DNA of 64,000 bases from Anthoceros angustus (taxonomy: Eukaryota; Plantae; Anthocerotophyta), in assembly GCA_010909165.1 (NCBI GenBank), contig MU008166.1, forward strand, positions 248,001 through 312,000, read 5' to 3'. Positions within the stretch are counted from its first letter, which is position 1. The number at the start of each line of letters is the position of its first letter. The position numbers were made by a program, and so were the translations under genes. The notes below the pieces were generated by a model. It saw nothing but the letters and a program-made list of their open reading frames with translations, did not search any database and was not told the origin of the DNA. Shown piece after piece: positions 1 through 64,000 of this stretch.

Positions 1-807
<807 letters not shown>

Positions 808-2492
808 CTCCCCTGCCGAAATCAAACAAATCAACACAAAACCGTGTTAGCACAAAGTTCCCTTCCAAGCTCTAAAAGCTCTCACTAAAGCAAAGCGAAC
901 CACAGCAAAGCAAAGCAACCCACAGCAAAACAAAGCAAACCAGGAATTGCCCCGCCATTCTGTCCTCCATGCATGCTACTCCTTCCAAGCCCTAGCTCTG
1001 TGGATCCAGAAATGCAGCAAGAATGCGAGCCTCGGCTCACTCACCCGCCGCAGAGTCTGAATTGCTGAGGCGGGAAGGACACGGTCGCTTTGGAGCAGCT
1101 ACAGTTCGAATCGAGCGCGGGGGAAGCAACGGACTCCACTCGACTCCACTCCACTCCAAAGCACTTCACTTCTTCACTTCAGGACTTCACGTCTTCACCT
1201 TCGTGCGGCGTTGAGGGACATAAATAGCGGGAACAGTCATAACGGACGTGCCAGACGCCATCGTCACTCTATCTCATGTTGGAGCATGGAACGCGGGCCA
1301 TCGGGTGGTGAGGAGATCCCAGTCTCCGGCCCGCGGCTCGGGCTGCCATGGCTTCTTGCCTGCTCCCGACCCGCCCTCCTTTCTTGCCGTCTCCCCGAGG
1401 TGCGTCACGTGCTGATTTTTATGGGCGATTAATGCCCCTGGCCCTTCTTGGTCCGGCCAAGCGTGTGTCCGTTTTCCGTTGCCGCCTTGGATTGGGCAAG
1501 GCCTTTCCCTACGTCCGTACTGCGTTAGCTCGGTACAGTGGGTGGCATTGCGGGACATGCTGGCGCGTCACCACCTTGCTTTCCACATTCTGGGGCACGA
1601 GGAAATGATGATCTGCCGGCCGGGAACCAAGCCGGGGCGTTCTTAAACGGGATGAACGTGCAGGCATGGGTCGGAGCTGGGGTTATGAAGGGGATCCAGG
1701 ATCCCAGGATAGCAGGCTCCAGCATCCAGTCTTGTGGAAGCATCAAATCCCTCTCGGTCGCGCTGCGGGCTTCTCGGAGGTGGAGTTGGCGATGGAAGCT
1801 GGGGTCTGGTGAATCGGCCCCTCAACGTGTGTTGCGTGTATGCTTCCTAGTTGTTAAGTAGGTGGAGGTGCAGTTATCAGAAGAGGTGGAGGAATCACAG
1901 CAATATCTTCCTGGTTGAAAAGTGGGTAGATGTTGCGTAAAGGGATTTTAAAGGATCACGCACAAGGTGGGGGATCTTGGGTTCTGTCCGCCCTTCAAAG
2001 ATCGTTTCATCACACCATGGTTTAGGAGAGCAAATCCTGCTTCAAGAAGCAAATGGAGGCTTTGTTTGATAAGGTGTTGTCATAAACTCAGCTGGGCAAG
2101 TCCGGCGGACCCCAGTGCGATGCTTATATGGCATGTTGATGCTATGGGATGTTGGTGAACAGTGGTTGGCAATCTCACCGCCTCGTGAGGGGTAGGAAGA
2201 GGCCACAGCAGGTCCCTAGGGGCTCAAGAGACTCGACTCATATCCTGATCTGCACAGACCAAAGCATGAGGCACGTTACAAGTTACAACACAATTGCTTT
2301 GCTGTTGCAGGAGCCGAAGGAGAACGAAGTGTAAACCCTAAACATGAGCGAGAGAAAACCTAGAAGTTCCCCACGAGAGAGCCGGAGTTGCAGAGGCAGG
2401 CGGGGAAGGGGCACACATGAATGGGCTGGAACAGACGATGGGAGGAGTGGATACCTGCAGGGGAGTTTAGTCGTCAATCTTTGGGCTTCTCT

Positions 2493-2642
2493 TCAGTTTC
2501 GATACTGTTCCTCCAAATCGTGGGCAACCATAACACCGGTTTGGAGCAGCACGTTGATGTTGGGAACCTTGTAGTTCTGCGCAAGGTAGACTCCAACAAA
2601 CGTGCCGAGTGTGAAGCAGAGCGTGCTCCTCATGAACCCCAT
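2493..2642 (-). CDS. STMP1: STMP1/DUF4535-family short transmembrane microprotein (49 aa as assembled)
   Basis: MGFMRSTLCFTLGTFVGVYLAQNYKVPNI matches the G.Y.AQNY.VPN signature of the family. ATG at 2642, nested in a longer spurious ORF. Confidence 0.8.
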   Translation of the reverse strand: MGFMRSTLCFTLGTFVGVYLAQNYKVPNINVLLQTGVMVAHDLEEQYRN

Positions 2643-3005
2643 TTCAGCGACACTAGCCCTAATCTCCTCCACTTCACACGGGCCTCGATCTGCAAGCCAT
2701 GCTGGCCAACACACACGGCCGATGCAGCGCCTTGCAGCACTCCATCGGCCTTTCGGTACTCTTCCTCCAGCGGAAGCGTCTCCTTCTGCTACGACCTTCA
2801 ACGGGGAGGTTTGAATTCGCCGCCTTCCGCTACGATGTGAGCGCAAGTGCTGCAATCACCCTCCGGCGATCAAGAGGCGTTGGACAGTGCAGACGCCAGA
2901 TTTCCGATCCTCGTCAACATGCACTGTCAGATAATTTTTGTTAACCCCAGAATGACCGAGAGTGGTTGTTTGGTTCTTGATTTTTCTGTGAAAATTCCTC
3001 TTATT

Positions 3006-5383
3006 CTAGTCCACTTCTTCGTTTTCTCCTGTACCCTTTGCATCCTGACCCAAAGCAGATGGGTTAAGGTTTGTGGCCCGTATCTCCTTGGGAGGGGTGT
3101 TCTGAGACACACTGGAATGTGTCGGTGAAGCATAAAGAGGGTACCCTTCTTCCATTGGAGGCAAGGTGTGCGGAGTTGCAGATAAATTGTAGGCTGAATC
3201 ATCCCTTGGCAGCTTCAAGGTGGATGAGGTTTGCGTCATTCTCCTGGAGAAGTCTTTGCGGCGTGGAAGTTGTATGGCAGCATCTATGTTGTCCGGGAGG
3301 CCCCTGTGCCTGCCCAGAAACATAACTATCACCACAATTGCCTTGCCAGCGACGCTCCACTTGCCTGAAAAGCTGTAGGGCACGTCCTCGCAGGGGATGG
3401 TTGGCTGGATTTGGCGGGCTAGCTCACAGCTGTATCCGATAGACACTCCCACGTTGCCGTAGGCACTGCATAGGAGACGCATGGATGATTGTCAGCGAGT
3501 CATAATGGCTAACCGTCAACGCTGCAATACCGGGGAGTACTAGTACAGGCAGGAGTGGAAAGCTGCAACTCACCTAATGATCTCAAACACGATGTTCAGG
3601 AGTGAGAAGTTCAGAGGATCCTGCTTGATGTTCTTGTTGTGGATAATGCACAATATAAAGATGGCGATGAATAGGTAAGCAGAATCACGAGCTAGCAGCC
3701 TTCTTGCTTGCATGGATATCTTGCTCCCTACAAGCTCTGACTCCCAGTTCGTAGCATATACCCCAAGATCTGCCTCATTGTAGATGTCCGTCTGTGCCTT
3801 GGTATGCTGACGGGAGAGGAAAACCGGGTGCACTGCGATATACCTGAACGGGCAACAAGTGTTTGAACTCAAGGCCTTGGTGTGAGAACAGCGAGCTGTA
3901 GGTTTCAAGTTGAGATGCTTACATCATGCCCGCATACAGGAAAAGCATGGCTGATGTGAGCTCCACCAAGAAGACCACGTTAAAGCCAGCATTCGAGTGC
4001 TCACAGCCTGGAACAATCCCACCACCATCTTGTAGCCAGCTCCTAACCCTTTCAACGCAGTTGGGCTCCAATCCAAGGTGCAAAACGCAAGGGTTTCCAC
4101 ACCATTGAATGCCATCACCGTGAGAAGCAGCCAGATGGTCTGCTTCCGAGGGAACATGTGAGCGTAGCATCTCCGAGGATGCTCTAACAGGTACTTGTAC
4201 ACCTGCTTCTTGTGGCCGTGAGAGACCGAGTATAAAACCTACACGAAGAACCTCATGCACGGTGCAAAGAGGGTGTTCCCCGCGAGAAAAACAAAGCTGA
4301 CAACAAGAAGCAGGATCACCGATTTCTGGAACGGCACAAAACTGTCATCCAGTAGCGAGATGCCTGCATTCGAGAAGGCAGCCACATGAAGACTGCATAA
4401 AACAACCTATTCACATGCCGCTCTTTCAGCGTCTGCACAGCATCTGCTGCACCGAACAAGTAGAGGGAAATGGCCAGAATGCCAGCCAATTGAACCCCGA
4501 TGAAATAAGCCGGGACAAGCCCGCTGAGAGACAGCAGAGACTCATGCTCCAGAAGCTTGGAAGTGGAAGGTTCCAGAAACGTTCTAGCGTCATCCGATTC
4601 CACACTTGTCATGTAAGAAATCCTGGACTGTTTTCTGGACATAGGTCTGGGTCCCTCTAGTCTGTCGGACAAGGCTCGGGAAATGTTGAGCATCAAAGCG
4701 AGCGTCCTCGCATCCTTTACGGACCCTGAGGACAAGGTGCGGTAGAGTATTTCATCCTGCACTTGCTCGCTGACGGAAAACCTGGTGGGCGACTTCATTG
4801 CCTCCACATCCACGTTTTCCACGTCGCCAGCCACCACCGTGTCTCTGGCCAGCTGATCCATGGCAGCTGCCTTCTCCTTCAGCCTCTGCTCCCGGATGTA
4901 CCTCTTGAAGTAGTGCCTTCTCACCAAAACCGGCAGCAGGGAGAGGAAGACCTGGCTCCCGAGCAGCATCATCAGCACCAGCACAACTTTGTCGAACTGC
5001 GAGAGATGTGCCATCTTGACGGTCACCAGCCCGGTGACATTGAACAGGGCATCGATGAAGGCAATGCCGTCATTGTGCTTGGGAGACAACCAGATGGTGA
5101 GGCTGCCGATGCAGGCCACCAGAATGAAGTAGCAGAGATGAAGGCGGTAGAAGGTGACATGGTTTTCGACAAATTGCTGCACAAGCGGCCTGGCTCGGGC
5201 TGCCAGCCTCTCCATTTTCTTGTATTCCCTATCTCTCCTGGCCTTCAGAGTGGTGAAGAAGCTTGAAAGTACTTTCATGTCGAAATCCCAGCTCCTGACT
5301 GCTCTCTTCCAAGCCTGCTGGAGAAAGGCAGGAAGCTTAAGGTGAGGTTGAGCTCCCCCGGGCTCCATGGCTGCATACGCCAT
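3006..5383 (-). CDS. HKT: HKT/Trk-family cation transporter, 3 exons; disrupted as assembled (2 frameshifts, 1 TAG, short first pore helix)
   Basis: Four pore loops: VTGL, AFSNAG (alternative frame), STRNAG (alternative frame) and AYGNVG.S.GY. Also [46 protein letters not shown]. Introns at about 3924-3846 and 3573-3468. Confidence 0.9.
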
Positions 5384-5672
5384 CTACGCAGGCTCACGTA
5401 CGTTAGCATGTGCAGCAACAGTCTGCAACAACATTCCATTCCCGTGAAAGTTTTGCACAAACATGGCGACTTGTGCACGGTTTCGTCATCAGCTGCCCCA
5501 TGCCGGTCACGTATCGCTAGATATGTCGGGCCCAGGTCGTGTACTTGAGGTGAATGTCCGAGCAGGCAAAGGATCAGGTGCTCGCGAGCTGCTTTGCACG
5601 TTACAGGAACATCTATCCGGACTTGTTATACTGTACATTGTTCCCAGGCTGCCATGACATCTGGCAATCCGT

Positions 5673-7444
5673 CTAATCCAAACCTTGGGGAAAGCTGACC
5701 GGTTCTTGCAAAGCCGGATTAGGAATCGGATCAGAATCAGGCGTATGAGAGTCTGACTGCAACCAGGTGGTGGTATTTTCCAGCCACAACTTGATGGAAT
5801 TGTTCAGAGATGTTCTCCTTGGTGGATCAGGGATGTCTGCTGGGGCCAAGGGTACGTGTACGTCAGCAGCATCTGTTCTGGGATGGAGATTAATGGAGGG
5901 ACCATGGAATCTCGTGGGTCGACCAGCTATGGGATCCAGCAGGCCACTGCGTGAAAGCTCACTGGGGAGCTGCATCCATCTGGTGACTGCCCTAGGCATG
6001 CTGCTGATTGTCGACCTCTCAGACTGCTGCTGCACCTGCACCTCCTGTGACTGAGGTTGTGGGTGATCATGCATGATGCTCCCAAGCTGGCCAGGCAGAA
6101 GATGCCATTGGGCTGGTTTGTGGGAACTGGCTGTACTGCCCACCATATGATCAGCATCAGCCTCCACACTGAAGGTGATCGATTCTCCCGTGACTACTCC
6201 TGGATCAGCATCAATGCAAGTGCCAGTGGTGTCGTCACGCGTGATAACGGTCCTGTGTGTTGTGGCATTTGACCCCAAAGCTGGCTCCAAGGTCGAGGTC
6301 AGAGACCCAACATCCTCACATCCAGAATAGCCGACTGGAGGATCTGGGTGCGCAGGCTTCTTGTAAATACGGCAGAGAGCAACCTCACTCTGCACTTCAA
6401 GTGTTTGTTAATCGTCAGCATGTGTATGTACAATTGGACAGATATCGATGGACTACATTCTTGCGACAATCGCATGCATGTTGGCTTGCAATCTGACAGG
6501 GTACATGCAAATACCTGGTAGCAAAATGCCGCGCTCCACTCTGATACGAAGTTGTCGTCCTCATGAGCATGAAGGTCCAAGGGCCATGGAGGCTTCTCCT
6601 GGCCATGGACGTTAGCAAGTGCAAGGCTGGACCCTTGATTGTTCGCCGTTTTTGTGTCAAACGAGAGGTGATCAGCAGTGCCTAACCTGTACTCATTCAT
6701 CACCCAGTTGGATTTGATTCCTCGGGGAGCTCTGCCCACGTAGAAAACCAGAGTCTTCTTCAGGCCGATGGTGTTCAGCTTGGAGCTTCTCACTGGCCGA
6801 TCTGTCCCTGTGGCCTTCCAGTAGCCTGCGTGCGTCACTCTGTTGGGGCGAGGTCCGTTTGGGTACTTCTTGTCCCGTGGGCAGAAGAGAAACCAGGGTC
6901 CCTCCCCTGCCCCAGTCCCAGAAGCCGCCATCGCTGTCATATCACAGAAAATCACGTGCACTTCGAGCTCGTCATACGAATTCACGAATGGATCAGAGTT
7001 CTCCAAGATCTTGCAAGCACAGAACAAAACCAACTTCCAGCCCAGCCTATAAGAATCTTTGTAGCATTCAAAACAGGTAGATTCAGGACATCATCGTTTC
7101 TAGAGTGCATGGAGCCAGGCTGAAGAACTTTCTGAACCTGGAAGCTCCCATGGATCGAACCGATATAGGTCGATGAGGGGTATGAACTGGAGAATTCGCT
7201 TCCGGTTGTGCCCGTCCACCATGTTGGTGAGGTAGTAGCCCACCAGCTCCTCGTCCGTGGGATGGAACCGAAACCCAGGCATCTGATCGAACTGCTTCTC
7301 CACGGCAGCCGAATTCAGCCCTGCCGGTGCTCCCATGTTCATCACCACGGGCTTCAGGTTGCTGTGGCCGGAATCTCCCGAGACTGCACTCACCGTAAAG
7401 CTGGCTTCAAAAGGCTCCATGGACATGTGTGGCAAGTCACGCAT
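5673..7444 (-). CDS. NAC-domain transcription factor, 3 exons (7444-7138, 6933-~6517, 6389-5673)
   Basis: Subdomain motifs [79 protein letters not shown] and ALCRIYKK, followed by a low-complexity C-terminus. Canonical splice sites; the start ATG is uncertain (7444, 7426 or 7342). Confidence 0.95.
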
Positions 7445-8433
7445 GAATTCACCACTTTCAAGGTGCCTGATCAGCAGCTGGCCGCTGGCTGCTGGCTGCT
7501 GGCTGCTAGCCTCGTGACTGCAAGCTCATTACGACTGGTACTCTCACAGCCAAGCTGGGACCGGGAGCAGTCCCATTGTTGACTGGACCCGATTCTCCAT
7601 TACTCCCTAAGCTTAAGGCTCACGACTCTGATCTTCATGTACATTTGCACGCAAACGAGTACTCAGCAACGTCCATTTCATGCATCTACTTGCATGACGG
7701 GCCGCCACCTGGGAAACAAATGTCGCAGTCGGGGCAATGTGTGACCTTTTGGGATCAAATCACGGGGCCGGTAGGTGTGGAAAGCGGATGGTGACATGCA
7801 CACTCACCACGCCTCCAGGCCCCAGCCCCTGCAACCACAGGAGTGCTACAACCGGGATTCACAGAGGCTTGCATTTTATGGGGAATTCAGACTGTCCAGA
7901 GTGTTCTGTGAATTTCCGTACAGTCACGGGGAGGAATTTGGAGATTCGTGGCGCACTGGAGAAGCCAATTCGTGCTCGTACGCGGGTGTTTTATCTGCCT
8001 GTCCAGAATGGCAGCATAGCTTTTCGTTGACCCAGGACCCCTAGGCTCACGGCCTTCGCGCGCTCCACACCTGCCCGTTGGGTTGCAAGATTCATGGGCT
8101 TCAACGGCCTCGGTGTTTCCTGAGTCCTCTAAGATGTTGGGTTTTCTCGCAGATAGGACAAACAGTGCGCTGTCCGACTTCCGAGCCGAATTGGAAGAGC
8201 CTTGTCTTATTTGGCAGGCAACGGCCGGTGATGTCCCCGATTGAGTCTTCCTTGGGAGTTGTGACCTTGTGATCGCCTTGTCGGTGAGCTTACCAACGTA
8301 TGCTTTGTGATCGGAGACTGACGTGGCAGACTACTAGTTCTTGCTTTTCCTGAACGGTGGACGAATTGTGAAGGAAGTCTGGGAGAACCCACATGAGATC
8401 AAAGCTGGAGCTGGTCCTGCGAGAGTCGTCGGG

Positions 8434-11400
8434 ATGAAGCTGTTTCTGGTCTGGCTGATGCTGTTATGCCTCCAAGACAGGCATTTTGTGTCAGCTACAT
8501 TTCAGCAATTTGGGATAAACGGGACCGCCCCTGGCCGGGTGCCAGGGAAGCTGAACGTGCACTTGGTGCCTCATACACATGATGATGTGGGTTGGCTCAA
8601 GACCGTAGACCAATATTTTACTGGATCGAACAACAGCATCCAGGTACTTGGTTTGGAAGCCAGTTCTGCAGGAGTCTGTTTACTGAACGTTGGGAGGGAA
8701 GAATTTGAGTTCTGGGAGGTGTTGACGCAGACGGCTAATGTGAGATCGATCCTGGACACCCTGGTTGATGCGTTGCTCAAAGATCCGAACAGGAAGTTTG
8801 TGTATGTGGAGCAGGTGAGCTGTGAGGATGGGTCATGTCGATCGACTTGCTCTGAACAGGAAGTGATGGATGTAGAACTAGTCTATCAGGGGGAGTGTGT
8901 TGCATTCATGAACATGAGTTGGTTGCAGGCTTTCTTCCAGAGGTGGTGGAGAGAGCAGAGTGCGGAGAGAAGAAGCAATGTGCAGACTCTGGTTTCGAAC
9001 GGGCAGCTTGAATTCATGTAAAGACATGACCTGTGTGAGCCAGCACTTCCTGCAGGAAGGATAATCCTGGGCTTCACATAATGTGATAATAGTTTCTCTC
9101 ACATACATCTCTGCAGTAATGGCGGATGGTGTATGCATGACGAGGCCACGGTTCACTACGTTGACATGATCGACCAAACCACACTTGGGCACCGGTTTTT
9201 GAAGCAAGAGTTCAATGTCGTTCCTACTGTTGGGTGGCAGATAGACCCTTTTGGACACTCTTCGGTTCAGGCTTACCTTCTTGGAGCGCAGGTCGGAGCT
9301 CTTTCCAGAGCCTATGTTCGCGGGAGTTCAGGGGAATCCGTTTGCTATTAGGCGACTGAGGGCCGTTTATTGTGGTTGCGCAGCTGGGCTTGTCGTCCTT
9401 GTTTTTTGCAAGGATTGACTACCAGGATTTCGCCAACCGCCAGAAGCAGAAAACCCTGGAATTTATCTGGAGACCGTCAAAAACCTTTGGCTCTTCCAGT
9501 CAGGTAGGTCGTTCACACATCAAGCTCATGGCTGCAAGTGGGTGTTTGGGCTCTGGGATTGAAACAAGACCTGGGTTTAGGAGTGCAGATCTTCACAGGA
9601 GTGCTTTACAACGGCTACGGCGCTCCTCCTAATTTCAACTGGGATGTTTACTCAAAGGACCCCATCTTTCAGGTATCGTAAAAGAAAAGAAAAGTGTCTT
9701 CTAGCTGTTCCCGTTGCTCCAAGGCTTATGTTGAGATTGCTGACCAACATTTTGGTACCTGCAGGATGACCCTCTGTTTTCAGATTACAATGTCGATGAA
9801 ATTGTGGAGGCATTTGTTGATTATGCAAGGTTGCAGGTACCGTTGCTTGAATGTGGGTTGAATGAATCTCTTGGAAACCAGTAATGTTCTAACTTGTCTC
9901 AATGCAGGCTTCGTACTACCAAGGGGATGATATAATGCTGACAATGGGTACAGACTTTCAGTACACTTTCTCCGAAACATGGTTTAGGGAAATGGACAAG
10001 CTCATACTCCATGCTAACCAGGTCAAAACGTTACTCTTCAACTTCGAAGGACCTTAGTGCTATTCAAACGCTCATTGAAATTGGCCGCTTCTTCAGGATG
10101 GCAGAGTGAATGCGTTTTACTCGACACCAAGCATATACACAGCTTCTAAGATTGCAGCCGAAGTCACCTGGGAAGTTAAGACTGATGATTTCTTCCCGTG
10201 AGTTACAGCTCCACCCATGTCAGCAATGTTCATGATCTCACTTGATTAGCTCCAGCTTTTGATAAGTCTTTTCGTGGACCCATGCATCTTGCACTCTTCC
10301 AGGTATGCAGATTGTCCGAATTGTTTCTGGACAGGCTACTTCACCAGTCGAGCTGCATTGAAGGGCTATGTCAGAGACATGAGTGCTCTTTTGCAAGTAA
10401 GCATGAACTTCTAGTTGACTGGGGACTGTCTAGTATGAAGCAACTTCTTTCCTGACATCCATCGAATATATGAACTAGGCGGGGAGGCAGCTGGAGTATA
10501 TCACTGGCAGAAAGGAGCAAGGCAACACAACATATTCTTTGGAGGAAGCTTTGGGTATCCTACAACACCATGACGGTGTTTCAGGCACGGAAAAGCAGCA
10601 TGTTGCATTTGATTATGCACGTAGACTGGCGATCGGTGAGGCCGAGGTTAGTAGATACCCCAACAGCGTCATTTTCTGCTGGAACGCAAGGTTCATGTAG
10701 ACTCACGTGTTGTCTTGCAGACCCATGGGACAATAACCGCAGCGTTGGCATCTCTTGCATCATCTAACGCTTCTGAAACAAGTTTTGTACAGGTATATTT
10801 GAATGAGATAACTGGCACACCACGGCAGAACAGTGATTTCCATTTTGATTAGTGCCTGATAATCTCCGTCTGATGGTTGTTCTTACCAGTGTCCAGGACT
10901 GAACATCAGCTATTGCCCACCTTCAGAAAGTGTATCCAGCAGTGGACACAGCCTAGTGAGTAACGAAGCAACTATTGAGCTTTGCCAAGATGAAATCTCC
11001 CGTTTTCCCATTTGCATTACCTTGTGCATGCAATGACCAATCTGAACAACGTCCACTGGCAGGTAGTAGTCATCTATAATCCTCTTGGGTGGACTCGCAC
11101 AGAGTACGTTCGCATTCCGGTAAATCACTACCTTGACCCATCTATTTCCGGTAATCTAATAACCACGAATCCAGACATCTCACAGCATTCACGTGGTTGC
11201 AAAGTAGGTCGCAGGACCAGTCTCTGTTACCGACTCAAATGGCAGCGCTGTGACTTCTCAGCTAGTACCTTTAGATGTGACAACACAGAGACTCAGAGCA
11301 TTTTACGCCAAAGCCAACTACGGTGCTCAAGATCCTAACTCTGGACCACTTTATTGGCTTACATTCCCAGCAAGTGTTCCACCTCTTGGTTACAGCTCAT

Positions 11401-13975
11401 ACACAATCTCGACCTCTAAGAGTACTGGTACGCCCGGAAACAGCTAGAATTTCCATGCGACAGTTATGAACAAGAACTAGTTGGAGTCTTCTGTGTTTAT
11501 TTGGTTGTTTCCCAATGTGCAGCGGTCATCTCAACACCTCTGTCCAGAAACAATCCATCCTTGAACGACGTGGAAGCTGAAAGTGACAGTTTCAAAGCCA
11601 CGTTCTCTGCCACGACTGGTTTGTTGAAAAGCGTAACAAACCTAGCTCAGAATGTAGGGACACCCCTCTTGCAGTTTCTCTGAGAAACAGAAGTGAAGTG
11701 TTGAGGTGAGCATGACTAAATGACCAGGAACTAACCCATGCCACCATGCCAGGTGACTTCTACTTTGGAGCAAGAGTATTACTATTACGTTGGGTTTGAT
11801 GGACTTGATTCACAGGTGAACCAGCATATGTGTAGTAGACTGGTTCTTTTTTTTAGTTCAAGCACAAGACCTGATTCATGAAGAATTGCCGCTGGTAGGA
11901 CTCCGGAGCGTACATCTTTCGTCCAAATGACAAGACTCCTGTCAACGTCTCAGCAAATGTAAGCGGAACTTTGGTTGGCTCTGGTGATCTACTTCATCTC
12001 CTTGAACCTGTATGAGTGACTTTGCCAAGTCTCCAACGTAGCAGGTCTCTTGGGATCTGTACGAAGGTCCTCTATTGTGTGAGCTCCAGCAACAGTTTTC
12101 TCCATGGATCTCACAGGTGCAGACTCTTGTCCCCTTCTGGAAATGCAGACATTTATGACAAATCTCTCAAAGAAATATCTCGACATGACTATATTGGTGT
12201 GTCCTTGTAGGTAGTTAGACTGTTCAAGGGGCAAGACCATGCCGAAGTGGAGTTCACGGTAGACCAAACTCCGGAACCAGTCCTGCTAGGTCTGCTCATG
12301 GCCTTTCTTGTCTATGCTTACATAATAATCTGCCTTTCAGGTGGGGCCTATCCCTACTGATGATGGGATAGGGAAAGAAGTTATCACTCGCGTGTCCACG
12401 AACATTCAAAGCAATGGTACCTTCTATACAGACTCCAACGGCCGAGACTTCTTGAAGCGGGTGCAGATCGTCTCCCTCTCCCATGGAAGATATGATCGAG
12501 TTTCTGCCAGTTCGGAGTCCTTAATTCAGTCCTTGTGTTGTATTCTGCTCACTCTTTTACCAACCGTTGACTACGGCATTTCTAGGTGAGAGACTACAGG
12601 CCCACGTGGAACTACCAAGTGAATGAACCAGTTGCTGGAAACTACTATCCGGTATGTTCCTGATTCTGTGAGAATGAAGTGAACATTACAGACGCTCAGC
12701 TCAAGTTCTGCAGCCTGGACATACGAAGCACTGAAAAGGGGTGTTTGCAAACAGTTAAATCTGGGCATCTACTTGAATGACAACGACAGAGATCTGTCTG
12801 TGCTCGTCGACCGTGCTGAAGGAGGTGCGAGCATTGCGGATGGCCAGTTGGAGATCATGCTTCACAGGTTCATCAAACTCACCTTTCTCACACGTATGAA
12901 GCCCTGAGAAGCTGCTTATGTGTATCTTCTCCTAGGGTGCAGGCGCTTGATAGAAGATGATGGCCGGGGTGTTGGTGAGGCTTTAGATGAAGTGGTCTGC
13001 ACCAGTGATTCATGTGAACCTTTAACTGTACGTGTTGCACCTTCTTGTCTGTGTTTTGGGTGGAAACATACGACACTTCGTAATCACTAAAGCAGCACAA
13101 AATGACCGACAGGTTCGAGGCAAGCACTATGTAAGTGTCAATCCATCGTCAAAAGCAGCTCAATGGCGTCGTACGTTGGGGCAAAGGATCCTGGCTCCTG
13201 TGCAACTTGCTTTCTCAGTTCAGGTATATCTCTGTCGATGCTACAGTAGTATTGCACGAAATGCGTTACCAAGTGCTGAACTGTGTCATTACATGACAGG
13301 AAGGAGACGAGTCGCCGATCAAATTCAAAGCAAACTTTTCAATGTTCGCTCCTGGTTATGTGCTCCCACCAAATGCTGCTATTCTCACTCTCCAGGTTGG
13401 TACCAGCTGGAGATCTTACCTACCACTTATCTGTCTGATAGCATTGGACTATGTAGACCCTGAGGGCCTAAGTCACGATGTTGATTTCTTGACAGGAACT
13501 TGACAACAGGGACGTGCTCCTACGACTCGCCCACCTGTACGAGGTAACTTATCTTTGCACGTCACCATCAGTAGGCATCTGAGCTACAGAATTGAGCGGG
13601 CACAAGGCTGATGACAATGAAACTCTCATGTCAGGCGAATGAAGATGTCACGCTGTCACAGCTTGCTGAAGTTGATTTGAAGCAGGTTTTCTCAAACAAG
13701 AAGGTGAGTTCCAAGCTTTGTCCAAATGCAAAAGTTATGTACCACCGGTGTGAGCGTGCTGACTTTGCCACCCCCGGTGTAAGCAGATAGTAAACGCAAC
13801 GGAGGTCAGTTTGTCTGCCAACCAAAACAGAGCTGATCTGAAGCCCCTCCTGTGTAAGGTCGCCAACGGAGAACCGGATCCTAGACCATTGCAGGGCGCT
13901 CCATTCACTTTAGATACTGGAATTGTTGAACTCGGTCCTATGGAAATTCGCACGTTTATTCTACAGTTGGCGTAG
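8434..13975 (+). CDS. Class II alpha-mannosidase (GH38, vacuolar/lysosomal type), ~29 exons, apparently intact
   Basis: Signal peptide [13 protein letters not shown], then [130 protein letters not shown] traced the exons by eye and found no frame break. Confidence 0.97.
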
Positions 13976-14224
13976 TTAGATGCAGTTTGAGTGAACAGAG
14001 AGCGGTGAAGAGCCAACGAGTACTCAGCTTGTCCGCGATAAGTTTCCAATATTCTGGCCTATTTGTATATGTGGTGAACGATTCCTTCTTGTTATGCCGG
14101 TTCCAGTTCCGATACCGTTACACGGGTTGGACACTTTGATAAAGGTGTTGGGGGCTTAGCTAAAGAGCCGGTTTTCCAGAGCCTTTTAATCAATTATATA
14201 GACCTTATTATGTACAGCCAAATA

Positions 14225-14870
14225 TGCGGACGCTTGTGTGAGGGGCAGGGTAGGAACGGGACATGGGGCATCCCTGCCATCAAAACCATGCTGATTTTAG
14301 GTGTAGCCCGTGAGAATAGGAGATGATGTGTGCCAGTGTGCAAAGATGTAGAGAGGATTCCTCACATTTGTAGAGGAACGCCTCATTAGGACAGTGAAGG
14401 TGTATATGAACGGGATCTTGGGAACTCCAATCTGAGCAAAAAGCCGATTGTGGGCTTATCTCTTCAATAATGGGTATCTCTGGAGTGTCTCGAGCTGGGT
14501 GAAGAGTCATTTTTATTGCCCTACGATCCAGTATTCCTTGTTGTTTCACCATCTCGAAGCGCTCTTGCGCGAATGGAAGACGTTCCATTGTGACCACATT
14601 GTACCTGCCCGAGTGCATTTTTTCAATCTATGAGTGTGCATGGCTCGTTGCTGGAGGACTGGGCATCAGGCATCAAGCTTGCTCTTTCCCGATTAACATT
14701 TAGTAACAAGTCTGTACAGTTAGATCTTACAGAGGTTAGGGATATCCATGTAGAGTTCTTTTGAGAGAAGCGAAGAAAGTCTATTTTGCACTTCATTGCT
14801 GTATGCTAACAAGCCCTCTAGTATCATCAAGGGCCTATGTTTACTTATCTGCTTGTATGTGACAGCCTAG
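14225..14870 (-). mobile_element. Degenerate L1-type LINE 3' fragment (zf-RVT-like), copy 1
   Basis: Same-orientation homolog of 17630-18265. Minus frames give MKCKIDFLRF and CPVLQQRAMHTHRLKKCTRAGTMWSQW, resembling the K(C/V)K.FLW...C..C.....H....C..A...W zf-RVT pattern. Confidence 0.5.
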
Positions 14871-15089
14871 CAGCAGGTTGTCCGTGCGTGCATGCTTGTT
14901 CAGCACTCCCGTGTGATGAACAAGGCATTTGACTAGTATAAGATGTCTCGTGCAATAGGGATGCTAGCAATACAAGTAGCTTGTGGTACATGTTGGGTCT
15001 GAATGAGAGTGAGCAAATAAAGATCAAGGATATGTGATGTTGAGTGAAACTCGGCGTTTTGATATGTGTATGTGTGCCTTTGGATAAAG

Positions 15090-15700
15090 TCAAAGTTTTT
15101 TATTGGGGGGAAAAAAATGATGGGAAAAGCCTATCCAGTAGAGGACAAACAAGGGAGACCCTAAGGGTCGCGATGAAAAGAACCAACTAAGCTCCCTACC
15201 GGAAGTTCCCAATTGCACCTACAATATCAAATACGAGAAGAGTAAACGGCCTACAAACAATAGAGGAAGAGGAGGATGCATCAACTGCTGTCGCCGCTCT
15301 ATGAATGATCGCCGTGGAAAGCGCCTATTGAAGGGCAATTGAAACCCATTGTGTGAAGAACGCCGAGAAGTTGCAAAGGGACAGCTCTACATCGTGCCTG
15401 CAGGCATGATAAGCCTTGGCGCATGACTTGATAAATGTATCAAAATCCTAATTAGCCATTGCCCCATATGTTTCAATGGCGAAAGGAATGAATTGGTGGC
15501 CCGCCTGCATCCCGCTATATTTCTTGACTTTGAGAGCCGCCGCCCTAGCAGCAACCCATCCTGAACAATAAGTGATCACCCGCGCAGAGATGGTGTCGCA
15601 TGCAAGGTAAGTGACCACCACATCCGCCACTGAAACCTAGTCACCAAGTCAGCCCTGATAGACCGACCGGTATGAAGAGTGTACCCTATCGCATGAGGTA
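15090..15700 (-). mobile_element. RLE-type (CRE-like) non-LTR retrotransposon 3' fragment
   Basis: IRADL..VADVVVT..AARAAALKVKKYSGMQAGHQFIPFAIETYG. Homologous to 25170-25800, with an AATAAA-containing tail. Confidence 0.75.
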
Positions 15701-16209
15701 AGCACTTGCATTCATACAAGCACTTCCTCAACAGACAACCAAGTAAAACAAATCTAATATGCAAATATAGATGCAAACTAATAATAATAGGAGAGAGTAG
15801 CTTGCACGTCGTAGCACAAACACACTCTCCCCACGAGAACAACACCCAAATTCCTCACACATCGCTGTCAGAGTCATGGCTTTGGCCTACTTACAACACT
15901 CTTGCATTGCATATCTAGAGGACAAGTTATGATCATAGCTTGTCCTTTGTGAAAGGGTCTATATATACTAGCCTCTTGCATCGGCATATTCCTAAGATAT
16001 CCTATTGGCATCAGCATATGCCCTAAGAATACATTATAGTATGCAAGGAATATGCTAAGGTATATAACTTGTGCTTATCCACTTTATCTATTGCTAATCA
16101 TGTTTAATTAACACTAATCAACATTTAATTAACATAAATTTGTTAGATTAATTAATATTAATTATTTACTTAAAGATGAGTAATTAGATTAATTAACGCT
16201 AATCAACCA

Positions 16210-17250
16210 CTAAACCCAAAGTGCAGAGATTAGTGTCACACGGCATAACAACCCTCTCTTCCTCCAGGCCAGGTAGCCGTTTTCGCGGGCTATGGCAAAC
16301 ATGATATCATGGATTAGGTCATGGGTAGCAATGCAATGACCCTCATGGAGACAACGAGCAAGGTGAATCCTAGAGCCATTAAGGGCAGAGCTGCACTCGC
16401 AGGTAGGGAGGGAAGAAACTACATGTTGGAGCAGGCAAAGACGTAATCGCATTGCAGTAGAGAAGGTAGTTGGTGCGATGTGAAAACCCCATATATATGA
16501 ACGAGCTAAAAGCCACGAGCCTGTGTCCTTCCCGGAGCAAGGGCGAAGTCGAGCGCGTGTGCACCCGGTGATGGAGGGGTCCAGGAGGACAGCCTGGAAA
16601 GCTTGGCCAAGCTACTTCTGGAGCAAAGATGCCTACAGCCCCCTAAAACCATCGGTGACAAATATCGTGAAAGAGAGGAAGATTGCAGTTTGCTCATGCA
16701 AAACAGGACAAAGGTAGTAACTTGCTCATGCTAAACAGCTTTCCTCATCGTTTGCTGTTGAGGAGCTGCTGTTAACCGGTTGTGGGTGTGTGAAGCTATT
16801 ATAATAGTGTGGGTTTCCTATGATCCCCAATCTCTCCATAAACCAAAGACATGGACGGAGGTTGATATGTGGCTAAGTTGCTGCGAGCGACATCATAGTT
16901 GGTGCTTGATGGAAGACTTCGAACTTCACATGCAGCCTTTGGCTTTGCTAAGTTAAATGTGTGTAGGAGCTTCTGAGTGAACGACGGTCTGCTATTCTGG
17001 TTTCGAGGCATTGAGGACTCACCTCTGCCTACATCAAGTTACTTCTAGCTTTGAGGATGTAGGGCTGGTAGGGGACGCGCCGGATCTTGAGAGAAGGTCC
17101 TCCAACCATGGGGAGCTGTAAGCGGTCTTAACAGCGTTAAGAAATTCTAAGAGAAGTCGGGAATTTGGAGAATAGCATAAGTTTATCTAGCCTCTAGTTA
17201 CGTTGGTGCTGAAGGACTTGGTTTTTTAAGGTGGACCAATGAATGTGAGA
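16210..17250 (-). mobile_element. RLE-type (CRE-like) non-LTR retrotransposon fragment, zinc-knuckle region; left part clear, right boundary uncertain
   Basis: CECSSALNGSRIHLARCLHEGHCIATHDLIHDIMFAIARENG gives the C.C......H...C......H zinc finger found upstream of the RLE. Homologous to 25800-26100. Confidence 0.6.
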
Positions 17251-17629
17251 TGGCATGGGAGATTTTGCGAGGGGGAAAGAGGCAGTGCAGCGGCAAGTTT
17301 GTCAAGCTAAGAGGTAAGTACGTGTGCACTAGCTATGGAGGAGGAGCGGCATGATAAGGTGACCCTTACAGTGAAAATTGAGCATGACACCACCCAGGTG
17401 GCTGTCCCCGATACTGTGGACGAAGAAGAAGTAAAGTTAGTCAAGTCATTGGCAAGCGTCCTATTAGTCAAGGCACTTGCGAGGAGTGACAATGTGCTGA
17501 AGGTGCAAGGTGTGTGTGTGCAACTTCCACATGAGTAATTGATGATCAATTTGCAGGGCGAGAAGACAAGGCGAAGTTGCGACGCTGGCTATGCATGGTT
17601 CATGGGATTGCGGATTTATGCGCTCTGCC

Positions 17630-18265
17630 GTGGGTATGCCAGCTGCGCGAGGCAAGGCAGGAACGAGACATGGGGCATTCCCACCATTTTGATTTTAGGT
17701 GTAGCCCACCAGAATAGGAGATAGTTTGTGCTACTGTACAAATGTGTGGAAGAGAGGACTCCTCACGACTTTGAAGGAATGCCTCAGTAGGGCCATGAGG
17801 GTGTAGAAGAACGGGATCTTTGGAACTCCAATCTAAGCAGAAAGTTGATCGTGGGCTTATCTCTTCAATATTGGGTGTCTCTTGTGTGTCTTGAGTTAGC
17901 TGAAAAGTCATTCCTCCAGTATTTATTATTATTTCTCCATCTTGAAGCGTTGCTACGTGAATGGAAGACATTCCATTGCGACCACATTGTGCCTGCCTAA
18001 GTGCATTTTTTCAATCTGTGAGTGTGCAGGGCTCGTTGCTGGAGGATTGGGTATTAGGTATCAGGCTTGTCTTTCTCCGATTAACATTTGGTAACAAGCC
18101 TGTACAGTTATATCTTATAGAGGTTAGGGATGTCCATGTAGAGTCCTTGTGAGAGAAGCGAAGAAAGTCTATTTTGCATTTCATCGCTGTGTGCTAACCA
18201 ACTCTACAATATGATCAAGGGCATGTGTTTACTTATCCGCTTATGCGTGATGGCCTAGGAGCTGG
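17630..18265 (-). mobile_element. Degenerate L1-type LINE 3' fragment, copy 2
   Basis: Aligns along its length with 14225-14870 (shared blocks gattttaggtgtagccc, gggcttatctcttcaata, gagagaagcgaagaaagtctattttgca). Confidence 0.5.
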
Positions 18266-19517
18266 CTATCCCCTCAAGCCGTACCCCCACCTAATACGCC
18301 GCACTAAGTAGTAAAATAGCGAGGCCGTCACATGGAAACTCGCCCAGGATGGGCGCCCTCCGGTTCCCATATCCATATGGGCTAATTCACAAGGCCAAGC
18401 CATAGGTCGCCGCAACGCCCTCATGGCTCCTATTGCGGGGCTATAGGGCATCACGACTAAAACCCTATTGTTCATGAGTTTGAAATTTTATCTTACTCTT
18501 AATTTATTACCAATTTATAATTTATTAATGTGCCCTTGTAGCATATTGGTGAGTAACGTCCCTTGTCAATGCTTGACCCGATTTTGATCGTTTGATCCTC
18601 GACAAGGGCATATCATCCATTATTTAAGGGATATGATATTATTTTATTCTATATTTGGGGATCCCAAATTCGGAGCAAATACTCACTCCGATGGTGCGGG
18701 AGCTGGAGATTGAGAGCAAAGGGCAAGTGTCCCAAATTCGGAGCAAATACCAACTCCGATAAGGATGCACGAAGAGATGTCCGTAGCCCGAAAACTTAAT
18801 AGTAAGAAGAGTTGGTCTTCGCATTTGATTCTTTGATCCAACTCCTTGCCAAGGATATCAAAGATTGTCTGCACTAGAACCCCTACAATATGAAATTATT
18901 TTATTTATGATTTTTATTTGATATAAAATTATTTTATTTATAAGGTGAATTAAGTTTCGAGATCTAGATTATTTCTCAAGTTAGTGTCATACACATAGAC
19001 CAAAGTGAAAGAAAGAGTGCAAAGACGAATGATGATGTTCGCAAGAGGAGAAAACACCATAGCAAGTCATACAAACGAAGTTGCGATAGTGACTTGCGCT
19101 TTCGTAAGTGAATGGATAGGGTGTTGTTACACTTTGGTGGTCTGGAGGCTGCTTAGTGCTGGGATGAAGTGATAAGTCTAGGTCCTGATAGCCAGCCGTG
19201 ATGATCCAGTCTGGATCACTGCCACTGCTTGCTTGCTCGGTGACACGGAGAGAGAGAGAAAGGGAAGGGAGGGGAAGCAAAGAATTTCTCGCTTCAAATT
19301 GGGAGCTGGAATGGTGACCCAGGGGATAGTGGGGATCTACGAGGCTCCAACCTCCGTGATGTCCGTAGAAACAGTACAAGTGATGCAAATCGGCATGAGC
19401 AGGATGCGTGGAGTGGAGGCCAGAGACGGCCATAGCCATGGACAGGGTAAGGTGGAGGAATGTTTACACTACAAGGACGGAGCCTCAAACACTTGTGTGG
19501 AGAAAGAACGACGGTGG

Positions 19518-19994
19518 CTAGCCTCGGGAACCGGAACTGGTGCGATCGAATTGCGACTCCTGGCAGTAGGGTTCAAGCCAGTCGGTCGCGGGGCCGGCGA
19601 GTGCAGGGGCGCCGGACTTAGTTCCCATGAGGTCCCGCAACACCTCCACCTTGTTCTCACGTCCCCCGGCCGCCGAGCCTCCGCCAGCTTTCTTGTCCGC
19701 ATCCTTGAGCCTGTGCTTGAGCCGCTGCTTCCTCGGCTGTGGCTCCGGATGCTTCCGCGGCCCGCCGTGCGGCCCTAGGTAGATGCCCTGCCCGCCTCCA
19801 CTTCCAGCTGCACTGTGCGAAGCCGCGGACGCCATGGCCGTGCCCGCATCAGATCTGCCTGCACCTTGCCCTGGCCCTGTTCCTGCCCCAGCATGCTTGC
19901 CCCCCGCCGTATCCAAGCTGGGAATCTGGAAGTCATCCGCATCCCAGCCGCCGCCGTCGTCGTCATCCGCGGGCAGCTTCGATGAAAGATCCAT
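19518..19994 (-). CDS. Conserved plant protein of unknown function (158 aa, single exon)
   Basis: WDADDFQIPSL, IYLGPHG, RKQRLKHRLKDADKK, GRENKVEVLRDLMG and DWLEPYCQESQFD resemble an uncharacterised small plant family I recall but cannot name. Clean ATG-to-stop ORF. Confidence 0.75.
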   Translation of the reverse strand: MDLSSKLPADDDDGGGWDADDFQIPSLDTAGGKHAGAGTGPGQGAGRSDAGTAMASAASHSAAGSGGGQGIYLGPHGGPRKHPEPQPRKQRLKHRLKDADKKAGGGSAAGGRENKVEVLRDLMGTKSGAPALAGPATDWLEPYCQESQFDRTSSGSRG

Positions 19995-20698
19995 GGCGGC
20001 GGCTCCGCTGCTGCAAACGGAGCAGGCCGAGGAGCAGGCAGACTGGATAGATCATCCCCCTCTTGGTACGTCCGTGTGAAACGATATAAAACCTACCCTA
20101 CTCGACCACTACGTCGTGTTTTTCCCAGCCATGTAAATCGAAAAGCTGTTTCGCTACATAGCCAGGAATCGAATCGAAAAGCTGTTTCGCTTCTGAGAGC
20201 TTTCTCACAAGCGAGACATTTCTCAAGGGCAGGAATAGTTGCACGGTGGTCACCTATGTTCCGACAGCCTTCCTTCACTATCGCATGTCTTCTAAGCCTG
20301 CTTCATAATCGTGTCGAATGCCTAGGATTTTGTTGACCGTAATGCCAGGTCGCCAAGTCTGATCCATCAGCAGCATGTTTTACAAAGTCCGCTGATGGCA
20401 TTTACCTTATTCAACTGCGCAAAGAGAGGTTGCTTGTGAAGTAGCTTCTCAACTTTCCTGCGAGGAGGCCCTTCTTTAGCTTCAGTCTAATGTGCGCGAG
20501 GCACCCCGCAGTGTGGTTTCTGACAGCTGTAAAGAGGATAAAAAGAGGATGCTTCTTCTTCTTCCACTTCTGTAAGTCTTTAATTACACTCTCAGTCAGG
20601 GAGACCCTGACCTAACCTGTCCTCTACCGGCACACACACAGACACACTCTTTCTTCTACCTGTACACATGTACACAGAGACATCTCTGCACTTCCTTC

Positions 20699-22916
20699 TC
20701 AATCTGTCTCTTCCTCTGGACTACGTGCTGATCCAGAGAACCCAATTTTACTCGCAATGTTACTGAAGAGGCCAGAACTTTCGTGCTGTTCACTCGGACT
20801 TTTCTGTTCCTGTTCACCTGGCTTCTTGTCTATCTCTGACATGCTTTTCGATCGTGATAATCCAATCTTCTTCCCAATGGTACCCAGAATGCTAGAAGTT
20901 TTCTTCGTTTCACTGGGAGTGTTCTCGTCCTGTTCGCTCGAACGCTCATCGCTCGCTGCTTCCTTGGCATCTCCTTCCTCACGCGTCTCATCCTTCAAAG
21001 TTGGCTTTTCGTCTACAGCTTGACTACCTTGTGATGAACTTTTTGATCCTGATAATCCAATCTTCCTTCCAATGCTACCCAAAAAGCTAGGACTCTTTTC
21101 CGTCTCAGTGGACATTTTCTCGTCCTGTCCGCTCAAGTTCTCATCATGCTCTGCGTCCTTGGCATTTCCTTGCTCACGAGTCTCATCTTTGAGAGCCAGC
21201 TTCTCGTCTAACGCTTGACTAAGATCCGACTCCATTTTTTCAGTGACCGTGTCGAGATAGTTCACGTCGTTCTCCTCGGTGTCATCAGATGGGAAAAGCA
21301 CCCTCTCTGCAAGTGGCTGCTACACCAATTGATACACAGCACAAGACCGTCAGTCAACACAGAGTGTAACACTAGTGCAACGGCAACAAATAACTCACCG
21401 CACTGATTCCCTCTAAGTCTTTCTGCCGTGGGAGGTCTCCCTTCTCTGTCGCACTTGAAATCTCTTCAAAAGAGGAGGAGGAGGATGAGGAGCTTTCTCT
21501 CTCAAATTCTTGCGTGCTGGAGCGGCTATTGCTCCACAATGTCTGCTTTACTTTGCTCAAGAAACCAGGCTTGGCTTCATCCTCCACATCCGCTTCCTTC
21601 TCGACGGCAGAATTTGCTCCTTCCTTGATGCCAGGATGCGATTCTCCCTCCGCTCCTGCACCTTCGCTACCCTCGTCATAGAACTGCGGTACAGTGGATG
21701 GAGCATCCGCCGTAGTTCCCTCCATATCAACCGCAAACTTGTCCCTCGGCAACTCCTCAAGATCTTTGTCAGATTCCTGCTGTGTGAGATCTATCTGTCG
21801 TGGTGCACTTGAAACAGGAACCTTGACAAGGTCCTCCGCCTCTTCAGATGAATTCAATGCGGAAGAGGATGAAATGTTATGTCTTTCCACTCCATGCCTT
21901 CCCTCATCCTGCTTAGTGGAGCTGTTGTTGCTCAACACAGTCTCTTTCTCTTCCTCCACATTAGGATGAGCTTCTGTCTCGGCTTCTGTACTTTCGATAG
22001 TCTTGTCATACGTCTGCTGGAAAGCGGATGGAGCATCTGCAAACTCTTCCCCATTGTGCCCACTCTCGTGCAGGCCTAGGAACTGGGCATCTTCTCCACT
22101 GTCCTTGCCTTGCTCCAGGTTCACAAGCTCCTCCTTCTCCTCGACCCTGGCCTCATCCCCAACACGAGGGCCAAGGTAGCTTCCAACACCCTTGCTGCTC
22201 TGCTGGAAAGTGGATGAGGCATCTGCAAACTCCGGCTCCTCTAAACTGATCCCAATGTCGGCAACGTAATCAGGAATAGGATCTACAACGGTGTGGCACT
22301 GCACAGGCCCGGAAGGAGGCGAACGCGAATCCTCCGCCACCACCTCCACCTTTCCCAGCTCCCCTTTCAGATTCTGAAAACCAGTTTCAGAGTCTGCATT
22401 TGCGGAATCAGCAGCGTCCTCTCCCTTAGGAAATGCAGAGTCGGAATGAGGACGAACACCCTTCTCCCCAAGCAGGTGCACACGCTCCCCTTTATCCTTC
22501 AGCATGTTACTGAGATTCTCGAACGCAGGGTGTGAAGAAGCATCTTTTGGGCCAGCAGCAGCAGGTGCTTCAACCTTATCACCAGCTGCTGGAGTCCCAC
22601 CCTCCGTACAAAACACTCCCATCAACTTCCCCAAAATGGATGGCTTCTCATCAGCATCCGGAGGTAGAACATCAGCTCTGTTAGGATGAAAACTGGCTCT
22701 CCTCATATCCAAATTGCGGTTAACATCATACTCTGATGCTTCAGTCGTTAGACCCACAGGGTCCTCTGCATTCAACCAGGACAATGTTCATCAAATAACA
22801 TCAACCCACCACCCAAAGAACTCATCAGCAATGCCGAGGCTAGGTTACGTACCATGATGGTCCTCAATGTCGTGATGAGGATCTTCAGATTCCCTTCTTA
22901 ACTGCAACGAAGCCAT
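20699..22916 (-). CDS. Large acidic intrinsically disordered protein with dehydrin-like K- and S-type segments (~680 aa, 3 exons)
   Basis: ATG at 22916, GT at 22852, AG at 22766; exon 2 to 21399; exon 3 from ~21304. E/D/S/K-rich, with a poly-Ser tract and five amphipathic motifs of the type G(F/I)L.K(I/V)..K.G. Confidence 0.75.
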
Positions 22917-23049
22917 TGCTTAGCTCAAGAAGCACACTACCAGCAGCACGTTCTCCTTCCTTTCCAACCTTTCCCAAAATCGTCGACCGGAGAAGAGGAT
23001 CCATCTTTATCAGCACGAACTGAAGCTGTCCACGGTCGCCACGCAAAGA

Positions 23050-23060
23050 GGACACGTGGC
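23050..23060. promoter_or_regulatory. Em1a-type ABRE (GGACACGTGGC) upstream of the dehydrin-like gene
   Basis: Exact GGACACGTGGC about 135 bp upstream of ATG 22916, with GCCACGC motifs nearby (~23037, ~23093). Confidence 0.55.
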
Positions 23061-23417
23061 TGCGTCTCTGGGCGCCGGGTAGGCAGTCTGTTTGCCACGC
23101 GGCCCAACATTTGCGATAAGCGCCTGTTTCGGACGCCTTTAATCACCATGACACCGGTCTGCTGAGCAGCTTGCCCCATCACCATTGTTATCCTGAACGA
23201 AGCTAGTTCTCGGCGGCACGCCTGAGAAATGGCACACCTGTTTAAGTACCATTCGAATAAGGAACTTGGTAGAGCAAGAAGTACAGGAAGGGAGTGCGTG
23301 CTGTTGTGCAATATTCATTTAAGAGGGCGCCAGATGACGTCCCAAGGAGTCCCAAGGACGTGAATGTCCTTCCGAGCAGACAATTGAGTGAGTGGGGATA
23401 CAAATGCTCCACAAATT

Positions 23418-24593
23418 TCACGATGTGAACTTAGCTCCTGCTGCCGTCAGCAATGGGATCAATTGCCCCATGGAGTGGAGTGCCATGGTATCTGCAAATG
23501 AGAAGATTTGTGAGTCGGCTGATAAATGCTCAGCAGCTCAGCTGGTGAATTTTTAGCAGAATAGGAAAAGGAAGTTTCGCTTGAAGACAAGAAGGCAGGC
23601 TCGCTCACCATCACAACCACCGATGTGCTTCCCACCTGCACGATCAACGGAAAATGTGAGAAAGACCTCACAACGACGAAATCACTCACATCTGTCCCCT
23701 ACCGATGAAAACATTTGGTACAGATGATTGTCCCGAAATCCTCCGGAGAGCCGCTTGCACGTCTCGCCCCTCAACTGTATTCACAGCAAGGCAAGGATGT
23801 CATGTGGCAATCTTCAGCTTCTTCAGTTTGCATTGGTATGAGGTACAACCTTGCAAAATTTAGGCAAGACAGCATTATTTCATCAAGCACTTGCAAAACC
23901 ATAGGAAGTACTAACCTAGCTGATCAAGCTCGACCAGGACGAAGGAGACGTTAAGTTTATTGAAAAGACTCTTCACCTGCCCGCAATACCTGCGGACCAT
24001 CAAAGTAGATGAGCATGGTGGATGCCACTCCAGCATGAGTAGCGCATTAGCCTGTGAGCAGAATCCTGCAGAGGACACCTCCCAACACAAAATCTGAGGA
24101 CAATTTCAGAAATTCTGTCAGCACTTGCAGTCAGCAATTGATCTCCAAGAGCTTACGGGCACCACGTCTTGGAGTAGACAACCACGGGGTTCAGCTCGTT
24201 CTTGCTCTTAATCAGATCTTCAAGCTGCGCCGCTTCCGGCTTGCCCGCCATGCTCCGCACAGGGCCTAAGCTGCTCTTCCGCACCGCTGGCCACGGCAAC
24301 ACCCGCACTCCGTGCCTAAACCCTTGGCTGAGCTCCTGTAACCTCCCGCCTGCAGAAATCAGGGCCCTGGGACTAGTGGACACGGAATTGGCCACCGCGG
24401 GCGGCAGCAGCGGCGAGGGGAAAGCGGCGGGAGGCAACACGCATCGAGAACCGGACCAGATTTCGTGCGCCTTCATGCGGCTCGTCTTGTTCACACTCCC
24501 ATGGAAGCACGCGGTAGGAGGGGGAAGACGGGGAGCAGACACATAAGTGGACAACACGCAGAGGTTACCCAGCGCTGCCGTCGCCATACCCAC
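23418..24593 (-). CDS. Plastid-targeted class I glutaredoxin (GrxC5/S12 subgroup), active site WCPYC, 5 exons
   Basis: Ser/Ala/Pro/Arg-rich transit peptide, then NPVVVYSKTWCP|YCGQVKSLF, ISGQSSVPNVFIG|GKHIGGCD|DTMALHSMGQLIPLL. Stop at 23418-23420. Confidence 0.93.
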
Positions 24594-25169
24594 CCCGCTT
24601 GTTCAAGGTCTTGCCGCGGTTTTCTTGGAGTTGGTCGGCTCCAATCCCGCTTTAATTCGTAAACCCTAATGAACCTCTCCCTCCTGCATGTCCGCCTTCT
24701 TCCCCTCGTTGATCGGTCGATCTTCCAGTGCACAGGGAGTGGAAGCTGTAGGCTGCCATGATGCATTGCATGCCGTGGTCGAAGATTTCTGTGCAAGGTC
24801 ATCGCAATTTCATCGATGCATCCAGAACAAGGAAGAAGCCGGTGGCACTCACTAGCGACATGGTACTTTTGCTCTGACGGCTACTGATTCGCGGTGCGGA
24901 GGTGATGAGCCGCATTCGGCGATGATCTTTGTCGATGCTCCAACGAGCCAAGCAAGAATTACCTCAAGGTTTTGCGAGCTTCACTTGGCCAAGCATGGGA
25001 ATTCAAATTGAAATTCTACTTGCGGGGAATTCAATCTGACATGATCGCAGCCTCCATTTTTTCAAAACAGCTGTAGCGAGCAAGCTTTCAAGTTGATGTT
25101 CTCGTCACAGCAACTTGTGCTTGTGACTGTTCTTGGTGAGAGGACATGACACGGAGAGAACAAAGAGAG

Positions 25170-26745
25170 GAATGAAGACTTTATTGTAAAAAAAAGATGG
25201 GGGAAAAAGCATCTACCCCGTGACAAGGGGAACAACCTTAAGAGGGCACAGACCATGGGCGACTAACCTTCGTTGTCGCCGACCTTGTAACTACCTACCG
25301 CGCCAAGAATATCATAGTACCTTGTAACTACCTACCGCGCCAAGAATATCATAGTCAGGATAGGGAAAGGGCATGGCTGTCGAAGATGCCACCTTCCCTG
25401 CGCTTGCCGTTGTCTTATATACTGTGTTGGCCAATGCCCTCTGCGGAACGATGGACATCGGTTGTCTGAAGAAAGCCACAATACAAGAAAGAGGGAGGCC
25501 AACCCCATTCCTGCGAATGTGGTACTTCCTGGCACAAGCTTTAAGGAACCTAGAGAAGTCCTTGCCCATGGCCCCGTGGGTCTCGATGGCGAGGGGGATG
25601 AAATCGTGCCCTTGCTGCATAGGAGAGTATTTACGGGCCTTTGCCGTGGCGCATTCCTTCGGTTCCCACCCCAGAGGGTTGATGATCATATGCTCACTTA
25701 CGGTATCCTAGGTAGAGTCAGTTACAACCACATCTGCAACTGAATCCTGGTCCCCCGGGTCAAAAATAGGTCTGCCCTGAGAGAAACCCCGTTGGGCATA
25801 GCGTAAGGGCGCTCCCTGTAGGGAAAGAAGCCATCCTCCTTGGCCAATGAGAACATGGCATCGCGAACGGCTTCATGCGTAGCGATGCACTACCCACCAG
25901 CGGGACAGCAGGCAAAGTGGCTCCCCGAATCATCGACGGGGGCCCCACTGCTGCAAGCCTGGAGAGGGCAGGCCAAAGGGAAGATCAGGCCCCCTGAAAC
26001 CTCATCGCAGCAGAGAAAGAGGATGGTGTGATTCGGAAAGCCTGGATGCAAGGCCGAGCTAGAAGCCATGAACCTACTCCCTTCCCCGAGCAAGAGCAGA
26101 GATGAGCGAAGATGAGCCAGCTGCACCTATCGATATTGCTTCTCCAGGAGGGAGCCCACGAAACCCGACCTTGGGGAGCAAAGCAAAAGGAGGCATGGCA
26201 GCCCTAGCTTCTGTGGGTAGGGATCCTCTACCCAATCGGAGGGACACCTGTAGGAAAAAAGCACCCTCCTCAACGCCCGCGACGAAGGACTCCAAAATGC
26301 GAGGATCCTTGATTAGGAAACGGGAGGCTAGGAGGGGGGCAGAAAGGGCCCAACTCCCAAGGAAAGCCCAGGCGCAGAGACCTCTATGGCCAACAGACTA
26401 GTGCCCCCAAATGCAACGGGGAGGGACACTTGTCGCCGGGCCAAATCCTCGGCTGCGCACTCGAAGGTGCCCGGGCCAATGATGTTGGCCCTGCCTACAG
26501 GACCTATCGTCAAAATCCCTCAAGCTGGACAAGAACTCCAGGGAGCGCGGAACTGTGCGGAGGAGGTAGCCCGCACGGTGCGCAAAATAAGAAGATAGAA
26601 TAATAGCGTCTGGGTAGAAAGGGGTTTCTCCAGCAAAAAGGAGATATGGCTAAAATCCCATCTTTTTTTGGACAAAAATGCGTATTCTCTTTTTTTTAGG
26701 CTTTTTTTGAGGGTATTTGCTAATTTTAATATGGTGTTCAAACCC
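25170..26745 (-). mobile_element. 5'-truncated RLE-type (CRE-like) non-LTR retrotransposon: RT C-terminus, zinc finger and restriction-like endonuclease
   Basis: YLLILRTV, C..GAPVDDSGSHFACCPAGG*CIATHEAVRD, RADLFL..ADVVV, AKARKYSPMQQGHDFIPLAIETHG, VAFFRQ..SI..QRALA. Several stops and frameshifts; 37-bp tandem duplication at 25284-25357. Confidence 0.8.
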
Positions 26746-27009
26746 GCGGTGCTACACCCTACATGTTCATTTGGTCATAATGTGCCGCATCCATGGTAGG
26801 GCACCGTGATTTTGAAGAGGTGAAGATAATCAGAACCATCAATTATATGCTATTTGTGCATGTTCGCCGCTCATCCCATACAAGCGTTTTGGTTAGAAAA
26901 CAGATAGCGTGAGATGAATGCGCAAACAAGTTTGCGCACCCAACGTGATAGTGTGCAAGCTTGTTTGCGCAAAATGAGCAAGATCTAGGTGTGTAAACAT
27001 GTTTGCGGA

Positions 27010-27362
27010 CTTGGGGGCAAGAAGACGCAGGTGTGCGCACCTAGGGGCAAGGGGGCCCAGGTGGGCAAGCAAGTGCACGCATTAAGGGACAAGGACGCCC
27101 AAGTGGGCGAACAAGTGCAGGCACCAGGGGGTAAGGGGCCCCAACTAGGTGAACAAATGCGTGCACCGTGGGGCAAGGGGGCCCAGATGCGCGCACTAGT
27201 GTCTGCACTAGGGCGCAAGGGGGCCCAGGTGCGCGGACTAGTGTCCACACCAGGGGGCAAGGGGGCCCAGGTGCATGCACTTGTGCGTGCACCAGGGGGC
27301 AAGGGGGCCTAGGTGCGCGCAATTGTGCACGCACCAGGGGGCAAGGGGGCCCACGTGCACGC
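27010..27362. repeat. 42-bp GC-rich minisatellite, ~8-9 degenerate units
   Basis: Recurrent ccagggggcaagggggcccaggtg core; translation shows 14-aa periodicity (QVHALVRAPGGKGA). Confidence 0.85.
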
Positions 27363-28255
27363 ACGCCATCTATTGTAAGAGATCTACTCATGCGTTCGTC
27401 CCACGCCACCTATTGTAAGAGCTCTATGGGACTACTTCTAAATGAAACTTTGATATATGTATGAAGTCTCTGAAATCGCGATAAAAAAAACTAAACTATC
27501 CTCAATGACACAAGTGTAAGGCAAGACTATCTGAGATACTTGCTCCAAATCTTCAAGTGAAATCAAGGGAGGATATCCTACAAAACCACAGCTTTACTAG
27601 ATCCTTGTTACAAATCTTCAAGTAATATCAAGCAAATCTTCAAGTAAAATCCAGGGAGGATCTACAAAACCCCAAAGCTTCACTAGATTCTTGTTCCACA
27701 AAAGCATGTTCAGAAGAAGTGGAATCTCCGAATGTGTAAAAATTTACAAGTTTAAGATGCCGAAAACAAGGAAAAGGTAAGGAGCGGGCTGGCAGGGTGG
27801 GACAAATGCATGATTCACAGGATTTCATTCAAAAGTAATCCCGTAGAGCGGGCTCTTAAAATAAGTAGCGTGGGGTTGTCACAAGCGCATGATTTCATTG
27901 AGAAGTAACCCCGTAGAGCTTTTATAACAAGTGGCCCCATAAGGCCATGAAATAGTGGATGGGTGGCACCCCATCCTAGTACTAATTTGTACGAAGGACG
28001 GCTGGACTGTGGAGTTCCAACCAACTCATGTCTGGATGTCACTCCTTTACGGGAGGACTCATCGAGGATTGTGACTTTCTTTACCGAAGAGAGAGTAATA
28101 CCTCCTAGTGCATTCCCAGATAGTTCATCCAAAGAAAAAAAGAGCAAAAAATCTAAAAAATACGAAAATATATAGTTGAGCAAATTCGGCAAATAACCAG
28201 GTTTATTTTTAGAAACGATAAGTGAGCATCGACCCAGGATGACTGCCACGGTGGC

Positions 28256-29900
28256 ATGTATGCCTTAAGTGCCATGATGATACATACATTTAACATGCAT
28301 CTTTTCCTCCCCGCCCTTGGCAGCAAGTGTGTACCCCGTTCGACTCCTAGTTTCAGCTTCCCGGTCCAAGCTGCCACTCCCGCTTCAAGCTTGTGCAAGG
28401 CTTCTGCGCAGGCGCTCGAGGCTTGGAGATCATACGCTCATTTCAAGGCGGACATGCAAGCTATTTTTTCTGTTGTGGCTATGGCTGTTGCCCTCAGAAA
28501 TGCACTTGACATTATTGGTCAGGGCTTTGCTTTGACCGGAACTCTGCTAGAAGGGCACTCTCATGCTGAGCTACTTGCCTTGGAGGAGGAGGCTGACACA
28601 ATGATCAAACATATTCTTGTCATGGTTGAGGCAATGAATGGCTTGTTATTTTCTTTGATCTCTTCAGACAAATTGACACCAAGATCTTTTGTAGGTCTGC
28701 AGCAGGGAATATGGTACATTAAACCGCGTGCTCGTGGATGCTCTTCTATTTATGAGCGATATGTCATAGTGGATAACCAGGCACGGTTTAAAAACTTCAA
28801 GGGGTTTGCTCCTGCCACATTTGCTTACATTTGTGGGCTAGTTCATGATGAGCTATAATCCACTTCAGTACCAGGTTTCTCTCAAATTGTTAGACGAATT
28901 CTTCCAGTTCGTGAACAAGTGGCTGTAGCTCTTTCGTCAGATCGTCTATGAGGATTCGTTTAAATCCCTAGGTGAACAATTTGGGATTAACTCTACCATT
29001 GCATTCAAGTGCGGTAGAAGGTTCATGGCACTTCTCAGTGTCTTGGGCACCACCTTGATGACAATTTAACTTTCGTGATCCATAAAGCAAGGGTTCCGTG
29101 ATCAACAAGGCTTCCCCAATTGCTTGGGTGCTACTAATACAACCCATTTTTCTATAGAAACACCAGTTGGCGAAGAAAAATTCACTTGGTACGGTCACAA
29201 AGGTTTGACCGTGGGTCCAGATAAAAGCTTTCGTGGGTCTAGATAAAAGCTTTCTTGATTTCATAACAGGTTGGCTAGGTAAATCCAATGACTCAAGAGT
29301 TTCGATGAATTTCAACTTCTATAGAGTAGCAGTGGCAGTCACTCGCTTAAATGGGCCCAAGGAAAACATTCTCGGATATGAAGTGAAGATTTCATAACAG
29401 GTTGGCCAGGTAAAGCCAATGACTCAAGAATTTCGATGAATTTCAACTTCTATAGAGCGGTGGCAGTCACTCGCTTAAATGGGCCCAAGGAAAACATTCT
29501 CGGATATGAAGTGAAGATTTCATAACAGGTTGGCCAGGTAAAGCCAATGACTCAAGAATTTCGATGAATTTCAACTTCTATAGAGCAGCAGTGGCAGTCA
29601 CTCGCTTAAATGGGCCCAGGGAAAACATTCTCGGATATGAAGTGGAGGAATACATATTGGGAGATGCAGGGTATCCGCTCATGCCATGGTTGGTTGTGCC
29701 GATTGCAGGAACGAGTCTATTTCCAATTGAAGACAATTACAAGTACAAGCATTCCTCCACCCGAATGGTGGTAGAACGTGCTTTTGGGGACTTAAAGGTA
29801 CAGTGGAGTATACTGGGGAGGAAGACATGGAGGTGTAACTTGAGGTATTTGGCTGAACTGACATATATGCTTGTTGCATATTACACAACATAGGGATTGA
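28256..29900 (+). pseudogene. PIF/Harbinger DDE transposase, fragmented
   Basis: F..F.GFAPATF.YIC.LV, YILGDAGYPLMPWLVVP, KHSSTRMVVERAFGDLK.QWSIL. Stops, a scrambled centre and an internal triplication. Confidence 0.85.
29257..29643. repeat. ~130-bp tandem triplication inside the Harbinger transposase
   Basis: gatttcataacaggttggc recurs at 29257, 29388 and 29516; the units are near identical. Confidence 0.9.
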
Positions 29901-30499
29901 CAAAGGAGATCTTCCAGAGGAGTATCTTGTTCAACATTATGTGCACCCACCGTATAGAGCCGGCATGGAGAGACCACCTGGAGATCCATAAGGACAAGCC
30001 ACAGTAGAGGTGTTGAAGGCTTTTTTAAGTGCATAGGCATGTTATATGATTTTGTAACATGCTTGTAATAGAATGAGATATATTTCTAGTCAATAGAGGC
30101 AGGAGTCCTGCCATATCAAGTTTCAGTTTCAATTCTTACCATTTCCAGGACTTTCTACAAGTGTCACACTCTACCATATCTACTTCTTTCTATTGGTGGT
30201 GGAGGATTGCGTGTCCAAGCAATCTAATTCCATCACCAATTCCAACAAGAGCATTGATGTATTCATGACCACGCTCTTTAGAAATCTCTATTTTCTAGGT
30301 CTTAGACTATTGCACCAACTCGAATTTGGTCTTCTCGAATGCTAAACTCTCAGAATGCGGTGACAATTTCCCTCTCTCTGTATTTGCCATACTAGCCAGA
30401 AGGAGATTGTTATTTTCCTCCAGCTACGAGAGAATACCTTGTATGGCATTACTTGAACGATGTTTCTTATTCCGTTTTATACCCGTAGATTTGGAAGGT

Positions 30500-31314
30500 G
30501 ATATTGCTTCTTAAGAACCTGAGGTTGAAGCACAATTGTTTCTCCACTGATCCTGGCATAGAGTTTCAGGACTTGGTTGTAGGGATACGTCATTACCACC
30601 ACCTACAATTTAATAATGAGCACATGCCATATGAAAAAAACGAGACTTCAAACCAACAGCCAGGAGTGGATGGAAGACCTCAAGCTTAAGAAACCCTCAC
30701 CAAAAATATTAGGCTTAGTCATGGGGGAGCTTGGGCAAACTGTGGAGTAGATCTCCTGGATCAATATCCCTCCCTTCTAGCAACCATGATAGCATGAAGT
30801 TGTAAACGGAAGTATGGAAATTTGTTGGCAGTTTCTTGTACCTCTTGTCTTGAATGGAGAGGTCCCAATACGAACTCTTCCCAGAGCCAAGGTGTCGTTC
30901 GTGATCGAATATCTTCTTCCAATCTGTATGTAGGGATTCTCACTTGTCTTGACATTGCCTTGCTCTACGTTTGATATTCCTCTTCCGCATAGCTGTGGCA
31001 ATCTTGGCCCAATGTTGAGGGCCAGCTTTATGTTTCTGCTTGTTCCCTCTAGATAACATTCTCTATATGTCATCTCTCCGTTCACCTTGGAGAATCAATG
31101 TTTCAGCTTCAGTCCACAAGACCCGATTCCTTAAAGGTTCCTCAAAGACAAGAGACTCATCGGCAACTTGGGATGGAATGTTGGATGGCACCTCAAAAAT
31201 CTCTTGGCTGTATTCCATTGTCCTCAATGATGTGCTGAAATCCATGGCCCTTAGAGCTGTCGAACCTGGAAGGTGAGGCGGTGGATAATCATATCTTTCA
31301 TAGTCTACATACAA
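30500..31314 (-). pseudogene. Myb/SANT (trihelix-like) partner gene of the Harbinger element, frameshifted
   Basis: RVLWTEAETLIL motif, convergent with the transposase as expected for two-gene PIF/Harbinger elements. Confidence 0.65.
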
Positions 31315-31450
31315 GCACTTGTGGTGTGTTACGAGGTCCCGCCTCTAGGCGATCTACTAGACCGCAAACCAACGATAACACATAGGGGATTCGCACAGCA
31401 TGTGAATACCCTGGCCCGTTTTAAGCCCGGGCTTTACGGGAGCGGGCCGG

Positions 31451-31472
31451 GCTACATGGAAACCCGCCCTTA
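31451..31472. mobile_element. Candidate right TIR of the Harbinger element plus TTA target-site copy
   Basis: gctacatggaaacccgccc|TTA reads GGGCGGGTTTCCATGTAGC inward; a GGGC start with TTA/TAA flank is typical of PIF/Harbinger. I did not find a matching left TIR. Confidence 0.45.
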
Positions 31473-32505
31473 GCGTGCGTATTCTTGATCAAGCTTGTGA
31501 TGAGACTTGGAGCTGGTTGTTTGAACGTTTTGTGTAGTGAGTCGTGAGGCGTGAATCGTAGGAGGGTTAACATTGCCGTGTCCTTATTTCAGGTAATAAG
31601 GATGTTGCGTTAGCGATAAGCTTGCAACTGCAAGTGACAATCTCCGCAGTGGTAGCGACGCGGACCGGCTGACCCCACCGAATGTGGGCAGCCGCCAGGT
31701 TTTGTAGGTAGGCACCACGTTGCACTTGCTGACAAATTGGCTTTAATAGGTATTTTATTTCTGACAATGTCCCGAGGGTTCTGGACCCAGGATTTGGCGC
31801 CCGCGTGGCACCCGGGACCGCGCAGGCCATCTGGCCCCGTGATTTGCTCCCGGGCCGATTCGATCGCCCGGTCTATATCCACTCCGCCGAGCTCGGCGCC
31901 GGAGAGGGATCGGAGAGAAGCGCTAAGGCGTGGCGCATCTCTCTTGCTCTGACGCCTCGACCAGCGGGCCTGTACTTTCCCACTCCCGAGCCTGCAGGTG
32001 TCCCGGGTTGAGGGAAGCGCTAGACCTGGTGCGTGCCTCTGCCAAATGCCTGCTTCTTGCTCTTCGTTGCTGCGGCTGCTGCGATTTTGCTTTCGTCCTC
32101 GGGTTTTGGACTGTGTGCCGGCGGTGGCATCTGAGTCTGTGGTTGACAGGAGTTGCGGCAGGTCTGTCTGCGGGGCTGACTGTTGGACGAGCGCGCTCTT
32201 GAGGAAATTTTTTAGGAAGGGGTTTTTGCTCTGTTGTTCCGTCTTGTGCGCTTGATTTCGTGAGTGAAGCCTGATCTTTGGTGCGCGGTAGGCTTGAGGG
32301 TGGCCTGCGGTTGTGGGGGCGATTTTGAGTTGGTGGGTTGTGTATGGATTTGGGCTTGCTTGATAGGTTTGGATGCGTGAGACGTGATTGGAACCTTCAC
32401 CTTCAGCCCCGGTGGAGGTGTGTTTGCTCTGGCCGGCGAATCCGTCGTACGAGTCCCTGACCCTGTTTTTCTTCCGACGCTGCAGACGTATACTTGTCTC
32501 CCGAG

Positions 32506-33613
32506 ATGGCAGTGGATCAGCAAACTGCTGTAAGTGGTTAGGATTACTCTTGTCTGTTTCAGAGTTGAGGTGGAGTCGAGAAGGGTGGGCGTATATTTTT
32601 GTTTGCTGAGGACAGGCTTAGTGCGTAGTCCCTTGGGCGAGCGCTTGTGTTTGAACCTGTAGTGTGGGGAGGAATGTAGAGTAGTGGGACTTATGAGTGT
32701 ATTATATTTCATTGTGTGCAGGAGGTTCATCTCAAGTATCTGGACATTTTCCGTTTGATTGTCTTGAAAGCAACGACATATGTAGCAAGTATCTATGAAT
32801 ATGCGAAGGAAAGCTCAGGACCATTGAAACCCGGAGTGGATAGTGTTGAGGGAACGGTGAAGACGGTGGTTGGCCCTGTTTATAAGCAGTTCCACAGCAA
32901 GCCAACCGAGTTCCTTCAGTTCATTGACAGCAAGGTGAGCTAGATTTTTCTAATCGGTGGACTGGGGCGACGTTGAACAGAGCGGTTGCTCACTTTGCAG
33001 GTTTCCTTTCCAGGTGGATGCAGCTGTGTCCCTTCTTGAAGAGGCGTTTCCCCAATTCATTCGACAGACGTCCGTTGTGGCTTATGAGGTGGCCAGTCAA
33101 GCTCCCGAAGCTGCTAGAACCGTCCTGGCGGACGTGAAGGAACAGGGTGTGTATGAGACGGCCAAGAGCTACTACGAGAAGTACGAGCCATATGCTGAGG
33201 AGCTGTCTTACAAGGCGTTCCAGAAGCTCTTGACTTTCCCCTTTGTTCCACAGATCGTGGACCTGGTTGCCCCAACTGCTCTTTACAGCGCCGACAAGCT
33301 GAATCAGGTTGTTCTGCAGTTGAGGGAGCATCATGTGCCACTCTCCGATTACATACCTCGGGTCCCGGTGGAGACGATTGAGAGAATCATCAGGAAGGAA
33401 ACGGCTGCAGCTTCTAAGGACTTGAATGGAGGAGGAGTAGAAGAAACGGGCCCTGAGCCTAAACAACCTACTGAGGCAGAGAAACCTGAAGCAGAGGAGG
33501 CGACATCGGAAGAAGTGAAGTCCTCATCAGAAGAAGGGGAGTCGGCTGAGGATGTAGAACCCAGAAGCGAGGAGAATCCTTCATCAGAGGCAGATGCTCC
33601 CGCCTCTGCTTAG
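32506..33613 (+). CDS. REF/SRPP-family lipid-droplet-associated protein (LDAP), copy 1, with acidic C-terminal tail; exons 32506-32529, 32722-32934, 33014-33613
   Basis: LKYLD.F, YEYAKESSGPLKPGVDSVEGTVKTVVGPVY, P.E.LQFIDSKVD, LSDYIPRVPVETIERI. Splice phases are consistent. Confidence 0.93.
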
Positions 33614-33969
33614 GAGCTCTGTCAGAACCTTGATATTTGTTAAGAATAGTGGTTGTTTGAGATTCGTTAAGAACAGTGGTTGCTTGTGATGACTCTTGTA
33701 AATAAGGGTTAAAGCGCTATCTTCTCGTGGCATTTAGTCGCTCAACCTAATGCATTGTCACTCAGGGCAAAGTGTAAAAGCTGAAGCGAGGGTGCTGTGG
33801 AGGAGAACATTTGTTTGGCTTCTTGTCGACTTCATCTTCCAACACTCAGCTGAAAGGTATCCTGTACACCTTATATCTTAGTCGCATGTAATACAGCACT
33901 CGCACGTTCAGGTCTGTGACTCGGGTAAATAACACTAATAAGCCTGGGTTTCCATCCCGACGGCCCACC

Positions 33970-33979
33970 GCCACGTGGC
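33970..33979. promoter_or_regulatory. Perfect palindromic G-box/ABRE GCCACGTGGC upstream of LDAP copy 2
   Basis: Exact motif between the two LDAP genes, about 170 bp before a TATA-like tgtaaata at ~34150. Confidence 0.45.
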
Positions 33980-34736
33980 CGGAGCCCACTGTTTCCGACC
34001 GACTGCTGCCTCGTCTGTCAACATTGCAGGGCCCGTTATGCCGTTGTTCTTTACTCGTATCCGCCTCTCGTTTCAATTTCCGTCTTGGTTCACGCTCCCC
34101 TCTTTGTTGCTCGTGACCGTCCGTCTAGGAAGGGTGCATGACTAGGTTGTGTAAATAGTACGTGTAATTGCAGCATTCCGTCAAATGCGAAGGTTCTATC
34201 GCTTGCACCACACGCTCGGTCTTTCTGCTCGCCTTGCTCTCCGATCTCGTCCCTGTCTCTCGATCTGTAGTTTGGACAGTGCGCCCCTGCTGGTCACATC
34301 GCACGCTCTTCAGGCAGAGCTTAAAGGTTTTCTTCGTGTCCCGGATTTTCCATTTTTTGGCTCCTGTTAGCTATGCTGCTCTCCGTCATGGTCGCTGGCG
34401 ACTGAGTTTGTTCTGTGGAGAGTCTTTGCTGTGGTTGTCACATGGAGAGTCAATTCTATGCTGCGGAGTGGTACTGTTGCAGGCCTGACATTGATTGTGC
34501 TTTCAGGGAGTTCGAGAGTGTCTCGGAACTGCTCGGCAAGTTGTCTCAAGGATCTTGGTGAGTTTGAGTGGCTCGCTTTCTTCCTCTTGCTGTGTAGGTA
34601 GAACTCGCTCGGCAAGCGTTGGTACTGTTTGTTGGAGCTGTTGAAAGGTCCTCTTCGGTCTGGCTGTACCCTATCGACGGTGTTGTTCCGTTCTTTGTTC
34701 AGGTCGTTTTCGCATCCCTTCAGTGCGTGAGCACCG

Positions 34737-35534
34737 ATGGCTACAGTGGAGGAGTCCGAGAAACCGGCGGACCAGGTATGCTACTCGGTGTGCCGCTTTT
34801 CACCGAGACTGTTTGCTAGCTCCGAGTTTTGCATAACGATTTGTCTTAGACTTACATGTGGAATGCCTCGCTGGTGAGTAGGTGCAATTGAAGTATCTCA
34901 ATTTCTTCCGAGTGGCTGTGATCCAGGCCACATCCTATGTGGTCACTGTTTATGAGCGGGCCAAGGACAGCTCAGGCCCCCTGAAACCTGGAGTTGACAG
35001 TGTGGAAGGCACCGTGAAGACCGTGGTCGGTCCTGTGATTCAGCAGTTCCACAGCAAGCCTGCGGAGCTCCTACAGTTCGTGGATAAGCAGGTAGTCTAG
35101 CTATTTCACCTTTTTTTGTTTGCTAGGCAGAGTGGTTGGGATAGGGGAAGCTTCCAACCTATGGCCTTTGCTTTTCGCAGGTGGATTTCACAATCAACTT
35201 ACTTGATGGAGTTGTCCCTCAAAGTGTGAAGGACAAGTCCCAACTTGTTTATACTGACGTAAAGCAGCAAGGACTTTATGGCACGGCCAAGTCCTATTAC
35301 TACAAGATCGAGCCTGTGGCTGAACAGTGGTCCTACGACACTTGGCAAAAAGTCAGGACTCTTCCTCTTGTTCCTCGGGTTGTGGATGTTGTCGCTCCTC
35401 CGGCTCTCTACGGTGCAGATAAGCTGAACCATGTGGTTCTTGCCTTGAAGGAGCGTCACTTGCCCCTCTCTAACTACATTCCTCTTCTCCCAGTGGAGAA
35501 GCTCGAGAGGGCACTGCTGTCGGACAGTCAGTGA
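34737..35534 (+). CDS. REF/SRPP-family LDAP, copy 2; exons 34737-34775, 34882-35091, 35181-35534
   Basis: LKYLNFF, YERAKDSSGPLKPGVDSVEGTVKTVVGPV, LQFVDKQVD, LSNYIPLLPVEKLERAL. Same intron positions as copy 1. Confidence 0.93.
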
Positions 35535-35978
35535 ATTGGTTGGTGGGTGTGGCAGTTTTCTTTGATGCAATGTCCGGTCGGACAGTCTGTAGGCCCTCTG
35601 AATGTAACTTGGTTCTGCCTGGCGGCTTGTTCTGCTAAGTGAAGTTTGGTTGTCGTTTTTCTTTTAAGAAATTGCTACCTAGTCATATCATAATATGTAG
35701 AAGGGGGTTGTTGGTACTGCGTACAGGTAGTTCTAAACCAGAGAGAGTTTGTGTACTTGTATTGTAATTCAACTCCTGTGTCTACTTTTCGCGTTGGTGA
35801 TGGCCTGGTGACGGAGCCCTTGTTAACCACGAACTACACTAACCCAAGAGTTAGTAGCAGCGTTCGGTGAAAAGCAAGCACAGAAACAAGTGGACCACAG
35901 TGTGTGAGAGTGACCAGAGTGTGCGAGTGGCAGGTGGAGAGCCGGAGCCATGGCCATCGTCTCCTGTACTGTGTCTCG

Positions 35979-37922
35979 ATGGCTATGTTTCTCCTACTTC
36001 CGGCCGATCCTTCTCTTCCTTCTCCCTGGTGGCGACGTTCTCCAACCCTTGCCTCCTCTTCTCCCTTCTCGCAGGTGCCCAGTGTCGATAATCTGGGATC
36101 CGTGTTTCCATTCTGGGGTGGCTGCTGCTCCAGTCTCCTCTCTTATCCGTTGCGCACCGCGCAAGCTCCTTTTTCCTGCAAGTCTAGCTGCTCTGTGGAA
36201 GACAGTCTGCAGGGCGCACGCCGCTGGTTCTTCAAGATTTCTGCTGCCGGTGAGTAGGCTGCTAGTCCAGAATCGGCAGCTGCTTGTTGGAGCGCAGCTT
36301 CCTTCCTTGTAGAATTGCTGCATTGTCACAACCACGGCTGTCTTTGTGCAGGAATCGGTAGGGCGGGCTTTGGTGGCCATCGCGCAGAAGCGGAAGGTGG
36401 TCTGCTCAAGATGGCGGCGTCAGTGCTCAATGGGAATTCTGCCGTAAACGGAGGGGCTCCTAAGCCCGTTGCCGTCAGGTGACGTGCTTGAGAGTTTGTG
36501 GCTACTTTCGTGCCTCGCCCCGAATTCAATCTTCATTCATATCTTGGCAGCGCATTGCAGGAAGGTTGTGGATCATGCTGTTCTCTTTCGCATGAAGGAA
36601 GGCTTTACCGAGGAGCAAGAGAAAGAAATGCTGGACCATTTGTATACTCTGCAGTATCATTGTAGAGGAGTTCTCGCTATCTCATTAGGTGAAGATGCTG
36701 GCATTGTTTTAATTTTGGCTTCGCAGACCGGCGGCATCGACCGTTGGTTGGATCCAGCTACAGTATCATCCCAGCTATGTCTTATCTGTGTGTAGGACGC
36801 GTGACCTCTGCCAATTCCGAGGGCGTGACACATGGCTTTTTCACTCGGTTTCCAAGTAAGGAGTCTCTTGCTGAGTATATGAATCATCCCGCTCGGCTGA
36901 AAGTGGCAAATGAGCTTATCAGGCCTTTCTACTACGTATGTGATGGCAGCCGAACTGATTTCTATTGTGTTGCCACCAGGCGCTCCAATTTCATTGACGC
37001 CTTCCCCCTTGCAGCCGCTTCTAGGCTCCGTTATTTTGTACTACTATACCTAACGTGAGATATCCGCAGGGTTTGATTGAAGGCGATTTTGAGACGAACG
37101 TTGAGGATGATATCGAGCCACTGTTTCGTAGGGGTGAGGTGCGTTCTAGCGAATAACTGCTTTGCTGCAAACTGACATCATTTTGCCCTGTGTGCTGTTC
37201 AGCATTTTTCACTTATTAACACACGAAGGTCATGTCTTTCTTTGTCTCCGCGGTTCCAGAAATTCGAGCAGGGCGTCGAACTCATAACGTTGCTCAAGGT
37301 GAAAGAGGACACGACCGAAGAGGCAGTTGACAGTTTGCTCAGGGCATTGTCGGAACTGCCCAACAAGCTGGGTGACAGCATTGTCCAGATAACCGCTGGT
37401 CAGTTATTTTTTAATGGGTTCATGACAAGTCATCAATTCGCAACCTTTTCATCGTGTAATTTTGCATTGTTCTGATGTTGAATGCCCGGGTTCTTCGACA
37501 ACGTCACGCTGAAGCTCTCCAGTGCACAAGCATGAAATCTAATAGCATCTTCAGTTTGTTAATTGCAGGAACAAATTTCTCGTCTCGCAACGGTGGTTAC
37601 ACACATTGCTATGTCGCTCGTCTGCCATCCGGTAAGAAGTGATTTGGTTCTCTGTCCGCGTTTCCTGTTGTTAAAATAGTGAGTGCCAAAGAGCGAGGTG
37701 TGTCGTTGCAGAGGAAGCATTGGAGGCACTGTTGCAACACCCGTCATATCTCGAAGTAAGTCTAAGCACACCGTCCTGGATTGTATTGAAATACCGTGGA
37801 ACTCGTGAATGATAATTTTTCACTAAATGCAGATCGTTTCAACCAAGATCGAGCTCATTTCAAGTGCTGTGCTCTCCGTCTTTTACTTAGTTCAACCTGT
37901 CGGAACTACCATTGGTGCTTAA
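35979..37922 (+). CDS. Stress-responsive A/B barrel (double Dabb) protein with probable plastid transit peptide, ~9 exons
   Basis: KVVDHAVLFRMKE, GVTHGFFTRFPSKESLAEYMNHP, ELITLLKVKED, GTNFSSRNGGYTH. A Ser/Pro-rich upstream exon splices in frame at 36250; last exon ends QPVGTTIGA*. Confidence 0.88.
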
Positions 37923-38614
37923 AGAGATCAAACCTACCTCACTGCGAGCATTACGTGGGGCTTCCCCGTCAAGCTATGCTCCGGAGCTAATGCAGCATTA
38001 GCTTTCATGATTATGTAAGTCGCTGTTTCAGTATATAAAGTTTAGTATCTGAGGTTCCGGTTTCCGGAATGCTTTAGTCATTGAAGGCCTCGAGGAGACG
38101 GGAAGCGCTTCTCTTGAAGTACCACATCTCGGTAAGATAAGGTTGAACAGCCACCAGTGCTGAGCAGGCTGATAGCCTTCCGGGAGGCTCTCACCACATG
38201 AGGGTGTTCAGGTCTTGTTTCGCTGGAATTGGGTGCGGGCGAAGGCTGGCGATGTGGGATGGTATCCTGGTAGGTTCATCTGAGATGTCCGTCATATGTA
38301 TGTTGCGATCCAGTTCACAATCCGGCATATTGCTGGAGGATGTCCAGGTCCTCTAGATTTTTGGCGAATGTCGCGTAAGAAGCATTTCCAGCCGAGTCCG
38401 ATCCTCATTGCACCAGGCGGATGACTCTGGTGCCTAGGAACATCACTGGAGTTGTTTCGGTTTCTGCTAAGAAGAAACTTCAACATCTTGTCGGTATTTG
38501 CGATCAGATCCTCAAGCCGCTGAGTTTGTTTAAAACTGAGCTTGAGGATCGTCTTCGTATCCTTAGTCCGTAGGCCTTAGGGCTCTGTAGGCAACTAACA
38601 TCGTCTGTAGCGCA

Positions 38615-38850
38615 TGCCTATCAATACCCGAAGGCCATTAAGGCCTGCCACTCGTCGTACCGCAGGGCCGTAGGTGCCCATGCCCTCCCTATTTCCATGC
38701 ACATCAAATGTACATCATGTGACCATGCCCTAAGATGTACCGGCCGCGGGAGTAAGAAGTCCCGTGGGACGGTGCCGGGTATGTGACTCCGCGGGTTACA
38801 TAATCACGGTTAGTCTGTCGAGTAAGAGATCCCGGGTTAGGAGATCTCAA
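38615..38850 (+). repeat. Left copy of a diverged inverted repeat (TIR-like)
   Basis: ctatcaatacccgaaggccattaaggcctgccactc..taccgca matches the reverse complement of 58362-58428. Weaker blocks (atcacggtta; gggttagg..atct) extend the match inward. Confidence 0.7.
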
Positions 38851-39389
38851 AGATATGCTTAGGTATGTTGCCGTTCGCCCTAGCGGCTGATGCCGTGTTT
38901 TAAGGGTTTTGCGTCGTCTGTAAATGGGGACCCGTAAATGGGGAGATGTCCCATTTAGAGTGTTTTGTGAAGTGCGAGTTGTACAAGACTGGAGACCTAG
39001 TGCGGTGTGGTGACCACATGGGTGCTCAGACCCCCTCGAAAAGGAGTGTTTTTTTTGTTTTGTGTTTAAGTTGTGAGAATCGTGTGGAGTTGGAATGTGA
39101 AGTAGGTTAGGAAATAAGAAAAGTCTACTAGAGCCTAGTAGGAGGAAGAGAGTCTAGTCATGATCCTGGACAGAACCTCGGAGGGTTGGTTGCTCGACCG
39201 GTTGCTAACGCGGTTGCTAGGGCCGTTGCTAACATGACTTGTTGCTATGACAGCAACCGACTCGGGAGGTTGTTGCTATGGTAGCAACCAAGTCGGAGTT
39301 ATTTTCCGATAAATTCGGAAAACCTATTTGGGCAAAATCACAGGGAAATACCCGAACGGGAAGTAACGGGGGGTCCTATTAGCAATTAA

Positions 39390-40580
39390 GTCCAGCGGCG
39401 GGAAGTGACAAGGAGTATCTGCAGCGAATCCAGCAGACTGAAGACGGCGCCGCGCCTGAATCTCGGAGTGTGACCGTGGTCGGAGACCAGAGCGGACGCC
39501 GGACGGTCACAAGGCGCGGTGTCACAGCGGAGTCGCGAAGGTACCAGCGCGACAAGCGCGCTCAGAAGAACGGCCGAATTGGGTTGAGTGGCAGGCCCGG
39601 GAGGATGCGGGCGGATCGAAGCGCAGGCCGGGAGGCCGTATCTTGGGCGTGCACCCAAGGCTACGGTGGTGGAAGGAGCAGACGGGAGCGAAGGTCTGGT
39701 GGAGAACGCCCAAGATGCAGTGTGGCGGAGCAAGTAAGCGGGCGCGTAGAATTCGCCCAACAATGGTGGGGAGTAATCGGGCTGCGCCCCGGAGAAGGTC
39801 AAGGGCAGCTTAGGAATCGTGCGGAAGAAGGCGAGAAGAGCACGTGAGTCGGATAGGGCTGTGAAGTGGTGGTGAACAATGCAGGATTGGAGGAAAAGGG
39901 GAGTGCACGAACTGGTGGCACGCACCCTGGAGAAGCTACGGATAGGGCCGAGACGGCGCAACAGAGTCAACACCTAACGTGGCGGATACACCCTCCGTGC
40001 CTTACACAACCCGAGGTGGGTCAGGAATCCGAGCCGAGCGACATGTTGGCAGTCAGAGGATAAGAATGGGGTTTCTATTCCAAGGTGGTGCCCAGGGTGC
40101 TGAAGCCGGAACACAGGAAACGAGCTGGGAGATTATGACTCCGGGTTGAATAAATTCAGGGCTTGAGGGTGGTCTGTCGTGCTTTCCAAGTTGTCCTAAG
40201 GACAGAGAGGTACCAAGCCGAGGGACAAGACCACGAGTTAACCTTGCTGAATGAGGGAAATTGCAGGATTCCAGTCGGAGTAAATTCAGTCAGGACACTC
40301 CTGCCACCGTGAGGTTGGGTACGGGGAGCCGAGCAGCAGTTATTCCATAGGGAGATCCTCCAGTCAAGCAACCAGGCTAAGCGGAAATTCCGGTGGAAGC
40401 TGTATGGCTCTAAGAAGACCACAGGGCCATTATTATTACATCCCAAAGGCCCAACATGGGCCAACTGGAGATGACGAGGTCTCACGGTGGCTAGGCACCA
40501 CCTGTCTTTCATGGACAAGAAGTGGTGCTACAACAACCCGGCGCTGGTTCAAGAGTGTGCAGGGCACATGAGGGAGAAGG
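39390..40580 (-). mobile_element. Heavily decayed Ty3/gypsy pol remnant (RNase H to integrase)
   Basis: Patchy motifs in the expected order: APLL...PVVF (RNase H), DWR.SL, RLTR(W)SL, PGHHLG (integrase zinc finger), LVSDHG..RF...FSL (integrase core). No continuous frame. Confidence 0.45.
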
Positions 40581-40585
40581 CCACA

Positions 40586-42532
40586 TTATTCAATAAAAGA
40601 CATTTTCTTCCGCTTGTCAGACATTGTGTTATGGTCGGTTGCAAGAACTCTCATCTCAGGCACCGTAAGCCCACAGTATACATGCGCTTCAACATATTGA
40701 AAGCAGGACTTCCGGAGCAATATCGCCAAGTGCTTCATAGCAAGATATGTGTGGTTCCCCAAGTACACCCATAATATATTTCTTGGCCCGAATTTCGCCA
40801 TTAACTTGCTAATATCACCCGGGGTCAATCATGCATGAATGGCGTAACCCTTCTTCAATCCTTCCTTGAAATAACTCGGCTAGGTAGTTTGACCATGCCT
40901 CGTCCACCCTCGATTTGGGCATCCGGTGTAATAAAAGATCGGCTTCAAATTCTCAAGCTTTACCGATCGTCTAACAACTTTCTTTGCATAGGCGAGTCAC
41001 GATTATTGTCAATGGGTCGATTCCGGATGGCATCTTCAAGTCTTTCCTCATCATCCGCACATGGGCGATCGCTATGTTATCTGGTGGGCTTCACTCACGC
41101 TTTCCTTCCTGGATTTCTTCTTTCTCTTCCCCCGGTGGAGCCTCGCTATGTGTGGTATGCCCTGTGGCGTGCCCACCATGCCTTGCTCTCCCACTCGAGT
41201 CCCTGTCTCCATACTCTCGGATCGGCGGACACGGAGGTGCCTCAATAGAAGCTCGCCGCCACCACCTTTCGGCCACCGTCTCTTCCGCAACAATTGCAAG
41301 GGCGTGCAATCGGGCGCCGGCCGGCCGGCCCAACCCTTCAGTGCCTTGGGAACCCCGAGCGGTTGGGGTCGGTGTGCAGTCTCGGCCTCTCGCGGGAGGG
41401 CGGCCGGCGGCGCCTCACCCTCGCGGATACCGACCAGGGTACCTCCATGGAGGAGCCGGAAAAGGAATGTCCAGAACGGAGCATCCTTCCATCCTCTGCC
41501 TCCACGAAAGTCGTCATCGTCGGAGTGGCCAAGGGCGTCGGGTATACACCCATCCTCCTCATCGGATGGGCCGAGCTCACTAGCCGCGCTCGGCGTGAGC
41601 CCATCATGCACATTACATGGCTCGGCTCGTCGTTGTGACATTTCCCTCCTATGCTGGATGACGGATTCGGTAATCTTCCCGCATATGGTCGTAATTAGTG
41701 CTCTAGCTTGCTGAGCATCCTGCAAAACAGAAAAAGGATTGAGGAAAGGCAAGACAGAAGGCACAAGTCATGGAAACCAACATACAACGATTTGCATCAA
41801 CTGCCTTGAAAACCTTATTCCAAATTTTTACTTACTATCGACGATAGCATTTCAATCCTCCACGAGTTTGAAGGATCACTTCTTGCTTTGGAAGCCATGT
41901 AGGTGACCTCATAAGCCTTGTACATGGTTTCATCTTCGCTTATCCGATCAAATACCAAAGGCTTTGTTGTACGGCATAAAACCAGCTCTCGTCCATCCAT
42001 ATCCACGCCGCCATAGAACCCCTTGCCTTGCTCTGGTTTTGGCAAGGCCCCTTGAACCCTCGACCCGGTTTCAATAGAGGAGTCCAAAATTGTTCTCCTC
42101 AAGGCTCCTCATCCTGTGTCAACATCCGGTCCTTCTCGGCGAGCAGTGGCCTCCACCTTGCTCCCCAACCGATGTAGTATCCTCATAGTTAAATGGCGTT
42201 GGAATAGGCGCGATTGCACTGGGGTCTCTTCCTCGGTCTCCTCCACTGACCTTCTCCTTCGTTGTGCTGGCCTTCCCAGATGTTAGGCTGCCCGATTTCC
42301 CATGCCCAATTGACAAATTACCTCCAGGGCTGGTGCTTGATGGCCTGGGTTGTATCTGCGCCCCTCCACCGGAGGTAGGCCGCGTGCCTTCTCCAACATC
42401 CACACCCGAAATTCCGCCTGCCGCATCCTTCTTCTTGCTGCTGGGCCGGGATTTCTTGGTTTTGGGCATCGGGTCAGGATGGTCTGCCTCTGGTTCTCCA
42501 CGTTCCTTCCTACTTCGTCTTCCGCTTGCCAT
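40586..42532 (-). pseudogene. Spliced TE accessory gene with C-terminal ParB/Srx-like domain; frameshifted and apparently truncated at the gypsy junction
   Basis: ATG at 42532 (MASGRRSRKER). Phase-0 intron 41835-41720 (GTAAGT..TTTTGCAG). Reconstructed IRNRPIDNNR..MQRKLL..NLKPIF..ILWVYLGNHTYLAMKHL..VYCGLTVPEMRVLATDHNTMSDKRKKMSFIE. Confidence 0.6.
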
Positions 42533-45500
42533 CCTGAAGAGATTAGATACAATCTGCCATAGGAAGCCGCAATTCAAAGAAGGAATCAGCGTCGCACAAC
42601 TTGAAGGAAATTTGCAGAACAGGAAGGGGAGGGCCATCTAAGACTATGTGAATCGCGAAGAGGAAATGGCGGAGGATCGCGCGTGGAGAAGTCGCGTCTT
42701 TGGGAGAGGCAAAAGTCCTTCGCCGAGAGTTGAGCCGGCGAGGCGCCACCGTCCGTCTGGCTGGAAGAACTTGCTCGCTCTCTCGGGTTACTCTCCACTT
42801 GACGAAAGTATGGCCCGTTCGGTCACGTCATACACATGTCCAACCCTAACCATAAATGTCAATTAAGGTAATGCTTACATGGAAAACCATTTATAGGACC
42901 CTAAGTCAAAAGCCGTACATATGAACCCCAATGCAGAAAACAATGAAGAGTGTGCAGCCGCCAAGATCTACGGTGAAGATCTTTCGGTTTATTTGCTCAT
43001 AATGGCATTTCCACCTTACCTTGATCCACGATGCCTATGTCATGGCATACCACGCTCGTGAAGAGTGAGGACCATATTTCCAGAGGTTAGAGGTGCGGAG
43101 TCCTCGTGGCGACAATGTTGCGCGCCACACACACATCAGTTGTCGAAGAGGTCAGAGTTTTTCGTCCACAAAGTTCATTCCGCACTTCGTTTGTGCGATC
43201 AAGGGGGAACATGTACTTGAGAACAAGTGTTGGGTTTGCATCAGTCTCACCGTCTCTGTTCAGTCCATGTAATGACCTGACATTGATGTTGTCGCAGCAG
43301 GAACAGTGTGAGGAAGAGGGGTCTTTTGATTTCCAGATGGTAGGAGACTCTCTTGTGAGGAGCCGAAGGATGGCTGTACTGAATGGGGCCCCCGCGGCCC
43401 TTCCCGATCATGAGCAACGAAAACGAGTCCGAACTCCAGAAGGTTAGTTTGCCTTCAACAAGAAAGCGACTTGTTTGCGGTGAAGACAATGTTGTGGCGA
43501 ATAGTCCACCCCATCCGTGGCGGATTCCATCTCATGCACACCGCAGAAGTGGTATTGCGGTAATGCTCGTCGCCATCGCCGGAGTGGCCAGGGACGTGTA
43601 CACCCATCCTCCTCATCGGATGGGCCGAGCTCACTAGCGCATCGGCCGGCGTGAGCCCATCATGCACATTCTCGTCAAGCCGGGCTCGACTCGTTGTGAC
43701 ATTTCCTCCTATCTTTGGATGACGGATTCGGTAATCTTCCCGATATATGGTCGTAATTAGTGCTCTAGCTTGCCGAGCATCCTGCAAAACAGAAAAAGGA
43801 TTGAGGAAAGGCAAGACAGAAGGCACAAGTCATAGAAACCAACATACCACGATTTGCATCAATTGACTTGAAAACCTTATTCCAAAGTTTTACTTACTAT
43901 CGACGATAGCATTTCAAATCCTCCACCAGTTTGAAGGATCACTTGCTTTGGAAGCCATGTAGGTGACCTCATAAGCCTTGTACATGGTTTCATCTTCGCT
44001 TATCCGATCAAATACCAAAGGCTTTGTTGTGCACGATCAAACATGTGCTCGTCCATCCATATCCACGCCGCCATAGAACCCAGCCCCTTGCTCTCGGTTT
44101 GGCAAGGCCCCTTGAACCCTACGACATTCAATAGAGGAGTCCAAAATTGTTCTCCTCAAGGCTCCTCATCCCGTGTCAACATCCGTCCTTCTCGACAGTG
44201 GCCTCCACCTTGCTCCCCAACCGACGATGGCAACAGATCCTCATAGTTAAATGGCGTTGGAATAGGCGCTGCACTTGTGGGGTCTCTTCCTCCTCCTCGC
44301 AGCCTTCTCCTTAGCCGGCCTTCCGGATGTTAGGCTGCCCGATTTCCCATGCCCAATTGACAAATTACCTGTGGTGCTTGATGGCTGGTTGTATCGCGCC
44401 TCCACCGGAGGTAGGCCGCGTTTTCTCCGACATCCACACGAAATTCCGCCGCATCCTTCTTCGCCGGCCGGGATTTCTTGGTTTTGGGCATCGGGTCGAT
44501 GTTCTCGCCTCGTTCTCCACGTTCCTTCCTACTTGCCTTCCGCTTGCCATCCTCAAGAGATTAGATACAATCGCCATAGGAAGCCAATGAATTCAAAGAA
44601 GGAATCCGCACAACTTGAAGGAAATTTGCGAGCAGGAAGGGGAGGGCCATACCAAGACTATGTGAATCGCGCGAAGAGGAAATGGCGGAGGATCGCAGCG
44701 TGGAGAAGTCGCCGGGAGACGGCCAAAAGTCCTTCGCCGAGAGTGGCCGAGGCGGCCGCCACCGCTCCGTCTGGCTGGAAGAACTTGCTCGCCTCTCGTG
44801 GTTACTCTCCACTGAATCGAAAGTATGACGCCTGCTCGGTCACGCCATACACATGTGCAACCCTAACCATAAATGTCAATTAAGGTAATGCTTACATGGA
44901 AAACCATTTATAGGACCCTAAGTCAAAAGCCGTATATGTGAACCCCAATGCAGAAAACAATGAAGAGGCGGTGTGCCTCGACCGCCAAGATCTACGGTGA
45001 AGATCTTTCGGTTTATTTGCTCATAATGGCATTTCCACCTTACCTTGATCCACGATGCCTATGTCATGGCATACCACGCTCGTGAAGAGTGAGGACCATA
45101 TTTCCAGAGGTTAGAGGTGCGGAGTCCTCGGGCGACAATGTTGCGCCACACACATCGGTTGTCGAAGAGGTCGAGTTTTTCGTCCACAAAGTTCATTCCG
45201 CACTTCGTTTGTGCGATCAAGGGGAACATGTACTTGAGAACAAGTGTTGGGTTTGCATCGGTCTCCGTCTCTGTTGATCCATGTAATGACGACATTGATG
45301 TTGTCGCCGAGCAGTGTGAGGAAGAGGGGTCTTTTGATTTCCAGATGGTAGGAGACTCTCTTGTGAGGAGCCGAAGGATGGCTGTACTGAATGGGGCCCC
45401 CGCGGCCCTTCCCGATCATGAGCAACGAAAACGAGTCCGAACTCCAGAAGGTTAGTTTGCCTTCAACAAGAAACAGCTTGTTTGCGGTGAAGACAATGTT

Positions 45501-45580
45501 GTGGCCGAATAGTCCACCCCATCCGTGGCGGATTCCATCTCATGCACACCGCACGAAGTGGTATTGCAGGTAATGCTCGT
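41515..45580. repeat. ~2.06-kb direct tandem duplication (41515-43575 and 43577-45580)
   Basis: cggagtggcca..acacccatcctcctcatcggatgggccgagctcactag occurs at 41520 and 43580, and the copies are collinear throughout. They differ by dense 1-6 bp indels. Confidence 0.9.
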
Positions 45581-48500
45581 CGCCGTCGACAAGCGTCCTC
45601 TCCCGGCATTCCGCGTGGGGTGCCCATGACCCCGTGAACTTGAACTTATATCGCCATTGATGGGAATCACGCATCCGGCGAAGACACGGAAGGAAGGGAG
45701 ATGGGGTGCGAGAATCCCCTCGTGGTTTGTTCCGCCAAGGAGCGATGTCGAGGATGACCGCAGGATCGAGTTCTTCCCACAAGCAAATGATCCGTGGGCG
45801 AGGATGACCGCAGGATCGAGTTCTTCCCACAAGCAAATGATCCGTGGATCGAGGATGGGGATGATGACTTTGTTCACCCTCCTCCGGCTGGTGCATCTGG
45901 AACATTCCATCCCAAGCCTTTAATTGAGACATTGATGACAACAAAGCTTCATGGCGGACAAGCGGACGGCAGCGGGGTGTCTTTGCAAAAATGTGAACTG
46001 GAGAAGGTGACGGCAGACTTTCTTAAACCGTGTTGCAACCAAATGTGCATGCAGAGGTTGACCAAGCAAGGCCTTGAGCAACGATATAGGTTCCTCACAA
46101 TGTGCGAGCAAGAGCGAGACATTTCTTCAAAGCCTCGTACATCGGGACCCGAGTCAAACTAACAAAGAAAGAGTTTTACGCATGTTATGGGATCGGTTCC
46201 TCTGCTGCGTGAAGGCCTTGAGAGTATATTGTATGGGGCACAGATCGAGGAAGGCGAAAGGGAGGGTCATGAGGAATGCCCGTGGGATAGTGTTCGAACC
46301 AACCCAATTCATAAGTCCCGTCATGCACTTGGTGCTCTAGCGTGGATGGATAATGCTTTTGTTCATGGTGAAAAGACTTAGACGTGCGGTGTATAACCTG
46401 CCTGACACCTATACAAAGCTGGAGATATGGTCATTGTACAAACGGCAGTGTCAAAGCTCGTGCAGGTTTGACGTGCGTGGTTTTGAAGTTATGGAAATCT
46501 AACTTCACCGAGTGAAGATTCCCAAATCCAACAGTTCTCGACCGCTCAATATGTCAGGTTAAAGACCACCATTCGAATACAACTCGGAAGGTTGATCAAG
46601 GTAGATATCACTCTACCACTAGTACAACCCATCTGGTGGGAGGAGTTTTCGTTCATCCCATAGTTCGCCGAATGAGCGGTGGTATGCGGATGGTTCAAAA
46701 CTGAGTGTCGGAGGGTGGGCGCCCGCCGCGCCCACCCTCGGATGACCGTTGAAGTTGCTGAGTACCATGTTTGAAACTCGCAGTCCTTGTTCATGGATGG
46801 ACAGGTTGTAGGTTTGATTGGTCGAGTTTGTAGGGGCCAGGCCCCGGGGGCGCCGGCCTGCCGGCGCCCCCTGGGCCCCATCCACCTTCAAACTCGCCAA
46901 CCATAATATATGACCTAGAAGGTGGACGTTTTGTAGATTTTAGATTGGGGAAGATGGTAAATGTATGTGTGAAGAGGTGATAGTCCACGACATCGGTTTG
47001 TTGTATGCAATGGGTTTCATGGATTCTGTCTTCGCTTGTGGTTTGGAAGAAGCGTGTTTGTATGTGTGAAATTGGGAACGTGAAAACTTGGAAGGATGTG
47101 ACACTTGGAGCGTGTTTGGGCGTGGCGAGAAAAATATCGGCGTTAGAGGCACACACGCGTCTCGAGGAGCGGGAAAAATGGCAAAACACCGTGAAAAGAG
47201 TTCTGTGGAACCGGATAAGTACATGCTCCTCGCTATAGACGGAATGGACCGGAAGACCGAGATTCCACACTTTCGCGTTGGCCAAAGAATCTTGATGAGG
47301 ACCGTGTATCTGCGTAGTGGGTTGCATGATCCACAATTATACGACGCAGCAAGAGTGTTTTTGCACTATGCCAATTTGAGGAACGATCACGAATCGACAA
47401 TCGGATTATTCAAGATGTTATTCTTAATTATAAAGGAGTGCTACCCAAAGTGCTCTATTTGCAGCTTGACAACACTTGCCGGAAAACAAGAACCAGCTGT
47501 TGTTTGCGTGTTGAACATGCTAGTTGATATGGGAACTTTTCAAGGTGAAGGTTGGGTTCCTCCTTGTTGGGCACACTCACGACCAAATCGACCAAATGTT
47601 CTCTTGCTTTTCCAAAAGCTTGAAGCACAAGGAGGCACACACTCTTCCGCGTTGGCCGACATCTTGGTTCATGCATACACGCCACACCGGAGATCAAAGT
47701 TTTGCGGAGGTCCGGACTTCGGTCATATGTATGGCCGATTAGACAAGGCGATGGTCGCGCATATTCATCGGCGGTGAGAAAATTGAACAACTTATCTTTC
47801 CAGCCAGTTTAAAATCACCAGAGAAGACAAACCTGTGGTGGTGATGATTAGGAGCAAGCAATATTCGACATCGATGTATTGGGAAACCGAAGCCGGGTTG
47901 GAGTTTTTGAAATTTGTCCCCTCCAACGACATAACAGCTGCACGGCTGTCGGCCCTCCGGGCTCGAGACAAGAAAGGGACGTCGGCAGGGTTATCTCCGA
48001 CGGAAGGAGTGGCACATTTGAGAGCGGGTCTGTCGGAGCTGCGGCCATATGTGACTGGGACAGAATATGGATGGTGGGAAGCATTCTGGGTGGACCAAGA
48101 AGAAATCGCAATAATCGTGGAGAACAACATTGGGCTCGCACTAGAAGTGCCGTGGAAATGGTTCTCTCGGGCAGAATCGGAAGAAAGCAGACAACCACTC
48201 CAAGTTCCCGATGAAGCTATCCTAGAGGAGGCGTTGCTAAGAGAACTCCCCAACGGATATGTACTTGGGGCCTTACCGGCTTGGAAGGCGGCAGAAATGG
48301 CACGCTTGCATGGAGATGTAAAAGACATAAAGGAAGGATGTTCATCGCAGACCTTGTACCGATACGCATAATCGGCCTTCGGATTGGGAAAGTTAATCGG
48401 TGAGGTTGGATGTGGAAGAGCCTCATTTCGTTCACACAATGCGAGCACAGATGCATATGAAGGCAGATACGTGGAAGAATATGTGATTCCAGACCCATCC

Positions 48501-49790
48501 ACTGAGACAATGGGATTGGAAGGAAAAAGGGTGGGAAGGCAAATTTCGAAGAATGTTCAAGAAGTCTTCATCAATAAAACGTCATCTTGTATTATGGGTT
48601 CGGTTTGAATTCCGTAAACATCTCTATTCCATTGACAAAAAGCGATCGAGGATAAGTTGAATGAATTGCGGGCTTCATCGAGCCACCAAAGTGCACCGAG
48701 ATAGTGACGAAGACGGTGAGGACATCGGGCCCTTGGACATGGAAGGTGTCAATTCGGGAGATGAGTGAAAAGATGTATGAAGTGGAGGCAAACATCGGTG
48801 GACATCGGTGACAAGAGGGTTTACTCTCTCGGTCAAGTGTCACCGCCAAGTGTTAGGCTCAAAGTGGGAGCTCGCGTTAGTGATAGGGAATCACTGTTGG
48901 TGCTATCATTCGGTGATCGGAAGTTGAAGAAGTTGGAGTCACTTCCCACGTGTAGGTTGCGGTCGGCGACATGGACAAATGGCGGCGGTGGGCGGCGCCA
49001 CCCATTTTTCACCATCCTCTAGTAGCATGGAAACCGTTTTCGCATCCGTATTGTACATTTTGTTAAATCGATATAACCCATCCGTGACGCATGCCTAAAT
49101 CCTAAATCGTGGAAACCGATAGTTGAAGGCGCCGCCCACCGCTCGAGCCCCTTCTTGCCAAAAACAAAAGACTATGGGTTCGGGGACGGTTCGGAAAGAA
49201 GCACCATTCTTTACCAATGATGACGAAGACGGTGAGGACATCGGGCCCTTGGACATGGAAGGTGTCAATTCGGGAGATGAGTGAAAAGATGGGGAGGCAA
49301 ACATCGGTGGACATCGGTAGACAAGAGGGTTTACTCTCGACCGTCAAGTGTCCGACCGCCAAGTGTTAGGCTCAAAGTGGGAGCTCGCGTTAGTGATAGG
49401 GAATGACCGTTGGTGCTATCATTCGGTGATCGGAAGTTGAAGAAGTTGGAGTCACTTCGGCCGTAGGTTGCGGTCGGCGACATGGACAAATGGCGGGCGC
49501 GCCGTGGCCGCCCGCCATTTTTCACCATCCTTAGTAGCATGGAAACCGCTTTTCCGCACCCGCGTATTGTACATTTTGTTCGCATCAGATATAACCCATC
49601 CGACGCATGCCTAAATCCTACATCGTGGAAACCGATAGTTGAAGGCGCCGCCCACCGCTCGAGCCCCTTCTTGCCAAAAACAAAAGACTATGGGTTCGAC
49701 GGACGGTTCGGAAAGAAGCACCATTCTTTACCAATGATGACGTGAAGATTGCCCAATGTCTTCAAAAGACCTTGTTTATTTAGATGTGCC
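45130..49790 (+). mobile_element. Sola-like DD(D/E) transposase gene, frameshifted
   Basis: PCCNQMCMQRL, PDKYMLLAIDGMD (D at 47238), YLQLDNTCR(E)NKN (D at 47468), FLLVGHTHDQIDQMFS (D at 47590). This spacing resembles Sola1-type D..DN.xxxNKN..FL..GH..D. An acidic C-terminal region (HRDSDEDGEDIGPLDMEG) continues on the plus strand. Confidence 0.7.
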
Positions 49791-50915
49791 TCAACAACCC
49801 GTTCCTTTTAGTCCTTCCGGTACTTATGGTAAGCAAGCATGGGTCGATATGCCAAATTCGATGGCGAACTCGCTAACCCTTTGTGTGATGGAGACACCGC
49901 CCGGACGTCAATTTCATCCCTTATCGACCCTTATTTTCAGGCCTTTTTGGGCGATGTTGCCCAAAGAATGCGACCCATCCCAAACCCCTTCCGACGATAT
50001 TTGGATGAAAACCTCTTCATCAATAAAAGCATCATCTTGTATTATGGGTTCGGTTTGAATTCCGTAAACATCTCTATTCCATTGACAAAAAGCGATCGAG
50101 GATAAGTTGAATGAATTGCGGGCTTCATCGAGCCGTGACCGGCGAGAAAACGGTGAGGACATCGGGCCCTTGGACATGGAAGGTGTCGGGAGATGAGTGA
50201 AAAGATGTATGAAGTGGAGGCAAACATCGGTGGACATCGGTGAACAAGAGGGTTTACTACTCTACAGTGTCTTGACCGCCAAGTGTTAGGCTCAAAGTGG
50301 GAGCTCGCGTTAGTGATAGGGAATCAGTTGGTGCTATCATTCGGTGGGGAAGTTGAAGAAGTTGGAGTCACTTCCAGTAGTAGGTTGCGGCGACATGGAC
50401 AAATGGCGGCGGTGGGCGCGCCCGCCATTTTTCACCATCCTTAGTAGCATGGAAACCGTTTTCCGCACGATCTGCGTATTGTACATTTTGTTAGCTGTAT
50501 ATAACCCATCCGACGCATGCCTAAATCCTACAATTGAAACCCCTTAGGTAGGCCCGGCCACCACGGCTGACCTTCTTGCCAAAAACAAAAGACTATGGGT
50601 TTGAGATGACGGTTCGGAAAGAAGCACCATTCTTTACCAATGATGGTATGAAGATTGTGCAATGTCTTCAAAAGACCTTGTTTATTTAGGCCTCATCAAC
50701 CCGTTCCTTTTAGTCCTTAGGGTACTTATGGTAAGCAAGCATGGGTCGTATTATGCCAAATTCGATGGCGAACTCGCTAACCCTTTGTGTGATGGAGACA
50801 CGGGACGTCAATTTCATCCCTTATCGACCCTTATTTTCAGGCCTTTTTGGGCGATGTTGCCCAAAGCGTGATCGACCCATCCCAAACCCCTTCCGATATT
50901 TGGATGAAAACCTCT
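48540..50915. repeat. Irregular 2-3x tandem reiteration of the transposase 3' region
   Basis: gacggtgaggacatcgggcccttggacatggaaggtgtc recurs at ~48713, 49228 and 50150; cttcatcaataaaa at ~48567 and 50015; aaagaccttgtttattta at ~49765 and 50672. Confidence 0.88.
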
Positions 50916-51339
50916 CTTGTATATTAACCCCTTCCAAGATTAGCATGTTACCAAGAGAAAGATGCTGGAGCGTACTCGGCCCTCTTATACTACGGTTCGC
51001 GCCTTTATATACACCTCTATTCGAATGAGGGGGCCGCAGTGCGCCCTAATCGCTGCCTACTATTCTCCCTATTCCTTCTATCTCCGCCGCTTGGTGGTGG
51101 ATGGCCCCTCGATTCCATCTTTGGCACCGAGCCAAAGCCGAGCCTTGACGATCAGCGCCTAATCGGATGATCCATGAGGCGGGACCTACCTCTCCTCGAG
51201 GGTCAGCCAGCGCACCGGCGGCGGCACGACCATGGCCACCACTAAGTCCTCCTCCTCCTCTTATCTCTCTGGCGGGCCCTGCTAGCCCTCCAAAGATGGA
51301 TCTCGCTGGTCAGGATCGGTGGCTCTCCCCACTCCACTC

Positions 51340-51720
51340 GAGTCTCGACCTCGGGACCCCGCCTCGACCGAGTCCAGGACCTCTAGGTCCGGCCTTCCTC
51401 CGGGGTCCGGCCTTCCTCCGGGGTCCGGCCTTCCTCCGGGGTCCTCCGTCCGGCCTTCTTTCTAGAGTTGGGACCTGGGCCCGGACTTGCCTCGGGTCCG
51501 GGGTCCTCTGGGCCCAACCTTCCCTAGAGTCCTGACCTCGTCCGGTCTCACTAGTCCTGGACCTCTAGGTCCGGCCTTCCTCCGGGTCCTCCGGGGTCCT
51601 TCCTCCGTCCGGCTCACTAGAGTCCTGACCTGGGCCCGGACTTGCCTCGGGTCCTTCCTCCGGGGTCCTTCCTCCCTCCTCCCTCAGAGTCCTGACCTCG
51701 GTCCGGCTCACTAGAGTCTG
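51340..51720. repeat. GC-rich tandem array built on an 18-bp unit ggtccggccttcctccgg, plus larger ctagagtcctgacct units
   Basis: Three perfect consecutive units at 51387-51440, with further degenerate copies. Confidence 0.85.
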
Positions 51721-51799
51721 ACCTCAAAGTCCAGACTTCCTTCAGGGCCGGACTTGAGTTGATTTTCTCAGAGTCAGGACAAAGTCCCACCCACTCGGG

Positions 51800-53663
51800 T
51801 TGCCTCCTCACCGGCTGATCACGGGCTCATCCACTGAGCCCTCCCTTGGTTCCCGAGTGCCCGGTTGCGCCCCTTCCACGGCCTCCCCAGGGCCCTCCTC
51901 CCTTCCGTGCGGAGGTGCAGAGTGCTTACCTCCGGCAGGTCCTTCCTCCGTCCGGCTCCTCCCTCCTCCTCCCTCGCGATGTTGTCATCAAGCAGGCTCC
52001 TAGGGGTCCCTGGTGCTGTTGTCCCGGGTCCTTCCTCCCTCGCCTCCTTCCGAACCTTCCTGGAAGTCCGCTCACCGCCTAGAGTGGCGCAAGACCTCCG
52101 AGCCTTGAGGAGCTCTGCGTGGTAGTAGGCAAAGTCGGAATCGACTTGTTGAATTGCCTCCTCCACATGGGCCCGGGCACCCATTTTCCCTCCGGTGCTC
52201 CGGCGGTGGCATGCTTCACACCTGCCTGCTGCTTACCAACTGCGGTAAAGTGAGACTCCCTCGATACCAAGCTGCCTCCGACACCTCCTGCAGCCTTCTT
52301 CCTTTCACGCTCCTCCTCCCATGGTCATTCCAGCCCGCCGCTTCGGCCATGGAGCCGAGCTCCTCCTTCCCTGTCAGAATCGGGACGAGCAGCCGCCTCC
52401 TCACCGGCTGATCACGGGCTCATCCACCGAGCCCTCCTTGTTCCCGAGTGCCCGGTTGCCTCCCGGCCTCCTGTGGCCCTCCCTTCCTTCCGCATGGAGG
52501 TGCAGAGTGCTTACCTCCGGCAGGTCCTTCCTCCGTCCGGCTCCTCCTTTGCCTCCCTCGCGATGTTGTCATCAAGCAGGCTCCTAGGGGTCCCTGGTGC
52601 TGTTGTCCCGGGTCCTTCCTCCCTCGCCTCCTTCCGAACCTTCCTGGAAGTCCGCTCACCGCCTAGAGTGGCGCAAGACCTCCGAGCCTTGAGGAGCTCT
52701 GCGTGGTAGTAGGCAAAGTCGGAATCGACTTGTTGAATTGCCTCCTCCACATGGGCCCCGGGCACCCATTTTCCCTCCGGTGCTCCGGCGGTGGCATGCT
52801 TCACACCTGCCTGCTGCTTACCAACTGCGGTAAAGTGAGACTCCCTCGATACCAAGCTGCCTCCGACACCTCCTGCAGCCTTCTTCCTTTCACGCTCCTC
52901 CTCCCATGGTCATTCCAGCTCCGCCGCTTCGGCCATGGAGCCGAGCTCCTCCTTCCCTGTCAGAATCGGGACGAGCAGCCGCCTCCTCCGCCTCCGCTTA
53001 TCCTTTCCCTGAGGTCCGCCACTTCCTTCTCCTGGCCGGGCCGATCCCCGTCCGACTCGGCTTCCTCCACCTCCTGCAGCCTCGCGACGTCAAACTCCTG
53101 ACCGCCATTCCCTCCGCCTCCTTCGCCTTCTGCCAAGCCGAGGCGCCTATCTCCTTTCAAGTCTTGGATTCTCCTGCTGAGAATCACTGGCGCGGGCCCT
53201 GGAGTTGTAGCCCAAGGTATCTCGCCTCCAGCCTCGCCGCCGCCTCTACCTCCCTCGCAAGACCCTAAGGTCCCTATTTCTGCGACCTCCAGCCTCCTCA
53301 CTACGACCGGCTTTGCTCTTCACCAGACGGCCTTCAGTTGGTCACTGCTACCCCAAATTGCCTGCCTCCACCGGCCCGATCACGCTGGTAGTGATCCCGG
53401 CCGACTCCGCCTCCTTCCGCGCGTCACCGCGCCGTCTGACAAGTTGGGCCGATGGGCCACCAGTCGCGAGCCCTTCTCCGCCTCCTTCCGCCTCCCCTTC
53501 GTCTGCTAGAGATCTCACTGCTTGGGCCTCCCCGCGCATGCCTCAAATGCTCATCCAAATTGAGGACCTTGGTCCGGTCTTCCTGAATCGCTCGGACCTC
53601 GCGCTCCGCCTCCCGCCGTTTCCCTTCCTCGATGCGGCCGAGGACTTCACCATGCTTTTTCAC
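51800..53663 (-). mobile_element. Fragmented coiled-coil (E/R/A-rich) ORF, probably retroelement accessory; includes a ~595-bp tandem duplication (51800-52395 and 52395-52990)
   Basis: VEEAIQQVDSDFAYYHAELLKARR appears twice; gcctcctcaccggctgatcacgggctcatcca occurs at 51803 and 52396. No enzyme motif seen. Confidence 0.45.
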
Positions 53664-54135
53664 CGTGGGCTACATGTACGTGTGTGGACAATGGGCTCTC
53701 CTTGGGGTTAGGAAATAAGCTGGGTTTGTTTTTTTTCGTAGGTATAGAGTGTAAAATAAGGCGGAAAAGGAGGAATAAGCAGGCGGCCGGACCTGCTCGA
53801 GTGCACTCCGGACTCGGTAGGTAACGGACCCCGCAATGCGCTCAAGGGCCCCGACCACGCAGAACGGGATAAGTCCGACCCCACCCGGTCGAATGGGATA
53901 AGTACGCCAGAAGGTAATTTAGAAGTTGGGGCGTGAGTTAGACAGAGCGCGCCACGTGGCCGGCATGGAAGACGGCAGGCATGCAAAGAGCCAGGACTGT
54001 ACGCCGCAAAGCGTTATAAGCAGTATTCACGCCCGCTGCATCGCGCGACAAACAGAAGGCCGTGAGTAGGCGGAAGCGTATAGGCAGAGTAAGCCATGTG
54101 CTCTCGACGGACAAAGAAGAGCCACCCTCCGCTGA

Positions 54136-55678
54136 TTGCCAGCCCGGCCCGAGGCAAGGTGGAGGCCATTCTTCCAAGCAACTTTGCGCGATCTTATGCT
54201 CACCGGCGTGACACCCGGCCCTCGCAGTTGTCTTTGTGATCGCTGCACTTCCGCCACCGAGGGAAGCAACCCACGCCGTGGCCAAGGAACGACAATTGCG
54301 AGCCTCACACTCCAGAATGGACGCAGGAGCGGGAAGATGGGACCCAAGAAGGCGGCGGAGGTTTGGGAGCCCCTGGAGCTTGGTGGAACGCTCACCGCCT
54401 GCGCCACCCGGACTGGCCGTGTTTGGAGGAGGCGGGGAGCTGGTCAAGGAATGGCACAGGCGTTTTCGGTATGCGGACCGGCGTCACTAGTCAGTCGCCC
54501 GAAGATGTTGGCGGCCAACAAGGAGGTTCGGTCTAAGAGCCTTGAGAGGACCCTAGGAGGTGGACCGTGGAGGTCCCGAGGGCGTGTACAATCGTCCGGA
54601 GGAGGCGGGGAGCTGGTCAAGGAATGGCACCGACGTTTTCCAGCCGCTCGACCTTCACGCCGCCTAGTCCGAGTACGCCAAGATGTGGCCAACAAGGAGG
54701 TTCGGCCCAAGAGCCTTCGAGAGGACCTTGTGAGGTGGACCGTGGAGGTCCCGAGGGCGTGTACAATCGCCCAAATGGAGGAAATTGGGGCGTAGTCCCG
54801 GAACCTCTCAAGGCCGGAGGAAGATAGAGGCGGCAAAGGCCGCCTGCTGGCTGAACGCAACGAACAACAACGGCTGGTTGATGTGGACTTCTTTGGAGCC
54901 GGAGGTAGGGCGTGGCGGGATCATTGTCCACTGGAACATGCTCACCAAGGTAGATCACCTTGGTGACAATCTGCTGGTGTTCCTGCATGCGCTGCAGAGA
55001 GGAAGGAGGGCAGACTGGGGAAGGATCATCTTCGCCAGGATCAATCAGGAAGCTCACAAGCTGAGGTGTGAGAAGCCTCCTCCGTCGGCGTTATCGCCGT
55101 TCTTAATTCATGTGTGGGGGCATGCGAACCTCCTGAAGGAGGGAGAAGAGGAACGCGCACTCCGGAAGGGGCTGGCCGCCCTACCGGAGGCAGAAGGAAG
55201 AGCGCGGGAGGTGGAGGCCCGTCCCGTCCGGAGCAAGAGGGCGCGGGAGGAAGACGACTGGGAGGGAATCCCAGACTCCATACGTCTGGAGCGGACTCCC
55301 ACCGAGGGAAGTGGGAGGACATCCCCGCTTCCTCCTCCCGGTGCCCCCACCGAGCCAAAGACAGGAGGAGGCGGCCCTGTATGGAGCCCGGCTCCAGCCC
55401 GACAGACTACCGGCCACCACGACGGCAGCTACCGAGCCCCGACTCCGGGGACCGAGGCGGAAGACGGCCACCGCCAACGCAAAGACTTTGACGGGCGCCT
55501 GCGTTCTTGCCCCGCCAACGGAGTGGCAAGAAGCGAGGAGGCGCATGGCGGAAAGGGACGCCGCCAAGGAGCGGAGGCCATCGGCGCAGCCCCACCGGAG
55601 GTCCTGCCTCCGACCGGGAGAGGCAAAGGTCACTCTAACCTCTCACCCTCCGAGCCCTGTGGAGAAAGAGGGCGATAA
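54136..55678 (+). mobile_element. Retroelement accessory ORF resembling the putative plant transposon protein domain, with an internal ~175-bp duplication
   Basis: ELVKEWHRRF (twice), ADWGRIIFARINQE..SALSPFLIHVWGH resemble the ELV.EF..DWG.II..L.P.LI pattern of LTR-element extra ORFs, followed by a disordered tail. Confidence 0.5.
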
Positions 55679-56004
55679 AGAATTGGCGCCAAGAGGGCCA
55701 AGAAGGTGAGGCTCGGACCTCGTGCTCGGACCTAAGGGTCCCGATTAGGTCCGAGAGCCATCCGGACTCACTCCCGGGGCTCGGTATGGAGGTCCTTGAC
55801 GGACCGAGAGATGCCCGCCCCACGACGGACTTGGGGCCTCACTGGGTGCAGTGGAAGAGACACGGCGGGTTCCTGCCACCGTCATGGATGGTATGCTCTG
55901 GGACTCTACGGACGGCCGAGAAAACCTGTGAGGTGGAGGCAACAAGGAGGCGCATGGTGCTCCTCCAGAGCGATGGAGGCGGCCCAGAGGCGAAGGAAGA
56001 AGGC

Positions 56005-57898
56005 GCATCAACTAATCGGAATACCTTCAAGACTGCAAGTGCTGTCTCCTCTAACATCTCTTGCTTCTTGAGTATAACCACCTTCCTTTGTGAAATATTG
56101 ATACCAAAAATGTCATGCAACAACGTTCACAAGCTGGTGGAGCAGCCAATCCATTCGACGACCTGCTAAACTGGACTTGGAAACACATGCCCTCTCCTTC
56201 ATGTATCTGCGGAAGGCTTCAAACAGCGGAAGTGGTATTCTGCCCAGCATGTGGCAGCATCCTCGCATGGCAGAGCCACATCACTATTCCAAAATAACAA
56301 GCAATTCAGTTAGAGACGAACAGGAGAGCAGGAACCAAGTGCATGAACTTAAAGGTCCTATGGCACATACTTATGGTCCCGCCCCATTGTTCCTTGAAGT
56401 ATTTAACAAACGCAATTTACCTTTCTGCCCAACGTGCATAGAACAAGTCCAACATAGCTTCTGCTATAGCCACGCAAATATCTGCAGTGGAAAACCCATT
56501 GACATACATGATCTCACCAAGTTCAGCCCAAATCGAGATCCTGTCCGGCTCCGACCTTACCTTCTTCAATAGATTTTTCCTCCATGCCTTTCGCACGTGC
56601 CACAAACACAGCAAGATGGGCATGTTACAAGTCCAGACTTGTTGAATAGCAGATATTTCTGCCTGGTAGTCGTCCACAAGGAAGCTGCTCGGTGTCCAAG
56701 TAGAATCATGCTGCTCAACCCGGACGCGTAGTGCTGATAACCATGCCACCAATGTTTCAATTGTTGCCTTTTGTGAGATAGCCCATGCTACAGGCACACC
56801 GTTTAAGTGCTGATCGAAGGCCACAACGGTGAACAAATGGTATTTGTACTTGTTCATGCCGAAGGTTGCATCTAAAGCCAAAACACTGCAATTCCCATAC
56901 TTAATCATAGATTCCAGCATGAAAGAAGTTTGGATACCTAAGGCAAAGGGTTGCTCCTCGGTGGATTGATAGAACACCATGGAAGCATTCTGCCTAATCC
57001 AAATAGAAACTGAAGTTGAATCATCAGGGTGAAGTTTTCAATCACCTATGACCACATTTTTGGCAATGTTGATTACATCGTACTGTTGCAAGAAGTCATC
57101 CCTAATCTTTTGATAAGGCACTGCTTGGTTTGTAACTTTGGCATACAAAGCCTCTGTATGCCGACGCATGATCTCATCTATGGAAATGTTAGAGTAAAGG
57201 CAGTGTCTAACCCAATCTTTTTCTCATCTGACAGCCAAGCAGCCCGGACATCTCGAGCCATGCCCTGGTAAGAAACTCCATGACAAAGGATACCTGCCAT
57301 GTCGAGATGTTTGTCTTCGAAAAGCCCAATCTCTGCCACTTTTGGCCATAATAGTAACTGCTTCACTTGGAAGTTCGCTTGGCACCCATGTTTCACACCT
57401 TTCCCTCTGAGAACTTTGCACTTGGATGTCTGTGCCATGGATGGCCTAGTCGTCTGCTTGTCAAGTCCGTGGTAGGAACACCGTAACTGTGACAAGAGCC
57501 ATGAGTCAAGATCTTGATGCAAAAGGATTTTACGCACAAGAAGAGACATTCCCACATTCAGCAATAAGAAGACCAGACCAGGTGTATGTAAGGGCTGTGT
57601 GGACTGTAGGAGTATTGGGACGAGGTAAACTGTTGGGCCCTTTAGAGTCCTTCTTGTAGAAGTTGGTAGCATGCTCTGCATCAAATGCCATTCCTGCCAC
57701 AAAGTCTTCTACTCTGTTAAATGGGATATGAGCAATTCGCATAGTCTTCTTGTGACCTTGTGTCCACCGTGAGTGCTTCTCACTTGATAGAACCCAATGG
57801 AGGTCGCTGCTTTTGAAAGTCCCAACCTTCGGCAATTGCACAACAAATGGCACATCAGGAGGTAGTTCATCTACACTAGTACACAGATTTAGATCCAT
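56005..57898 (-). mobile_element. MULE-type transposase (At1g60560/At4g13970-like SWIM family), truncated before the SWIM finger
   Basis: DL.W......RIAHIPFNRVEDFVAG, K.GC...F.VK.L...P.VA, KH.D..G..CHG, PFALGIQT..ML..MIKYGN...LALDATFGMNKYKY.LFTVVAFD...GVPVAW, FLVDD, LLCLWHVRKAW.KN, RMDWLLHQL. Confidence 0.88.
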
Positions 57899-58239
57899 TT
57901 CAGACTAATGCTAAGTCTAAGCTTCTCCCTAATGTTGCTGCTAAGTGCACGTTGGCTTCTAAGTACAAGCTTCCCCCTAAACACCGGCTAGGCTTCCTCC
58001 TGCAAGATTTATGTAAGTCTTTGTTAATTCTCTAAGTGCAAGCTCGTGGCAGCTCACATCTTCGTTAAGATGGCACAGATCACAACGCGGTTGCAAATTG
58101 AAGGCTACAACGCGAGCTGGAACATTCTCTCTTATTAGGGGCCGATCGCATTGTGAAGATCGAGGCTTTGCAAAGCAACTTGCGGCGGGAGCGGGTGAAA
58201 CAAAGTCTTTTGAAAATGTGTGTGCAGAAGGTAAAGATT

Positions 58240-58432
58240 TCCCTAACCCAGATTTCCTACCTGAATGGTGGTAACCGTGATCTCATTCTACACCGCTACG
58301 GTCCGACGGAACGAGCTTGAAACCATGGTAGCATATATGCATAGCATGATCTCGGAAAGGCCATGGCCTGCCACGGGCGTGCGGTATGGTGAGTGACAGG
58401 CCTTAATGGCCTTCGGAGATTGATAGAGGCAG
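58240..58432 (-). repeat. Right copy of the diverged inverted repeat (TIR-like), ~340 bp upstream of the MULE ATG
   Basis: gcggtatggtgagtgacaggccttaatggccttcggagattgatag is a reverse-complement match to 38617-38665. Confidence 0.7.
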
Positions 58433-58499
58433 TTCTATCATTTCTTTGATCGAGCACCCATATACTTTGTCTTGTAGTGTTTCTCTCAGATCTAACCTA

Positions 58500-58900
58500 T
58501 TTCTAACCCCGGGGGGATGAAGTCTCTATTGCAGATGTGGTTGTAACAAACCCTACTCAGGACAGCGTCTATGCGCATATCATCATCAACTCTTTGGATT
58601 GGGCGGCAAAGGGATGAGCTATGGCCAAGGTTCACAAGTACACCTCCATGCAAGAAGGTCATGCTTTCATTTGTATTTCTATTGAGACTTATGGAGCTAA
58701 TGTGGTGGCTTTTTTCCGGCAACCAGTATCCATCGGCCTGTAGAGGGCGTTGGCAAATGTAATTTTCAGGACGACTTCAAACGCAAATGAATGCAGTATC
58801 TTTAGCTCCGGTGGGGAGTAGGCCCTTCCCTATTCCAAATTATAACATCTTGGGAGCGGTAGGTAGCTTCAAGATAGACAATCAAGGGGGCTAGTCCCCT
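58500..58900 (+). mobile_element. RLE-type (CRE-like) retrotransposon 3' fragment with internal deletion
   Basis: IADVVVTNPTQD..AKVHKYTSMQEGHAFICISIETYG..VAFFRQPVSI..RALAN; homologous to 25312-25750. Confidence 0.75.
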
Positions 58901-60090
58901 GCGCCTAGGGCCCCCTATAAGGTTGTTCTTGATCGGGCTGTTTTAGATGGGACTTCCCAGCTCTGCATATTTATAAAGTCTCCATGTTCAACAATTTAAA
59001 TATTCAAATTTTGAATTATCCATACTAATATGAAGAATACAATAGTGTGTACATAGGTAGTCAGTTCTTGCTTATCTTTTCATTTAATATACTCAATTAT
59101 CATTTACCAAAAAATAGTGTATCCATAGAAAAGGACAAGCGAACATTTCTCCTGAAAGTTGTCTTGTTGGAGAGAGTTCAAATAAATTTCAAGTAAAAAG
59201 CACAAATGTAGAAGAATTTATGTGCCTTGATTTTGAAGAAAGTTCACCCAGCCAACTACAAATTAATGATATGAGCTATCTTCCAATTTTGAATCATTTT
59301 GAAGAAATTATAAACTACCTACAAAATATTTCTACCAGTCCTCATTCGTACCAGTCCTCATTCGTATCCTCGCGCTCCTCGTCCCCACTGGAAAAGAGAA
59401 AAATTGCCGAGGAACATGGTTCATCGTTTGCAACCTCGAAAAAATGAATAATTAGTCCTCCCTTCAGGATCCTAGCAATTCATTTGAACTCCTCGTTAAG
59501 CAACCCACTTGTTGGATCACTACTGGGATGAGATATCTTCCACCCCCAATTATTTCGGTCCTTGGTGGCGTGCTTGTTCTAAAGCCCTTTGGGCCGCTGG
59601 ATATATGATGTCTATTGTGTTACCTGCAAAAAGATCAGCTATTGAAAGGTTGTGAAGCCCTTGGGGCCGCTTGATATAAAGTCTTCATTGCGAAGTTCAA
59701 AAGGGCTGTTGTTGTAAGGTTGGGAATCCCTTCGGGCCCGCCTGATATACGATCTATGATGTAAAGGCCTCTATGTCCTCTAGATTACTTGGAAAAAAAT
59801 ACTTGATTAGATTCACCAAAAGATGGATGAACAACTCATTAGTTGAGAATTCTGTACGTTTACCTCTCGCTCCTTTTTCACCAAAAATGCAAGTAGGGTT
59901 TTTCAATTATCAAAGGGTAATATTAACCAAGCTAACTAGATAAATAAACTATGGTCAAGAACTAGACCTTAGTATGTCACGGACAATGGAACAGAGCCAC
60001 AGGGATATTACACAATTGTATACAGCCCCGCATCCCAGCAACAAGATTGTTTTCCGCGCCTTGTGCTCAAAATGTTCAGCTCCATGAACG

Positions 60091-60197
<107 letters not shown>

Positions 60198-60539
60198 CAC
60201 ACATGCTTATTCTCACAACATACGAAATGTGAGAAGCAATAAACCCTGAAGAAAGATGAGGAGGGCTTAAAGAAGATGTCGAAGAAGAAGAGATACAATA
60301 GTGCAAATGATATCATACTATAATACATGCTCAAATTCAAAAGCTATTCATATATCTAAAATAAAAACAACCCTTGATCTTTCTTGCCTTTGTAGCTTAA
60401 TAGTTAGTTTTTATTCATTTTTTTGCCATACATGTCCCTTGTGAGTACCTTTGGCTGCACTCACTTTGGATGCAATTGTGAATTACACTTCGCGTACATT
60501 GTACTTGCATTTGAAAGGCGGGTTGCACTTTTACTCTAG

Positions 60540-60638
60540 ATATTTTATTATCTTTCTCCATTACAAGGAGAGTTGTTTTATTATCTTCCTCCATTACAAG
60601 GAGAGCTATTTTATTATTTTCCTCCATTACAAGGAGAG
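60540..60638. repeat. 33-bp tandem repeat x3
   Basis: cattacaaggagag begins at 60559, 60592 and 60625. Confidence 0.9.
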
Positions 60639-60659
60639 TTATCCAATCGATCAGCATCA

Positions 60660-61213
60660 TTCTATTCTCGAACTTACTAAAGCGAGTCTGCGAGTCTCCA
60701 TTGCCCTTCTAAGAGCATTATACTATTCTCAAACTTAAGAAAGCAAGTCTCTATTGCCCTTCAAAGGGCGAGTCTCCATTGCCCTTCTAAGAGCATTATA
60801 CTATTCTCAAACTTAAGAAAGCAAGTCTCTATTGCCCTTCAAAGGGCGAGTCTGCGAGTCTCCATTGCCCTTCTAAGAGCATTATACTATTCTCAAACTT
60901 AAGAAAGCAAGTCTCTATTGCCCTTCAAAGGAGCATTATACTATTCTCAAACTTAAGAAAGCAAGTCTCCATTGCCCTTCAAAGGGCGAGTCTGCGAGTC
61001 TCCATTGCCCTTCTAAGAGCATTATACTATTCTCAAACTTAAGAAAGCAAGTCTCCATTGCCCTTCAAAGGCGAGTCTGCGAGTCTCCATTGCCCTTCTA
61101 AGAGCATTATACTATTCTCAAACTTAAGAAAGCAAGTCTCCATTGCCCTTCAAAGGGCGAGTCTGCGAGTCTCCATTGCCCTTCTAAGGACATTATACTA
61201 TTCTCAAACTTAA
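60660..61213. repeat. ~86-bp satellite-like array, ~7 units with internal deletions
   Basis: gagcattatactattctcaaacttaagaaagcaagtctc recurs at about 60713, 60791, 60877, 60931, 61017, 61102 and 61188. Confidence 0.92.
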
Positions 61214-62279
61214 GGGCAATGCTCCACAAGGGGACAGACACTTCTTCCCCTTCCTCCATAATTTATAAGCCATTTATTCTTGTTGCATATGATAGTCTAA
61301 GAACAATAGATAACTTTAAATAAGAAGCTTAGTTTGCTCCTTTTCACCTTGAATCCCGGGTCCACCTTCGTTGTCCCCGCTGATAGATTTTTCCCCATCG
61401 TTTTAGGGAAAAAACATACAACTTACGAAACAATAGGTGAGCCACTCATCACACAACTCATCCGCCAAGCCACTCATCAGACAACTCATCCGCCGCACTT
61501 TCTCAATTCCTGTGGCTCCACCTTGCAAATTTCATCCTCCGCAACTTTTCAGTTCCTATGGCTCCACCTTGCACATTTCATCCTTCGCAACGGTTCAATC
61601 CTATGGCTCCACCTTATCCACGCTTACACGTCTAGATCGTGAGAGACTGATGGCCTGTTCACATCGGAACCGGACATGTCACAGACTCCAGAAAGATCGG
61701 GCGAACCCGTCTTTTCGGTTTCTTTAACCAAACGATAGGTCGACATCAAGGCAGCAGGCGCAGGACCGGGCCGTGGTCACGCAGGGCTGAGCTGTGGTCC
61801 CATGACCCGTGATGTTATGGTACTAATATTATATTACAAAAATAGCATCGTGAGGATAAAAGAGGCTCGTCTTCTCATTTTCAACTTCATTGTCTGTTGT
61901 GTGGCTTGTTGTGTTTTCGATTCCGCTCCTTGGTCTTGTGGCCTGGCCTTGTGTGTCTTGTCCTTTTGTTTGCTTGGGGTCATGGATCCCATGTTATTTA
62001 ATATTTTATTTGGTTTTTCATGAAATCTTATGTAGAATGCACGGATCTACCTATGGTTTTAGCTCACAGTTGGATGATAGTGGGATGAGTAATGATGGAT
62101 GTTTTGTTATTCCTTTAATACTTTCATTGGTTGGAGCGTACTTCTTTCATTGGGATATTGAGCAGCAGTCTTCAACGAGATTTTGGTGGAAGTTTCCGCC
62201 AAAATACAACTTGGAGTTCTTTACACATGCTTGCTTGGCACCTGATGGGGCAAGAACAGTTGGATGCACAATGGAGGAA

Positions 62280-63110
62280 GAGTGCAGGATGGCCTACTCA
62301 AATTTTCAAGCTTTTGGTGGAAGAATTACGTCCTTACATCCAAAAGAAGTCTAATGTGCCACCTTTGCAACTTGAGCTTGAGAGTTGCCATGGTCTTGCA
62401 TGTTAGCTTATGGAGCATCTCCTAAAGTTGTCGCTAACACCTATGGAGTTGGACCATCCATCGTGATGAGTATACCAAGTTGATTACTAGCATCCTTAGT
62501 AATCCAAGGAAGTTGGCTTCAAAGTTCATCAACATGCCAAGTGGCCAACGACAACTAGCATGTGCGATAAGTTTTTGCATTGGAGTTCCAAATATGGTGG
62601 GTGCAATTGATGGTTCGCACATCAAATTGGCCGCTAAGCGCTAACAAGTATACTCCGGCCAGACACGTCGCCATGACATGCATAGCGTCATTCTTCAAGG
62701 AGTCGTGACTATAATCAAATCTTTTGGATGTAAGTTGCATTGCTCCGGAGGTGTCCATGACTGTGTTGGAAGAGTAGTGTGTGGGCAAGATTACATCGAC
62801 ATGACATCTTGACGAGCCAACGATATTGGTTGGCAACACTAATGTTCGCCTTTTATTGTTGGTGATAGTGCTTATCCAATCATGCCTTTCCTCATGAAGG
62901 CATATGATACACCATGCGCACTGCATAAACGAAGGTTCAATAGGAGTCTGCGCAAAGGAAGGGTGAAAATTGAAAATGCATTTGGGAATTTGAAGAACAG
63001 TGGCGATTCGAAGACATAAATGTGGCTCTTCCTTATGTGGGGCAGTAGTAGCTTGCATGGTGTTACATAATTTTGCATCATGCACAAGGAGCCCGATGTG
63101 GCAAATGTGC
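62280..63110 (+). pseudogene. Second PIF/Harbinger transposase, degenerate
   Basis: FKLLVEELRPYIQKK, IPNMVGAIDGSHIKL, IVGDSAYP.MPFLMK.Y, FNRSLRKGRVKIENAFG.LK across broken frames. Confidence 0.85.
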
Positions 63111-63414
63111 CGGAAAATCCGGACCCTTATCCCATGCACCATCGCCATTTTATTTGGAGAATGCCATGGAGGCGGCTTCAACGAGTGGGCAACGAACAAA
63201 GACAAGCATTGTTGGAGTTTTGGGTGAATACAAATTGTTGAGGCAAATTGTGATTGTTATTGTATGTTAGAAAGTATGGGAGGCCATCATGCCCAAAGAA
63301 ATAATTATCACCTTTAAATCAAGGTATCACAAAACACAAGAAGTCTCAAATTACATTATTAGAAGGGGCCTATGCTGCCCGAATTGAAACGTCTGCTATT
63401 CCTCCCATGCTACA

Positions 63415-64000
63415 TCACCTGTCATCATCAGAATGAGAAGTAGGCCTGTTCCGTTTTGTTCCAACTTGGGAACTGGCAAACAATTCTGCTATCTTCAACT
63501 GGATTTCGGCTTGCATCTGCTGATGTTGTAAATCATGAAGTACTCTGGCATGGTCCACACTCTGCATGAATTCCAGTCTTTGTCTCTCCAACTCCCGTGC
63601 GTGAAGCAACTTAGCCTCCTCAATCTGCACATAACTTTGGGCAAAAGCTTGCATACCTTGAAAATCGACTTGCCACAAGGATAATTTTCTTGTCTTTCTT
63701 TTCCCACAGCTCGTTGTGCGGACACCCGGCAAGCTTTTCGATCCGGGATAGAGGGGTATCTGGTGTCGTTTCCCCATTATCTGGACAAGAATCTGTTGCT
63801 GCTGAGGACGGAGCGGGAGTTGGCATGGTGTCCTTGCCACCAAGCTTGGCTGGGGAGGTTTGCAGTATCCTGGTGAAGGTCTTCATCTTCAAGGTTGATA
63901 AAATGGAGCAATTGGGTCCTCATTCACGGAAGAAGTGCCATCAACCGCAAAGCTCCCAACATCAACGGACCTGGAATGCCACAAAATTTGGTTGTGCCTA
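63415..64000 (-). mobile_element. C-terminal part of the probable Myb/SANT partner gene of the second Harbinger (5' part beyond window)
   Basis: Convergent with the transposase; coiled-coil tail EEAKLLHARELERQRLEFMQ..QMQAEIQLKIAELF. The DNA-binding domain itself is not visible. Confidence 0.5.

Follow-up and report, generated by a model that had tools for sequence, protein, structure and literature searches.

Two decayed genes on opposite strands

The window, a stretch of 64,000 nucleotides from the hornwort Anthoceros angustus (contig MU008166.1, forward strand, positions 248,001 to 312,000), holds the remains of two genes that lie head-to-head: a Sola1-type (DUF7869) transposase pseudogene on the plus strand (45657-48371, last codon 48368) and an accessory gene on the minus strand. 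A single boundary around both is putative. The two genes had been named in an earlier note made from the sequence alone, and both are genuine remnants.

The transposase was recognised by Pfam, tblastn and motifs. A 72-aa piece (47524-47739) matched Pfam DUF7869 with E=1.7e-14, and tblastn aligned the pseudogene to residues 169-199, 284-307 and 404-801 of an intact 973-aa homologue (L005:216-3134), which, together with a further intact homologue of 672 aa, is itself a DUF7869 protein (E=1e-50). For the 229-aa transposase ORF, a word-based protein search gave no match. Along the gene we located CCNQMC (46031-46048), AIDGMD (47232-47249), LQLDN (47459-47473), ENKN (47482-47493) and VGHTHDQIDQMF (47566-47601). 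Thus IDGMD, QLDN..ENKN and VGHTH, on which the earlier note had relied, are all present in place but are spread over three frames. Because the catalytic motifs fall in three different frames rather than one, with stops nearby, we regard the gene as a pseudogene, which is no argument against a Sola1 ancestry. The reading frame shifts no fewer than six times, and stops interrupt it near 47760-47770. Moreover, Tandem Repeats Finder detected a 50-nt tandem duplication of 2.2 copies (45749-45857, 96% matches) in the 5′ region, where the peptide EDDRRIEFFPQANDPW is read twice. The gene is also lengthened by approximately 480 nt (46580-47060, borders approximate) that are either inserted or intronic, for 709 nt of the window stand against 97 residues of L005. 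This extra part holds an imperfect (~79%) palindrome of 86-89 nt at 46815-46903, found as a self inverted match.

The assignment to Sola1 is borne out by the catalytic-core signature, which the window carries as LQLDN / ENKN / VGHTHDQIDQMFSCFSKSLK. The printed transposase of Sola1-1_Ec32 from Ectocarpus carries VQVDNTVAENKN ... MMVGHTHIQIDQIFSCFAKAVKG, such that DNT..ENKN and VGHTH.QIDQ.FSCF.K are common to the window transposase and this curated protein; VGHTH is unique to the Sola1-1_Ec32 transposase within that TE protein library. The best blastp match named in the Ectocarpus supplement is Sola1-1_PPa, a moss element in Repbase (PMC12477816). Its transposase is of the same superfamily as that of the window and Sola1 was thus already known in land plants.

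The accessory gene runs leftwards from an ATG at 42532-42530. Exon 1 (41836-42532) is followed by a predicted 116-nt phase-0 GT-AG intron (41720-41835) with a GTAAGT donor, a pyrimidine tract and a CAG acceptor; the start codon and the intron signals proposed in the earlier note can both be read in the sequence. To stay open, the gene model must shift frame near 42100-42120 and several times more from 41075 to 40830. Exon 2 (40829-41719) is decayed and was read in three frames. It comprises an acidic and then a basic low-complexity region (ORF 41072-41764), a layout similar to that of P0004 and L002, and a frame-broken stretch (41075-40830) at the expected place of the N-terminal half of a ParB-like domain. 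The last surviving ORF (40589-40828, 80 aa, stop codon 40586-40588) reads as the earlier note had quoted the C-terminus, and its last 63 residues (18-80, 40589-40777) make up the C-terminal half of that domain, with GNHT ... GLT..EMR ... DHN ... MSFIE in order.

The homologues of this ORF are real. In a search of 1.8 billion proteins the match reached E=1.6e-6, and a profile made without the window sequence scored the ORF at E=2.9e-15. Identity to P0001, P0003 and P0004, proteins of another organism, is 39-45%, P0005 is also homologous, and the domain of these relatives reads GGNH(S/T)...DHN...FSFID. With P0003 or the family alignment as query, the word-based search brought back the same three relatives only. 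All of these relatives derive from two runs whose accession numbers are adjacent, and their own reading frames are broken by a stop and by shifts of frame. No match was found for the pieces of exon 1 or for exon 2, taken separately and unspliced, in the family search, nor for the ParB-like alignment among metagenome and viral sequences, nor for the ParB-like domain among phages (tblastn, E up to 10). The N-terminal half as reconstructed in the earlier note (R.ID..R...L..L..PI) fared less well. This frame-broken part was read with X at the breaks, not as a repaired or consensus sequence; it matched nothing, and the N-terminal half of the relatives showed no significant match to exon 2 in either form.

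Truncation, duplication and surroundings

Homology ends exactly at the end of the 80-aa ORF, whereas in the relatives FSFID leads on to (R/K)V(R/K)Y(I/M)R. Contig depth in the DNA run X1 falls from ~300 (298) to ~20 left of 40600. Together these place a junction with an unrelated repeat at 40585-40586, which upholds the earlier view that the ORF stops at a junction near 40585. The neighbour had been called a gypsy element, yet its two largest ORFs contain no retroelement domain. As the accessory gene ends at this junction, right after the ParB-like domain, the downstream linker and any methyltransferase part are missing, and the left end of the Sola1 copy is absent through the same truncation. 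We found no TIR or TSD of the Sola1 copy in the window and no inverted repeat that pairs with sequence beyond the transposase on its right; the end coordinate of 49790 given in the earlier note marks no demonstrable element boundary.

A 2.05-kb tandem duplication, overlooked in the earlier note, has made a second copy of the region upstream of both genes and of the accessory gene's 5′ half. Copy A (41510-43578) spans the accessory 5′ half and the intergenic region, and the more broken copy B (43569-45588) abuts the transposase 5′ region. By blastn the copies are 89.9% identical over 2118 columns, with 154 substitutions, 45 indels and a transition to transversion ratio of ~1. The Sola1 copy moreover lies inside a larger MULE-like element, likewise overlooked: between the arms of the sole large inverted repeat (38618-38686 / 58358-58426) lies an ORF with a MULE domain, and no TSD was found for this repeat.

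The family is repetitive. The read search turned up no RNA run and one DNA run (X1) that holds 7% of the words, and in X1 summed contig depth reached ~300 over 40601-41000, with its peak at the 80-aa ORF, which is the most repeated part. Depth was zero over 41001-42400, and the parts of the gene are therefore unequally repeated. Of the X1 contigs aligned to the window, half match it at 99% identity or better, and most X1 contigs carry an additional G after 40877 and CGTTG, CT or T after 40815.

Affinity of the accessory domain

The peptide had been predicted to belong to the ParB/Srx fold, and in this respect significance was reached in no profile, PDB sequence or fold test. Pfam, PHROGs, NCBIfam and PADLOC held no ParB_N or ParB-clan model matching the window ORF or P0001, P0003 and P0004 (the E-value limit was 1 with P0004 and 10 with every other query), and a profile search of PDB sequences gave no match. 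Alignment by hhalign to E. coli YbdM had a probability of 0.2. A long phage methylase was also negative in hhalign and proved to be without a ParB domain itself, as were all four phage methylases considered (by gene size, and by Pfam for the one long gene). Two AlphaFold runs were of low confidence (pLDDT 37 and 41) and Foldseek returned noise.

The GNHT..A and DHN motifs are present in the 80-aa ORF, and the nearest ESM-Atlas clusters of two queries were DUF6551 (0.90), ParB_N (0.89-0.92) and DUF3723 (0.96), which as language-model neighbours are leads. With the motif layout and the fusion to a methyltransferase described below, they point to a putative ParB/Srx-like domain. The domain upstream of the methyltransferase might instead be another, unnamed DNA-binding or regulatory domain of a different fold that mimics the G-x-H-x..A / HN pattern. 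The want of any match in the four HMM libraries and PDB sequences, the YbdM result and the unusable models would suit such a domain, as would the S/T that stands in place of the arginine of GxxR. However, both queries have DUF6551, DUF3723 and ParB_N clusters as neighbours, the strand/helix order of the low-confidence model is compatible with a ParB core, and in the published Sola1 accessory protein a ParB-like domain is linked to a DNA methyltransferase (PMC12477816). We therefore consider a non-ParB domain unlikely and retain the ParB-like reading as the lead.

Association with a DNA methyltransferase

The earlier note saw no methyltransferase motif, and none was found in the window by motif scan ((D/N/S)PP(Y/F) in a plausible context), tblastn or HMM search. 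It also surmised that intact copies may continue into a methylase or other effector, and the closest relatives of the accessory gene indeed do so. On L016 the N-terminal region, the ParB-like domain and an N6_N4_Mtase domain (PF01555, 27.7 bits against a cutoff of 26.7) follow in this order on one strand. Since the methyltransferase is present in these relatives, its lack in the window copy is attributable to the truncation at 40586. The motif IV position of the L016 methyltransferase reads DLPRG, not (D/S/N)PP(Y/F).

An unrelated metagenome contig, L013, carries a methyltransferase (PF01555, E=1.8e-8) that is 39% identical to that of L016 (E=5e-16). It lies 470 nt from a DUF7869 (Sola1) transposase on the opposite strand, the two being tail-to-tail. 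The earlier note would have given up the pairing had the genes never been linked in other copies; here a homologous methyltransferase and a Sola1 transposase adjoin on an independent contig. The fusion on L016 and the adjacency on L013 thus indicate that the pairing of transposase and methyltransferase recurs, by a linkage of two steps, from the window ORF to L016 and from the L016 methyltransferase to L013. The phage and plasmid amino-methyltransferases of PF01555 share a family with both proteins, and the nearest phage matches are annotated as DNA methylases. Unlike these, the accessory gene is eukaryotic and transposon-borne and has a long disordered N-terminus; on L016 its methyltransferase comes after a ParB-like domain in one gene.

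Chance adjacency, in which a ParB-like stump and a transposase from two separate elements were joined in a transposon pile-up, has to be weighed against this. The region is a repeat nest within a MULE-like structure, the accessory gene is cut off against another repeat, X1 depth is strongly uneven between its parts, and the convergent orientation on L013 differs from the head-to-head arrangement in the window. However, an opposite-strand pairing is published for Sola1-1_Ec32 (PMC12477816), the pairing occurs on L013 too, and between the two genes there are no inverted repeats as of abutting element ends, only the direct tandem duplication. Chance adjacency is in our view improbable. That the frame breaks are assembly errors in a copy that is truly intact or even active is most improbable of all. 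In its favour, many small indels and a transition to transversion ratio near 1 set the tandem copies apart, and most X1 contigs deviate at 40815 and 40877. Against it, the ORFs of host genes in the window are undamaged (the REF-domain ORF at 32957-33613 is one), half of the aligned X1 contigs agree with the window to the extent given above, and stop codons occur besides frameshifts. The defects moreover include the truncation at 40586 and the 2-kb duplication, which are structural and not errors of base-calling.

Comparison with known elements

Sola elements had been described to us in the earlier note as transposase-only, a view that is outdated. In Sola1-1_Ec32 (Ectocarpus, Genome Biol 2025) the second gene, opposite the transposase, encodes a protein of 1104 aa with a ParB-like domain and an N6A/N4C DNA methyltransferase (PMC12477816), and the design of such a gene beside a Sola1 transposase is therefore already in print. 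That element is autonomous, 21.5 kb long, with 282-bp TIRs and a 4-bp TSD (PMC12477816), whereas the copy in the window comes from a land plant, is cut short, contains an internal duplication and lacks both a methyltransferase and recognisable ends. Their accessory genes are likened by domain layout, not by direct alignment.

ParB-domain accessory genes have also been reported in chlorophyte, chytrid and red-algal elements. Two further transposon accessory proteins have a ParB-like domain or lie close to one: PAG3 of red-algal Plavaka and DUF3723 of fungal Starships. They are partnered by other transposases or recombinases, and their effector domains differ too, for example a 2OG oxygenase. 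Among named ESM-Atlas clusters, those of DUF3723 come closest to the domain of the relatives, a language-model lead and not an alignment.

Conclusions

In summary, the stretch is probably one copy of a Sola1-type cut-and-paste DNA transposon, now dead and truncated on its left, from a lineage with two genes on opposite strands, a transposase and an accessory gene. The proposal of a two-gene Sola-type element is hence supported, but the ParB/Srx identity of the second gene found no significant match, and the copy itself is dead, duplicated and truncated. In live members of the family, going by the literature, the transposase would excise and reinsert the element, and the accessory protein would bind the element's own DNA and mark it or shield it from silencing. 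The window copy is capable of neither.

A wider reading would make the gene for a ParB-like domain and a methyltransferase an old and regular partner of a Sola1 lineage across brown algae, land plants and the eukaryotes of L013 and L016, with the methyltransferase, in view of the DLPRG of L016, as a non-catalytic module and the GNH[ST] ParB-like domain akin to the DUF3723 of Starships. Taken jointly these points are speculative and we think them rather doubtful; if true, they would point to a module for self-DNA recognition reused across unrelated giant transposons.

The window copy itself, being dead and without methyltransferase or ends, adds little to the design. L016, which joins a ParB-like domain to a methyltransferase, and L013, which sets a methyltransferase beside a Sola1 transposase, are by-products of the analysis and provide independent evidence of the link. 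The design is known from algae, and its remains in a land-plant genome widen the host range and suggest an old partnership. A transposon that brings along a protein able to bind and modify DNA could label its own copies or protect them, and this bears on how elements escape from, or recruit, host silencing.

A dead Sola1 transposon and its accessory gene

The window copy belongs to a two-gene kind of Sola1 transposon already described in the literature; it is a genuine member, though dead and truncated. Motifs, Pfam DUF7869 and tblastn place the large transposase remains at ~45.66-48.37 kb (+). The motifs reported in the earlier note, AIDGMD (47232-47249), LQLDN (47459-47473), ENKN (47482-47493) and VGHTHDQIDQMF (47566-47601), are all present on the plus strand, yet they are spread over three different frames. 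A 72-aa ORF (47524-47739) matches DUF7869 (E=1.7e-14), and a metagenome scan with this piece returned eleven loci. Locus L005 (216-3134) encodes an uninterrupted 973-aa homologue (DUF7869 E=1e-50), whose residues 169-199, 284-307 and 404-801 correspond by tblastn to window positions 46031-46120, 46395-46466 and 47175-48356, respectively. The window transposase is a pseudogene: its frame changes at least six times, stops interrupt it in frame near 47760-47770, 50 nt within it are tandemly duplicated (45749-45857) and ~480 extra bases lie around 46580-47060. Near-identical, stop-ridden copies of window-type transposase also occur on contigs of different metagenomes (L006, L007 and L008), in AT-rich DNA (GC 0.35-0.37) with no ORF of at least 150 aa under the standard code; their source may use a different genetic code, or the copies may be heavily decayed or intron-rich.

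The curated Sola1-1_Ec32 transposase, printed in the supplementary material to the Ectocarpus study (PMC12477816), contains VQVDNTVAENKN and MMVGHTHIQIDQIFSCFAKAVKG, and VGHTH is found in no other protein of the Ectocarpus TE library, which spans the other superfamilies. The window counterparts of this signature are LQLDN, ENKN and LLVGHTHDQIDQMFSCFSKSLK, and, judged by its catalytic core, the window transposase can be assigned to Sola1. The Sola1-1_Ec32 family is 21.5 kb long and has, opposite its transposase, a second gene that couples a ParB-like domain with an N6A/N4C DNA methyltransferase (PMC12477816), with 282-bp TIRs, a 4-bp TSD and a moss Sola1 transposase as best match (PMC12477816 supplement). 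The left end is missing from the window copy, and window self-comparison found no inverted repeat pairing with its right side.

On the minus strand, sequence reading recovered both the ATG at 42532 and the predicted 116-nt phase-0 intron with consensus splice sites (41835-41720) described previously, but the frame changes near 42100-42120. Inspection of reading frames gave an exon 2 ORF, acidic then basic and of low complexity (41072-41764, -), after which there are several frame breaks. Only the last ORF of the gene, of 80 aa (40589-40828, -), has homologues. When 1.8 billion representative proteins were searched in full with HMMER, it matched P0001 (E=1.6e-6) and P0003 (E=3.5e-4), whilst a word search added P0004 as a further relative. 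Against a profile from which the window row had been left out, it scored E=2.9e-15 at profile positions 79-142, and residues common to the whole alignment are V, GNH, A, L, EA, V, GLT, EMR, T, HN, RK and F. Nothing in the window could be matched to the N-terminal half of the relatives' domain, even with broken frames read through with X, and therefore the proposed reconstruction R.ID..R...L..L..PI is unsupported. Homology stops at the last codon of the 80-aa ORF, whereas the relatives run on.

A single DNA read run, X1, was mapped to the window at 80% likeness. Summed contig depth reached ~300 on 40601-41000 and 40-120 on parts of the intergenic region; it was ~20 left of 40600, and 41001-42400 had zero depth. 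Therefore, the family to which the ParB-like part belongs is present in many copies, and at ~40586 the sequence passes into a different repeat. Moreover, after 40877 and 40815 most X1 contigs have additional bases, and therefore at least some other copies differ at two of the window copy's frame breaks.

Linkage to a methyltransferase

The suggestion that a methylase follows in intact copies holds for the closest relatives. P0005, which clusters with P0001 at 90% identity, sits on a 3.3-kb contig (L016) where a low-complexity N-terminal region, the ParB-like domain and a methyltransferase ORF (2709-3260) follow on one strand. The latter matches Pfam N6_N4_Mtase (E=3.1e-6; 27.7 bits against a curated cutoff of 26.7), keeps conserved P.QKP and D.CCGSGSG motifs and has annotated DNA methylases as nearest phage matches. 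At L016:2500-2620(+) the motif IV position reads DLPRG, not (D/S/N)PP(Y/F), with the SAM-binding GSGSG kept, and the contig has one stop and two frame changes; the enzyme may be non-catalytic or simply a decayed copy. Motif scan, tblastn and HMM search found no methyltransferase remnant in the window.

Linkage of transposase and accessory gene was also borne out beyond the window, the two being neighbours in an independent organism. On the unrelated metagenome contig L013, a 672-aa DUF7869 transposase (2-2017, +) homologous to that of the window is followed, 470 nt downstream, by a convergent methyltransferase (2493-2981, -; PF01555 E=1.8e-8) with 39% identity to that of L016 (E=5e-16). This layout is tail-to-tail, as against head-to-head (divergent) in the window; gene order in this transposon lineage is not fixed.

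Is the accessory domain ParB-like?

We found no ParB-clan match for the window ORF, P0001, P0003 or P0004 in Pfam, PHROGs, NCBIfam or PADLOC with E-values allowed up to 10 (for P0004 in Pfam, up to 1), and no PDB sequence match for the domain. Alignment to YbdM, an E. coli ParB-like protein, gave an hhalign probability of 0.2. AlphaFold, run twice on alignments of 4 and 5 sequences, gave low pLDDT (37 and 41), and Foldseek on the second, low-confidence model returned noise. The ESM-Atlas feature neighbours of the 80-aa ORF were DUF6551 (0.90), DUF3723 (0.89) and ParB_N (0.89), and those of P0004 residues 195-346 were DUF3723 (0.96) and ParB_N (0.92). Thus the ParB similarity claimed earlier drew no profile, PDB or hhalign support, but motif layout, ESM-Atlas neighbours and methyltransferase context favour it, and on these grounds the domain probably has a ParB fold. 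An unnamed cnidarian cluster (0.96) is also among the nearest ESM-Atlas clusters of P0004 195-346 and window 40589-40828(-). DUF3723 is the accessory gene conserved in Starships, the giant transposons of fungi; similarity at the level of ESM-Atlas features hints that accessory proteins of unrelated transposons, the window family and Starships, may be distantly linked.

Duplication, nesting and neighbouring repeats

A tandem duplication missed by the earlier note (41510-43578/43569-45588; 89.9% blastn identity, 154 substitutions, 45 indels) doubles the accessory gene's 5′ half and the intergenic region; before it, the start codons of both genes would have lain ~1.1 kb apart. Between the tandem copies the transition to transversion ratio is ~1 (79 to 75), with the 45 small indels falling in 2 kb, a pattern unusual for plain methylation-driven decay. 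A 69-nt inverted repeat (38618-38686/58358-58426; 81% identity) brackets 19.8 kb including the whole Sola1 copy and a MULE transposase domain ORF (56420-56980, -; PF10551, E=1.5e-14). Because the repeat encloses both, the Sola1 copy appears to be nested in a MULE-like element; for this repeat, no exact 8-11-bp TSD could be identified.

Starting 200 nt past the transposase stop, a unit of 0.5-0.9 kb is repeated in tandem about three times (48565-50915; 88-92% identity); a red-alga paper regards repeat arrays beside ParB-type accessory genes as possible binding sites. A GC-rich block (51000-54000; 0.60-0.64) contains tandem repeats of 18, 67 and ~155-180 nt and has strong negative GC skew. The window also holds a host plant gene, a clean 218-aa ORF (32957-33613, +) whose domain belongs to the REF/rubber elongation factor family (E=1.4e-32), which shows that the assembly is sound outside repeats.

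Further precedents for such accessory genes, besides Sola1-1_Ec32, are the ParB-HTH fused Dam-type methylases of chlorophytes and chytrids (PMC4738411) and the ParB plus 2OG-oxygenase accessory gene of red-algal Plavaka elements; our literature search found no report of them in land plants. In the Ectocarpus study, proteins of this type are proposed to bind the element that encodes them and to modify it (PMC12477816). The window copy performs neither cut-and-paste nor binding or methylation of element DNA. In live members, domain content and the literature suggest that the transposase would mediate cut-and-paste, whilst the accessory protein would bind, and perhaps methylate, the DNA of the element.
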